Source: Selaginella moellendorffii (lineage: Eukaryota > Plantae > Lycopodiophyta). From it: DNA of 64,000 bases. The notes beneath the pieces were generated by a model that was not told the origin of the DNA, ran no database searches, and saw only the letters and a list, made by a program, of their open reading frames with translations. The DNA lies in NCBI RefSeq assembly GCF_000143415.4, contig NW_003314276.1, positions 1,657,083-1,721,082 of the forward strand, written 5' to 3'. This document shows, piece by piece, positions 1-64,000 of the stretch (the first letter of the stretch is position 1; the number at the start of each line of letters is the position of its first letter). Both the position numbers and the translations under genes were made by a program.

Positions 1-880
1 TGATTATGGTTCAGTTCAATAGATGATCGAGCATACCTGAAGCCTGGAATCCAGGAAAAGCTGATGAGTTTGGGGACTAGCTCTGGGATTTTCTTAGACA
101 ATATCTCGAAAACCCTCTGCCCTTCGAGATAGCTAGTTCCAAATGCTGTATGGGAGATAACGTCTCCTGTGAGCTTGCGCACCTCTCCAGAGATTTCAAT
201 CTCGGGATTCTGCTGCCTCGTAGCTTCCCATTGATCAAGCATGCGAAACGTGCACCGTGCGATTGTACCGGTCATTTGCTGTGTCCAGGAGAATCAGAAA
301 CAGAAGATAATAGTATGAATACCCACTTTAATACGTTCATGAAAGAATGCCGGTGCTACGAGTCGGCGGTGATGACCCCATTCCTCTCCAGTAACACAAA
401 CCAATCCACGACCAAGGAACAAGTTCGCAACCCGCAGCCCGCCCACCGATTTATCAAACTGAGAAAACTTCTTAGACAAAACCTCCCTTACGATCTCAGG
501 CTCCGAGACCAATATCCTTGGCTCAGTTCCCCACCAGAACACAAATCTCTTTCCTGGACCATGATCATCAGAAACGAAGCTTTGAGATTCATCAGGGACA
601 ATAACATACCATATTGCTTCTGCCATTTGAGCAACGCAGGATGTACCCGATGGAAAATGTCGTGGCTGAAACTTTCCATGTTGTGATCCTTGATGGCGCG
701 CCTCATGTTCTGGATTTCAGCTATTTGGCCTACCATGAACCGGGGTGGAAGCCCCTGAATGCCCTCCTTCTTCAGCTGCGCCGCGATCGCCCTGGGGCGC
801 CACCAGTAGACCGTCAGGAATCGCCATAGCGCTGCAGTGAAGAGGACGATGCAAGTGCTCAAGATCCATCTCCCTTCCAT
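1..880 (-). CDS. Cytochrome P450, CYP72 clan; exons 1-3, runs off the left window edge
   Basis: ATG at 880, TM anchor (WILSTCIVLFTAALW), GIQGLPPRFMVG, KRFVFWWGTEPR..EPEIVREVL, GEEWGHHRRLVAPAF; near-identical to 60384-61287. Confidence 0.9.
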
Positions 881-1369
881 TTGCTGGATTAAGGGTAAAA
901 TGTGTGGGAGATGTGGGCGAGTGCATTTAAGCCAAGCAGATGGAGTGGATCTATCCCTAAGAAACTACAGGAACTTGTAGCGTTACACTGTTACTCATTG
1001 GTTAGTGGTGGTTTGTGTGTGGTTGCTCACTCTTCAATGATATTGGACGACATCGCAAGGCAGATTGGCTATTGTAAAAGTAAACCCGCAAAGATTTTGT
1101 TTAACATATGCCAATAAAAACAATAACATCAATGGAGTGAGGTCGTGAAGGATATGGTTTGGAGAGGGCTTCCACAGTGGATAGAGGGCCAACATGGAAT
1201 GCAGGCTCTTGGCATCGGCTAGCACATGGTACTTTCTCAGCGAGAAGAAGGATGTTCTCCCTCAGCTTCTGGAGCCCAATCGAGCTGGAAGGTATGGCAT
1301 TCATATTTCTTCCATTGTTTTTTAGTTCTAGGCTTTCGTCCAGGGAGGAAGGCATCCTATTTCATGGGG

Positions 1370-1740
1370 AGATGGAGCTGGATGGGGGCGGTGAGGAAAG
1401 ATTTTTGCACCATTTGCAAGAGTGGTGGCAAAGTTTTCTGCTGCGATGCTTGTATCACCTCCAGTGCTTGGATCCGCCAATGAAGTCTGTTCTATGGAGG
1501 AGCTCGAGATGCCTCTCATACTGGCATTATGTATTTATTTTTGTTTCAGGAGGAGCCTCTACGTAGATTCTCAAATGGCATGGCAAAGGTTATCTCATTG
1601 CAAGAGGGAAGCACTAACAGGAGTTTCATGCACTCTCACGGAGAAGGAAGACGGAGGAAGGCAAGAAGGCAGAAGAAGAGCTGATGAAGCATTTCCTTGT
1701 CAGGTGGAAGTCGAGGTCTTACCCTTCATTGCTCTTGGTA
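1370..1740 (+). pseudogene. PICKLE/CHD3-type chromatin remodeler fragment (PHD finger plus first chromodomain)
   Basis: DFCTICKSGGKVFCCDAC..YHLQCLDPPMK (PHD) and MKHFLVRWKSRSY-HCSW (cf. plant CHD3 KQYLVKWKGLSYLHCSW); frameshifted, introns retained, no ATPase domain follows. Confidence 0.75.
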
Positions 1741-3604
1741 AGTCTTTTCTTGCTTATAGACACTAGTCATTCGTACGAAGCATCACAGGATCCGCTGAAT
1801 GAAATGGAGAGCTTCAAGGCTGTATCATGGCTTGCGAATGAAGATGAACCAATTCCATAAAACGTGTGAGGCCATGAAACAATGTCCAACACTGTATGAG
1901 AATATGTCAAGCATATTCTATTATTTAGTGTATTCTAGGCTCTCCTTCACATTTTTGGTACACCAGACAAGGTAGAGTGACTTCTTGGTTTGTTCACCCT
2001 TTGAATCTGCAAAAGGATTGAAGTGAAAAGTTGAGGTTTTGGGTCATGGAATCTGGAACAAGAATTCTTGCAGGATATAAAGTGGATTGAGCTGATTCTT
2101 GTAGCAGAGGAAGCACCACATTATGATCTATCCAATGAATCCAAAATGGCTAGGTTTATGTAGGAATTTGAGGATTTTGATATCATGTTCTTTCTTGGAT
2201 TTGTGTTGGATTTGTAAATGGGGTATATGGGTGGAAGCACTTGATCTTGAAGTGTCTATAAAGTGTTTTTCTTGATTCATTTCGTGATGGAATGAGCTGC
2301 ATGCAAGTGATTTTTTGGTCATCAAGATATCTTGAAATGATTTGAGATTTCTAGTGTTTGGTAGATTTGAGTTAATTCACACACTTGATTTCATCATGGC
2401 TAAGTTCAATGTGTATAAGATGCTATTGCAAGAGTCCATCTATGAGTATTATAGTTACTTCAAACAATATATTCATAAGTGTGAGAGCGTGAACATATAG
2501 TGTAATGGAGTTCAGGTGGTAAAGGCATATGTGAATTGTATGCATCTATTTTGGCACAAAGTTTGTGGGAAGTGCCTGAAGAAGCTGGACAAAGTTATAC
2601 AATATGCTATCACTCAAGAACACAAGAGGTTGTTTTAGCAAAGAAAAACGGTGTACAAGGAGGGCTATCACACAGTGCATTGGCAGAGATCTACTCCTTC
2701 CTCTACTTACTCTACTTAGATGCTCTCTAATGGCACTTTCAAGGAAAGTCAGCAGCAGATGACCAAGAGGTTGAATCGGATAGAAATAGAGACAAATTCA
2801 TTGAGGCAACAATAGGCTGGGCATGGCCAAGGCCAAGGATACTCTAGCCGGGGGCGAAGAGTAGTTGATGCAGGAGTAGTATCAGTTTATGAGTTTTGTC
2901 AGCTTTATAGCCATGATAAGGAATGTTAGAGAGCAAAGCAAGAATATATGACATGGGGAAACCATGCTATTGTTTCCACACCTACTCCTTGGCCTCCACA
3001 ACAACAAGGTTTTCAGCACAAGCCTCTGCAGGAGAATGTACAGTTGGTCCAAAACCAAGCCAGATCAAAAAGGAAAAGCTCGGACAGATTTAGTGAATCT
3101 CGTTCACTTCTCAAGACCACATGACTTCATTGATGATCATATTGGTGTCAATGAGAATGAGGAGTGGATTGCTGGCTCACATCCGTGGATAGGACAGTTC
3201 AAAAGTGATAATATTGGTTATGCAGCAACATGGTTGGCAAGGAGGCATGGGCCTTGGATCTTCTGGATAGGGGTGCTTATATCCGATTGAGCCAGTCACC
3301 ATAGTGAATAGACAGGGTGTGGGAATAGAGATCATCTTAGGTGTCCTTGACTCACAGGTGCAATATGTTGAAATGTAAACAAAGTCTCCAGACACACCAG
3401 ATTCCCCCTACAACTTGGAAACATTTGCTATCACCACGCAAAGGTAGGAGGCATACTATCCATTGGTGCCACTTTTAGTAGACGATGCTTTGCCTTCATG
3501 TCAATCGTTCTCAATGAAGAAGGTTGTTTTACAAATTGTAACTCAAGCTCAGTGTTGAGTTGGAAGCTGAAAAGCTAGTAGTCACCCAAGTTGACAAGTT
3601 GATG

Positions 3605-4255
3605 ATTTTGCCATCCTTTAGATCTCACCACAACTCCCACTTTCTATATATCCTCTAAGTTAAAAGGATGTCTGTAACATGTAAACCTAAAAGCTAAGTT
3701 ATTAAACTTCTGAAAATAATATATTGAGCTTTCCACACTCAAGGGCATAAAGAGTTCTAGCTATTTAAAAACTGGAGACTTCATAGGAATTTCATTAGAA
3801 CAATCTCAATGGAATAAAGAGTAGAGGGTAAGATATAGTGGCAACACCATTACCCATCATTTATCATAATGTGCAATGGCTAAGATATTAACATTAATAT
3901 TCAATGCTATGCAATCTAAACAAGCACTTAACCTTATTAGGTGCTACGCTTAGCATTCATAGAATTAAAGACAAACCAGTCATAAAAAGGAAATTGCATA
4001 AAAACTATAAAAAATAAAGGAAACCTGGTATAGCAAATTCTTCAGTAATATAGTTGTCTTCTATGGTTAATTCTCTTAGAATGCATCATTTTTATTGACT
4101 CTTTGCTCTTGAAAAACTTAATATTCCCAAGTTTCTCTTCAGAATAAAGCATTCAAACATTCTTAAGCAAGTAATTATCATTAGAAAACACAAACTCGAA
4201 AATATAATCATGCACTTTCCAACATATTCAAAATAAACAATGTATTTATACCATG
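3605..4255. repeat. Inverted duplicate of 21786-22455
   Basis: 4021-4255 is the near-exact reverse complement of about 21786-22020. Confidence 0.85.
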
Positions 4256-4514
4256 ATTTTAATTATAATATTGATTGGTTGTGAAACTTTACGACATTTC
4301 TTTGAAAACTAAAAAGGTTGACTAAGAGTTATATTTTATTTCCTTTTAAAGTGAAACTATATATATATTTGGAAGAAAAAACAACAGCACAATTAAAAGA
4401 AACAACATTTTCTAAGTATTCTATATTATTGACATGATTATATTCCTCCATTTTTTAATATTTTGTATAGTGATATAACCATTTGCTTCTCTCTTGATCA
4501 AGTCTCCAACTTTT

Positions 4515-4710
4515 GCAGAAAAAAAGGGGAAGAAAGAGAAGAAAGGAGGAGGATAAACAGATCACACGAGATTAGCTATAGATCACAAGCAGAATGGAGC
4601 TCCAGAGCATGCATCAGGAGCACTAGGGAGGAAACCCTGGAAGGAGCGAGAGAAACAAAGAGATGCGCATATCTCACACATTCGTATCGGGCGCTTGGCC
4701 CAGCGCTGTC
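4515..4710 (-). repeat. Inverted, degraded copy of the bZIP 5' leader (23635-23875)
   Basis: gagcatgcatcaggagc, ggaaaccct, gagagaaaca and cagatcacacgag blocks match the reverse complement. Confidence 0.8.
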
Positions 4711-4759
4711 GTGAAATTGCCCGAGGAAAATAAAAGTAATAGACGAGACTAAGTAATTC

Positions 4760-5801
4760 ATATTATAAAAAGAAACACAATATAAAAGCAAAGGTGTAAA
4801 TTCTACGAAATTTGCTAGAGTGGAATTTTTCTGAAATGGGAAAGCAACTGCATCTGTAGTAGATAAATTCAAAATGGTTGTAGATAAAGACTTCTTCTCC
4901 ACAAATAAAACAGCTCCATTCAAACATATAGCATTGGATACTTTACCAACACCTTTAGCCAGATTTTCACCTCCAACATCACCACCTGTTTCTCCTTGCA
5001 TATACCATAGATGCATGCTGTTTTTGAATTGAGTGCAGCACAACACACCTGTCCGACCATGGCAGGAAACAAATAAACCATTGTTCCTGTGTAGCCGCTC
5101 ATCCCATGGCCAAGTCTGCTTTAATTCAAACCTCAACCCTTCCAAATCCAAAGTGAACAGACCGACATACTCTGGATCATTCAAATTCTTGTAGTGACCA
5201 CAAAGCAAATACAAAGTAGTGTTGCCCACCATTTCCCCATATTCTGCAACTGACACCATCCCAATGCTGTGCTAGCAGCCCTCCAGAATCCCAGTCTCGA
5301 GTTGTATACATGAGCTGTTGTAAACATTGTGTAGACACTTCTCACCTTACCTCTGATCTCAACTTTTTTTTCTTCACAAGAACGACTTTTTACAAAGCAG
5401 ACTGTGTATTCCTTGAAGTCTTGACTGATGCCCATGTAAGAGGATGAAATCAGCCCTTTAGCCCTGAGATCTGGGAACGCTCTAAAGCATCCAGTGACTG
5501 GATTGCCTACTAGGACCTGGTTCCATTTCAAAAAGCAGAGCTATAAGAAACCCCACTGTGGGCACACTTCCATCTCTATCCAGTTGAAGGCGTTGCTGTT
5601 GTTAAATGGGTTGCCCCTGAACATGCACAACGTGCCTGCAAGAACATAAGGAATAGCTGCTGGAATGTTTGCCTGTGCATGCCGCACGCCAAAGCCTGGG
5701 GAGTCGATCAATTCCCGCCACCGTTTGCACACTGCTCTCATCTGCCAGACATCGCGCAGCGGCAGCTGCTGCAACACCTCCTCCTCAAGTTCTTGATTCA
5801 T
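4760..5801 (-). pseudogene. F-box protein (plant FBA/kelch-like C-terminus), disrupted
   Basis: ELEEEVLQQLPLRDVWQMRAVCKRWRELIDSPGF F-box, later VLVGNPVTGCFRAFP; in-frame TAG at 5541-5543 and a frameshift near 5260. Confidence 0.8.
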
Positions 5802-7668
5802 TTGCAACCCTAATGATCTTAACCTATTTTTAAAAGGTAATCATAAGGATCGTGAACTCATCCCTCCATGAGAGCCAACTTCTCCCGTGTTAAAACCCAG
5901 CACAAAACCTGAAAATAGAATTTCCTCTGAAAGAACGAAAAGATCTTACCTATTCTTAGCTAGGGCATCCTACAAAGATGAGTGGAAAATTCTTGTGCAG
6001 CATATGAGAGATCCAAGCAGGCTCTCCAATTCTAGCCATAGCAGTCCATTGCTAATCCAGCCCTAAAGAAAATTAGGATGGATAAGACCCTACACACATG
6101 TATATCCAACACTACAAAGGACGATCACTTGACATACCCATCCATAAACCTTTATACTTGACCAACACAAGCTCTTGGGCCTCCATTTCTACCACTTGGC
6201 ACTGCTTCTTCTTTTGCAAACTTTGAGGCTAAAGAGTTGCAGTAAAGAAGAGAAATCTGGAGCAAGTGAAACTTTGGTGTCAAGGAGGAGTTGTGATAAA
6301 GAAAATTTCTTTGGCTGCAAGGGTAGAGTAGGAGGGGCTGTGGTAAAAGGAGAGTTTTTCCCTCTTTGGCTACAACTTCCTAGTATTGCCCAGCAAATGC
6401 TGGATGAGTACAAAAATTAGTAATTTTATACAATTTTTTTCTTTTGATATTTTTATATGTATATATATATACACACACAATAGCATAGACTATATATTTA
6501 GAACACTGGTATATTCCTAAAAGTGTTAAAGAAGAATTACTAAGTAAATATTATTGGTTAAGATAATATATGCAGTATTACTTAGGAATATGGGTATATT
6601 TAGAATATTAAGATTTTAATAAATTTAATACTCAACCTAGAACAAATTAAAACAAATTTTTTTAGGAATGAGTTTTTTTATAGTTATAAGAATAAATATA
6701 TTTAGTACAGAGAAAAACAATAAAATAAGAATTACAAAAAATAATTTTATTAATTAGATGTTACATGTAAAATATGTTTTTATTTGGGATATAAACAAAT
6801 TTAGAATCGTAAAATGTTAAGAAAACAAATATATTACTACCCAGACTCATAGAAATATAAAGAAGAACTACTAAGATTAATTATCATTAATTTAGGTAAG
6901 CATCATTTAAATATTATGTGTTTACTTGGAATATGAATAAATATACAACTAAGATTTAAAGAGTTACTTTGCCATGTGTGTTTCTTAGAATATAGAACAA
7001 TAAAACTTTAAGAACACTAATCTACTACCCAGACCAAGTAAAACTAAGAAAAGAAATACAAAAAAGATTTTTTATTAATATATAAACTATAAATTTAAAA
7101 CCTTGTTTATATTAAGACTATGAGAACCTATGCATATTTTTCCCACATCTCAACTCTTCCCTAACTTCTGAGCATATTGTAATTGCCCAATCAATACATC
7201 AGTACAGCTTCTCTATTTATCAACTAAACATATACATAAAGAAGAAATTTGTAAGACAGGGTAAGTGCCATCTTAATTATACTAACTGATTGAGGCAAGT
7301 TTAAATCAATATGAATTTTAATCATAGTATCCAAGCTAGGAAACAATATTCTTGGCCCAATAGTTTTGCCACCTAAGCAACATCTCCTGTACAATCACCT
7401 CAGCAGCCATGCCCTATGGGAACCCCAAATGCTGTTGTTCTTGTGCCCACACAATCCTTTGCAAGAGTTTTCTAAGAGCCAAAAAAAAATTGATAAGCAA
7501 TGTAGGAGGGCCACAGAACCACAGTAGGCAACATTTTTTGTCACTTACTGTCCATGGCTTATGCCCCAACAATTCTTTATCCCAGCACCCAGCCTTCGTC
7601 CACAAACAGAGGAAGGTGGAATAGCAAAAGAGTTTGTGCTTACCCCGACTTTGATCAACCACAGTGGA

Positions 7669-7768
7669 NNNNNNNNNNNNNNNNNNNNNNNNNNNNNNNN
7701 NNNNNNNNNNNNNNNNNNNNNNNNNNNNNNNNNNNNNNNNNNNNNNNNNNNNNNNNNNNNNNNNNNNN
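7669..7768. other. Assembly gap (100 N)
   Basis: N run. Confidence 1.
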
Positions 7769-8394
7769 GTGGACTTGACACTCTCAGCCTTCTGCTACTA
7801 GAACTCTTGCATGAGTGAGCAGAAGCAATGGGAGATAAAATCCTAGCTCTGCGATCCAGGCAGCCCTAGAGCTTGGTTCTGTAGTGTGCAGAGAGGTAGC
7901 AACACAGCCCAGAAGTGTAGAGCAAGCAATACAAGAGCCCGTAAAATAGGCATGCTGAGAAAATGAAACTCACATAAGAAAGCAAGAAGCAAGATCTTGA
8001 CACAAACAGTACCAGGACATGGCTCATTCTAGTGGCGTTGACATAGTGCCTCAGATTTAGATTGCAAATCGGCAACAATGGCAAGGGCTGTCTCACCATT
8101 TCATAAATCCTAGATAAACAAAAACCAATTCACTCGACAGGTGACAGGCGCAGTCACAGTCAACACATTTGCATATGCCACATGTTGCAGTGCCTTCTTC
8201 TTTTGCCAGCTTGGCCACCTCCTATTGGCCGAGAGCAAACATCAGCATAAGATGTGGTTAAAGAAATATTATTGATTATTCAATAAGATGTGGTTAAAGA
8301 AATAATCACTTTACAATTACCCCCCATCGGACGGCTGCGATTGGCTGGATCTGGTGGCCTAGAAAGTTTGGCACTCCCTCCTTATTATAATAGA
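7769..8394 (-). mobile_element. Helitron unit 3: 5' end and subterminal region; 3' end not found (gap)
   Basis: Starts TCTATTATAATAAGG at 8394; about 400 bp homologous to the 5' region of unit 1 (19820-20203). Confidence 0.65.
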
Positions 8395-8559
8395 CTAGCA
8401 CTTGCTTAACATATACTGTGCTGTTAACAAATACTGTTTTGAATGTTAAGTCTAATGAACAAATAAAACAGCTTGCTAATAGGACAACATTCTTGATCAA
8501 GAATTTGCTTTAGTGCTACAAACAATGTATGGAAGATTTAATATAAGCCTCCTTATATA

Positions 8560-11500
8560 CTATGTTGATAGTGAAAGTAGGACTCAAAGGGAATAACTAT
8601 CCTTGGAGTGATGTGTTTTGTACTTTAATGCCTAATACTGCTAGTGATGTGCATCTTGATAAAGCCATATAAAATTGACCATGGGTGAAAACTGGATATG
8701 GCAAGTGTATTCCGACTCAGTCAAATGTTTGGCCTTGACATTTAGAGATTGTAAGGCAATACCCTAGATGCACTAGAAATTGTCTTCTGGACATTTTAAA
8801 TGGAATTTTTGTGAATGAAGGTGTGAGTGTGATTTGAGGGATGAAAGCTCGTGTACCTTTGAATTGGCCTAATACAATTTCATAGTCTAGAACTGTTAGT
8901 AAGGCATGTTAAGTATGAGGCGTGCACCATTACATAGTCCAATCAAGACATATATTCCTTAATAGAATAAAGATAATACCTTATTTAAGCAAGAGTTTAT
9001 GTGGTGGAAGACCAGAAGGAGTAATGGAATTTAAGAATTCAACTCAAAAATCTTCTAGGTGTTCAGTATCAAATCAACACTTTTATAAATATGTATATCA
9101 TCAAGTAAGGAAGAGACTATAGCATTATTAATAGGAAAAGTATCATCATTAAGTGGGGTAAGTATGACTCTATTAGATGCAACGTAGGGGTCTGAAATAT
9201 TCTGTAGAGATGGGAAAATATAATCAACAATAGAGGATATTATTACCATATGTAAGGTAATACAATAGATTCTGAAGGCAAATTGGGTAAATTCATATAA
9301 TTATTACCATTTCCAATTTGAAGAAGTCAATCAGCTTATAAAGAGTTGTTTTCAATTAGTCTCATATTCCTTTTTAATGGAAGTGTTCTAAAAAATTTTC
9401 ATAACCTATTTATTTTTACTAAATTTGAAACAATTTGTGCTCAACGACCATATGGAATAACTGGTAGTGTTTGTCTAAGTCACCACTTCCAATAATAAAA
9501 ATTCCTCCAAAAGGTAATTCATTTATTTTTATATCTTGTAATGCTAAATTAATGGTAGAAAATGTATGTGTATTGTAGCGCATGTGATCATAGGATAAGA
9601 TTTGGATATACTGTCATCGTGGATCCTTAAAACCTTGGGGGATAAATGGGGATAAAATAGCCACTAAAGGTTCTCTCATCAAGCAATTGCCCTTTTCCCA
9701 GTTGGTTTAAGAGGAGAAAGATAGGATGCGCTACATGTATGAACCATACTAATTTCATCCTATATGAACGCATTTTTATTTTTTCTGGCTTGCTTTACTA
9801 TTAGCTGTAATAGTAGAAGTAGAAATTTCATTTATTGGAACAGGAAGTTTAAAAGTTATATATAATATTTGACCATTATGCAATAAAGTGCTTACAATAC
9901 CTGTCCAAGCCATACTAATTACATTTTTGTTTAGAAGTTGAAATATATGTATAAGAGTGTTAAGTAGAAAATTTTTACCAATACTACCAGGACCATCAAT
10001 GAAAATATATCAATTTTTCTCGGTTAATCGTGCTGAGGATATCATTATATATAATCTATTGCTCATCATTAAACTGAAGTAAATTTTGTTCTACAAAATA
10101 AATGAATTGTGTCAAATTAATATGATTATTTGCATCAAAGTTTGTATAAAATAAAAGTAATTCATAATCTTGATTGGATTTTCCATATAGATTGAATTTC
10201 CTATTTATATCATGTAAAGCACACTCATAACAAAGTAATGGATCTATTAGTATAAAATATTTAGAAAAAGAGTTTTTGCATTTTTCCCACAAGGAATAAA
10301 GATTTTTTGGACTATAAAAGACACATAAAAAAAAATATTTGTCTTAATTGTGGTGGCATTTTGAAAGAGCAAGCATCTTCTAAACATTTTTCCCATTCTG
10401 TATTATTTGCTAGAAGTCCCATAGCAGATGCAGTAAGTTGAAATATTTCAAAATAAATATTATGAACTATTTTTAGATTGTTAAAAGAAGTAGCCCCTCT
10501 TTTGTAAAGTAATATAAAATATAAATGATAAAGTTTAGTATTAGATAAGGAAAAAAAATACATTTGTGAGATAATATTTTATTGATATCTAATGGTGAGT
10601 GCATTTATTATATGTATAATGTAGAGGAATTTTAGGATACCTATACTGCCTTGCATTTGGATCATGTCTATTTAATTCAAACCATTTTGTTAACATAGTA
10701 CCATTTTGAGTAGCTCTTTGAAGTTTAATTTGCTTATTACCTTCGATGAAATAAATATTTTCAAAATTTTCTAGATGAAGAAGAAGATGAATTATAAATG
10801 TTGAATAGCCATGAATTTTAAATTGGAAAAGTTTCTATATAGTTTCTGGAGCAGAAACATAATAGGTATTTAAAAAACTTGAAATTTCATTCTAGTTTAA
10901 GCTATTATCATGTTGTTGAGTTGTTGAAAGGATTTTAATAGTGACATAATCATAACCTTTATAAAAATATTAAAATAGATATTTAATACTTTTTATAGTT
11001 GCATATATTTTAATATTTATATGAGCTTTCTATTTTTTACAGAGGTACTTGTTATAAGGTACAACCCAATGGTTATCCATATAATAACCATATTTAAAAA
11101 TTGTATGTCCATTGTCTTGTCCATAATAATCTGGATATCCATTAACTGAAAATGTTGTTTCATAATTAAATTTTTTGGAAAACCTTTCGAGCAAGAACTA
11201 TTTTCCATGCAAGAACTATTAGGATAAAAAAAGTCCACATGGTCCATGCATATAACTATTTCAAAAATTTCAGGCTCGTCATGAGGATTTAGTAATCCAA
11301 CCATGATATATTGATTAATTGCATCACGGTCTTTAATTTTATTTTCATGGGCTAGAATTCCTAGAAAATGACAATGTGGGAGACCTCTTTTTTGGAACTC
11401 AATTGCATATATATATGCTATATATTTTCCAAATACATATCTTTTTATTGTGTCTTTCAAAAATTCTTTAAGGTTAATATGGAAAACTCTAGAGACCAAA

Positions 11501-12740
11501 TTAGGACAGTCTTTAGGACTTTCATTTGGATGTAAGTGTTTTATAATTTCTATTCATTTAGGTTTGCAAGTGAAAGTAAAGAAAATATCTAGTTTTGAAT
11601 AATGAGTAACAATTGCCATTGCATCTTGATAATTTAGTTGCATTGCTCTAGGTTGAAGGTAGTATAACAATTTTACTGGGGTTTATATTTTCATTTAAAA
11701 CATGATTTGCAACATAATCCATAAGACTAATATACATTTCTACTCATATTTTTTTTTGGTGGGTACGATAGTAATATTGATAATATTATAATATATAGAT
11801 TATGTTGCAAATCATGTTTTAAACTGAAAATATGCATCAATAATTATGCATTGACAATATATTGTTGAGTAAGCTTGCTAGCATGTAAGATTTGGTCAAA
11901 ACCTAATTGTAGTGTGTCTCTTTTAGATAAGCGATATGCCTAATATAAAAGTAATGTAGTTTGACATTGTCACATGTTCACAATATTTGTATGCCATCCT
12001 TTATCACCAAAAGAAAATATCCAAAGATAAACCATAGGATCACCATTAACACCAAGTGGTTAAATCTTTCTAGAATGATTTACCCTGGAATATATATCAA
12101 TTTCCCCATCCACATGGGGGTTCTTCATTCTCATTAACAAAAAAAATAGCAACATCATTTGTTTGTGGTATATTATAATGTCAATTATCTGTTCCTTCAT
12201 TTCTTAGTAACATATAAACACCATGTAAAGGATGGCCTGTAACTACTACTTCATGAAGTTTTTTTTATTCCATTTCATACATCATTCTGTAAGCATGTGC
12301 ATATGAATTAATATGACAAAGGAGTGTATCAAGATATAATAGTAAATCTTACTCACAACTTGTATTAAATGGGTTTTGATGCCTTATATATGTGGCTTCT
12401 TGTGTATCTAGCATATAAAGTTGCCCGTAAGATGGACTTTGATCACCAGAAGAATGTGATGACATGACACTATGGTAAATCGACCTATGAATTCTAAATT
12501 AATAAAGACTATTACCCCTTAAAGTGTCAATGTTAGCACCCATTGATGCAAATGCAAAGGCACTATTATAGTGTTTAATATTAGTTCTGAAATTAGAGTT
12601 TTTGTTTTGCTTGTAAAGTGTAAGTAAAGTATTTGGCAAAGGTAATACAGTTGGCAATATCACTTGACTATGTTGACAACACATAGTAATGTTCTCATTT
12701 TTAAAATGTGATACATTACAAATAACACAAATAGATGATA
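8560..12740 (-). pseudogene. Helitron Rep/PIF1 helicase (RepHel), many stops and frameshifts
   Basis: YNSAFAFASMG; IEFQKRGLPHCH (HUH motif, ~11370); KYLF*YFYKG (motif 3, ~10970); DGPGSIGKNF (Walker A, ~9990); CQGQTFD..VFTHGQFYMALSR (helicase motifs V/VI, ~8660-8740). Confidence 0.92.
9574..9735 (+). mobile_element. Solo LTR of the 162-bp-LTR TRIM
   Basis: TGTAGCGCA...TGCGCTACA, 5-bp TSD TGTAT; reverse complement of the LTRs at 52573 and 53085. Confidence 0.9.
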
Positions 12741-13112
12741 AAAAACCATGAAATTTGTGAATCTTTATAAATAGTGTGACTTGCTAGTGTGGTTTGTGAA
12801 GGTGGAGATGGTGTAGTGGATATTGCTTGATATGTATATATTTCATTTTAATTTGAAGCGGCTCAGGTGTTTATCAAAATTGTTAGTATCGAAATTCTTA
12901 TCTAAATGATTGGTATTTTTTATAGTTCTAAGAAGATGACGAAGGTGAGGCATAATTTAAAATTTTCAAGTACAAAGCTAGAAAACTATAGCTTATGCAG
13001 GTTCATGTTTGTAAACAAACTTGAATTTACAAGAGAAATATGAAATAGTGTTTGGAGGTTAAGGATATAAACAAACATGAATGCTGTATGGTTAGAAGAA
13101 AGATTGACTTTT

Positions 13113-13274
13113 TGTAGCACACCTTATGTCTCTCCCCTTAAGCTAACTGGAAAAGGGGCAATTGCTTGATGAGAGAGCCTTTAATAGCTATTTTATCTCC
13201 ATTTATCCCTCAAAGTTCCAAAGATCCATGGTAACAATATATCTAAATCTCATCCCATAATCACATGCGCTACA
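13113..13274 (-). mobile_element. Solo LTR of the same TRIM
   Basis: 162 bp, matches 52573-52734; flanks CTTTT/CCTTT. Confidence 0.88.
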
Positions 13275-15593
13275 CCTTTTGTTGCAAGCTATTGTGATTT
13301 TTGGTGGTGCCTTTAAGCCCAAAACCTAATTGTGAGATTTAGGGTTATATAAAGCAAGAGCTAAAAAATTATGTCATGCCGAATACAGATTGGATCTAGC
13401 CCATTTGGGCAATTGGGATTTCCATAGCATCACAAGGCATCGAGGTTTATGGCTGCCTTAGCTACAGCGGTAGTGGTGTCAGATCGGTCATCGCCATAGC
13501 TCGAGAATCTCCAGTGCCACCACAGAGCAACAGTCACAGTGGAGCTGATCCAAGGCATTGAAATCGTGATCGGCAGCGATGGATCGACCACAAGAGTGCC
13601 ATAGATTTCAATCCCTCTCTAGTCACCAAGAGATCTCTGGTGACAAAGGTTTTCTTGTAGTCTGATCTAGATTTTCAAGAGGATCAAGTGCTCCAGCATC
13701 ACCAGCAGCAGTACAAGATCGAGTCAGGCACACAGGTGAAGGGAAAAATTGAGTTTGTAGTTGTACACCAAGTACCTCTTCTCTAGCTTCCTTATGCTTT
13801 AGTTTGATGACATCAAGTGTAGGAATGCATTTCAGCTACATTTGGGAATGATGTTTCATCTGCATGTGTAGTTTAAATGGGGGCTTAGGTCACTTCTATA
13901 ATTTGCATTGAGGCAAGGCTGTGTAAAATTTTTGTCGCTGTTTTAACTACAATTGTTTTCTACTATTAGGATAGAGTGCTATATTAGTCTGTCAAAAAAT
14001 TCTTGCATATGGTGGAGAGGTACATCATGTGAGTTCACGTGCTTTTCTAACTTCACGTGAACTATAGGACATATCAAGATGTCTTTTATGGGTCCAACAA
14101 CGGCACGGGAACTGGCCCCTCGTGAAAACTGTCAGAATACAAGAGGAGTTTATAACGCTTTTGAGTTTCTATAAAATGTGAGAGTTTCCTGGGATTTCCA
14201 GTATGATGAGACTTCTTTGCGTTGTAGGTTTTGGACTCTTATTCCGAAGATTCTGAAGAAAACTATACCAAGGCCAGTTCCCTTTGCTAAAGGATTTGTT
14301 AAATCACTCAAGTAAGGTTTTCTTTGTTGCTGTCAATTTGAACTCCAATGCTAATGCTTGCAAAATTCATAGGACTAATGCTATGGAGTTTTTTTCCAAA
14401 TTGAAGAATGGTGATGATTATAGAAAGGAAGCATTTAGAAGCAGCTAGTTTGTATACAGGCTTTTATTTGAAGTATATCCATGCCTCCTCATGAATGGTC
14501 TAATTTATAGAGAAAGTCAAGTATACTGTCATTTATTAAATCTTAGGGACATTCTTAATGTGTCACTTGAACTTAGCCACAATTTTCAGTGATGGTGGCC
14601 CTTGAGCTTTACAAATAACTTGTGTTGCATGCAAATAGCTGGTATTGGGAAAGATTTGAAGTATGTGTCAGTTGCATTGGTGGTTATTGAAAGCCATCCA
14701 GTTGTATGTAGTACTTAAAGATGAAGTTTTTGTCATATATCCTCCTGGTAATCCTTTCTTTTTTTTTTTTAATTGAGCATGACTCAATTGCCTTATAGGT
14801 TGGAGGAGTAGCCTCTACACCTAGCATTGCCAAATTTATTGAAGATAAGTGTGTATTTTGATTCATTTTATCAATCCCTTATGTTTGTACCATGCAAAAT
14901 TGTCTACTTAATTCAAGTGACAAAGAAATGAGCGACAAAGCTCCCAAGCTTGAGGTCAGCAGCATGTAGGCAAGATAGATATTTGTTTTTTGGCCAGGTA
15001 AGCAAAGGCATAGGTACCATTAGAAATGGTGTAGCCACCAAGTTAAATTGTGTATCACATAATTTCGAATTTAAAGCTGTAGTGTCTATAGTTCAAAATT
15101 ATCATCTATGATACACCAAGTCATAATGTTCCTACATTTTAAAGAAGTCACAAAGATGATTAGGATGCCTGCTTTGGTGGAGAGTTTTGCAAGAGATTTG
15201 AGGTTGTAATAATACAATGGATCTCATATACAACTATGCAGCAAGTTTATAGACAATATATTGTACAAACAGAAAATGGAAGCACACTAAAACAGGAAAT
15301 GAAAGTGAATAGTACTTTAATCAACCTTGAACACAATCACTTTTGGCGAGCTTTGATCAGCACTAGTCAAGAATCAGAAGTGGTCTATTGATGGCTTATT
15401 TGTCTCCAAAAGTTTGATTGCCCCAGGCATTCGAGTAGAAGTGAACATTTTTAGAAACTGGCTAGGAGTGACACCATATCCTTGGTGTATATAAGTGTCC
15501 TTCATGTAAATGTCTTAGGGGTGGCCAGTATCTGGATAGAATTTGTCATGAACTTGCAAAGTTTGAAAAAATGTTCATTTGTTCTTGCAATGA

Positions 15594-16720
15594 TGTAGTG
15601 CATGTGGTTTTGACCCTTTATCTTATGGTGATTTACCATAGGATAACACCACGAAGTGGAACCTAAACCCTTTTTATGCCATGTGACACATGCCACATGT
15701 CCAAAGGACAATGGTGTAGAACCCGAGGTTCAGGGCCTTGAGCCACTGAACGAAGGAACAGTGCCAAGCTCCCAAACATGGAGTCAAGGAGCATTAGCAT
15801 TAGAGCATGGAATGACTCCCTAGCATATAGCCCAAGGAGCAAAAGAACAGGAGCCTAGAGCAACTTGGAACAATCCTAGAGTAACCAGCATTCGAATGCC
15901 AGAACTAACACGCAAAACAAAGCCAAACGGAGTCTAGCGCTATTTCAGCATACTGGTGGCTTAATGCGAGGACATGGGTACTCCACCAGCTAGCATGGTG
16001 TGGAACTTGGGCTTAAACCCAAGCCGGACGCAAAATAAGGACATGCATGCAAATAGGAGTTAGACTATGCCTTAGGTTGGTCGACCATGCCTGACCTACC
16101 CACTATCCCTACTATATATTTGGAACCCCCTATAGCCCCCCGCCCCCCTTTTTGAGGAACACATGCTTTGAACTTTCACCCCAAGCCCCCCTTAGTATCA
16201 GGAGTTAGTCTCTAGGACAAGCTCAAAACTTACTAAATATGGAATGTCCCTAAATTGTGAATTTGGACACGGAACGAACACCATTGTGTTCAAGCTAATC
16301 TCTACATTCCGTAAATATGCCAAATGAGCAAATCTAGACACTTTCCATAAATAGTATTTAAAACTGAAATGAGACTAACACAAAGGGCATGATAGTGAGG
16401 GTGTTTGGCAGAATTTAGGGAATATTGAGGGACCAAGCTCAATATCATGGGGGTTCCCAACACTAGCAAGTGCAAGTCAACATCATGAGTTTCTCGTTAT
16501 CGTGCCAAGTATGCTTGACTAAATGACAACGTAAGATTTCCTTCCTTAGTGCCCTTCCAGTCTAAGTGCACATGTGATGACCAGTTTCTCAACTAGTTTA
16601 GGAGGAGACTAATAAAGGGTCTAGCAATACCAACCTCCTACCGTCATGGCAGTATAAAAAGAATATCCAAAAGGACTAGCTCATAGGTAACTTTCGATAC
16701 CTGAAATCACATTCACGACA
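15594..16720 (-). mobile_element. Solo LTR of a chromovirus-related family (long variant)
   Basis: TG...CA, flanks AATGA/AATGG; homologous to 41914-43056. Confidence 0.88.
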
Positions 16721-18005
16721 AATGGTGTCACCAACCAATATCTCGTGTTTGTTTCTCGACCCTAAACTTTTTGCAAACATGGCAGCCGCAACAAACAGAA
16801 ATTGCTCGAGGGTTTTCAGGGATGAAATGGTCATGCACCTATTGACAAAACATGCATTCTGAACTGCTAGTATACATCAAGAAAGATATACCCCAAAGAA
16901 GTTCTTTCTGTATATGAATAAGACAAAGTGCAATTGCTTTTGTATGTGGTCCTAAGGCATATTATCAGGAATTTTCAAGACAATAGTTGAGGGTGCAATC
17001 CTAAACACATTTTTATCTTTAGTTCCTTGGAGATTGTAGAAACTATGACTTGGCATGTCCCTAGAAAACCATGATGATTTGAGCTCATGATAAATATGGT
17101 CTATATCACCTAGCACATGCACCTACTTTTGAAGTTCATCCAAAAATTCTAGTCATAATATTACAAATACTTTATAGATGTTTTTAACTTCAAGATCATC
17201 AGCAATGAATATGATGTTTGTAGTGCTAGGCATTTGATCTACACTAGTGATTGCCATAGCAATTGTTATAGAAGTATAAGCAAAAGCATCCTCTACAAAC
17301 TAACTTAGTAGAACAATGTCTGATGGTTTGACAAAATCAAGCATTGGAGGAGCCTTCTTTGGCCATGCTCGAACATGTGCGGCTATAGAAATATCTACTG
17401 AGAGACAATGGAGCCCCAAATGATATTTTGGGATTATTAACTCTAACCTTGTAGTGTTGAATACATAGCTAGTTAGATGGCTTGAAAAGGTGGCTGTATT
17501 TATCAGTATTGAAGCTATTGCAAGGTGCATGTCGTAGTTGTCAATGAAATCAATATTAAGGAACCTTGATGTTGATGCCATACTTGTTGAGTGGACCTTA
17601 TATTGAAATCATAACTGCTGTACCGAGATAATACATATATAAAAAGTAGCTCACCACCTGAATGAAATTGTAGATCCATAATATGAACATATGTATATTA
17701 TGTTTCCTAAAAGGAAGCAATCAGATTCCATATGCCAAGGTCTAGAATGCTATATAATTTACGCTTAGCTAAAAAATCCCGTTACAAACCCATAACTAAA
17801 AAAAAAATCTAAAATTGAGCAATACCTGGCACTTGGCTGGAAGTATGTGTCTAAAAACCTAGATCTAGCTATAGAGAAGGTTTAAGAAGCAAAAAAGCCA
17901 AGTGCCAATACCACTAAAATAGTAAAGGGACTTTGAAAATGTAATGGTTGTTTGAAGTCTTCTTGTACACTATTCCTCAATCTGTAAACACTATATTATA
18001 ATAGA

Positions 18006-20203
18006 CTAAGTAGCTGAAGCACTAAGGTGCTTAGATTCTGGAAAGAAAAGTGATTAAATTCTGCTTTATCAAGATAAACACAAACTTGGTTCACTGCTCT
18101 CTCCACCCATCTCTACATCATCTAGAATTTGTTGTTGCTGCAAAGAAACATCATCTAGTAATGACTGGTAATTGCAATCTACATGGTCTTGAGACCCCAC
18201 ATTAGAATCACTAGCGACCACTGCTATCGGAGAGAAAGATCCTGAATGAAGCAATTGACTAACTTTGGGTTAATCACAATTGTTGGCCCAAAGGCCTACT
18301 TAAGTTTTGCCATGTCATTAGGCAAATGCAAAACTCGCAATAGCTTTATCACTTGACAAGACAAGCAACAGGTGCAGTCACAGTCAACACATTTGCATGT
18401 GACATGTGTCACAGCGCCTTCTTCTCCCACCCCACGCGGTTTGGCTGCCTCCCATTGGCCAGGAGCAAACATCAACACTTTCTCCTCATTATTGGAGGAC
18501 TTCTTGAAGAGTGTGTTCTTGAGAGCTTGAGTAGTCAAGGGGCGATTTTTTGCTGCTGGATCCATTAGAGACTTGATCAAGCTCTGGAACGCAAGAGAGA
18601 ATCTAGGAAGAAGAGCGAGCTTTCCCTGGTGGATGGCTTGATACCAGACGCCAGTGGTGGTGAGTATCTCGCGAGCTTGTAGAATGTTGCCCCTAGGGAA
18701 AACATGTTAGCTTTGTCAAGGTGGCTGTGATCATTGTTGATGAGCTCCATCGGGAGATATCTCAAGTTGCCATCCTCGTTGGAAATGGTTCCATAAATTT
18801 GACTAGTGAGGCCTAAGTTGCCAATCTTTTAGACACTATTGTGGATGTAGATCTTGTCGGGCTTCACATCCAGATGAGTGAGGCCATGTAAGTGTAAGTG
18901 CTTCAAAGTGTTTAAGAGCTGTCATGCATAACAAAATAAGAAAAGAACACAATTGAGCTGCTTACTTGAAACATCGCCTCGGTCAGCTTGTTCTTTGTGA
19001 ATGTCCATCTCATCTTGTAGATTCATCTCGCATAGCTCCATTTGGATATATAAAAAGTCATTCTCAAACCATAAAGAGAAGTAGTGCACTACATTTTCAT
19101 GGTAACCTGGAAGCTGGATAAGTTTTGAGGAAGCCAGTGGTAATACTGAAAGAAAAAAGCCAACTCAAGACAGAAAAGTGCCTGAACTTCTCTTAGTGCT
19201 TTCCTCTTGCAAAGAGAAAAATTTGCCAAAACAATACCATAGTCTCTTGAATATAGTGATGAACCGATCACTCAGGAAGAGCTTCCCGATGAACCGATCA
19301 CTCGATGAGAGAACTGATCACTCAGTAAGTGCTCTCTCGGGAAACACATTAGTGTTAAAAAAAGAGTTCCGGAAGCATGGGGGGACATGATGTGCTGTCG
19401 CAGAGACAATGTCTTTGCATTCTCTGCTTCTTGGTTCAAATATTCATCTAAGAAAAGAAGAACAAAACGAAAAAAGCTTGAGTGAGTGTTTAAGATTGTC
19501 AAAGCAAAGCTAGACATATCACTTCTTGGTCTTTTGCTCCATAGAGGCATCAGACCCACAAGGAATAGCTTTGAGATTTGAGCATCATGGTCTCATTGCC
19601 AGTATTTCTCCTGCAGAAAGAAAAACCAGAAAAGAAAAGAAAACTGTTAAGTTGAGAGCATAAGAAAGTGAAAACTTGTGATGGGGTTCTCGGGAAAAAA
19701 AACAGCACACAGTATTGCAAAAACAAAATCAGGAAAAGAACGAAAACAGCAAGAAAAGATACCAAGAGTTGTGCTCGAGAAGAAGAAAAGAAAGTAAAAT
19801 GGACACATTAGAAAGCGCGGACACAGACAGTACCAAGACACGGTTCATTCCAGTGGTATTGAAACAGTGCCTCAGATTTGGATTGTGAATCGGCAGCAGT
19901 AGCAGGGGCTGTCTCACCATTTCATAAACCCTAAAAAAACATTACAAAATAAAAATAATTCACTCCACATGCAACAGGTGCAGTCATGGCCAACACTTTG
20001 CATGTGCCACATGTTGTAGCACCTTCTTCTCACACCCCACCCAATTTGGCCACCTCCCATTGGCCGAGAGCAAACATCAGCATGATTATTCGCTAACATG
20101 GTTAAAAAAATAACCCCTTTACAGTTACACCCCCATCAAGCGGCTGTGATTGGCTGGATCTGGTGGCCCAGAAAGTTCGGCAACTCCTCCTTATTATGAT
20201 AGA
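18006..20203 (-). mobile_element. Helitron unit 1, non-autonomous, with captured WEE1 exons
   Basis: 5' A|TCTATCATAATAAGG at 20203; 3' (C)TTAG at 18006 with hairpin AAGCAC-TAAG-GTGCTT (18017-18032) 11 nt from the end. Confidence 0.7.
18500..19600 (-). pseudogene. WEE1: WEE1 kinase fragment with introns
   Basis: RKALREVQAL; YFSLWFENDFLYIQMELCE; HLDVKPDKIYIHNSV*KIGNLG; DGNLRYLPMELINNDHSHLDKANMFSLG; MDPAAKNRP, all matching plant WEE1 motifs; one stop and DFG>NLG. Confidence 0.85.
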
Positions 20204-20914
20204 TGATCAATGAACTTTCGGGTTCTACAAAATTTCCAATACATTTAGAATATACTTGGATATTCTAGCATATTATCTAATGATTAAAATGTACTTAGAT
20301 TAGGTTATAATGTAACAGATTACATTAAAAAGAAATAAATATATTTAAAAATCAAGCCAAGTAGGCCTATCATAACCTCACACATTACATACAAATGCAA
20401 CAAAAAGATATAATGCTTGATTTTTGGACTTTTATTACATTTATGCAATACTTTGGTGCAGATATAGTAATGATGTCATACTTGGTTTATATGAGCTGCT
20501 TCCACACAAAAGTTATCTTGATTAATTTTGAGCTAAGATTTATTCATAATATATATATATATTCAAGTACTATGGTTGCAAAAACTTCTCTACATAGAAA
20601 AATGTCAAGATTTACACTTTCAGGTTGCAATATTATAAACATCTTTACTTTTGCATAATTAACTTTGTATGTGTAACTACATTTACAATATTGAAAAACT
20701 TAAAATGAACTTATCCAAAATGTTGAAGTAATTATTTTTTACTGATTACTCTATCCCTGATCTACAGATAGAATATCTAATTATATTTAACTTTAGTTAT
20801 CTTTTATATTAAGAAAAGCATTGCAATATTATATTTAATCATTATGTGCAAAATAATTAATTAAATGTTTTTTAAAAAACTCTTTACATATGATATGGTA
20901 CTTTATTTTTAATA

Positions 20915-21760
20915 TTATTTTGTGTTCCATTAAACTCGATTAAAATGATATATATTGTAGTGGATGTTAATGGTGTGATTGTAGCTAATGATAATATCTT
21001 TCACAAAGGACAAAATGTTATAATTGATGTATTAAAGCAAATATGTAATGCATATTAGAACTTCCAAAAAATGACAAACATTTTACATTTATTCAAATTA
21101 TAAAGAATAAATTTAGCATGGCGTGTTTTGAGTTTTGATGAAGAAGCTACATTGACTTTTCTTGATAATGTAAAAATGTATATATTCCAATGCTAGATTA
21201 GATTTAGTATCATCTCAAAATCAAAATGTTAACACAAATGAATTTTCACACTTGTCACAATAGGTTAACAGTTTACCAAAGTCTGAATGACAACTTGGTA
21301 TTATCAATTAAGTTTGATTATTTTGTGAAAATAGAACAATTTATTAAAAATACAACATCCAATCTATTTTCATTCTTAAAATACTTTTCTTTTTTATATA
21401 AAAGTTTTGAATTAAATTTTAGGTTTTAAAAAATTTACAACACTTAAAATCATTGTGCTGTGTTTTTGAACACTAAGGGTTTTTGTGCTGGAAACTGAAT
21501 TGTTGGGCTTGCAAAATAATTCTACTAGATTGCTCACATCTACAGCTTGTTATGAAGTTTTCATTCCTCAAGAATGATAGTGCTTAGGTGGTGCTTTAGA
21601 AAACACTCATTGACTATATGCAATGAAACTTGACCAGACTGGATGGTTCTAGTTTTCCAAGGACCTGTCTAGAGAGTATAACACCAAGCTCAACCTGTGT
21701 TGTGGACATCTCCTAGAAGTACTTGCAGTTTACATGAAAAACTACTTTGTTGTTCAATGG
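20915..21760. repeat. Inverted duplicate of about 62050-63090
   Basis: 21590-21760 is the reverse complement of about 62049-62212 with few mismatches; weaker similarity extends outwards. Confidence 0.8.
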
Positions 21761-22694
21761 CAAGAAATGTCTTGAAGTTCACAACCATGGTAAAAATACA
21801 TTGTTTATTTTTATTATGTTGAAAAGTGCATGATTATATTTTAGAGTTTGTGCTTGCTAATGATAATTACTTGCTTAAGAATGTTTGAATGCTTTATTCT
21901 GAAGAGAAACTTGGGAATATTAAGTTTTTCAAGAGCAAAGAGTCAATAAAAATGATGCATTCTAAGAGAATTAACCATAGAAGGCAACTATATTACTGAA
22001 GAATTTGTTATACCAGGTTTCCTTTATTTTTTATAGTTTTTATGCAATTTCATTTTTATGACTGGTTTGTCTTTAGTTCTATGAATGCTAAGTGTTAAAT
22101 ATTAATGTTAATATCTTAGCCATTGCACATCATGATAAATGGTGGGTAATGGTGTTGCCACTATGGCCTCTTACCCTCTTCAGGTAAGAACTCCTTACTC
22201 CATTGAGACTGTTCTAATGAAATTTTTATGAAGTCTTTAGTGTTCAAAAAGCTAGAACAATTTTTATGCCCTCTAGACTGAGAAAGAAACCATGAGTGTG
22301 GAGAGCTCAATAATATTATTTTCAGAAGTTTAATGACTTAGCTTTTAGGTTTACATAGCTCAGACATATTTTTAACTTAGAGGATAATATATAATTATAT
22401 ATATAGAAAGTGGGAGTTGTAATTCTTCCTAGTGAGATCTAAAGGATGGCAAAATTCCTATTAGAAATATATATAGTTTGATAAATTTTTTACTTGTTAC
22501 TCTTGAAGTTCTAGTCATGAGATAAAATAAAGAACTTCATACCTTTTTGGCCATAGAAATAGTGATAAGGAAGGAAAATTAATTAAACACTGATTACAAA
22601 ATAATTAAACAAAGTTTAATCATAGCCATTAGATTAAAGAATATCCAATATACTTGAACATTCTAAGTATATTCCTTACACATGAATTAAGTGC

Positions 22695-23340
22695 CACTGC
22701 AGCTGTGTGTGTGTGGGATGAGAGCAGTGTGCAAACAGTGATGGGAATTGATCAATTCCCTAGGATTTGCCGTCCAGCAGGCTCAGGCAAGCATCCCGGC
22801 GTGAATGGGCACTTTCAATTGGATAGAGATGAAAGTGTGCCCACAATGGAGGTTGCAAGATTTCCAGGGCTGGTTACATCTCTTGCATGGGCATTTCAAG
22901 GAATACAGTCTGGTTCTTGTGAAGAAAAAAAAATTGAGGTGAGAAGTGTGTACACATGGTTCACAACAAGTACACGTATACACTCCAGATACCACTTTGC
23001 ATTTGCTTTACTCACATCACTACATCACTTGAATGATCCAGGTCTGATCACTTTGGATTTGAAAGGGTTAAGGTTTGGATTGAAGCAGACTTGGCCATGG
23101 GATAAGCAGCTAGGAATCATGGTGTATCTGTTGCCTCCGATGGTCAGACAGGTGTGTTGTTCTGCACTCTATTCAAAAGGTGTTGGTGGAGTTTGCAATG
23201 CAATTTGTTTGAATGGAGCTGTTTTCTTTGTGGAGGAGAAGTCTTTCTTTATCTATAACTCATTTGAATTTAGCTAGTTACTTTCCTATTTCAGAAAGAA
23301 TCCAAGCTAGAAAAACTGGTAAAATTTACACGTTCACTAT
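22695..23340 (+). pseudogene. Heavily deleted F-box pseudogene, paralog of 4760-5801
   Basis: SCEEKKIEVRSVYT, TLDLKGLRFGLKQTWPWD and NAICLNGAVFFVEEKS shared with the left copy. Confidence 0.8.
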
Positions 23341-24041
23341 TATTACCATAACTTCTATTTGTGTGCAAATTCTATTGTTGTACTTAACAGTATTGATAAG
23401 ATTCACATAGACTTTGTAAACACGAATGAATGAATGTTCTGTGTTTTTTTTGTTTTTTTTAAATTTGCTATTAGCAAATTATTCAGTTTAATGACGTTAC
23501 CTTTTAGCAGTTTGGCTAAGCCACGAGAACGCTTACACTTTTTTTCCTTTTAAGCTAGATTTACTTGTTTTCCTTTGAAGTACTCTTCTTCTTCCTCGGT
23601 AACCCTAATTTCGCGAGCGAGGCAGGGCAGGAGCTCCAGCGCTGGGCGGTGCGCCCGATGCCGATGCCGCTCACCGATCCCGTCCGGAATGCGTGAGGTA
23701 TGCGCGTGTCTTGTCTCTCTTGTTTCTCTCGCCTTCTAGGGTTTCCTCCCGGCTCTTGTGCGCTCCTGATGCATGCTCCGGAGCTCTGCGCTGCCTGTGA
23801 TCGATGCCCCGGAGCTCATCTCGTGTGATCTGAGATCCTCCCTCCTTTCTTCTCTTTCTTCCCCTTTTTTTCTTCTCGTCCCTGGTCTTCTTCCCAGTTT
23901 AAAAAAATCATGCAGCGTTTTTTTTCTTTCTTCAGTGCCGATCAAGGCAGTCTCATCGGTGAGTGAGTGAGAGAGCTAGACAGAACTCAGGAGCTCCAAT
24001 CTTTCTCAGTAGCAAAGAAGAAAGAGGAGGAAGAAGAAGAC

Positions 24042-25241
24042 ATGGCTTCTTCCAAGACGATGCTCCATCCTCCTCCAAATGGAGGCGTCGGCCCGCAGCG
24101 CTCCGGCCTGGGCCGCCAGGGATCAATTTACTCGCTCACACTGGAGGAGCTCCAAAATTCAATGCTGGACCAGGGAAAAATCGGCAGCATGAACATGGAC
24201 GAGTTCATGAAGAACGTATGGACGGCCGAGGAGAACCAGGGCGGCGCCGCCAACACCAACACCAGCACCGCCACCTCCACCGCCACCGACAACCCGCCCG
24301 CTCCCTCCTCTCTCCAGCGGCAATCCAGCGTAAGTATCCCTCGAACTCTCAGCCAGAAAACAGTGGACGAGGTGTGGAAGGAGATCCAGGTCCAGAAGCA
24401 GCAGCAGCAGCAGCAAGATCTCTCTTATGGAGAGATGACTTTGGAGGACTTTCTCATCCGGGCCGGGGTGGTGAAGGAGGACACGGATGCTACTTCCGGG
24501 GGTGTCGTCCAGGCAATCGGCCCCCAAGGAACCATACCCAACAGCATCGATTCCATGGCTCAAAATCCAGATTGGTACAACTATCAGGTGAAGCAGCAGC
24601 AGCTCATGCACCAAGCTGCCGATCTCTCGAAAAGGCCGAACTTGATCGTCCCTGCGGGGCATCCCGGCGCGTTTTTCGATGCTCCATACGATGCCGTGCC
24701 TAGCAGCCTGGCTCTCTCCCCCGGGATGGCGACTCCGGAGGCTCCCGGCAAGAAGAGGAGCTTGGATCTCGTCGTGGAGAAGACTGTGGAGAGGCGGCAG
24801 AGGAGGATGATCAAGAACAGGGAGTCGGCGGCGCGGTCACGAGCGAGGAAGCAAGTAAGTCGCACTTTTGACCAAGGAGGCTTTTTTCCTACCCTTTTTT
24901 CTTTGTTTTACTTGCAGGCTTACACAGTGGAGCTAGAAGCCGAGCTTACGCAGCTCAAGGAAGAAAATACCAGATTGAAGAGATGGCAGGTAAGATTGGA
25001 TCACTCGTGATCGATCCAGACACTAAAGACGATGATGCTTTTCTTTTGATTTTTTAGGCCGAGGAAGCAGAGAGGAGAAGAAAACAGGTAACTTGCATTG
25101 CTGGAGAGAGTTTTACAGCTTTGTTACACCGTGTTTCTGACGCAGATAACCGAGGTTTTCCTGCCAGTAACGCAACAAGATCAGCAGCAGCACGCAAACG
25201 CGAGCTCACAAAAGCTTCAGAGGTGCCGGAGCTTTCCCTGA
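24042..25241 (+). CDS. ABI5: Group A bZIP transcription factor (ABI5/ABF/AREB); exons 24042-24854, 24918-24989, 25058-25087, 25146-25241
   Basis: C1 LGRQGSIYSLTLEELQN/GSMNMDEFMKNVWTAEE, C2 LQRQSS..RTLSQKTVDEVWKEI, C3 GEMTLEDFLIRAGVVKE, bZIP VERRQRRMIKNRESAARSRARKQ|AYTVELE, C-terminal RCRSFP; GT-AG introns keep the frame (symbol is family-level). Confidence 0.93.
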
Positions 25242-25885
25242 CTTCCATTTAACTCCACAGGAATCGGGTTGTAAAGTGGGGGTCTCGCTCGCTCCTCAAG
25301 CCATCGCAAAGATCTTCCCTTGATCTTCCGGGCCTGAGGAAGGAGAGCGAGATCGATCACCACTAAAAACACAGGAAAACGAATAAGGTAAGCAGCAGAT
25401 CATCCAGCAGCAGCAGCAGTAGCAGCTCTCATGTACCTCATCAGACGCGGCGGCCATGTACATTCGAGTTGGAAATGCGTGTATCTAAAACAGGAGCAAG
25501 GCAAAAGCAGCGGTTTTCCTTTAGGTGGTTTGTTCGTTCCGAGAGGTTAGTGACGAAGCTGGTTCTTCTAGCATTTGTGAGGATCTGTAGTTTAAAGGAA
25601 GCAAGCATTTGTGAAATCAGACGGAAAAAAAACAAGTGAAATTCTTTTCCAGCTTATCTCTCGATCGATCGCGAAGCGTTTTGTTTCACGTGAAGAAGGA
25701 GGAAGTGGTCCAGCCCAGTCCAGTCCGGCTCTCAATTAAAAGAGAGCTGTGCTTTTGTCTCGCGCGCTCGCAGCAACGCCGTCGTTGGCCATTTCCACAG
25801 GCCAATCATCAGGCGCTGCAAAATGGTGCCAGCTGAATCCATCGAGCTTTCCGTTGCGAGTTTGTTGTTTTGGTTCCATGTCGAC

Positions 25886-28050
25886 TCAGGGGCTCCATGT
25901 GTCCCGCCTCAGACGGGCCGGATTATCTGAGCTCTCCGGACGCAAGCGGCTTTTAGCGTGTCTGGATTGGATAAGTTTCTCGAGCAAAGCCATCGTAAAA
26001 TTTACCTGGAGCTTTCCTCCCACCGCATAGGCACTCGGGGACTTCGCTCTCGCCGGGCAGCTGCAAAAGTGAGAGAGTTTAGTAGCTTGGCTTTTGTTTA
26101 CCTTGTCCAATATTTCTGCCACCATGTTTTGCATGACAGTCAAGGTTCTTCTCATGCCGTGAGCCGACTTCAGAGAAGCCCTCCTCTTCAAACAGCTGCC
26201 TGACGATCTCCACTACGTCGTCCAGATCTTGGAGAGAGCACCTTCAGCTTACAATGAATAAACGATTACCGGTGACAGTGAGTAAAACAAGAAAAGAAGC
26301 ATGCCACTCTTCTCGCCCAACCGCGAGTTTGGCTGCTGGATTGTCTGCGTCTAGATGATCGTTAAGCGCGTAGATTTTTCAATCTAACAAGTGAATTCGA
26401 GCGTTGAGCAGACTTGAGAATGCAAACGTTCGCATTCTCCCTCCGCTTTGAGCAGTGACTGCTCTGGATCATATCTTGATCTCTCAGTGTTGACCCTGGG
26501 TTTGTTTTTTATTTCCTTGGCCCTGTCTTCGCATTCATAAAGGGAAAGTTTTCTACCGACTAAATCTACTTCTCGAGATGTAAAGCCATGGGAAAAGGTT
26601 TGTGTCCAAAGCGTAGCGTAGAGAGCGTTCCGGCTGCATTGTATGAGCCCGAAGAGCAGCAATAAAGCAGATTTTGTCCTTGAGTTTCCACCCTGTGCGG
26701 CATAAGATCAAAAGGACATGAAATTACTGTTAACGCTCGAGAGTTACCAAGGACTCTTGCAAAATCCTCGTCAGCTTTGAGTCAGGGGGTTGCAAAAAGG
26801 GAGCCAAGTCAACGAGTCAAGACAGTTGACTAAAGAATATGCTGTTATAATATGCATTACCGCTTAAAACAGAAAACGATTGCAGCTCACAGGTAAGCAT
26901 TTATCACATTTCCAAGAGCTGAAAGCGTCTTAGCCTCTGTTAGGAGCTTTCCTTTCCTTTGGCACATGTTTTCTCCACTTTCTCGGATCCAGCAAGGTCT
27001 ACCAGGAACAGCTTTCCGGTTTTCACGCTGCAAGAGACGATGATAAATAAGAGACGTAAAGAAGGGAACGTTCCTTTTACCTCCTGTCCTTGGAGTTCGT
27101 TTGCTGAATGGTTATCAAGAGCACACAGTGGCTTCTGCTGCTATTGGCGTTCATATCTGAAATGTTAGGAGACACACGCAGCAAGTCTTGTTAAGCCTCG
27201 CTCCCACAGTTCTATTCAAGATTCCTGCCTATGTATAAGCTTTAAGTTAGAATGGCCAAAGCAGCAATCAATCAATTGATGTCACTAAGCCATCAGCCCT
27301 CGAGTTAATCTAAGACGGGGGCTCTCGTCACCTCTGAAGCACCAGCGACAAATATTCCGCGTGTTTTATCTTCCTTTACTTGAAGATTGTCCTTGGTCGA
27401 GAGAGACTGCTGACCCGGTGTACGAGTTTGTCATCAAGCTGTCCAGGGTAAGGTTTTAATATTTATTATATCGCTTGTGAATAGGTGGAGAGAATAGAAG
27501 TTGCTCGAGACCTTAATACATTTTGGAATGTACTGGAAAATCCATCGTGCCACCCTCAGTAGAATTCCCTCTTGGCCAGGGTCATCAGTTCTCTCCACGA
27601 AATGACCCATAAGAACAAAGGCGAAAACCCTACCTCCATACTGAAAGTCATTGCAGCACCAGTCTAAAAAAGAAAACAAAGCATTGTGATACATGGATAG
27701 CTCTCATCGCATGAATGATTCGTGAGAGGACCTGTCCATACGCAAGAACCGTACCGTTGATGGCATTCATAGCATCTGTGTTTACAATTCCATGAGTAAA
27801 TCTCAGACATCGATCAAAACTTACCCTGCACAATAGGAAGCGCGACGAAGTCGAAAACATCCGCTTGAGATCTGTCTAAAGAAAACCCGATCTCTCCTGA
27901 GTGAAAGCGCGATTGTAAATCGTCCAATGCAGCTGGCGCTTACCTTGAAATCGAAGGATCGATCGTCCGGGATGCGAATGCGGTTGGATTTCGCTCCAGC
28001 GCTCGCGATCTCTCAGACATTGCACGAATAAACGAAACGAAGCAAAGAAC
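25886..28050 (-). pseudogene. Decayed tandem copy of the kinesin-1 gene
   Basis: Collinear with 30273-32746 but with many deletions, a lost start region and an internal inversion. Confidence 0.85.
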
Positions 28051-28237
28051 CATTAGAACAAGATCCCGCCCAACCACGGAAGTGAAGACGCCATTGGAGG
28101 CGATGGAAGATGACAGCGGCGTAAAAAATGCGTCTCATGCTTCAGGATGGGCACTCAAAATAGCATATAGATAGATAGATCATTTTTGCTAGCAGTCAGA
28201 CTTGTATTCTCTGGAGCCCTGCGAGCTGCTCAGATAA

Positions 28238-28331
28238 TACATAGTTTGTATAGCACCAAAATCTTTATTACATAGTTTAGCATAGCACCAAATCCGTATT
28301 ACATAGTTTGGCATAGCACCATAGTTTGGCA
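28238..28331. repeat. About 31-bp tandem repeat (3 copies plus a partial) in the lectin 3' region
   Basis: tacatagtttRgcatagcacca units. Confidence 0.85.
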
Positions 28332-28336
28332 ACTCC

Positions 28337-29122
28337 TTAAATGATGCTAAACGCCCCCATGGGGGTGGTTTGAACAGAACTGGATGGGCACGTCGAATAG
28401 ATAACACCGATGCCTTTCATATATGAGCTGGGGCTTGCATATCCAAAGAACGAGACTACGTTGCCTGGTGCTGTTTCGAAGAAAGTGCCACTCTTCGAAT
28501 TACCAAATGGACCATATGGTTTGGTTGCACTGGTTCTCGTGTTCTTGACATGCACAGTCAGCGAGAGAACACCTTCTCCCGCCCAACCAGTACCGCATGT
28601 TCTGTCTGTTCCAGTTGTACCCGATACCTTGTAAATGTACTCATCCGAGCTCAAAGAGATCTGCAGAAAGAAATTGATAAAGTAAGAAAAACGTTAACTT
28701 TAAAAGACCTCGTAGAGTGTGCCTCTCAGACCAGCTTGCGGAGGCGGGCTTGGTAAACATCCTGAACAGGAGTTAGTTCCATACATTTGAGTCCAGGAAG
28801 AGCCTGAAGACTTCCACTGAATGGCATCAACCACACAACCGCTGATTATGCGTAGCCCCTCCAGTGGCATACTCGTAAGACTTCCACTGAAGGGAGTACC
28901 ACCACTAGTAGTACCATATAAAGGAGACTTGCAAGGTGGAGGCGGTGGAGGCGGCGATGAACACCATGGGGCTTCGTTGCCACAGTTTCCCCATGGACTA
29001 CAGCAGGGGTATGCCTCCGGGCAGTCAGCGTCAGATGAACATGAACCAGGAGGAGGGGGTGATGATGGTGTTGCCGATACCAGCAAACACAATGCAAAGA
29101 GCGCTAGAGCACGAAGAAGCAT
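28337..29122 (-). CDS. Secreted hevein(CBM18)-jacalin chimeric lectin, about 245 aa; exons 29122-28709 and 28660-28337
   Basis: Signal peptide MLLRALALFALCLLVSA; CSSDADCPEAYPCCSPWGNCGNEAPWC (hevein-type C-C-CCS-xWGxCG-C); SPPPP linkers; jacalin-like YGTTSGGTPF, GLRIISGCVVDAIQW, ISLSSDEYIYKVSGTTG, YGPFGN, VVSFFGYA..GIGVIY; 48-bp phase-0 GT-AG intron. Confidence 0.85.
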
Positions 29123-30272
29123 GGTTCTAATGACTTATGCAAGTCACAGCAATGCTAGCACACATTTATAGGACTGTAAAGCATGAATATCAAGGGCGAC
29201 TGATTGTTTTCAGCAGGCACTGCTGCGTGTTTTCAGACCTGTGGTCCGCCCATGTGATCTCGGCTGCCTCAGTTGGCCTCGTCAGAGATACTTGTCACCA
29301 TTTTAGATGGACCACAGAGGCAAAGCATAATTTACAAGGTGAACACCACCACCAGGAACACTATTCCTTCACATGCATGGCTCTGGTCCAAGATTTCGAA
29401 TCTGTACGTAATAAGCTGTCCAAAGTAAATGAATAAGTTAAGGTAAGCTGTAGCAGCCCACGTTTTATTCGGACCACAACAATGACATCTCTTAGACATA
29501 GCAGCCATGTACATTTGAGTTGGAAGTGCATGCATCTAAAATAGGGTTCTGTTCAGACTTGCTATGCTCATCCTCACTCTATAATCCATGTTGTTCATCC
29601 TCACTTCATTACTATATGCCTTATCCTTACTCCATTGTCAAGGCCGGACTCTTGTTTGTCCTCTTTACCCCCTCCTCCAAAAAAAAAAAAGTTTGAAGTG
29701 TTGGGACAAAAAGGAGAAAATGAGAAAAATTGAGGAAAAACAATTGTGAAAAAAGAAAAAATAGATAAAGAAGCATTAAAAAAGAAATTTATAACAATTA
29801 ACAATACAAAAATAGGGAAGTTAGAAGAATATATGCTTAAAGCTTGGAAAATAAAAGATTTCCTATCATAAAATACTTCAACCACCACAATATAAACAAA
29901 AAATTCATACCATTTCAACACACAATTCAATAACAACATCCATTTGGCCCCGACATAATAAAGCTAAACAAATGCAATACTGAAGTGAGGCCAGACATAA
30001 ATGGCAGAGTGCAGAGCAAAATTGCAATTTTCCTTTAGGTGGCTAGCATTTGTGAGGATCTCTAAACAGAAGAAAAGTGAAATCATTTTCCAACTTATCC
30101 TCTCGATCAATCACGAGCTCTTAATCAAAACAGTGTGGTGCTTTTGTCTCGCGCTCGCAGCAATGGCATCGTTGGCCATTTCCACCAGCCAATCATCAGG
30201 CGCTGCAAAACGTTGCCAGCTGAATCCATCAAGCTTTCCGTTGCGAGTTTGTTGTTTTGGTTCCATGTCGAC

Positions 30273-32746
30273 TCACGGGCTCCATGTGTCCCGCCTCGGA
30301 CAGGCCGGATGATCTGAGCTCTCCGGACGCAAGCGGCTTTTAGCGTGTCTGGATTGGATTGGAAACAAACTTAAGTTTCTCGAGCAAAGCCATCGCAAAA
30401 CTCTACCTGGAGCTTTCCTCCCACCGCATCGGCACTCGGGGACTTCGCTCTTGCCGGGCAGCTGCAAAAGCAAGGCCAGGAAAGACATAAAGAAGAGTAT
30501 CGTAGCTTGGCTTTTCTTTACCTTCTCCAATATTTCTGCGATCTCGTCCACCGTGTTTTGCATAACAGTCAAGGTTCTTCTCATCTCCTCGTTTAAAACG
30601 GCCGTGAGATCGGCGTCCGGCACTTCAGAGAAGTCGCCAAGAAGGCCCTCCTCTTCAAACAGCTGCCTGACGATCTCCACTACGTCGTCCAGATTTGGGG
30701 TCTTCTTGGAGAGAGCCACCTTCAGCTACGATGGAAAAACACGATTATCGCTGACAGTGAGTAAAAACAACACAAGAAAGAAAGAGTACCTTTTCAAGCA
30801 TGCCACTGTTGGCTTCTCGCCCAACCGCGAGTTTGGCTGCTGGATTGTCTGCAAAAAAAGCCGTCTAAATGATCGTTAAGCACGTAGATTGCTCTATACC
30901 TTCTCCAGTTAACGAGTGAATTCGAGCGTTGAGCATTATCACTTGAGACCTCAAGCGTTCGCATTCTCCCTCCGCTTTGAGGAGTGCCTGCTCTAGATCA
31001 TGTCTTGATCTCTCAGTGTTGACCCTGGGCTTGTTTTTTATTTCCTTGGCCCTGTCTTCGCATTCATAAAGGCCGGCCACTTGCTTAAAAATTGGAAAGC
31101 TTTTACCTTAGTCCAAAGCGTAGCGTAGAGAGCGTTTCGGCTGCATTATATGAGCCCGAAGAGCAGCAACAAAGCAGAGTCGTCCGTGAGTTTCCACCCT
31201 GCGCAGCATAAGATCAAAAGAACATATGAATTTACTGTTAACGCTCGAGAGTTACCAAGGACTCTTGCAAAATCCTCGTCAGCTTTGAGTCACGGTAAGG
31301 TACATGGCACGCTTTCTCTGCGAAAAACGATTGCATTCTTTTGCCAGCCACGAAGATTACTTACCACAGGTCAAAGCATTTATCACATTTCCAAGAGCTG
31401 ACAACGATTTGTTGATTGTCTTAGCCTCCGTTAGGAGCTTTCCTTCGGTGCATGTTTTCTCCACTTTCTCAGATCCAGCAAGGTCTACCAGGAACAGCTT
31501 TCCGGTTTTCACGCTGCAAAGAGACGATGATAAATAAGATCTTATCCCTCACGAAAAGAAGGGAGCGTTTCTTCGACCTCCTGTCCTCCGAGTTCGTTTG
31601 CTGAATGGTTATCAAGAACACACAGTGGCTTCTGCTGCTATTGGCGTTCATATCTGAAATGTTAGGAGACACACGCGGCAAGTCTTGATAAGCCTCAGGA
31701 TACTCGTCGCTCCCACAGCTCTGTTCAAGATTCCTGCCTGTGCATAAGCTTAAGTTAGCATGGCCAAAGCAGCAATCAATCAATTGTAGATACCTTCACA
31801 GTCTTGAGCATCTCTTCCTCCGACTGAAGATAAACCTGTCACTAAGCAATCAGCACTCGAGTTAATCTAAGACGGGCGATTTCCTCACCTCTGAAGCACC
31901 AGCGACAAATATTCCGCGTGTTTTATCTTCCTTTACTTGAAGGTTGTCCTTGGTCGAGTCCAAAAGATCTCTGCATGACAATGACGAAGTATTAAAGTCT
32001 CGAGCAACTTCAAAACCATCGCAGCCTCGACCTTATTCTCTCCAGGTAGATCTCCACCTATTCACAAGCGAATATAAGAAATACAAAACGATATACGAAC
32101 ACCTTACCATGGACAGCTTGATGATAAACTCGTACACCGGGTCAGCAGTCTCAATGTACTGGAAAATCCATCGTGCCACCCTCGGTAGAATTCCCTCTTG
32201 GCCAGGATCATCAGTGCCCTGCGACATCTCTCCACGAAATGACCCGCAAGAACAGCCGAAATGTTACCTCCATACTGAAAGTCTTTCCAGCACCAGTCTA
32301 GAAACGAAAAACGAGAGAAGAAAACAGTGACATGGGTACCTCTCATCGTATGAATGATTCGTGAGAGTACCTGTCCATACGCAAGAACCGTCCCGTTGAT
32401 GGCATTCATAGCATCTGCGTTTAAAAATCCAATTAGCAACGAATTAAATCTCACAAAGCGAAGGCAATCGATCAAACCTTACCCTGCACAATTGGAAGCG
32501 CGACGAAGTCAAAGACATCGCCTTGAGGCGATCCCTCGTTGAAGACCCTGTCGAAAGAAAACCCGATCGCTCCCTCTTTGTCGTCCTGAATGAAATCGCG
32601 ATTGTAAATCGTCCAATGCAGCTGGCGCTCACCTTGAAATCGAAGGATCGATCGTCCAGGATGTGAATGCTGGATTTCGCTCCAGTGCTCGCGATCTCCC
32701 GGGAATTGCACGGCCGGAAGCGAACGCAAACGGAAACACTTGACAT
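30273..32746 (-). CDS. Kinesin-1 family motor (PSS1/KIN1-like), multi-exon; 3' end approximate
   Basis: [28 protein letters not shown]|[10 protein letters not shown] (P-loop), [14 protein letters not shown] (switch I), LVDLAGSE (switch II), [17 protein letters not shown]|[15 protein letters not shown]; short introns. Confidence 0.88.
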
Positions 32747-34753
32747 TGAGACAAAACCCTATTTCTACTGAAGTACAATTAATTTAAAGTATTGCCCTAA
32801 AATCTATAACTCTTTTTGTTTGGCTTTCAAGTTCAGTTCATAGACTTCTTGTGTTGGTGGTGCAGCTGGATAATGTCTATCACAGAAGTGGAAGGAACTT
32901 ATCGATCATGCAAAACAACTCTAGCCCAGTTTAGCTCTGAATTCTTTTCTAATATTTTCTTAATGGGCTGTTTGATCCAGCTGTTGGCAGCAGTCGGCAG
33001 GTGTCAAATCAAGTTAGGTTCTCTGCAAGAACGTGGCTGACAACTGCCAGGTTCTCCAAAACCTGGTTGCCAGCTGCCAGGTTCTAGAGAACCCTGTCAT
33101 CCTCGAATAATGTTATCCCATGTGTTTGTTAATGGTCTCACCACAGCTTGTTAATTGGGCATGGGCTCGCTCATTCCCTCCCAAATGCACTCGCCAGGCT
33201 AATGCCTGGCTTGCCCAGGAATGTGCTTGCCCTACCTCCTTCTTCCAGATGAGTATCATGCAAGAACTACCATCCTAAATCTTGGCTGTCCATTGGACTA
33301 TCATTTCTGTACAATTTAGACCATGAAGTTTAGTTATATGGTTTTGATGCTGTATAGTGGGATTTTGATAATTTTCAAATTGGTTTAAATTCAAACCACT
33401 TTCTTATATTAGGGTTTTTTGTTTTTCCTTTTCTCTTTGTTCAATTTTCATCCTCTTTAAACTTTGAACTAGTAATTGTAGTTGTTTGATGTTACACAAT
33501 AATAACACCAATCAGACTTAGTTAATGGTGGGGTTCACAATACATGGTGTAATTTTTTTTCTTTGGCTTGTCTGGCCAAATTTCTTTAATGGGAATTTTA
33601 GAGATGATATGTATTATTGATTCGATCACTTTATAATGAGCAACCAACCTCATATCATCCCCTCCTTTTAGAAGGGTAAAAGGTAATTAGAATTATTTAG
33701 TAGGTTAAAATCTAAAGAAACATTAGGAGGAGGCATTGGTGGATCTATAGACAATGTAATTTTTTAAAAATCCTTTTGTATAAAGCATTTTAATTGCTAT
33801 ATATACACAATTTTTTAAGGATTGGTTTATTAATGTTGTAGTGAATCTCATAATTTGCAATCCAACTTACCACAATATTTGATATGGTCCTTTTTACTGA
33901 GAAAGAAGCCCGTTAGACAAACCACATACTATAACATTGAGAAAATGAATCAACACTAAATCATCTATTTTATACTTTATAGGTGGACAATGATAAAAAT
34001 TGTAGCCCTATTGTTATCCCATTTATACATGGCCCAAGTGTTCAACAAACTTTATTTAAATAAGTGGGCAAATGCTCATCAAATATTGATCCTAAGACCT
34101 AACATTAGTATCTCATAGCAATCCCAGAGGTAAATTAAACTCTATTTTGGCAATATCAAATCATAATTATATAAGAGTTTATATTGTGAAATATCAATGG
34201 AACTTTATACCCTTATGATATATATATACACAAGAAATGACAAATAACCATCTTAATTCGAATGCTACAAGTTTGAGATTAGTCAAATGCCTTATTGACT
34301 GGTTGGGACTTTGAGGTTATTAGTTGGTTCATATATTTTACAATTATCTTTTTTAAGGTTTGAACAAACCATTCCACCAAATTATCTATTTATGGATGAT
34401 AAACACTTATGAAAATGTGATGTATCCCCAATTAAGACATCAAGATGTGAAATATCCCAGACATAAATGCAAGACCATTATCTAAAAGAATCCATTATAG
34501 ACAAGAATGTTGAAACACCACTCAATTGAAGAGGAAATACTTAATAATTATTATACATGCATTAGTAAGAGCATGAAATTCAACCTAATATATCAAATAG
34601 TCAGAAGGAATAATGATGTAGTCATTGCCAGTTGACTATGATAATGATCCCATTAGATCAAATGCCACCAACTCAAATAGATAGGAAACTGTAATTGACT
34701 CTAATTATCATTTTGTAATATGAGAGGAGTATTATAAGTTTTGCACCAAATGC

Positions 34754-34756
<3 letters not shown>

Positions 34757-34804
<48 letters not shown>
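34757..34804. repeat. (TA)n microsatellite
   Basis: About 24 TA units. Confidence 0.97.
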
Positions 34805-34805
<1 letters not shown>

Positions 34806-37649
34806 TAGATAATATTATATTATATATTTGGCTAATAAAAATACTTGTGTAGCTTCTTAGTCATACAATGATATTCCATATGCCCACTATGTAAAAGTTA
34901 TAATAAGCATGGAGAATATGTGGAATAAAAATCAAAAGCGCTACTAACCACAAATGGTCATTAAGATTTAGTCCTCACAAAGTTATAAATGTTATCACAA
35001 AATAATGAGAATATAAATTCTCAAATGATAAGTCATTAGCAAATGATGTAGAATTCTCAAATCCAGCACAAAGTCTTTGAATCTATGACTTAACCTTTTA
35101 AGCTTCATAAACCTCATTAAAAGAAAGTAATTCTAGTTTCACACCTTATGAAACACTAAACATTAAATACAGTAATTGTTGATGGTGATGAGGGAGGAAA
35201 AAGAGTTTTAGATTTTATTTCTCCAATATAAGCCTTCAAATGATCTCTTTTATAATTCATATTTGGTACTCCTTTAGGTGTTCTCTAGAAACTATTGGTG
35301 CTTGTTGCACGATTATCGGGTATTATTTATATGTGGAAATCCTTGTCATGTTCTTCTTTAGAGGGATTTTATGAAGTGGTGACATAATCGAAAGTGATCT
35401 TTTGGTGAAGGGGGTTGACAAAAATCCCATTGTTTTTTCAGCTTTTGTTTATGCTGTTATAAAGTTGTTGTATCCAAAGTTGGTGGTTAGTAATGCACCA
35501 TTTCTATATGCTTTGTGCCTTAAGAGAAAGAGAGAGGAGAGGGATTTCCACTAACTCCTAGTTTTATATTTTTCAAAGAAGACTCAAAGAAAGAATATTA
35601 CAAAACTAAAAGAGAAAACTTAAATGAAAATCACTCTATACTTTATGCTTTAATGCTTTATGTCATGAAGGGCTCCTCCTTATATAGTCTTTAAAACATA
35701 TTTTATATTTTGTTATTGATATCATAAAATATTGATGTAAGAAAGGTTAGATTTAGATGACTAGGATATATTACATAAGAAAATAGTTTTAAATGGAGGC
35801 AAAAATCTTTGCAAGGTTGGAGGGTATGCTTAAATATAAGAGTTATATAAGAAATCATTTTATAAAGATGGTGGAAGATAAGAATAAGTAAAGTGGAAAG
35901 ATATAGAAAGAAAAAAGTGTTTTTGGGGTTATAAAAAAAAGATGGTGGTAGAATAGTAAAGTGATTGGTAGAAGTATAGGGGGGATAATTTTATCTATAT
36001 ATACCTTGTACATATATATGTCTTGACTTTGAATATGGCATTTTTGGCTGAAGATTGCCATCACAATAGTACAAAATTCTCATTTAGCAAATACATTAAT
36101 CATGGAATAATAGACTTATCAAGAATATAAGAAGAGAGCAAAGAAGGGAAAGAAGCTTAAGAAAGGGTGTTAGCATCAATTGTAGAACTCTTGTAGTAAT
36201 AAATAACATCGAAGTTATATATACTATAAGTTTCAAAATTCATCAAGTAGCATAATCAATCAAGTTTTTTTGCTTTAATAATGAAGTGATTGTAATAATA
36301 ACATCCAAGAAATATGCAAGTATACATAAAGCTTTTTGAAACCCCAAATAGTTATTAGACACTCCTTCTCTATTGTGAAGTAGTTTACTTATGTTGGTTG
36401 CAACATATGGTTGATATATAAGATGAGATGATGCTGACTTCACACACTCATGCTCTCTTGCATCAACATACTTTTGAAATTAATATTAAAAGTATTCATA
36501 CATAAAATGAAAGGTCAAGTGTAGTAAAACTAGAGTACCCATCAACACCTCTTTAAGATTCACAAATACTCACCCACAAACTTTGGACAAGGTAAAAGAT
36601 AATATTAATAACTTCAACAATGCTCGCAATAGTGAAATGCTATTAGAAATATAATCAATAAAATGACTAAGATATTACACTTTGCTAAGGAAGCATTATA
36701 CATTGGTCACACACTTTAAAGTAAAAAAATTCATAATAGCCACAAGAATTTGCAAACTTTGGTAAAAAAATGTGGTATCCAAGATAAGTTATATCCTTGG
36801 ACCTAATATACACTTTAATTACTTTAACTTCAAGCCAAATGTTTACAACTAATTCAATACTTTACAAATATCACAAATGTGCTCCTCCCATGTCCCTTTT
36901 AAATGGATCAAGACATCATTGATAAAGTTAGTAGTCACTTTTAGCATATTACAAAGAACCTCATCTATCATCTACTAGAAAGTCATAAGAACTTTGTTTA
37001 AATTAAACAACATTACTAATAAAAACTAAATGGGGTATAGAAAGTTTTTGAAACATTTTCCTTAGCCATTGGCAGTTGCCAATACTTAAAAACAAAATTC
37101 AATTTAGTGAACTAACAATTTCTCCCAAATGATCTAGAAGATCAATAATGTAAAGAAAAGAGTACATATCTGGGATCATCACATTATTTAATAAAAATTA
37201 AATATTCTCATCAAAATTTCTCATAATATAAAGTTTATATACCCAAAGATTCCAAAACTTTCAGATAACATCTTTCTCAAACATTTACTTGTAAGATCTT
37301 AATCTCTTTTAATGACCAATGCTGGAAAAGAACCTTGATCAGACTAGCATCCCTAGTTAGAATAAGATGACATATTGCAATCTTAGCCCCAGAAAATCAA
37401 AGAGATCAACATACTTTTACTTAAATTAGTCATGCCACAACATAAAGACTGTTTGAGAGGGAGAATAAGAAGGAAACAGGGTAAGAAATAATCAAGAGAT
37501 TAAAGTAATAGAAGTAGAAATAGAAGCTAAAAGATAATATGGAATAAAAATGAGAGGAATAAAAGAAATATAAGGGACTACAAGGCAAGAGAGAGAAACC
37601 TCAAAATCACATTTGGCATTATTCTGTTGCAATTAATTCATACTAAGGA

Positions 37650-37749
37650 NNNNNNNNNNNNNNNNNNNNNNNNNNNNNNNNNNNNNNNNNNNNNNNNNNN
37701 NNNNNNNNNNNNNNNNNNNNNNNNNNNNNNNNNNNNNNNNNNNNNNNNN
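37650..37749. other. Assembly gap (100 N)
   Basis: N run. Confidence 1.
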
Positions 37750-38249
37750 ATGAAGATTAACTTCGCTACACAACATAAATGTAGATAGTAACATATAGCA
37801 ACAAATTGAGTAATAGAAGATAAATATAAATATATAAATATATATATATATATATATAAGCTAATACAAAGAGGATTTTAAAGGATCTCTTGTTATAAAC
37901 TTGAGCTTGGAAAGTGAATATTGGATGAATTGGTGCCAAATGAACCCCTTGATAATATTCCCAAAAAAAAGATAGAGGGGTCATTGACTTATTTACATAA
38001 AGTTTTTTATTATTTATATAATTCTTTGTTTCTTTTAAGAATTTCAATATCAAGACCTTCCACCATAGTAGTATTAATAAAACATTGTTGACACCAAGGC
38101 CTCCACCCAAGAAATTAAGGACACTAATCTAGGATCTACTGATAATGCCAATATGTATAGCTAACCTTATCACATGCCTAACAATGAACATACGACTATA
38201 ACTATATCCTCATCTATAAGCAACAATATTATCAACCTCCATTAGAATA

Positions 38250-38901
38250 TAATCACCTCCCACAAGAGGAGTTGATGCATATTCAACTACAAGTGGGAGA
38301 TGACATTATGTTAATTGAAGAGTATTGTCAAAGGTGGTTGGGGCAAGTGTATGCATAAGTCCCATAAAATTTTGACAAAGTGTTAGCTACAATATACATA
38401 ATTTGATCAGCCCTAACATATTTAGCTCTACATGAAACAATAGACTTTAAAACATATTCAGCTCCATATGAAACAATAGACTCCGAAATAACTATGTGCT
38501 TGGCTTAGATGGCCCTTGATAACGCAATTGCTAGAAAGAATCATAATAGTTATTAGTATGCCCAAATATGCTCTTAAAGATGTATGGGAGCCTATATAGC
38601 AACATATATTATCATTTTGGAGTTCCTTAGTAATTCTCATCAGATCATGGCTCTCATTTCATGGGAAGTCGTGAATGAACTCTTCAAGAGCTTGAAGGTT
38701 CACCATATTTACTCTAATATTCATTATCCATAGAGAAATGACTAAGTTAAGTTTGCAAGTCAAATTCTTAAGAATATCATTTGTAAGATGGTTGACTCTT
38801 ATCCACACCTAGCTATAACACTTTCCTAGCACTTTATAGTCTTTCTAGACCTCATTTAAAATGGTTATTGGAGCCATGCCATTTAAACTTCTCTATGGTG
38901 T
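38250..38901 (+). mobile_element. Oldest Gypsy integrase remnant; resumes at 57336
   Basis: LISDHGSHF, HYP*RND, ILKNIICKMV, IGAMPFKLLYGV; continues as VETVLLI*LELP after 57335. Confidence 0.7.
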
Positions 38902-41900
38902 TGAATAAGGCTTTTTTTGCCTGCCTCTACCTACAAAATAATGACAAACAAACAGAGGCAAGAATGTAGAGAAGAGTAGAAGAGATGAAGAAAATAAAAA
39001 GAGAATAGTATAGAATTTAGCCTCAAACCCTAAATACGTAAGTAAAAATAAACATATATCACTCTCTCAACTCTACTTTGCATTATGGGTGAGAGAAAAT
39101 GTAAATGCATACAACACTGAGTGGAGGTTGTTTTTTAGCACGTCTAAATGTTATTTATATATTATATGATTTTATAATAGTTCCTAACTGCTTTTCGTTT
39201 GTTTATAACAAGTGTTGCCTAAGTCGGGTCTTCTTTTTTCAGATGCTTAAATTTAAGCGTAATTCCATTTTGCCTAAACTTCCTTCTTTTGCTCTACTTG
39301 AGAAGATATACAAGATAAAACATTTACCTCTTCATCACTCCCCCACAATAAAGCTATTGCCTGTCCTCAGACAGTCAGATTCTCCAAATCTTGCTCCAAG
39401 TTGCTGAGCTTGGTTTTCATAGTGACATGCTTAATGCTTTGGTGTAAATCATTGAGTTCCTAACACATGATCTGATTTTTCTAGTTGAGAAGTGTGATGC
39501 ACTAGCCTAGCAATTGATGTGCTTTACATCAGTGGATGTGAAAGTTGAGATTGCGCTTTTGAGTTCTTGAACTATGTAGCATTGATGATTCTGCTCACCC
39601 ATGACTTTATCCACTTTCTTAGTGATTGTCTTGAGGTAGCTCAAAATCTATGCGTGGTATTTTGTTGTTTCTTTGTCTTCCATCAGTTGGATTGGCTCGT
39701 TGACTGGCTGCTTGTTTACTCTCTTGATGTGTTGAGCAAACTCCTCTATAAAGCTTCGAACTACTAGCTTGATAGGCTAACTTGCAGACTTGTGCGCAAA
39801 GGCATAGCTAGCCTTGACCTTGTAGTGCTGTTGCAATGTCTGCTGCTGCTGTGGCTGCCTCGTCTCGCTAGACTGGTCGGCCGAAGATGTATCACCATTA
39901 AAGGTGGACTGGAGAAAATTAGCCTATACTCCTCTAATTCACCTAGACCCTCTTTTGTAACCTCGTCCTATTTATCCTCCGTGATCTTCTTAGCCTAAAC
40001 TCACCTTATTGGCTGTATATACAACTAATGGTTTTACAACATTTGTAGGCATATCGTGTATTGGACTTTATGGCCTAAGTTTTAGAATTTCTTCCACAAC
40101 TTTGGCATCTATCATTTGCCTAGTGTTGTTCGTTTGTGTACTCATCACTTCCCCGATGCTCGGAGAGATTTATAACGGCATTAGAGTTGTCTTTGTAGAT
40201 GTAGATGAGTCATGACTCTGTTCCTAATCTAGGCATGGTTTTTTATCACCATACTTGCTGCATCCAGTTTTTCCACAGCATACTCAGCCACTAGATTTCT
40301 GTGAAACAAACCCTAGAGGTCTTGCAGTTTGGATTTTCAGATTTAGACGGAGTTTCTTTTTGAGAGGAGAATTCTCCTCACTTGAATTTATATTGTTAGG
40401 ATTCTCTTTTACATCCACATCTCTCACTATGTCCCTTGAAGGAGATACTAGAGGTAGTGGCTCAATGGCAAGGTGAGGCACAGAATTCTCTTGAGTAGTG
40501 TAATGCTCATAAATGCGTTGTAAAAAGATGAAGACTCTTGTCTTCACTTACCTTCCCTTGCTTAGTTGTAAAGTAACATTCTTTATTTCAGCCACAAATC
40601 CATTGTAGGCAAAATGAGCTATGTTTTTTTGCTATCTAACCTCGATAGTTTCCAACAAGTAAACCTAGCATGATAGTTAGACTTCAAGTAGGTGAAGTTG
40701 CTTCATCCAAATATGTAGTTTGGAAGGATATATTGATCGAGCATGTGATCTTTTTTGCTCATCATGATTATTTTGCCCTCGTTATTTAGGCAAAAAATCT
40801 AAGCAAACTGGGTGAGTCCAAAGGGATGGACTTGTTGCTTTGGGTATTACTTCTACATAAATTGGATCCCTTGCTCGATTGATATTTCTTCTTTGAGTAG
40901 CTCCACATAGGCAAGTAACCCAAAAGCATTAAGCCAAAACTTGTCATAGGGAAAAAGCACAAGCTTTCTAAATAGCTTTACTTGACTATAATTTAGCTCC
41001 TTGTCACCAAATAAGATTTCTTTCATATGCTTGTCTTGCCTAGGCATTTTTGCTATCTATGGAGATTTGTAGGCAAAACACTTGGCATTAGGTGACCGGG
41101 AGACAGTGCCAACAGAGGTTCCCAAAAGAAATCTTGTGTTGATGGTGCTTCAAGAGTGGAGTCGACAGCTTGTGGCAGTGGTATAAGGACAAAATCACTC
41201 TACCCAATCTAGAGTGCGCTCAGGCGGTAACGATGGCGTTTGCTCTTACGTGGCCCTAGGTAGAGTTTTAGCTATCGTACATTGCTTTAGAGCTAAGTCT
41301 GGAGTGTTGGCACATTTGGCGAAGGCATAAGAGTAGAGTGAGTGAGAAGGAAAGAGCAAGAAAGAAAAAGAAGCTCCCTAGCCATCTTTAAATTACCTAA
41401 ATCACCCTGCTTTACTGTATTTGCCCTAAGTTTCGTCCTCTTTACTTTTGTGTGCAAATGTATTATAAATTTTTTTTTTCCTTGTTGGCCTAGTAATCTC
41501 TATTCATTAATCCTTATGGTTTGTTGGTAGAGTTTATAGAATGGGGCAAGAAAAATGTAGATGTTACTCTTAGAGTATATGCCCGGTATTGTCTAGAGAA
41601 AATTTCTATAGGCTATACTAATAAGATTTTGAGGGAAGGCCTGCTCGAAAGAAAGAAATATCTGTTTAATGTATCCCTTGATTGCTTTCCTTGTAACTTC
41701 CCCATCAAAGAAAGCACTCAAATATATAAAAGTTTCTTTACCATAAAGATAAATCTTTCCTAAATGATATGTATTTTCCCTCTCTTTTAAATGAATAAAT
41801 CCTTGTCTAAACTTATCGAAAAGACTACTCCTTCTATCCAATTCCACTAATCTAGCTCTATAAAGATATAGAAAAGCTTGGAAATAAAATTTTGAATGAT

Positions 41901-41913
41901 CTTAATATCCCCT

Positions 41914-43056
41914 TGTAGCGTACGTGGTTTTGACCCTTTATCCTATAGTGATTTACCATAGGATAACACCACGAAGCGGACCCTAAACCCTCTTTGTGCC
42001 ACGTGACAGATGCCACGTGTCACATACCACGTGTCCATGCCACGTGTCCATAGGAACCCGAGGTTCAGGGCCTTGGGCCACTGAATGAAGGAACGGTGCC
42101 AAACTCCCAAGCGTGACGCCAAGGAGTGATGGAACCGGACCACGGAGCAACTCCCAAGCATATAGCCCAAGGAGCGAAGGGACAGGAGCCCGGAGCGACT
42201 TGGAACAGTCCTGGAGCAACCAGCATCCCAATGCCAGGACCAGTATGCAAAACGGAGCCAAACAGAGTCTAGCGCTATTTCGGCATACCGGTGGCCTAAC
42301 ATGAGGATATGGGTACTCCACCAGCTAGCATGGAATGGAACTTGGGCTTAGACCCAAGCCGGACGCAGAACAAGGACAGGCACGCAAGCGGGAGCTAGAC
42401 TATGCCTCAGGTTGGTTGGCCATGCCCGACCTACCCCCTATCCCTACTATACATTTGGAACCCCCCATAGCCCCCCCCCCCTGAGGACACACGCTTTGGG
42501 CTTTCACCCCAAGCCTCCCTTAGTATCAGGAGTTAGTCTCTGGGACAAACTCGAAACTTACTAAATATGGAATGTCCTTAGATTGTGAATTTGGACACGG
42601 GACGAACACCATTGTGTTCAGGCCGATCTCTACATTCCGTAGATATGCCAAATGAGCAAATCTGGACACTTTCTATAAATAGCATTTGGGACCGAAATGA
42701 GACTAACACAAAGGGCATGATAGCGAGGGTGTTTGGCAGACACGGTAAGCTATCATCCAGCGATATTGAGGGACCAATCTCAATACGCGAGGGTTCTTGT
42801 CAAGCCAGTGCAAGATAGAGCAAAAGAGAACTAAAAGCCAGGCCGAGTATGCTCAGCTAGAAACACATAGGAGTTCCTACCTTATGTCCATCTGGCTAAG
42901 TACAGATGCTAAGCCCAGTAAACTAACACTTGAACAAGAGGGGCTAATAAAGGGAACCAGCAATACCGACCTCCTGCCATCGTGGCAGTAAGGTAAGAGT
43001 GTCCGTAAGGACTAGCCGATAGGTAACTTTCGATACCCGAAGTCACATTTGCGACA
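41914..43056 (-). mobile_element. Solo LTR (long variant) nested in the old Gypsy
   Basis: TGTAGCG...GCGACA with perfect TSD CCCCT. Confidence 0.92.
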
Positions 43057-45535
43057 CCCCTTCATCCAATTTTTCTAGACACTTATCCTTCATCCAATTT
43101 GCCACTCTATTTGTGCACTTAGGTAGTTCATCACAATGAATCCCTACGAGGGCTTCATCCATGAGCTTATCCATAGTTTTGTACTCTAAGATATAGACAA
43201 TATTTATGTTTATATCTTCATAATACTTCCTTAAATGGTTTAATTTATTATTGCAGTATTATCCTTATTTAAGGTGTGCACTTCAACTATTCTTGGAGTT
43301 AATATCTTAGACAAAATAAATGAACCATTCTATTTTCTTTCGAATTTATTTTTAAGAGCATCTACTTTGCCTTGATACCAAAGGACTTTATCTCTTGGCT
43401 TAAGATTGTAAAAGATTTTCAATTATCTATTATGCCTAGCCTTTTTAGCTTTTTGAATTGCATGTAGGGTCTAGATTACTTTAAATTTAAACTCGTCTAA
43501 GTTTTCTATTTAAGCAAGTCTTTGCTTAAGAGCTTTTTTTCATCTAAGCCATTTTTAATTGTAATATGCAAAGAGAGAATTATAAATTCTATAAGCGTTA
43601 AAGCTTCTTAGCCATAGGTAAGACAAAATGGTGTCATGCCTATGAATACTTTATATACAATCCTATAAGCTTATAAAGTATCTAGGATTTTCTTATCTCA
43701 GTTTTTTTTATTGTCCTTTACAATCTTTTTCAAGAGATTTTTAAGGTACTTTATTAGTAGATTCAACTTGATCATTCCCTTGTGGGTAATATGGCATGGA
43801 TTTTTTGTGCTTAAAGATGACTTTTTGTATAAGAATTTCTATTGTTTCATTGATGAAGTGGGTGTTTTTATCTATAATGATCTCTTTAAACAAACCAAAT
43901 TTTACAATAATGTTTTCATAGAGAATTTGGCAGTGTTAGTAGTTGAGGTCTATTTCATAAGTATAGCTTCTGCCCATTTAGTCAAATAATCAATGGCGAC
44001 TAAAATATATTTATTCCTCTTACTGCTTATCATTATAGATTATGAAATGTTTCATATGGATAGGTAGGATTTAGTTTATGAATTTACTTTTTAGATGGTA
44101 GTTTGCAAAACTTTTTTTGACTTTGTCTAATTTTGGATAGACAAACTTCTTCCATCTTTAGCTTTTTACAATTTGGGACATTGGATAGCATTTTTTATCC
44201 ATTATTCTTTAGTGACTTAGTCCTTGAGGCCTTATCTAATGCCTTCATGATATTAAATACCATTTCTTGGGTGTTTAAGAGTGCTTAAGTGTCCTAATGA
44301 TCGGCTTTTTTGGCAATGAACATTTCTTTCTATAACATTGATTCATTATATTGCAATATAAGCAATTTATCCCTTATAGGATATATCTATCTTCCTTTTT
44401 ATCCCAATAAAAAGTCTTGGGAAGTTGACTTTCACCAATTCAATCAATTATGCCATACATTTTGCTTAATTGCCTCATAGTTGTCAAGTTTTACAATTTA
44501 TAGTGTTTCCAAACCTCTAACATTATTTGGGTCCACACACTCAAATCCTATACCTTCAAGCTTAGGCTATGCGAATTCTATTTCCATTGGGATTTATTTG
44601 GCAAAAAGTTCTTATAAACTAACCAACTTGACTTTAAGGCCTCATCACTTGAGACACTTGGGGTCTTTGCCCTATCAACTCCACAAACCTACTTTCACGA
44701 CACTTTCCACTTATGTTTACATCTTTACCAAGACCAAAGTAGTCATTTCTTATGCCAACTATCAGTTACCACTACACTATAGTATTCACATATAACTTTG
44801 TGCCAAAGTTGCTTTCTTCCAAAAACATCTTTCTCACAACTTTAGTATAGCATATTCTGCCATCAATGAGACACTCACTATTCTCATACTTGGATTTTAT
44901 GATCCTCTTTGTCCTTTGTAAAATATAACACATCTCAATTCAAATGCTTCCATTAATCTCTTAGGACTATTTCTTGACTCTACTTAAGTTATCTAGCTTT
45001 TGGACTTTGCTAATTTGACAACCCGTAAGGTCCTACTTTTAAGGTGTTAGCTCGTTGAAATATAACTTTTTGTATTCATGTCCTACTCACAATGATCATA
45101 TTTACAAGTGTTACTTCAATATTTAATTATTCTTTGTTCTATATGGGTTACATTTACCTTTTAAAATTATCTGTCCATATGATGAGAATACTAACTCATC
45201 CTCTAAGTACCCCAACTACTTGGGTTCTTCCAGCATTTATTAAAGGTAGCTCCGATTACCATTTCAAGGACCTATGTCCTCATTCATATTTAACCTCCTA
45301 TAATCATTAACTTCAGTCTTAAGTTGCTATCAATTATATGAGGATAATCTTATGACTTATTTATCATCCAGGAGTTTCCATCATTTTTGTGAACCCAACT
45401 GTAGTTATTTACCACAACCACATTATTTAGTTTGCTAAGTTAAATGCTTTTATAGATTACATCCTCAACTCTCTAAGGAAACCTTATATTATTCCCAAGA
45501 TCCCAAAGTCATTCCCTTATTGGCCCTTTTCACCC

Positions 45536-45860
45536 TCGGACTTAAATTTGGAGTCGGATTTGGACTCGGATTTAGACTCGATCTTGGTCTCGGACTCAGT
45601 CTCGGTCTCGGTCTCAGTCTCAGTCTTGGTGTCAATCTCAGACTCGACCTTGGATTTGGTCTTGATTTCCATCTCGAACTTGACCTTGGACTCCATCTCA
45701 GACTCCATTTCGGGTCCATCTTAGGTCCATATCAAACTCTATCTCAGACTCCATCTTAGGCCCATCTCAAATCCATATCAAACTCCATCTCAGACTTTAT
45801 CTTGGGTCCATATCAGACTCTTTCTCAGACTCTATCTCAGACTCTTTGTCGGGTCCCATC
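45536..45860. repeat. Degenerate 6-bp-period tandem array (GACTCG/GTCTCG/ATCTCA)
   Basis: Visible hexamer periodicity; gives (ES/ET)n, (PR)n and (LG)n ORFs. Confidence 0.85.
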
Positions 45861-48800
45861 TTGAAATTTAAAGTTAAGTGTCATTGGGTTTGAATAGTAC
45901 TGGGTTGAGTAAACTCCCAGAAAGTCAAAATTCAAGAGCTTATAATGTCTTTAAAGCAAACAATTTCTTTTTCTTTAGCGAATTATAATGGGGTGGAATG
46001 GTGCCTATAGAGAGATACATTTGTATATCTTCCAACCAAGTGGTACATTTAGAAATTGCAAATAAATGAGCATCTAGGAGTTTTTTACTTTAGTATTAGG
46101 TGACTCTCTTGTTGTGATAAGGCTTGGTAATTGGTTTATTTATGGAATTTTCCAGGTTTATGTACTATTTCAAGATTATATTCTTGTAATAATAAAAACC
46201 ATATAGTTAGTCGAACAAATATACATGGCTTGTTAATGAGATATAAAAGAGCTTTATGGTTAGCAAAGATAATTGTTTTTGTTGCTAAAAGATAATGCCT
46301 AAATTTTTGTAAAGTGTAAACTACACTTAAGGCTTCTTTTTTAGTCATTATGTAATTATGCTCAGCAGGATTTAAATATATGCTGGCATAGTAAATAGGA
46401 TGATCTTTTTGATCACCTTGTGTCTGGGATAATATTACATCTATGGCAATATTAAAAGTATCCATTTGTAGGTGAAACTTTTTGGTCCAATTAGGCTTAA
46501 CAAATATATATGCCTCTTTAAGGCATTATTTAAGTTTTAAAATTCTTCTTGATAATTTTTGTTCCCTATAATGGAGTATCTTTCTTTAAAAGATCAATAA
46601 GTGGCTTGATAATCTTTGCATAAGCTTTTATAAATCATTTATAATAGCCAACTTTGCTTAGAAAGTAATAAATAGTTTTTAAATTGTGTAGTGGAGATAT
46701 TGTTTTCATCACTTGAGTTTTATTTTTGTTTACAAAGATGCCTTACTTACATACAATATGACTTAGAAGTATGCCCAAATTTACAAGAAAGTACATTTCT
46801 CTGGATTAAGAAAAATGCTATATTATTTGTATTTTTGGAAACATTTTTGCAAGAAAATTAAATGTTCCTTTTTGAAGCTGAAGACACTAAAATCATTCAT
46901 GAAAACTCTCATAAAATAAAAGAAATATTTTTTGAAAGTGTTCGTAATAACTTTTTGAAATGTAAAAGGAGCATTATATAGGCCAAAAGGTATTTTGCAA
47001 TAAGTATAAGTTCTACATTGGCTTATAAAAGTTGTTTTGTATTGATATTTAGGTGATACTTCCACTTGGTTATAACCAAAGAATCCATCTAAAAATGAAT
47101 ACATCTCATGACTTGCTATTGAATCCAAAATTTCATTTGTAAAAGAAATAGGGAATATATCCTATTTTGTTGCATTATTTAGCTTTTTGCAATTCACACA
47201 AACTTGTAATTTGCCATTTTTCTTAAGCACAATTACAAGTGATGAAATCTATTGAGCATTCTGAATTGGATAGATAAATCCTATCTAGAAAAGTTTATTG
47301 ATTTCCTCCTTGATTTTACCTTGGTTATTAAGATTCATTCTATAGGGCATTTAGCTTTTAGGCATATTTTCTGAGAGTATCTCAATATGATGTATATAGA
47401 GCTCTAGCATAATGTTTTTTAAATCTATGTAAGACCAGGCAAAAATATCTTTATAGTATTTTAGTAGATTTATGGCTTGATTGTGAAATTCACTTTGCAA
47501 TCCTTAAGCAATTGTGACAATATGAGGATTATTCTTATCTGCTAAATTGATTCGCTTAAGTGGTTGATCACAAGAAATATGTAAAATATAATTTCTTTGT
47601 TAATCAATTTTATAAGCAGAATCCTCCTTTAGGGAAAAATCTCTTATACTTAAACTAATATCTAGTCTAAGTATTTCTTTGAGTATTGAATAGAGATTAA
47701 CTTTTGAAATTAGCTTAATTTCAATAAAAGCTTTTAAGATTTGTTATATTTTGAAATCGTCTAAGCCTTTCTCCTAATAAGATTGAGTTTTGAAGGGTCA
47801 ATTTTTCCTTTTCAACTATATAGTGAAAGTAATGGGCACAATTTTTTTTTTGTTACACAAGAAACCATTTTTCCAATCTTGGTTTATGCAAGTAATTTTT
47901 AACTAAGGTTTATTTGTTTATTTGGGGCTGGTTGAATTGGACCTAAGCCTAATTCTTTGCAAATACTCTCTTCTAGAATATTTACAATTGAGCCATTATT
48001 GATGAGAGTTCTAAATAATAGATTCTTACCAATCTTTATATTAATTATAGAAACTTCATCATTACAATCCCTTGGCTCCATTACAATGGCTATAAATAGG
48101 ATTAAAGTTTTTTCCTTTTTAGGCGAGAGCTTTCTAAACAATACAGCTCTAAAATAAAGTGTTATAGTGAGAAGTTGGCTTAAAATGAATGTAATTTTGA
48201 CATTTAAAATGCTTTTCACTACCTTTTTCTCATCCTTACCATCTAGCTTTAGTATAGGATTTTCTTTTTGCGCTAGTGTTAAATTCATATTAGCTTGTAA
48301 AGGCATGAGACTTTTTGTGTCAGAATCAAGTGGGAATTTTCTCTCTCCTATGAGGAAGTATGTACACCTATAGCACATCTTGCAAAAAGTGTTTCATGCT
48401 TAAAGTGGTGAATATTTCTCCTAGTAATTAAACATCACTTAACTAGTCTGAAAAATAAATTTTCATGCCTATTCACTTGTATATTTGTTCTTTGTCTATG
48501 CCTCACTTCAAAGGATATGGGGCATGCTTCACATGATTGCCTTTGATTCCTCTTTATAAGAAGATGTGATGTGAGTGCTTTCAAAATTTATAGAAGAGTG
48601 ACATCTTTCATATTGAGCAATGTTTGTAAGCTCTTTATGTATAAAAGATAAGCCTTGATTAATTCACCTAGGTGTATTAGATATAGAGTGGTTTGAATGG
48701 TTAAAGTGGTTCGTGATAACTGCTTCTAAATTTTCAATTTATGAGTTTTGTTCAAGTCTCAAATGCTCTTGCAATATACGCAGGAGACTTAAACTCAGGA

Positions 48801-51196
48801 CAAGTCTACTTTCAAACCATGTCTGAGTAGTTGTCTAACATAAAGGACCTTGAATCAAAGCCTTAAGACAACACAATGTTGTAATTGTGACTCTACCTTT
48901 GTTAAAGCCTCATAATATTTAGATGAATAATTTCCCAATTTATTTTTCACTAAAGCTGACTTTAATTCTCTTTAAGCTAGAGTTGAAGACAAGAGTTACC
49001 AATGCCTAATTTTCTTGCTTGTGTATGCCTAGAAAAATTGTGACACATTGTTGAAAAATGTGTTCTTTAAAAACCCAAATGAGAACTTAATTAAAAGGAA
49101 AGAATTCTAGAGTAGTTAATTATGTTTTCCACATCAAACAAAATCCATTCCTTCTTCTTTAGAAATTTTCTCAAGAAATTGTTAGTGAAACAATTTGAAC
49201 TTGAGTTTCTTGGCAATCTATGTCGAACTTCAATTTCAAACTTGTCTTATGCTTTGTGGCTTATATGACGGTTGAAGAACTATCTTTCTTGCATTGTTTA
49301 GGCACTAAACCACTACAATTGCAAAAAGAGCTCATTCGTTCAACATTGTTTAGGCTAAAGCATTTGCAATCATTGAAGAGATTTACTTGTGATTCTTAAT
49401 GCTGGGCATGTTTGGAATTCACAAGCCATTTTCCCAGCTATTTTTCAAACTAAAGAGTGATGGCTTATCCCACCATAGTCACTAAAAGTGAGTAAGGCTT
49501 TTTTTGCCTATACTCATGTTCTTGCCCTTACCTACAAAATAGTGATAAATAAATAGATATGAGAATATAAAGAAGAAGAATGAAAAGAGAATAAAATCGA
49601 ACTCAGCCTCAAACCCCAAAAGTGTAAATAAGGATAAGCATATGTCACTCTACTTTGCACAAACAGTCATAATGTAGCGCACCTGAATTTGGAGCCAAAC
49701 TCCAAGCCCGTTGCACTACGAAACGAGGGTCCAGTACGATCCCATGAGCACCAGCTCCCCGTATCCAGCACCTGCACACAAAATGGTGTCAGACGGAATC
49801 TAGCACAATTTTGGCATACCGGTGGCCTAACGTGAGGACAAAAGTACTCCACCGACTAAAACAATGTGGAGCTTGGGCTTAGACCCAAGCCGGACACAGA
49901 ACAAGGAGTGACACAGCCCAGTGGGAGCCAAACTAATGTCTCAGGTGGTCGGACATGCATTCCAACCACTATCCCTACTATACATTTGGAACCCCCTACA
50001 GCCCCCCCCCCCCTTGAGGGACACACGCTTTGGGCTTTCACCCCAAGCCACCCTTAGTACCAGGAGTTAGTCTCTGGGACAAGTCCGAAACTTACTAAAT
50101 ATGGAATGGTTTTAGATTGCGAATTTGGACACGGGACGAACACCATTATGTTTAGGCCGATCTCTACATTCCGTAGATGTGCCAAATGAGCTAATCCAGA
50201 TATTTTCCATAAATAGCACTTGGGACCAAAATGAGACTAACACAAAGGGTGTGATAGCGAGGGTGTTTGGCAGACACAGTAAGCTATCATCCAGCGATAT
50301 TGAGGGACTAGTCTCAATACGCAAGGGTTCTTGCCAAGCCAGTGCAAGACAGAGCAAAAGAGAACTAAGAGCCAGGCCGAGAATGCTCATCTAGAAACAC
50401 ATAGGAGTTCCTACCTTATGTTCATCTGGCTAAGTACAGATGCTAAGCCCAGTAAACTAACACTTGGACAAGAGGGGCTATTGAAGGAAACCAGCAGTAC
50501 TGACCTCCTATCGTCATGGCAGTAAGAAAAGAGTGCCCGTAAGGACTAGCCGACAAGTATCTTTGGATACCCAAAGTCACATTCGTGACACTCTCCCCCC
50601 CTTGGGGAAGATTGACGTCCTCGTCGATGCATACCCGAGTCTAGCGAACCGTCAAGGAAACAACTCCGAAAGTTACGGAAAGCACACTATGTGGGAAATA
50701 CACCGACTTAAATGAGTTATGGAACGACCTCTCCTCTACGTCCAAAGATGTTACGACTCAGACACCCTCCGGCCGTCACCGACAAGGAAATGACTAACAG
50801 AGTTAGCCCCCCTTGCTACTCCGAGTACCACTCGGCTTACAAAGGAATGATACATCCCTGCCTGCAGGGACATAGGGAGAAGGCAAGAGGCCCACTTCCC
50901 CTGAGCAAGAAATCAACCCCGTCGGGAAGATTTAGACAACTATTATAAACTGGCAGATTAAGTTGTTTACACGACCACGCCCCTTTTTGAAAATAAGCCA
51001 TCAAGAGAGAGGCGGGGACTTGTGATCAGTCTATAATAGTTATCCCCATGGTTTTGGATTGGACCGAAGCACTGAAGTGCCAAAGTCAACCTACCAAAAC
51101 TGACCCAAGTACTAACGAACGAGAAAAACAACACTTTGATTTATAGAAATATATTACTTTATTAATTTGCAAGATTGATTACAATATTTACAAAAG

Positions 51197-54100
51197 CTAA
51201 TCTTTATTACGATTCTCATACTCCGTGACAAGCTCACGAGCATGGGTAAGATTTCTAAGAGGTTCCCAAGTTGATTCACAAGTCGGGTAACCCTTCCACT
51301 TAACTAAATATTCCTTCGCGTGAGCCCGTCGCCGAAACCAAGAATCCAAGATAGATTCAGCTTCATACTCGGGTTCACCATCCACGATTACTGGCGGAGG
51401 ACGCATATCCGTAGAGCGTTCCAAAGCAGCATGATATGGTGTTAGTAAACTGACATGAAACACATCATGTAGCTGAGAGAACTCATCCGGAAGATCCAAC
51501 TTATAGGATACATCACCAACGCGTTTTAACACCCGATAGGGTCCAATATATCTCGGCAAGAGCTTCCGAGACAAAGAACCCTTAATGTTCAAGTATCAGG
51601 AAGAGAGCCACACCTGATCTCCCACTTGATAGGATACATCCCGATAATGCTGATCCTTATCATGTCGATACCTATCTTGAGCTTTGCCCATCGCCTCAGT
51701 AGCCCTAGACCAACCTTGGCGTAGCTGCTCCGCATAAGTCTCAACAGCCGGGACCAACATTGCAGACATAGGTTTCGGTACAACAATCTGGTGAGGAACC
51801 CATAATCTGCTACATCACCTTCCATACCAGACCAGAAAAATCCCTTTTTCAATGAAGCCAGAGTCTTTTGCTGTCCACCATGTCCTGCTGCTGGAACATC
51901 ATGATGTTCCCGCAGAAATAACTGCTGCAGAGCCTTATCAGGAAGATACAATCTTTCTTGCTTATAGAATATAAACCCATCCCAAACTGAGAAGTGAAGC
52001 TTTGCATTAGTGCGACTAGCAACCTTCGCTACTTCGCTACCAGGGCTCTGCTTCGACAACTCTGCACGGCGTAAGATTGTCTTCACCAATGGATCACTTC
52101 CATACGAAGCCCGGATGTCTTCCAACCAGTCCGAACTGATTGCCGATATTGCCCGGAATTGAGCTTGACAACTCAACGCATCCGGAACAATATTGTCTTT
52201 ACCAGGTTTATATATGATTTCAATATCATATCTAGCAAGCTTCTCTTGCCAACGAGCCTGCTTCGGCGTAAGCTTAGGCTGCGTAGCAAAGTAGCTTAGT
52301 GTGTTACTATCCGTATAAACCTTGGTATGTCCACCCAAGTAGTGTCTCCAGTGTTCCAGGGCCGACACTATAGCAAACATCTCTTTCTCATGCATTGGCC
52401 ATCTTCATTGGGTCTCATCCAATTTCTTGGAATATAACACAACGGGACAACCATGTCACTTTAGCGTAACACTAACCGCTTTGTCACAATCTTGCTATAA
52501 CACGGCACCAATAGTATAACCAGATGCATCACAATGCACTTCGAAGGGTTTATCAAGATCTGGGATCCTGAGTGTAGCGCACCTTATCTCTCTCCCCTTA
52601 AGCTAACTGGAAAAGGGGCAATTGCTTGATGAGAGAGCCTTTAGTGGCTATTTTATCCCCATTTATCCCCCAAGGTTCCAAGGATCCACGGTGACAGTAT
52701 ATCCAAATCTCATCCCATGATCACATGCGCTACACTCACCCCCCCTTCAGAGATGTCAATGTCCTCATTGACTATTGATTAACAACCCCTACTGAGCCAA
52801 GGGGAACCAGCACCTCCATTTCCGCACTCAATCTACCAATCCTTCCATTGTGTAGATTAGCTATTCCATGTGAGGCAACTAGTCATCCACCCGTACCGCA
52901 GTCCCACGGTGGATACCTTCATCCGTGGATACTCCACACAAGAAGAAGGACGTACGCATGGATGCCCAATACGTACGATTTCAAATTTACGGGTAGGAAT
53001 ATACCTTGCTCAAGGGTATATTATACTTTTAAGTAGCCACTAATCAATGGGAATCGAACCCGTGCCATTTGCTCCGATACCAACTGTAGCGCACCTTATC
53101 TCTCTCCCCTTAAGCCAACTGGAAAAGGGGCAATTTCTTGATGAGAGAGCCCTTAGTGGCTATTTTATCCCCATTTATCCCCCAAGGTTCCAAGGATCCA
53201 TGGTGACAGTATATCCAAATCTCATCCCATGATCACATGCGCTACACTGAGAACAGGAACCGTTGTCAAGATCTCCTTCAACCGTACAAAAGCACACTGA
53301 CAAGCTGGTGTCCAATGAAACAGAATACTACTCTTCGTCAACTCAGTCAACGGAAGAGCAATCCTTGCAAAATTGCGGACAAACTTGCGATAGTATCCCG
53401 CCAAACTGAGAAAGGATTGAACATCTGATACAGTGGTCGGAACTTCCTAGGACTTCACTGCTTCCACCTTCTTTGGATCGACCTCAATCACACCACCACC
53501 AACTATATGTCCAAGAAAGTTTATGCGCAATTGTCCAAAAGCGAATTTACTTTCCGTAGCATACAGTTTGTGTTTGTGCAACTTCTGAAACACCAGCTCC
53601 AAGTGTTTCAAATGATCCTCCAACGTTTCGCTAAAGACTAAAACATCGTCGATATATAGGACAACAAATGCATCCAAATAATCTCCGAATATTCTATCCA
53701 TCATAGTGCTAAACGTTGCTGGAGCATTGCATAACCCGAACGGCATGACAAGGAACTCATAAGATCCATACCGAGTCTTAAAGGCTGTCTTCTCCACATC
53801 CTAATCCGCCACCCGTATCTGATGATACCCAGACCGCAAATCAAGTCATGTAAAATACTTAGCCTTTAAGAGTTTGTCAAACAAGTCATCAATGCAAAGC
53901 AAAGGATAACTGTTTTTAACCGTGATCTTATCGAGTGCCCGATAGTCAATACACATCCTCATAGTTTTGTCCTTTTTCATAATGAAGAGGACCGACGCTC
54001 CATAAGGTGACTTTCTTGGTCGGATATGACCTTTATCAAGAAGCTCCATGAGTTGCTTCTTGAGTTCAACCATCTCTTTGATGTTCAACCAATATAGAGC

Positions 54101-56023
54101 TTTCGTAAGTGGTTTAGAACCCGGAATAACCTCAATCCGATGATCAACCTCACGGCTAGGAGGTAGCCCTAGCGGCAAATCCTTCGGAAAGATATTCTGA
54201 TTCCTCGCCAACAACTCCAATATCCTCTTTGGTACAGGATCAACCCCGTCACTAATTCAAACTGAGTCACCAACACCCTCAGCTTCCATCACTTGAACCC
54301 AAAAGGTCTGACATCCCCTCTTAGTTGCTTTTTGAGCAGCCCTCTCAGTCAGGAACTTTGCATCCCAATCCTTTGAGGAACACTTTTGCAACTGAAAGGA
54401 TACATCAAGACGTCTTTTTGATTTCAACGTGATACGACTTTGTCCAGCACCATAAATCCCTTTTATATACTTGTTGAAGAAATCCATACCAAACACCATC
54501 TGAAAATTTGGTATCTTCAACACTACGAAGTCCACTCTTTCTTTCCACTTGGATATCTTTATTGGAACATCACTCACAAACTTTTTGGCTACTTGCCCAC
54601 CTTCCGCAAACCAGAAGTGCATAAGTGACATTTGCTCAGCATTCAATCCTAACAACTTAACTAAGTCTTTGGATATCATGTTGTGCGTAGCTCCCGTGTC
54701 AATCATCACTCGGATTCAGTGTCCACGGACAAAGCCTACCAGATACATCAACGGATCAGTGTTTGCATTGACTGCAAGAAAAGCTTGAGGAAAGCAACGA
54801 AAGTTACTCACCTCTTCTTCCTCATAGTCTGCATTGACCAACTCATCAACTCCTTCAGCTTCACCACCACCGTCTTCCCTCATGACATTAACGCGAGACC
54901 TTGTCTTATGCTTGTTGGGACATTCCGAGGACTTATGTCCCGACTCTCCACAATGGAAGCAATGACCCACACTACCTGTTCCGCTAGGAGCAGGTTTTGC
55001 AAGTTGCTGCTGCTTGTACCCACCAGGAGGAGGAACAAAGGGCCTAGGACTAGAAGAAGCTGCTGGTGGTCTCCAACCACCACCACCTTTGTTAACCATT
55101 GCTTGTGAGCCTCCAGGGCGGTACCTACTTTCCACCCTTTGTTTCCGATCATTCCCAGAATTTCTATTCTTATCCGAGTTACCAGCTTGCGGTTGCTGAT
55201 ATTGTTCCATGAGCAAGTGACTGAAGGCAACTTGCTGTGCTGTCTCCTTGCACTCCAGGTACATCTTTGTCTTAAACTTCAAAATCTCATTGCGAGAAAA
55301 TGAAGTTAAACCCTCCAGAAAATAACTCCGAGCATCTTCGTCACTCATATTTGCAATCATAATGCGCTTCTGAGCAAACGCATTAACGTAATGCATAAGA
55401 TCCCCTCGCTGCTTTAACTATCGCAGTTCCACGCGAAGTCTTAGACCAAGATCATCCAGCAAGTATTCCTTACGGATACGAGACCGCATCTTGGTCCAAC
55501 TTCTAGTCTGCCCTTTTTCAGCACACACCTGGCGCCACCAAGTTTTGGCATGATCGGTGAGAAAGGATTGCGCACATGTAACTTTCGTACGATCATCTAC
55601 GACTGCTGCTATGAAGTAGTTCTCCATATCGTAGACCCAGTCTTCCAAAACCTGATAGTCCCGCATGCCTCTAAAATTGGGTGGTTTCGAAGGTTTGAAC
55701 TTTGAAACTCGTGCAACCGGGGGTGGCTGCAGAACTTCATCATCCTCAGAACTTGAGGAGGAGTCTGGTTGCTTAGGCTTAGCTGGTTTAGCTGCCTCAG
55801 CTTCTTTCTTCCTCTTCTTGTTCTCCTTCTTCAATATGCGAATCTCCCTTCGCAAATTCTCGATCTCGACTTCCTAAGCCGTATGCTGCAGCGCCGCAGC
55901 GTCTAGCTCTTCCTCTTTTGACTCAACCTTTGCCTCTTCCGCAGCATCTCTAGCAGGAGTTTCCTCCTCTCGATTCGCCCGTCTAGAGGTTTCAGCGTCA
56001 TCAGCACGGTTCCTCTTCACCAT
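51197..56023 (-). pseudogene. Chromovirus gag-pol polyprotein, disrupted
   Basis: Gag CFHCGESGHKSSEC; PR MIDTGATHN; [29 protein letters not shown]; RH EKEMFAIV; IN HHDVPAAGHGG; GPY; chromodomain EYEAESILDS..EYLVKWKGYPTCESTWEP; stops and a TRIM insertion. Confidence 0.93.
52573..53246 (-). mobile_element. Complete TRIM (674 bp; 162-bp LTRs 52573-52734 and 53085-53246)
   Basis: TSD CTGAG; PBS TGGTATCGGAGC (53071-53082); PPT 52735-52748; non-coding 350-bp interior. Confidence 0.95.
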
Positions 56024-58129
56024 CTTGCTAGTCGCATGCATGCCTCTATCAATAACTGAACATGCATACAACGTTCTTACCGAATGGTGCAATCCAACTA
56101 ATCCTACACAGGTCGCTTTAGATCCACTAGAAAGGTCTCTGCATATGCAACTTGAGTCAAAAAATCCGACAAAAGTTGGATAGAAATCGCTGAGACAATT
56201 CCTCTGATACCAAATGTAGCACACCTGAATTTGGACCCGAACTCCAAGCCTGTTGCGCTACGAAACGAGGGTCCGGTACGATCCCATGAGCACTAGCTCC
56301 CCGTATCCAGCACCTGCACACAAAATGGTGTCAGACAGAGTCTGGCACAATTTTGGCATACCGGTGGCCTAACGTTAGGAGGAGGGTACTCCACCGACTA
56401 GAGCAGCGTGGTGCTTGGGCTTAGACCCAAGCTGGACGCAGAACAAGGAGCGACACAGCCCAGTGGGAGCCAAACTAATGTCTCAGGTGGTTGGACATGC
56501 ATTCCAACCACAGCCCCCCCCCCCCTCTTGAGTTTTGGGCTTTCACCCCAAGCCACCCTTAGTACCAGGAGTTAGTCTCTGGGACAATTCCAAAACTTAC
56601 TAAATATGGAATGGCTTTATATTGCGAATTTGGACACGGGAAAAACACCATTGTGTTCAGGCCGATCTCTACATTCCGTAGATATGCCAAATGAGCTAAT
56701 CCAGACATTTTCCATAAATAGCACTTGGGACCAAAATGAGACTAACACAAAGGGCGTGATAGCGAGGGTATTTGGCAGACACGGTAGGGACTAGTCTCAA
56801 TACGCGAGGGTTCTTGCCAAGCCAGTGCAAGACAGAGCGAAAGAGAACTAAGAGTCAGGCCGAGAATGCTCAGCTAGAAACACATAGGAGTTCCTACCTT
56901 ATGTTCATCTGGCTAAGTACAGATGCTAAGCCTAGTAAATTAACACTTGGACAAGAGGGGCTATTGATGGAAACTAGCAGTACCGACCTCCTGCCGTCAT
57001 GGCAGTAAGGAAAGAGTGCCCGTAAGGACTAGCCGACAAGTATCTTTCAATACCTGAAGTCACATTTGCGACAATAAGCTAGATAAAAAATGGTTAATTC
57101 AATGTAAATGCATACAATAGTGAGTGGTGGTTATTTTCCAGCACATCTAAATGCTACTTATATATTATATGATTTTATAACTATTCCTAACTACTTCTCG
57201 CTTGTCTATGACAAACATTACCTAAATTGGGTCTTTTTTCTTTTCTAAACTTAAGTGTAACTCTATTTTGCTTAAGCTTCCTTATTTTTCTTTGCTTGGG
57301 AAGATATACAAAATAAAATAGTTACTTCTTCATCATGTGTGGAAACAGTTCTTCTAATTTAGCTAGAATTGCCAACCTTTACAACATCCACTATGGCTTT
57401 TACTATAAGCACTATGGACCAACTTGAACATCAACATAATCAGCTTTTAGCTTTAAATGTGTTTTGACCTGTTACAACTCTAGTGTAGCAACAGCAACAT
57501 ACTTTACAACAAGCATATATGTGTGGTGAGTGCTTCTAAGAGGGTGACTTAGTGAAGATCTTTGACTCTAAGACTTTACATCATCCCAAACTTGCTACTC
57601 CATAACTGGGACTGTTTTGGATTGCTAGAATTGTGAGTCCAAACTTGTACTAACTCATGGATCTTGCTAACCACTGACTGCCAAATCCTCACAATAGCAC
57701 CCATCTCCAATGCTACTATTTGTAGTAGCTTAGGTGGAATACTTTCATATTTTCTTTTTGTTTTTTTTTTTCTTATGTTTCATAACTTTCAGATTCTCTA
57801 TTTCTTTGTAAACATTTGAATTGTTTTGGATTCATAGTCCTAGCTTTGAGCTAGGAATGCTTGTGAGTTGACTCAACATGATGATTGGTAATTTTACTTT
57901 TTTTGTGTAGCTTTCTTTTTGTAGTGTCCTCCCTTGTGAATCGTTGGGCTCATGCTGCTCACTTATCTCTTGCTGTGACACACTAATCATGTCCAGGTGC
58001 TCTTTGATTCAAGATTGTGACAGATTTTATTTGTTGTGATCATGCTTAGGTGAGCATTTATAAATTAAGGTGTCAAGAAGGTTTTTTGTCAAGATACTCC
58101 TGGAAAGTGCATTATAATTGCTTACCTTT

Positions 58130-59070
58130 TCATTTCCTTTAAGCTTTAGCTGAGTAATGTAGCCAGCTTGCATCACCTGTTTTGCTGTGAGCATACCTGA
58201 GAAGTGTCTAAAATAGTTATGGCATGCATGAAGGATCTCAACAACCTCATTGTCATTGATGCATTAGAGAAGATCACCATCACCAGAAAAGAATCCCACC
58301 TAAGATGACATACTTTGTTACTAACTTGCATTTCTCACATATAGAGAGATGAGAAAAGCCTAGATGATATTGGCATATCAGGAGTGATAATAGAGCTGAT
58401 CATCTAGAGTGTCTTGAAGGCATTATCAAAATTATGAGTGTTATCCTCATTTAAAAATGAGAAGAGAAGGCTGTTGGGATTGAACACTCAAGATTTCTCC
58501 ACCATGATCTTGAAATCAAATTTGGATAGCTAGAGAGCATGATGGCTTTGTAATATAGGTTTGCCTATTAGGGGATTCACTAGAATATGAATCATTGCCC
58601 TCTTCAGCATAAAATAGTGGCAAAGGTGATGGAAAGTAGAGACAATAGTTACTACATAATGATCAAGCTTTGTCTATTGATCCAAGAGATATGACAAGTC
58701 TTTACCTAGGAAATAGACACCATGCATCACATTCTTATTGCTAGTTTGATAGACAGCCATTAAATATGTCATATCCAATAGTTGAGTGAAGAGGTAGAAT
58801 CCTTAGGTAAAATCTAGAGGTTGGAGAGCTAGTGTTGCCAGTTGAGCCTTCTTCAAAGCATTGAGAGAAACATTTCCATCCACTATCCATTCAAAAATTA
58901 CATCCTTGTGAAGCAGCTGTTGGAGGGGTTGGGTCATTGCTGCATAACCAAAGATGAAGTGTTAAAAGTAACCCGCACTGCTCAAAAATTGCCATAATTG
59001 CCCAATTGTGGATGGAGTTGGAGAGGCAATGATAACAGGCACTTTATCTAGGAAGACTTTTGGGACATCC
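58130..59070 (-). mobile_element. Decayed Gypsy RT/RNase H-integrase remnant
   Basis: QLWQFLSSAGYF*HFIFGYAAMTQPLQQLLHKDVIFEW; DGDLL*CINDNEVVEILHACH..HFSGMLTAKQVMQAGY. Confidence 0.7.
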
Positions 59071-59524
59071 CCTGCCTATACCCTATACCCTCTCACTGCA
59101 TATCTCAACGGAATGACCTCTCTATAAAGAGAAAGTATGGCAGTTGTTAAACAAAATTTTTGCATAAAAGTCTGTTGATTAGGGTCGCCTAGACCGATCG
59201 AGGCCGGGGTTTCACTGCTCGAGGCGGATTTAGGAGTTAGGAGAACGGGTTCTAGATAAGTTGCTCTCGCGCTTGATCCGCTCGCCCCTTCCAGGATGCT
59301 TGACATCAAACCGCGTCTCGCTCTGGATCGTTCAAGAAGCCTGTGAGTTCACCCGGTGGTGGATGAAGAGATGCAGATACTTGTCTTGGGGCTCCATCGC
59401 GATGGTTCTAAACGTTTCTGAGGTACTATGAAAGAGCAGATGATTTATCAACCAGTTTGGTTCACGAACTCGGAGTAGTTCAACGAACATAACTTTTTTG
59501 AACTTCTAATGCCAGGAACATGCA

Positions 59525-61287
59525 TCACATTTTACTGAGTACAAGCGGCACTCCATGGATAGGCTTCAAGCCAAACTTCATCGCAGGATTATGGCGGTAG
59601 TTCGGTGAAAGCCGGAACAAGAATCGCTGTAGTATCATAGCCAGAATGACTTTGGCTTCGATCATCGCAAACGACTGGCCCACGCACACCCGCGGCCCAA
59701 ACGAAAACGGCATGAAAGCATTGGGATGCTTGCACGCGCTTGAGATCCCAGCTTTGAAGCGATCCGGATTGAATTGGCCTGCATCTTCTCCCCAGAGCTC
59801 CTTATCCTGATGCAATCCAACAATTGGAAACGACACAGATACTCCTCTTGGAACGTGTAAATCTTGCAGCCAAGACTCCTCCACACACTCCCTGGTCATC
59901 TCGACTACTGGTGGATACAGGCGCAGAGTTTCGTAAAGGATCATTCCCACCTGTTCAAGAATCAAGAAGTTAAGTTTTGGAATTAGGAGATATTGATCGA
60001 CTTACGAGCTTGAGCCTGCTGACACTCTCACCATCAGGAATCTCATTGCCACATACTTCGTGCACCTCAGCACGGGCGCGTTCTTGCCATTCAGGATAGC
60101 CTCCCAGTAGCATCAAAGTCCAGGTTAGTAAGATGGCTGTGGTCTCATGGCCCGCAAGGTAGAACGTCTTGCATTCCTCTATCAGATCCCTGCTTGTGAA
60201 ATTACTGCTGCTGTCACACTCCTTCAGCATCAGTCCGAGTAAGTCATTCCCGTATGTATTACTCCTCCCTGACTTCACTGAGTTCCGACGCTCGTCTATG
60301 ATCCCAGTGATCAAAGAATCCAACTCCTGATGAAGCTTCCACAGTCGGAGGTTGATTGGAAGTGGGAGAAACCTGTAAGCAAGTGATTATGATTCAGTTC
60401 AATAGATGATCGAGCATACCTGAAGCCTGGAATCCAGGAAAAGCTGAAGAGTTTGGGCACTAGCTCTGGGATTTTCTTAGACAATATCTCGAAAACCCTC
60501 TGCCCTTTGAGATAGCTAGTTCCAAATGCTGTATGGGAAATAACGTCTCCTGTGAGCTTACGCACCTCTCCAGAGATTTCAATCTCGGGATTCTGCTGCC
60601 TCGTAGCTTCCCATTGATCAAGCATGCGAGATGCGCACCCTGCGATTGAACCGGTCATTTGCTGTGTACAGGAGAATCAGAAACACTTATCAGCCAGACT
60701 TCATGAGAAGATAATAATATGAATACCCACTTTAATACGTTCATGAAAGAATGCCGGTGCTACGAGTCGGCGGTGATGACTCCATTCCTCTCCAGTAACA
60801 GAAACCAATCCACGACCAAGGAACAAGTTCGCGAACCGCAGCCCGGCCTCCGATTTATCAAACTGAGAAAACTTCTTAGACAAAACCTCCCTTACGATCT
60901 CAGGCTCCGAGACCGATATCCTTGGTTCAGTTCCCAACCAGAACACAAATCTCTTCCCTGGACCATGATCATCAGAAACAAAGCTTTGAGATTCATCAGG
61001 GATGACAAGAACATACCATATTGCTTCCGCCATTTGAGCAACGCAGGATATACCCGATGGAAGATGTCGTGGCTGAAACTTTCCATGTCGTGATCCTTGA
61101 TGGCGCTCCTCATGTTCTGGATTTCAGCTATTTGGCCTACCATGAGTCGGGGTGGAGGCCCCTGAATGCCCTCCTTCTTCAGCTGCGCCGCGGTCGCCCT
61201 GGGGCGCCACCAGTAGACCGTCACGAATCGCCATAGCGCTGTGGTGAAGAGGACGATGCAAGTGCTCAAGATCCATCTCCCATCCAT
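59525..61287 (-). CDS. Cytochrome P450, CYP72 clan, about 510 aa; exons 61287-61017, 60957-60731, 60661-60420, 60372-60006, 59950-59525
   Basis: ECKTFYLAGHETT (I helix), ETLRLYPP (ExxR), FNPDRF, FSFGPRVCVG (heme Cys); five-exon structure typical of the CYP72 clan; splice phases give an open frame. Confidence 0.95.
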
Positions 61288-64000
61288 TTGCTGAACTAAG
61301 GGTAAAATGTGGGGCAGGTGGGCGAGTGCAGTTAAATGGATATCCCTAAGAAGTTATTTGGAATTTCTAGCGTTACACGGTTTGTGTGTGGTTACTCACT
61401 CTTCCATGATTTGAAAGACATTGCCAAGTACGTCAAATTCAAACTAGAGTTTTAAATAGTTTATAAATATTGATATGGATATGCTTTATTTTGCCATTGG
61501 ATTGAAAAAGCATATTTTAGATTATTTTAAATCCAAGCCATGAATCAGCATTATGGAATAACAGTGGATCACATTCTAATTTGGGTAACGCTTCACCAGC
61601 CATTGCACAATAGAAACTACCCTTACAAAATCAGTGATCCACTCTGAATTGAAAAGAGATGGAAAATAGATGTACCACCACCGTTAACACTGCATTTACC
61701 AACAGGAATCGACATCCATCAATGGCTTCTCTCACCTGTGGGGTGTCACTCAGGTGACACGAATCGTTGGGGTGGAGCTACATACTGGGCCTCAACAACA
61801 TGGTGGAGCATAGCAACAGGGTTGAAAGTGTGATGAGATCACCAAGAAGACAATCATCCTCTTGGACAGTGATGACAATCACCACCACTTGCAACAGTGC
61901 AAAGTTTTTGACAGTGATGAGTAGGAGTGGCAGACACAGAGTGGCAGCCACAGGGAAAGAATGCTTTCAATACAACTAAGACAGGATTCTTTGTCTAAAA
62001 CAATTATATATGTTTTAACAAAGAATCATTGGACATGTGAAAGTGAGCCATTGAAAAACAAAGTAGTTTTTCATGTAAACTGCGAGTACTTCTAGGACAT
62101 GTCCACAACATAGGTTGAGCTTGGTGTTATACTCTTTAGACATGTCTTTGGAAAACTAGAACCATCCAGTCTCACTGCATATAGTCAAATGAGTGTTTTT
62201 TGAAGCACCACCTAACCTAAGCACCATCGTTCTTGAGAAATGAAAGTTTCATGGCAAGCTGTAGATGTGAGGCTAAAGCAGGCCTTAGCTTGAGCAAGAA
62301 TTCCTTTGCAAGTCCAACAATTCTATTTCCAGCACAGTCGAAAACCCTTTAGTGTTATGGGCTTTAGTACATCTCAATAGCAATATTAAATAATGTTGCA
62401 ATCAAGTGAGTTTTACAACACAATTTCACAATGATTGGAAGAACACAAAGCAGCATAATAGTGTAAATTTTTTTTCTTACAAACTTTCTTTATAAATTAA
62501 GTTATTCTTATAAATTAACATCAGATAACTAGTGTTACAAATTTTTTAAAACAAAAAATTTAATTCAAATATTTTATATAAAAATAAAAACCATTTTAAA
62601 TTCAATAATGACACTAGATTGGATATTATTTTTTTAAATAAGTTTTACCATTTTCACAAAATCTTCAAATCTAATTCATAATGTCTGGTTGTCATTTGGA
62701 CTTCACTATATTGTGACAAGTGCACTTTAAAATGTAAAAGATAAAAACAATAATGATTTGAAATTTTTAGTGCTAATATTTTGATTTTGAGATGATGCTA
62801 AACTTAATTTGGTGTTGACCATATAAATTTTCACATTATCAAGAAAAGTTTATATAACTTTGGTCTCCTTTCTTTGTTGTATTTATCACTGTGTTAAATT
62901 TGCTTGAATAAGTGCATAATGTTAGTCATTGTGTTGGAAGTCATTGTATAAATTATCACATATTCACTCCAATGCATGATGTATAATATTTTTATACTTG
63001 GTGAAGGGCATCAGCATAAACCACAATTGCATCATCAACATCCAATATTATTTATTTTCTCAATGGAGTATGATGGACACAAAATAATATCATTCTATAA
63101 TTAAACAATTAATTATATTTTACTTATTTTTTCAAGATCTTCTTTTGATTTATATCTATTGAGAGAAACTTAAATTAAGAAACTAAATTTGTACTTTAGA
63201 AATATTTTAATTACTCTATCCCACTCCATAGGAACTACTTGAAGTGGTAGAGCATAAGAAGAAAGCTTGATACAACCACTAGCATGACAAGGCCATGCAA
63301 GCTTTGCAACCACTATTGGATATAATACATGAGTCAGAATACCCATTAGAAACATGTTAAGTGAGCATGGAATACATGTTTTTTATATTAAAGCATTTTC
63401 TACATGCACATGTTTGCCTTTTAAGTACATGAGCTTCATGTCTATGTTCAGAGGAAGAGCCTCACTTTCCCTTAGCTTTACTTATGTACTAAAGGTTTAT
63501 CAACAACATGATGATATGAAAAACTTTAGGACTGACAAGATAGCCAATAGAAGTTGCATCGGGCTAAATCCAATTTATTTTACATGAATACTTTGATAAA
63601 CATGAGGGTGGGTGAAGTTGGTATGCATATGCTCTAAGGGTGCAAAAGCTTTGAGAAGAAGATTTCAACAAAGTACAGATTACCTTTTCTTTCCTAGAAC
63701 TAAAAGCTTCTTCATATAAGTTTATATAATTGGGATACTAATATTCTTCTTTACAACAAAGATGCAACTCTATGCTCCATGAAGTATGCAAGAAGTGTAG
63801 GGATGTAGTGCATATTAACATGTAGCAATTGATGGTATTTGATAAGGACCTTCACCTTTATGCTGCATATATATAGGAGCTATTAAATGCTATATGAAGT
63901 GTGGCAAAAAGTGATGTAGATGTCAATGTGTCTCAATTGGTGATACAAGGTAGAATGAAGTTCTACAAGGATATACAAAGATGCTTGCAATGGTGGAGGT

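What the first reader, a model, noticed from the sequence alone, without database searches (positions are those of the whole stretch)
28337..29122. Secreted hevein(CBM18)-jacalin chimeric lectin with a fungal-looking chitin-binding module
Seen: an intact two-exon ORF with signal peptide, SPPPP, a 6-Cys hevein-type module, poly-Pro linker and a beta-prism/jacalin-like domain carrying extra Cys. Known: plant hevein domains are normally fused to GH19 or Barwin domains or repeated, and most plant jacalins lack signal peptides. The CPExxPCCSxxGxCG spacing recalls fungal CBM18 (Crh/Utr2 type). Inference: a bifunctional apoplastic lectin binding chitin plus mannose/galactose glycans, possibly antifungal or insecticidal, and either lineage-specific or assembled from a horizontally acquired module. 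I am not aware of this architecture being described.
Basis: partly seen in the sequence, partly recalled or inferred. Interest (0 to 1): 0.85.

Follow-up and report, generated by a model that had tools for sequence, protein, structure and literature searches.

The report
Secreted hevein-like plus jacalin lectin, spikemoss
This is a real, spliced and transcribed spikemoss (Selaginella moellendorffii) gene for a small secreted protein that joins a cryptic chitin-lectin-type (hevein-like) cysteine knot to a jacalin-type lectin domain. The gene is already in the databases but labelled only as jacalin, and its sugar binding is untested.

Summary
A minus-strand two-exon gene (29122-28709, 28660-28337, with a 48-bp GT..AG intron) encodes 245 aa. 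Its order is signal peptide, SPPPP, 6-Cys knot, poly-Pro linker, jacalin-like domain.

- **Transcription:** contigs of four runs from four studies carry exactly the predicted splice joint and cover only 28230-29140.
- **Identity:** the window is S. moellendorffii scaffold GL377580.1. The product equals the annotated protein SELMODRAFT_441296 (XP_002970895.1, UniProt D8RIC7), named only "jacalin-type lectin domain-containing".
- **Jacalin domain:** it passes Pfam (36 bits against a cut-off of 22).
- **Cys knot:** it fails Pfam's CBM18 cut-off (17-20 bits against 27.8). It is nevertheless linked with 98.7% hhalign probability to a 6-Cys CBM18 subtype, whose own profile hits wheat germ agglutinin (WGA) and hevein.
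- **Family:** four full-length copies and one frameshifted copy exist in this genome. None was found outside it.
- **Function is uncertain:** one of the three chitin-stacking aromatic residues is Asn/Asp, and the canonical jacalin sugar-binding Asp is Lys.
- **Origin:** a fungal or horizontally acquired module is not supported. The nearest modules come from unlabelled metagenome contigs, at least one of them Tara (marine).
- **Prior reports:** hevein+jacalin co-occurrence was reported before only with a kinase, in Chlamydomonas and Sphagnum.

Other readers of this scan noted the same stretch again and a paralogue on other DNA. I rate it a new variant of a known kind, of moderate interest.

The parts
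29165..29170 (-). TATAAA box, 30 nt upstream of the 5' end of the transcript contigs
   Evidence: Pattern scan of the upstream 600 nt. Contigs begin at 29140.
28230..29140 (-). Transcribed region (mRNA) as covered by assembled transcript contigs
   Evidence: table 8: contigs of X1, X2, X4 and X10 span 28230/28249/28294..29140/29091/29018. There is no cover in 27900-28229 or 29141-29600.
28709..29122 (-). Exon 1 coding part (aa 1-138): signal peptide, SPPPP, 6-Cys module, poly-Pro linker, N-terminal half of the jacalin-like domain
   Evidence: Translation. Identical to P0017:1-138.
29072..29122 (-). Predicted signal peptide, aa 1-17 (MLLR, then a hydrophobic core, then VSA with cleavage before T18)
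   Evidence: Read from the sequence. The cleavage site is inferred from the -3/-1 rule, since no signal-peptide predictor was on hand.
29048..29062 (-). Ser-Pro4 extensin-type motif (aa 21-25)
   Evidence: Sequence. Hydroxylation and arabinosylation are inferred from general knowledge of SP4 motifs.
28961..29041 (-). 6-Cys hevein-like module, aa 28-54, spacing C-5-C-5-CC-5-C-6-C
   Evidence: Pfam Chitin_bind_1 at 17-20 bits, below the 27.8 cut-off. phmmer hits to multi-CBM18 proteins. hhalign 98.7% to their modules, and that profile hits WGA and hevein. Model pLDDT is 71, with AcAMP2, WGA and CBM18 as top structural neighbours at non-significant E.
28934..28960 (-). Ser2-Pro7 linker (aa 55-63), followed by Cys64
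   Evidence: Sequence. Conserved in P0016 and P0018.
28661..28708 (-). 48-bp GT..AG intron, in phase after codon 138, with an in-frame stop
   Evidence: Sequence. The splice joint 28660|28709 appears in contigs of four runs.
28400..28930 (-). Jacalin-like (beta-prism I type) domain, aa 65-225, interrupted by the intron
   Evidence: Pfam PF01419 at 36.1 bits, E 1.1e-8, aa 74-225, profile positions 8-136 of 136. The family profile hits Parkia lectin, artocarpin, banana lectin and jacalin. The Foldseek top 50 are all jacalin-related lectins, although the model is poor.
28337..28660 (-). Exon 2 coding part (aa 139-245 plus stop)
   Evidence: Translation. Identical to P0017:139-245.
28238..28321 (-). 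3' UTR with a 31-bp tandem repeat (2.7 copies) and an AATAAA at 28263-28268

Best explanation
This is SELMODRAFT_441296, one member of a small family of secreted two-module proteins found only in Selaginella moellendorffii in the libraries searched.

Shown:
- The gene is transcribed and its 48-bp intron is removed.
- The product has a secretory leader and two extensin-type Pro runs.
- It carries an N-terminal 6-Cys knot homologous to truncated hevein/CBM18 modules.
- It carries a C-terminal jacalin-type domain with six extra Cys.

Inferred:
- After cleavage of the leader, the protein reaches the cell wall or apoplast. The Pro runs are hydroxylated and arabinosylated into stiff spacers, and the 12 Cys form six disulfides.
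- The hevein-like knot binds GlcNAc oligomers (chitin) through Ser42, Trp44 and Trp53. Binding is probably weaker than in hevein because the third aromatic position is Asn.
- The jacalin-type domain supplies either a second glycan site of altered specificity (the canonical Asp is Lys) or self-association, which would make the knot multivalent.
- The likely role is a defence lectin that coats or cross-links chitin-bearing surfaces.
For: - **Splicing and transcription:**
- **Identity:** the product equals P0017 and the window equals GL377580.1.
- **Jacalin domain:** Pfam 36.1 bits against a cut-off of 22. The PDB profile search gives E 3.6e-8 to 6e-5 against Parkia lectin, artocarpin, banana lectin and jacalin. 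All top 50 Foldseek hits are jacalin-related lectins.
- **Hevein-like module, direct hits:** in 1.84 billion representatives, phmmer hits proteins built of 6-Cys modules (E 8e-22 to 7e-4). Of the nine such proteins scanned, eight pass Pfam CBM18 and one (P0009) does not.
- **Hevein-like module, score per module:** in the hits with several modules, the score per module (about 19-24 bits) is close to the 17-20 bits found here.
- **Hevein-like module, profiles:** the Selaginella-only profile matches those modules at 98.7% probability, E 1.8e-16. Their profile, without Selaginella, hits WGA at 3.5e-22 and hevein at 3e-7.
- **Hevein-like module, conservation:** the six Cys, the Ser after CC and two Gly are invariant across the alignment.
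- **Structural neighbours of the module model:** AcAMP2, WGA domains, SmAMP2 and Hevea CBM18.
- **Maintained family:** all 12 mature Cys are kept in three distinct full-length paralogues.
Against: - The module is below Pfam's CBM18 cut-off.
- Alone, the Selaginella profile finds nothing significant in the PDB. Its best rows are a spider knottin (E 0.25) and elafin (0.66), ahead of Ac-AMP2 (2.3) and hevein (4.2).
- Foldseek E-values for the module model are all 0.19 or higher.
- The hevein Trp23-equivalent is Asn or Asp in all Selaginella copies, while every related module has Tyr, Phe, Trp or His there.
- The jacalin Asp that ligates sugar aligns with Lys (Arg in P0019), next to a 2-residue insertion.
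- The beta-prism model is of low confidence (pLDDT 47).
- dN/dS between paralogues is 0.2-1.2 on small counts, so constraint on the lectin loops is not demonstrated.
- No binding, localisation or defence data exist. No paper mentions the gene.
Confidence: 0.6

Rival explanations
1. Precursor model. The protein is a pro-protein that is cut in the Pro-rich linker. This would release a free 6-Cys hevein-like antimicrobial peptide and a separate jacalin-like protein, much as prohevein yields hevein plus a C-terminal domain and as Ac-AMP-type peptides are cut from longer precursors.
For: By sequence, the module's nearest solved relatives are stand-alone hevein-like peptides: Ac-AMP2 and avenatide aV1. 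The module is separated from the rest by an exposed Ser2-Pro7 linker. Processing of prohevein and of hevein-like peptide precursors is established knowledge and was not tested here.
Against: Cys64 sits after the linker and just before the jacalin domain, and the non-hevein Cys total six. That arrangement is compatible with an intact disulfide-bonded protein. No dibasic or other recognisable cleavage motif is seen in the linker. Hyp-glycosylated Pro runs usually resist proteases (general knowledge).
Confidence: 0.2
2. Not a lectin in either module. Both sugar sites have decayed. The protein would then be a cell-wall hydroxyproline-rich structural or protein-binding factor that merely keeps the two folds.
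For: One of the three stacking aromatics is lost. The canonical jacalin Asp is replaced by Lys in all copies, and by Arg in P0019. dN/dS approaches 1 in the jacalin part for some pairs. One copy is frameshifted.
Against: Ser42, Trp44, Trp53, both Gly and all Cys of the hevein motif are kept in every full-length copy. The gene is transcribed in runs of at least four studies. Jacalin-type domains are known to bind varied ligands with altered loops (general knowledge).
Confidence: 0.15
3. Horizontal origin. The 6-Cys module was acquired from a fungus or another microbial eukaryote and fused to a resident secreted jacalin gene.
For: The closest modules in 1.84 billion representatives are not from labelled plants. 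They come from unlabelled metagenome contigs, one of them a Tara scaffold. Secreted jacalin-like paralogues without the module exist in the genome (P0012, P0015, P0019).
Against: No hit carries a fungal label. The module is about 30 residues long and nine of them are invariant Cys, Gly or Ser, so similarity carries little phylogenetic signal. The oat peptide avenatide aV1 shares the spacing of the first six Cys except for one residue. The module lies in the same exon as the signal peptide and half of the jacalin domain, in a gene with a 48-bp intern intron and a TATA-box promoter. No phylogeny was possible.
Confidence: 0.05

Closest known systems
6-Cys hevein-like peptides (Ac-AMP2 of Amaranthus; also avenatide aV1 of oat, an 8-Cys peptide) and hevein/WGA modules (CBM18, PF00187)
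   Same: Shared features are the CC-S-x-aromatic-G-x-C-G-x4-aromatic-C core, three disulfide-forming Cys pairs, and truncation after the sixth Cys as in Ac-AMP2. They are also the top sequence and structural neighbours.
   Different: The module is below the Pfam cut-off. There is one extra residue between Cys2 and Cys3. The N-terminal part is 'C-S-S-D-A-D-C-P' instead of the Gly-rich loop. The Trp23/Tyr20-equivalent aromatic is Asn or Asp. It is fused to a jacalin-type domain instead of being free, repeated, or fused to GH19 or Barwin.
Hevein/jacalin/protein kinase proteins listed for Chlamydomonas reinhardtii and Sphagnum fallax (Van Holle and Van Damme 2019, PMC6362431, Table S3)
   Same: These are the only published co-occurrences of a hevein and a jacalin domain in one plant-lineage protein that I found.
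   Different: Those proteins carry a protein kinase, so they are receptor-like. This one is a 245-aa secreted protein without a kinase or a membrane span. The same survey counts the Selaginella paralogue 441276 as plain 'jacalin'. Their sequences were not compared here.
Solanaceae chitin-binding lectins (potato, tomato, Datura): hevein modules joined to an extensin-like Ser-Hyp4 domain
   Same: Both are secreted and combine a hevein-type module with Ser-Pro4-type hydroxyproline-rich stretches (from my own knowledge, not tested here).
   Different: The Solanaceae lectins have several 8-Cys hevein modules and no jacalin domain. The Pro-rich parts here are only 4 and 7 prolines long.
Chimeric and secreted jacalin-related lectins (monocot dirigent-jacalin such as OsJAC1; Moraceae galactose-specific jacalins with a leader)
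   Same: Both have a jacalin-type domain fused to, or preceded by, another module. OsJAC1's lectin domain is among the structural neighbours.
   Different: The partner module here is a hevein-like knot. This domain has a Cys-x-x-Cys-containing loop insertion, six extra Cys, and Lys in place of the sugar-ligating Asp. Monocot chimeric jacalins are cytoplasmic (general knowledge).
Other secreted jacalin-like proteins of S. moellendorffii (P0019 = SELMODRAFT_416970; P0012/P0015)
   Same: They share the subfamily signature at the domain start (K-S-P-L-Y-G-G) and the D-E-Y-I-Y-K motif, and they have a signal peptide. P0019 is 37% identical over 90% of the domain.
   Different: P0019 carries its Pro-rich linker and a different Cys-rich module at the C-terminus. 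P0012 and P0015 have no hevein-like module.

Membership tests
Hevein / CBM18 (Pfam PF00187 Chitin_bind_1) | Score at or above Pfam's gathering cut-off (27.8 bits) | tested here: not met
   The score is 19.7 bits for exon 1, 17.2 for the whole protein and 19.3 for the module alone. In the hits with several modules that do pass, the score per module is about 19-24 bits. The shortfall therefore reflects a single, truncated module.
Hevein / CBM18 (Pfam PF00187 Chitin_bind_1) | Cysteine framework C..C..CC..C..C with CC-S and G-x-C-G | tested here: met
   Cys are at 28, 34, 40, 41, 47 and 54. Ser42, Gly45 and Gly48 are present. These columns are invariant across 22 modules.
Hevein / CBM18 (Pfam PF00187 Chitin_bind_1) | Statistically supported homology to bona fide members | tested here: met
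   hhalign gives 98.7% probability, E 1.8e-16, to modules of proteins, most of which pass Pfam CBM18. Those modules' profile hits WGA at 3.5e-22 and hevein at 3e-7. The direct Selaginella-only profile against the PDB is not significant.
Hevein / CBM18 (Pfam PF00187 Chitin_bind_1) | Chitin-contacting Ser plus three aromatic residues (hevein Ser19, Trp21, Trp23, Tyr30) | tested here: not met
   Ser42, Trp44 and Trp53 are present. The Trp23-equivalent is Asn46, and Asp in P0018. Three of the four positions are kept.
Hevein / CBM18 (Pfam PF00187 Chitin_bind_1) | Hevein fold with the disulfide knot | tested here: inconclusive
   The AF2 model has pLDDT 71, about 82 in the core. The Foldseek list is headed by AcAMP2, WGA, SmAMP2 and Hevea CBM18, but all E-values are 0.19 or higher.
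Hevein / CBM18 (Pfam PF00187 Chitin_bind_1) | Binds chitin or GlcNAc oligomers | not testable with these tools
   This needs a binding assay.
Jacalin-like lectin domain (Pfam PF01419) | Score at or above Pfam's gathering cut-off (22 bits) over most of the profile | tested here: met
   The score is 36.1 bits, E 1.1e-8, over aa 74-225 and profile positions 8-136 of 136. Exon 2 alone scores 31.3 bits.
Jacalin-like lectin domain (Pfam PF01419) | Beta-prism I fold | tested here: inconclusive
   The AF2 model is poor (pLDDT 47, all-beta, C-terminal third unresolved). Even so, the top 50 Foldseek hits are all jacalin-related lectins, with E 1.3e-4 to 4.5e-3 and TM 0.34-0.55.
Jacalin-like lectin domain (Pfam PF01419) | Sugar-ligating Asp of the C-terminal G-x-x-x-D / YLD-x-x-G loop | tested here: not met
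   It aligns with Lys (Y-M-K-G-I-G) next to a 2-residue insertion, against banana and Parkia lectins. P0019 has Arg there.
Jacalin-like lectin domain (Pfam PF01419) | Binds mannose- or galactose-type glycans | not testable with these tools
   This needs a glycan array or ITC.
Hevein/jacalin/protein kinase architecture (PMC6362431, Table S3) | Protein kinase domain after the two lectin domains | tested here: not met
   The protein ends 20 residues after the jacalin domain. No kinase hit appears in Pfam.
Extensin-type hydroxyproline-rich motif | Ser-Pro4 repeats | tested here: met
   There is one S-P4 (aa 21-25) and one S-S-P7 (aa 55-63). These are only two short motifs, so this is not an extensin proper. 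Hydroxylation and glycosylation cannot be tested here.

The most novel reading that the evidence does not exclude
A family of secreted two-lectin proteins, so far seen only in Selaginella moellendorffii, whose beta-prism half is being reshuffled between loci. Exon 1 groups with the syntenic copy and exon 2 with the other locus.

Its chitin-type knot belongs to a rare 'C-x-S-D-x-D-C-P' CBM18 subtype, otherwise seen here only in unlabelled metagenome proteins (one from a Tara scaffold). That would point either to an ancient retained module lost from other land plants or to a horizontally acquired one.

In this reading the gene would be a fast-diversifying extracellular immune lectin with a new dual recognition mode.
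Probability: 0.12. Interest if true: 0.6.

Novelty: new variant of a known kind. Interest (0 to 1): 0.36.

Why it matters
Published plant lectin surveys count this family as plain jacalins, because the N-terminal knot falls below Pfam's threshold. Recognising it adds a kinase-less, secreted hevein-like plus jacalin layout to the catalogue of plant lectin architectures.

It also shows that a lycophyte's secreted jacalin subfamily has been combined with different cysteine-rich modules: N-terminal here, C-terminal in SELMODRAFT_416970.

If the protein binds chitin, it would be a compact natural two-domain antifungal or insect-directed lectin, and a test case for how altered jacalin loops change specificity. 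If it does not, it is a minor annotation refinement of an uncharacterised gene that exists in a few recent copies.

Tried and rejected
- **Joined query left out.** The exons were searched apart by reference. Full-length searches used the stored database protein P0017, which the look-up returned and which equals both exons.
- **Word-indexed homologue searches gave little.** Queries with P0001, P0017:65-245 and P0017:22-64 found only S. moellendorffii clusters. The module-only search returned only the family itself.
- **ESM Atlas gave a lead only.** By features, the best clusters were oomycete-rich jacalin clusters at 0.76 and 0.75, below the level that counts. I did not use this.
- **Full-length alignments were unusable.** MAFFT misplaced the N-termini of P0019 and P0012 onto the hevein region (A2 and A5). 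I therefore folded the two domains separately.
- **Selaginella-only module profile against the PDB** found nothing significant.
- **Promoter scan.** There is no W-box, GCC-box or G-box within 600 nt upstream, only a TATA box.
- **dN/dS.** Counts are too small for a claim of positive or purifying selection.
- **Nested-gene idea rejected.** Annotated kinesin models flank the lectin, which suggested a gene inside a kinesin intron. The upstream kinesin region, however, matches the region downstream of the lectin in the partner scaffold at about 76%. This fits two tandem kinesin copies with the lectin between them.
- **Literature.** A search by locus tags and accessions found no paper.
- **Complex prediction** was not requested, because I make no claim of a specific protein-protein contact.
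Full report
**1. What is there**

On the minus strand of the window, an ATG at 29122 opens a 138-codon exon that ends at 28709. A 48-bp GT..AG intron (28708-28661) follows, then a 107-codon exon that ends with a stop at 28337-28339. The intron length is a multiple of three but it contains an in-frame stop, so splicing is needed to reach the second exon.

The mature message is real. When contigs of four public runs from four different studies were laid on 27900-29600, each run had a contig joining 28660 to 28709. These contigs skip exactly 48 nt, have no other differences, and cover only 28230/28249..29140, leaving the flanks bare. Twenty runs from seven studies hold the stretch.

Contigs that lack the intron and stop at both ends of the gene can only come from RNA, even though the runs' library type is not on record. 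A TATAAA lies at -30 from the contigs' 5' end, and an AATAAA (28263-28268) lies 15-34 nt before their 3' ends.

**2. Whose gene it is**

A 12,786-bp locus fetched from GenBank assembly GCA_000143415.2, scaffold GL377580.1 (Selaginella moellendorffii v1.0), is 100% identical to window 22337-35122. The two exon translations equal residues 1-138 and 139-245 of P0017. That protein is EFJ28221.1 / XP_002970895.1 / SELMODRAFT_441296 / UniProt D8RIC7, named 'hypothetical' or 'Jacalin-type lectin domain-containing protein'.

So the gene model itself is not new. What the databases and the lectin surveys do not show is the N-terminal module. No paper in the library mentions the locus tags.

The exons were searched apart, and whole-protein searches used the stored protein P0017 by reference.

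**3. Anatomy of the product (245 aa)**

- aa 1-17: signal peptide (basic Arg4, hydrophobic core, V-S-A). This is read from the sequence, and the cleavage site is inferred.
- aa 20-25: S-S-P-P-P-P.
- aa 28-54: six Cys spaced C-5-C-5-CC-5-C-6-C.
- aa 55-63: S-S-P7, followed by Cys64.
- aa 65/74-225: jacalin-like domain.
- aa 226-245: a 20-residue tail.

The mature protein has 12 Cys, six of them outside the knot at 64, 96, 119, 122, 160 and 229. All 12 are kept in the paralogues.

**4. The jacalin-like domain**

- Pfam PF01419 matches aa 74-225 over profile positions 8-136 of 136, at 36.1 bits (cut-off 22), E 1.1e-8. Exon 2 alone already passes.
- A profile of the family (A3) finds Parkia lectin (3.6e-8), artocarpin (3e-7), banana lectins (1e-6 to 7e-6) and jacalin (6e-5) in the PDB.
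- The AlphaFold model, built from only seven sequences, is poor (pLDDT 47). Its top 50 Foldseek neighbours are nevertheless all jacalin-related lectins, with E 1.3e-4 to 4.5e-3.

I accept membership of the jacalin-like superfamily. Two features argue against assuming mannose or galactose binding:

- The Asp of the C-terminal 'Y-L-D / F-I-D-x-I-G' loop is, by established knowledge, the main sugar ligand of jacalin-related lectins. Here it aligns with Lys, next to a two-residue insertion. P0019 has Arg at that position.
- A Cys-x-x-Cys, Pro-rich loop is inserted in the middle of the domain.

Van Holle and Van Damme also report that only one of three jacalin motifs is recognisable in Selaginella jacalins (PMC6362431).

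**5. The 6-Cys module**

Direct evidence is weak:

- Pfam Chitin_bind_1 scores 17-20 bits against a cut-off of 27.8.
- phmmer of exon 1 against the PDB gives Ac-AMP2 at 1.9, avenatide aV1 at 3.9 and hevein at 9.
- A Selaginella-only profile gives nothing significant. A spider knottin and elafin rank nominally ahead of Ac-AMP2 and hevein.

Indirect evidence is strong:

- An exhaustive phmmer of exon 1 against 1.84 billion representatives gave only 12 hits at E <= 1e-3. Ten of them are proteins built from hevein-type Cys modules separated by Pro/Thr-rich linkers. Nine of the ten have modules spaced the same way or nearly so, and P0005 has a longer first loop (E 8e-22 to 7e-4).
- Nine of the ten were scanned with Pfam. 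Eight pass Chitin_bind_1 and P0009 does not. In the hits with several modules the score is about 19-24 bits per module, close to the score here.
- The Selaginella-only profile (A6) aligns to a profile of those modules without Selaginella (A7) at 98.7% hhalign probability, E 1.8e-16.
- A7 on its own hits wheat germ agglutinin (3.5e-22), pokeweed and nettle lectins, hevein (3e-7) and Ac-AMP2 (3e-7).
- The module model (pLDDT 71, about 82 in the core) has AcAMP2, WGA domains, SmAMP2 and the Hevea CBM18 as its best structural neighbours, although all at E >= 0.19.

I conclude, at about 80%, that it is a truncated (6-Cys) hevein-type module.

Of the chitin-contact positions of hevein (Ser19, Trp21, Trp23, Tyr30; established knowledge), Ser42, Trp44 and Trp53 are present. 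The Trp23-equivalent is Asn (Asp in P0018), whereas all 19 related modules have an aromatic residue or His there. Chitin binding is therefore plausible, probably weakened, and unproven.

**6. Family and surroundings**

- **Full-length copies.** S. moellendorffii has P0017 (this gene), P0016 (SELMODRAFT_410458, on scaffold GL377577.1 in the same kinesin / lectin / kinesin fragment / bZIP context, so the syntenic partner) and P0018 (441276). P0018 is present twice, 30 kb apart on GL377580.1, next to an alpha/beta-hydrolase gene.
- **Damaged copy.** P0001 (410408) is the partner of the P0018 locus on GL377577.1. Its annotated 184-aa model lacks the leader and knot only because the upstream ORF that encodes them (L001 3825-4106) has a one-codon deletion and then a frameshift.
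- **Outside this species.** Nothing matched both halves of exon 1. The word-indexed searches returned only Selaginella clusters.
- **More distant secreted jacalin-like paralogues.** They share the K-S-P-L-Y-G-G start. P0012 and P0015 have no knot. P0019 has a Pro-rich linker and a different Cys-rich module at its C-terminus.
- **Divergence.** The copies are young (dS 0.05-0.17) and dN/dS is 0.2-1.2 on small counts.
- **Mosaic pattern.** Exon 1 of the window gene is closest to its syntenic partner (96.9% against 93.2%). Exon 2 is closer to the other locus (94.1-96.5% against 90.7%). The site patterns differ between the exons (Fisher p = 1.9e-4). This points to inter-locus gene conversion, or to acceleration specific to P0016.

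**7. Origin of the module**

- None of the hits carries a fungal label.
- The one hit for which I have an environmental source comes from a Tara metagenome scaffold. One cluster includes a diatom GH18 protein, but of a different, longer-loop module type.
- The oat peptide avenatide aV1 has nearly the same spacing over its first six Cys.
- With about 30 residues, nine of them invariant across the alignment, no reliable tree can be built.
- The module shares an exon with the leader and half of the jacalin domain.

**8. Comparison with what is known**

The lectin survey of 38 plant-lineage genomes lists 'hevein/jacalin/protein kinase' once each in Chlamydomonas and Sphagnum. It calls the hevein+jacalin pairing a striking, unique combination (PMC6362431, text and Table S3).

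For Selaginella that survey lists only jacalin, jacalin x4 and dioxygenase/jacalin. It files the paralogue 441276 under plain 'Jacalin'.

A dedicated search for hevein-like genes in S. moellendorffii found ten, fused to GH19 or a lytic-transglycosylase-type domain or standing alone. None was fused to jacalin (PMC10378081).

The kinase-less secreted layout is thus unlisted, because the module is sub-threshold. It is, however, a new combination of two familiar lectin domains, not a new kind of protein.

From my own knowledge, the nearest functional analogies are these:
- The Solanaceae lectins (hevein modules plus extensin-like stretches).
- Prohevein-type precursors.
- The monocot chimeric jacalins.

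**9. Mechanism and odds**

| Claim | My odds |
|---|---|
| Gene real, spliced and transcribed | about 0.99 |
| Secreted | about 0.85 |
| Jacalin-type fold | about 0.95 |
| Hevein-type homology of the knot | about 0.8 |
| Actual chitin binding | about 0.5 |
| Role in defence | about 0.5 |

My best reading is an apoplastic, Hyp-glycosylated, disulfide-rich lectin. Its knot would bind GlcNAc oligomers, and its beta-prism would add a second, non-canonical site or provide oligomerisation. The main rival is proteolytic release of a free hevein-like peptide.

**10. Verdict**

The finding refines the annotation of a known but uncharacterised gene and adds a new variant to the known chimeric lectins. 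It is of moderate interest until binding is measured.

Noticed in passing
window 28337-29122 compared with L005 6001-6788 and L006/L007 6001-6786: The gene looks like a mosaic. Exon 1 is closest to the syntenic copy P0016 (96.9% against 93.2% to P0018). Exon 2 is closer to the other locus (94.1-96.5% to P0018 and P0001, against 90.7% to P0016). Site patterns differ between the exons (Fisher p = 1.9e-4). This suggests inter-locus gene conversion or acceleration specific to P0016.
   Followed up: partly
L001 3825-4106 and 4001-4603 (GL377577.1, SELMODRAFT_410408): The annotated 184-aa 'jacalin' model is a truncated reading of a damaged copy. The leader and hevein-like knot are encoded just upstream, but with a one-codon deletion in the knot and a frameshift after the poly-Pro run.
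   Followed up: partly
L006 and L007 (GL377580.1, 1317778-1330563 and 1347780-1360565): Two genes encode the identical protein P0018 and lie 30 kb apart. Each is followed by an alpha/beta-hydrolase gene, which indicates a recent segmental duplication.
   Followed up: no
window 30125-32746 (-), 26940-28053 (-), 24042-25241 (+): The lectin gene lies between an annotated 552-aa kinesin (Microtub_bd + Kinesin) and a 163-aa kinesin fragment on the same strand, with a bZIP gene beyond. The upstream kinesin region matches the region downstream of the lectin in the partner scaffold at about 76%. This suggests two tandem kinesin copies, the second decayed.
   Followed up: partly
window 28238-28321: The 3' UTR holds a 31-bp tandem repeat of 2.7 copies, 87% matching. 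Its meaning is unknown.
   Followed up: no
P0019 (SELMODRAFT_416970, 263 aa): This secreted jacalin-like protein has the reverse layout: leader, jacalin domain (79 bits), Pro-rich extensin-like linker, then a C-terminal Cys-rich module of unknown type.
   Followed up: partly
L002, L003, L004 (ENA metagenome contigs, one a Tara scaffold); proteins P0002-P0011: These hits show a distinct 6-Cys CBM18 subtype with consensus C-x-S-D-x-D-C-P-x-x-A-P-C-C-S-x-W-G-Y-C-G-x-G-x-x-Y-C. In most of them it stands in tandem with Pro/Thr-rich linkers, in short unlabelled metagenome contigs whose organisms are unknown.
   Followed up: partly
window 28989-29137, run X10: One 184-nt contig folds back on itself, joining 29023 to 29137 on opposite strands. 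This is most likely an assembly artefact at the 5' end of an abundant transcript (tables 5 and 8).
   Followed up: no
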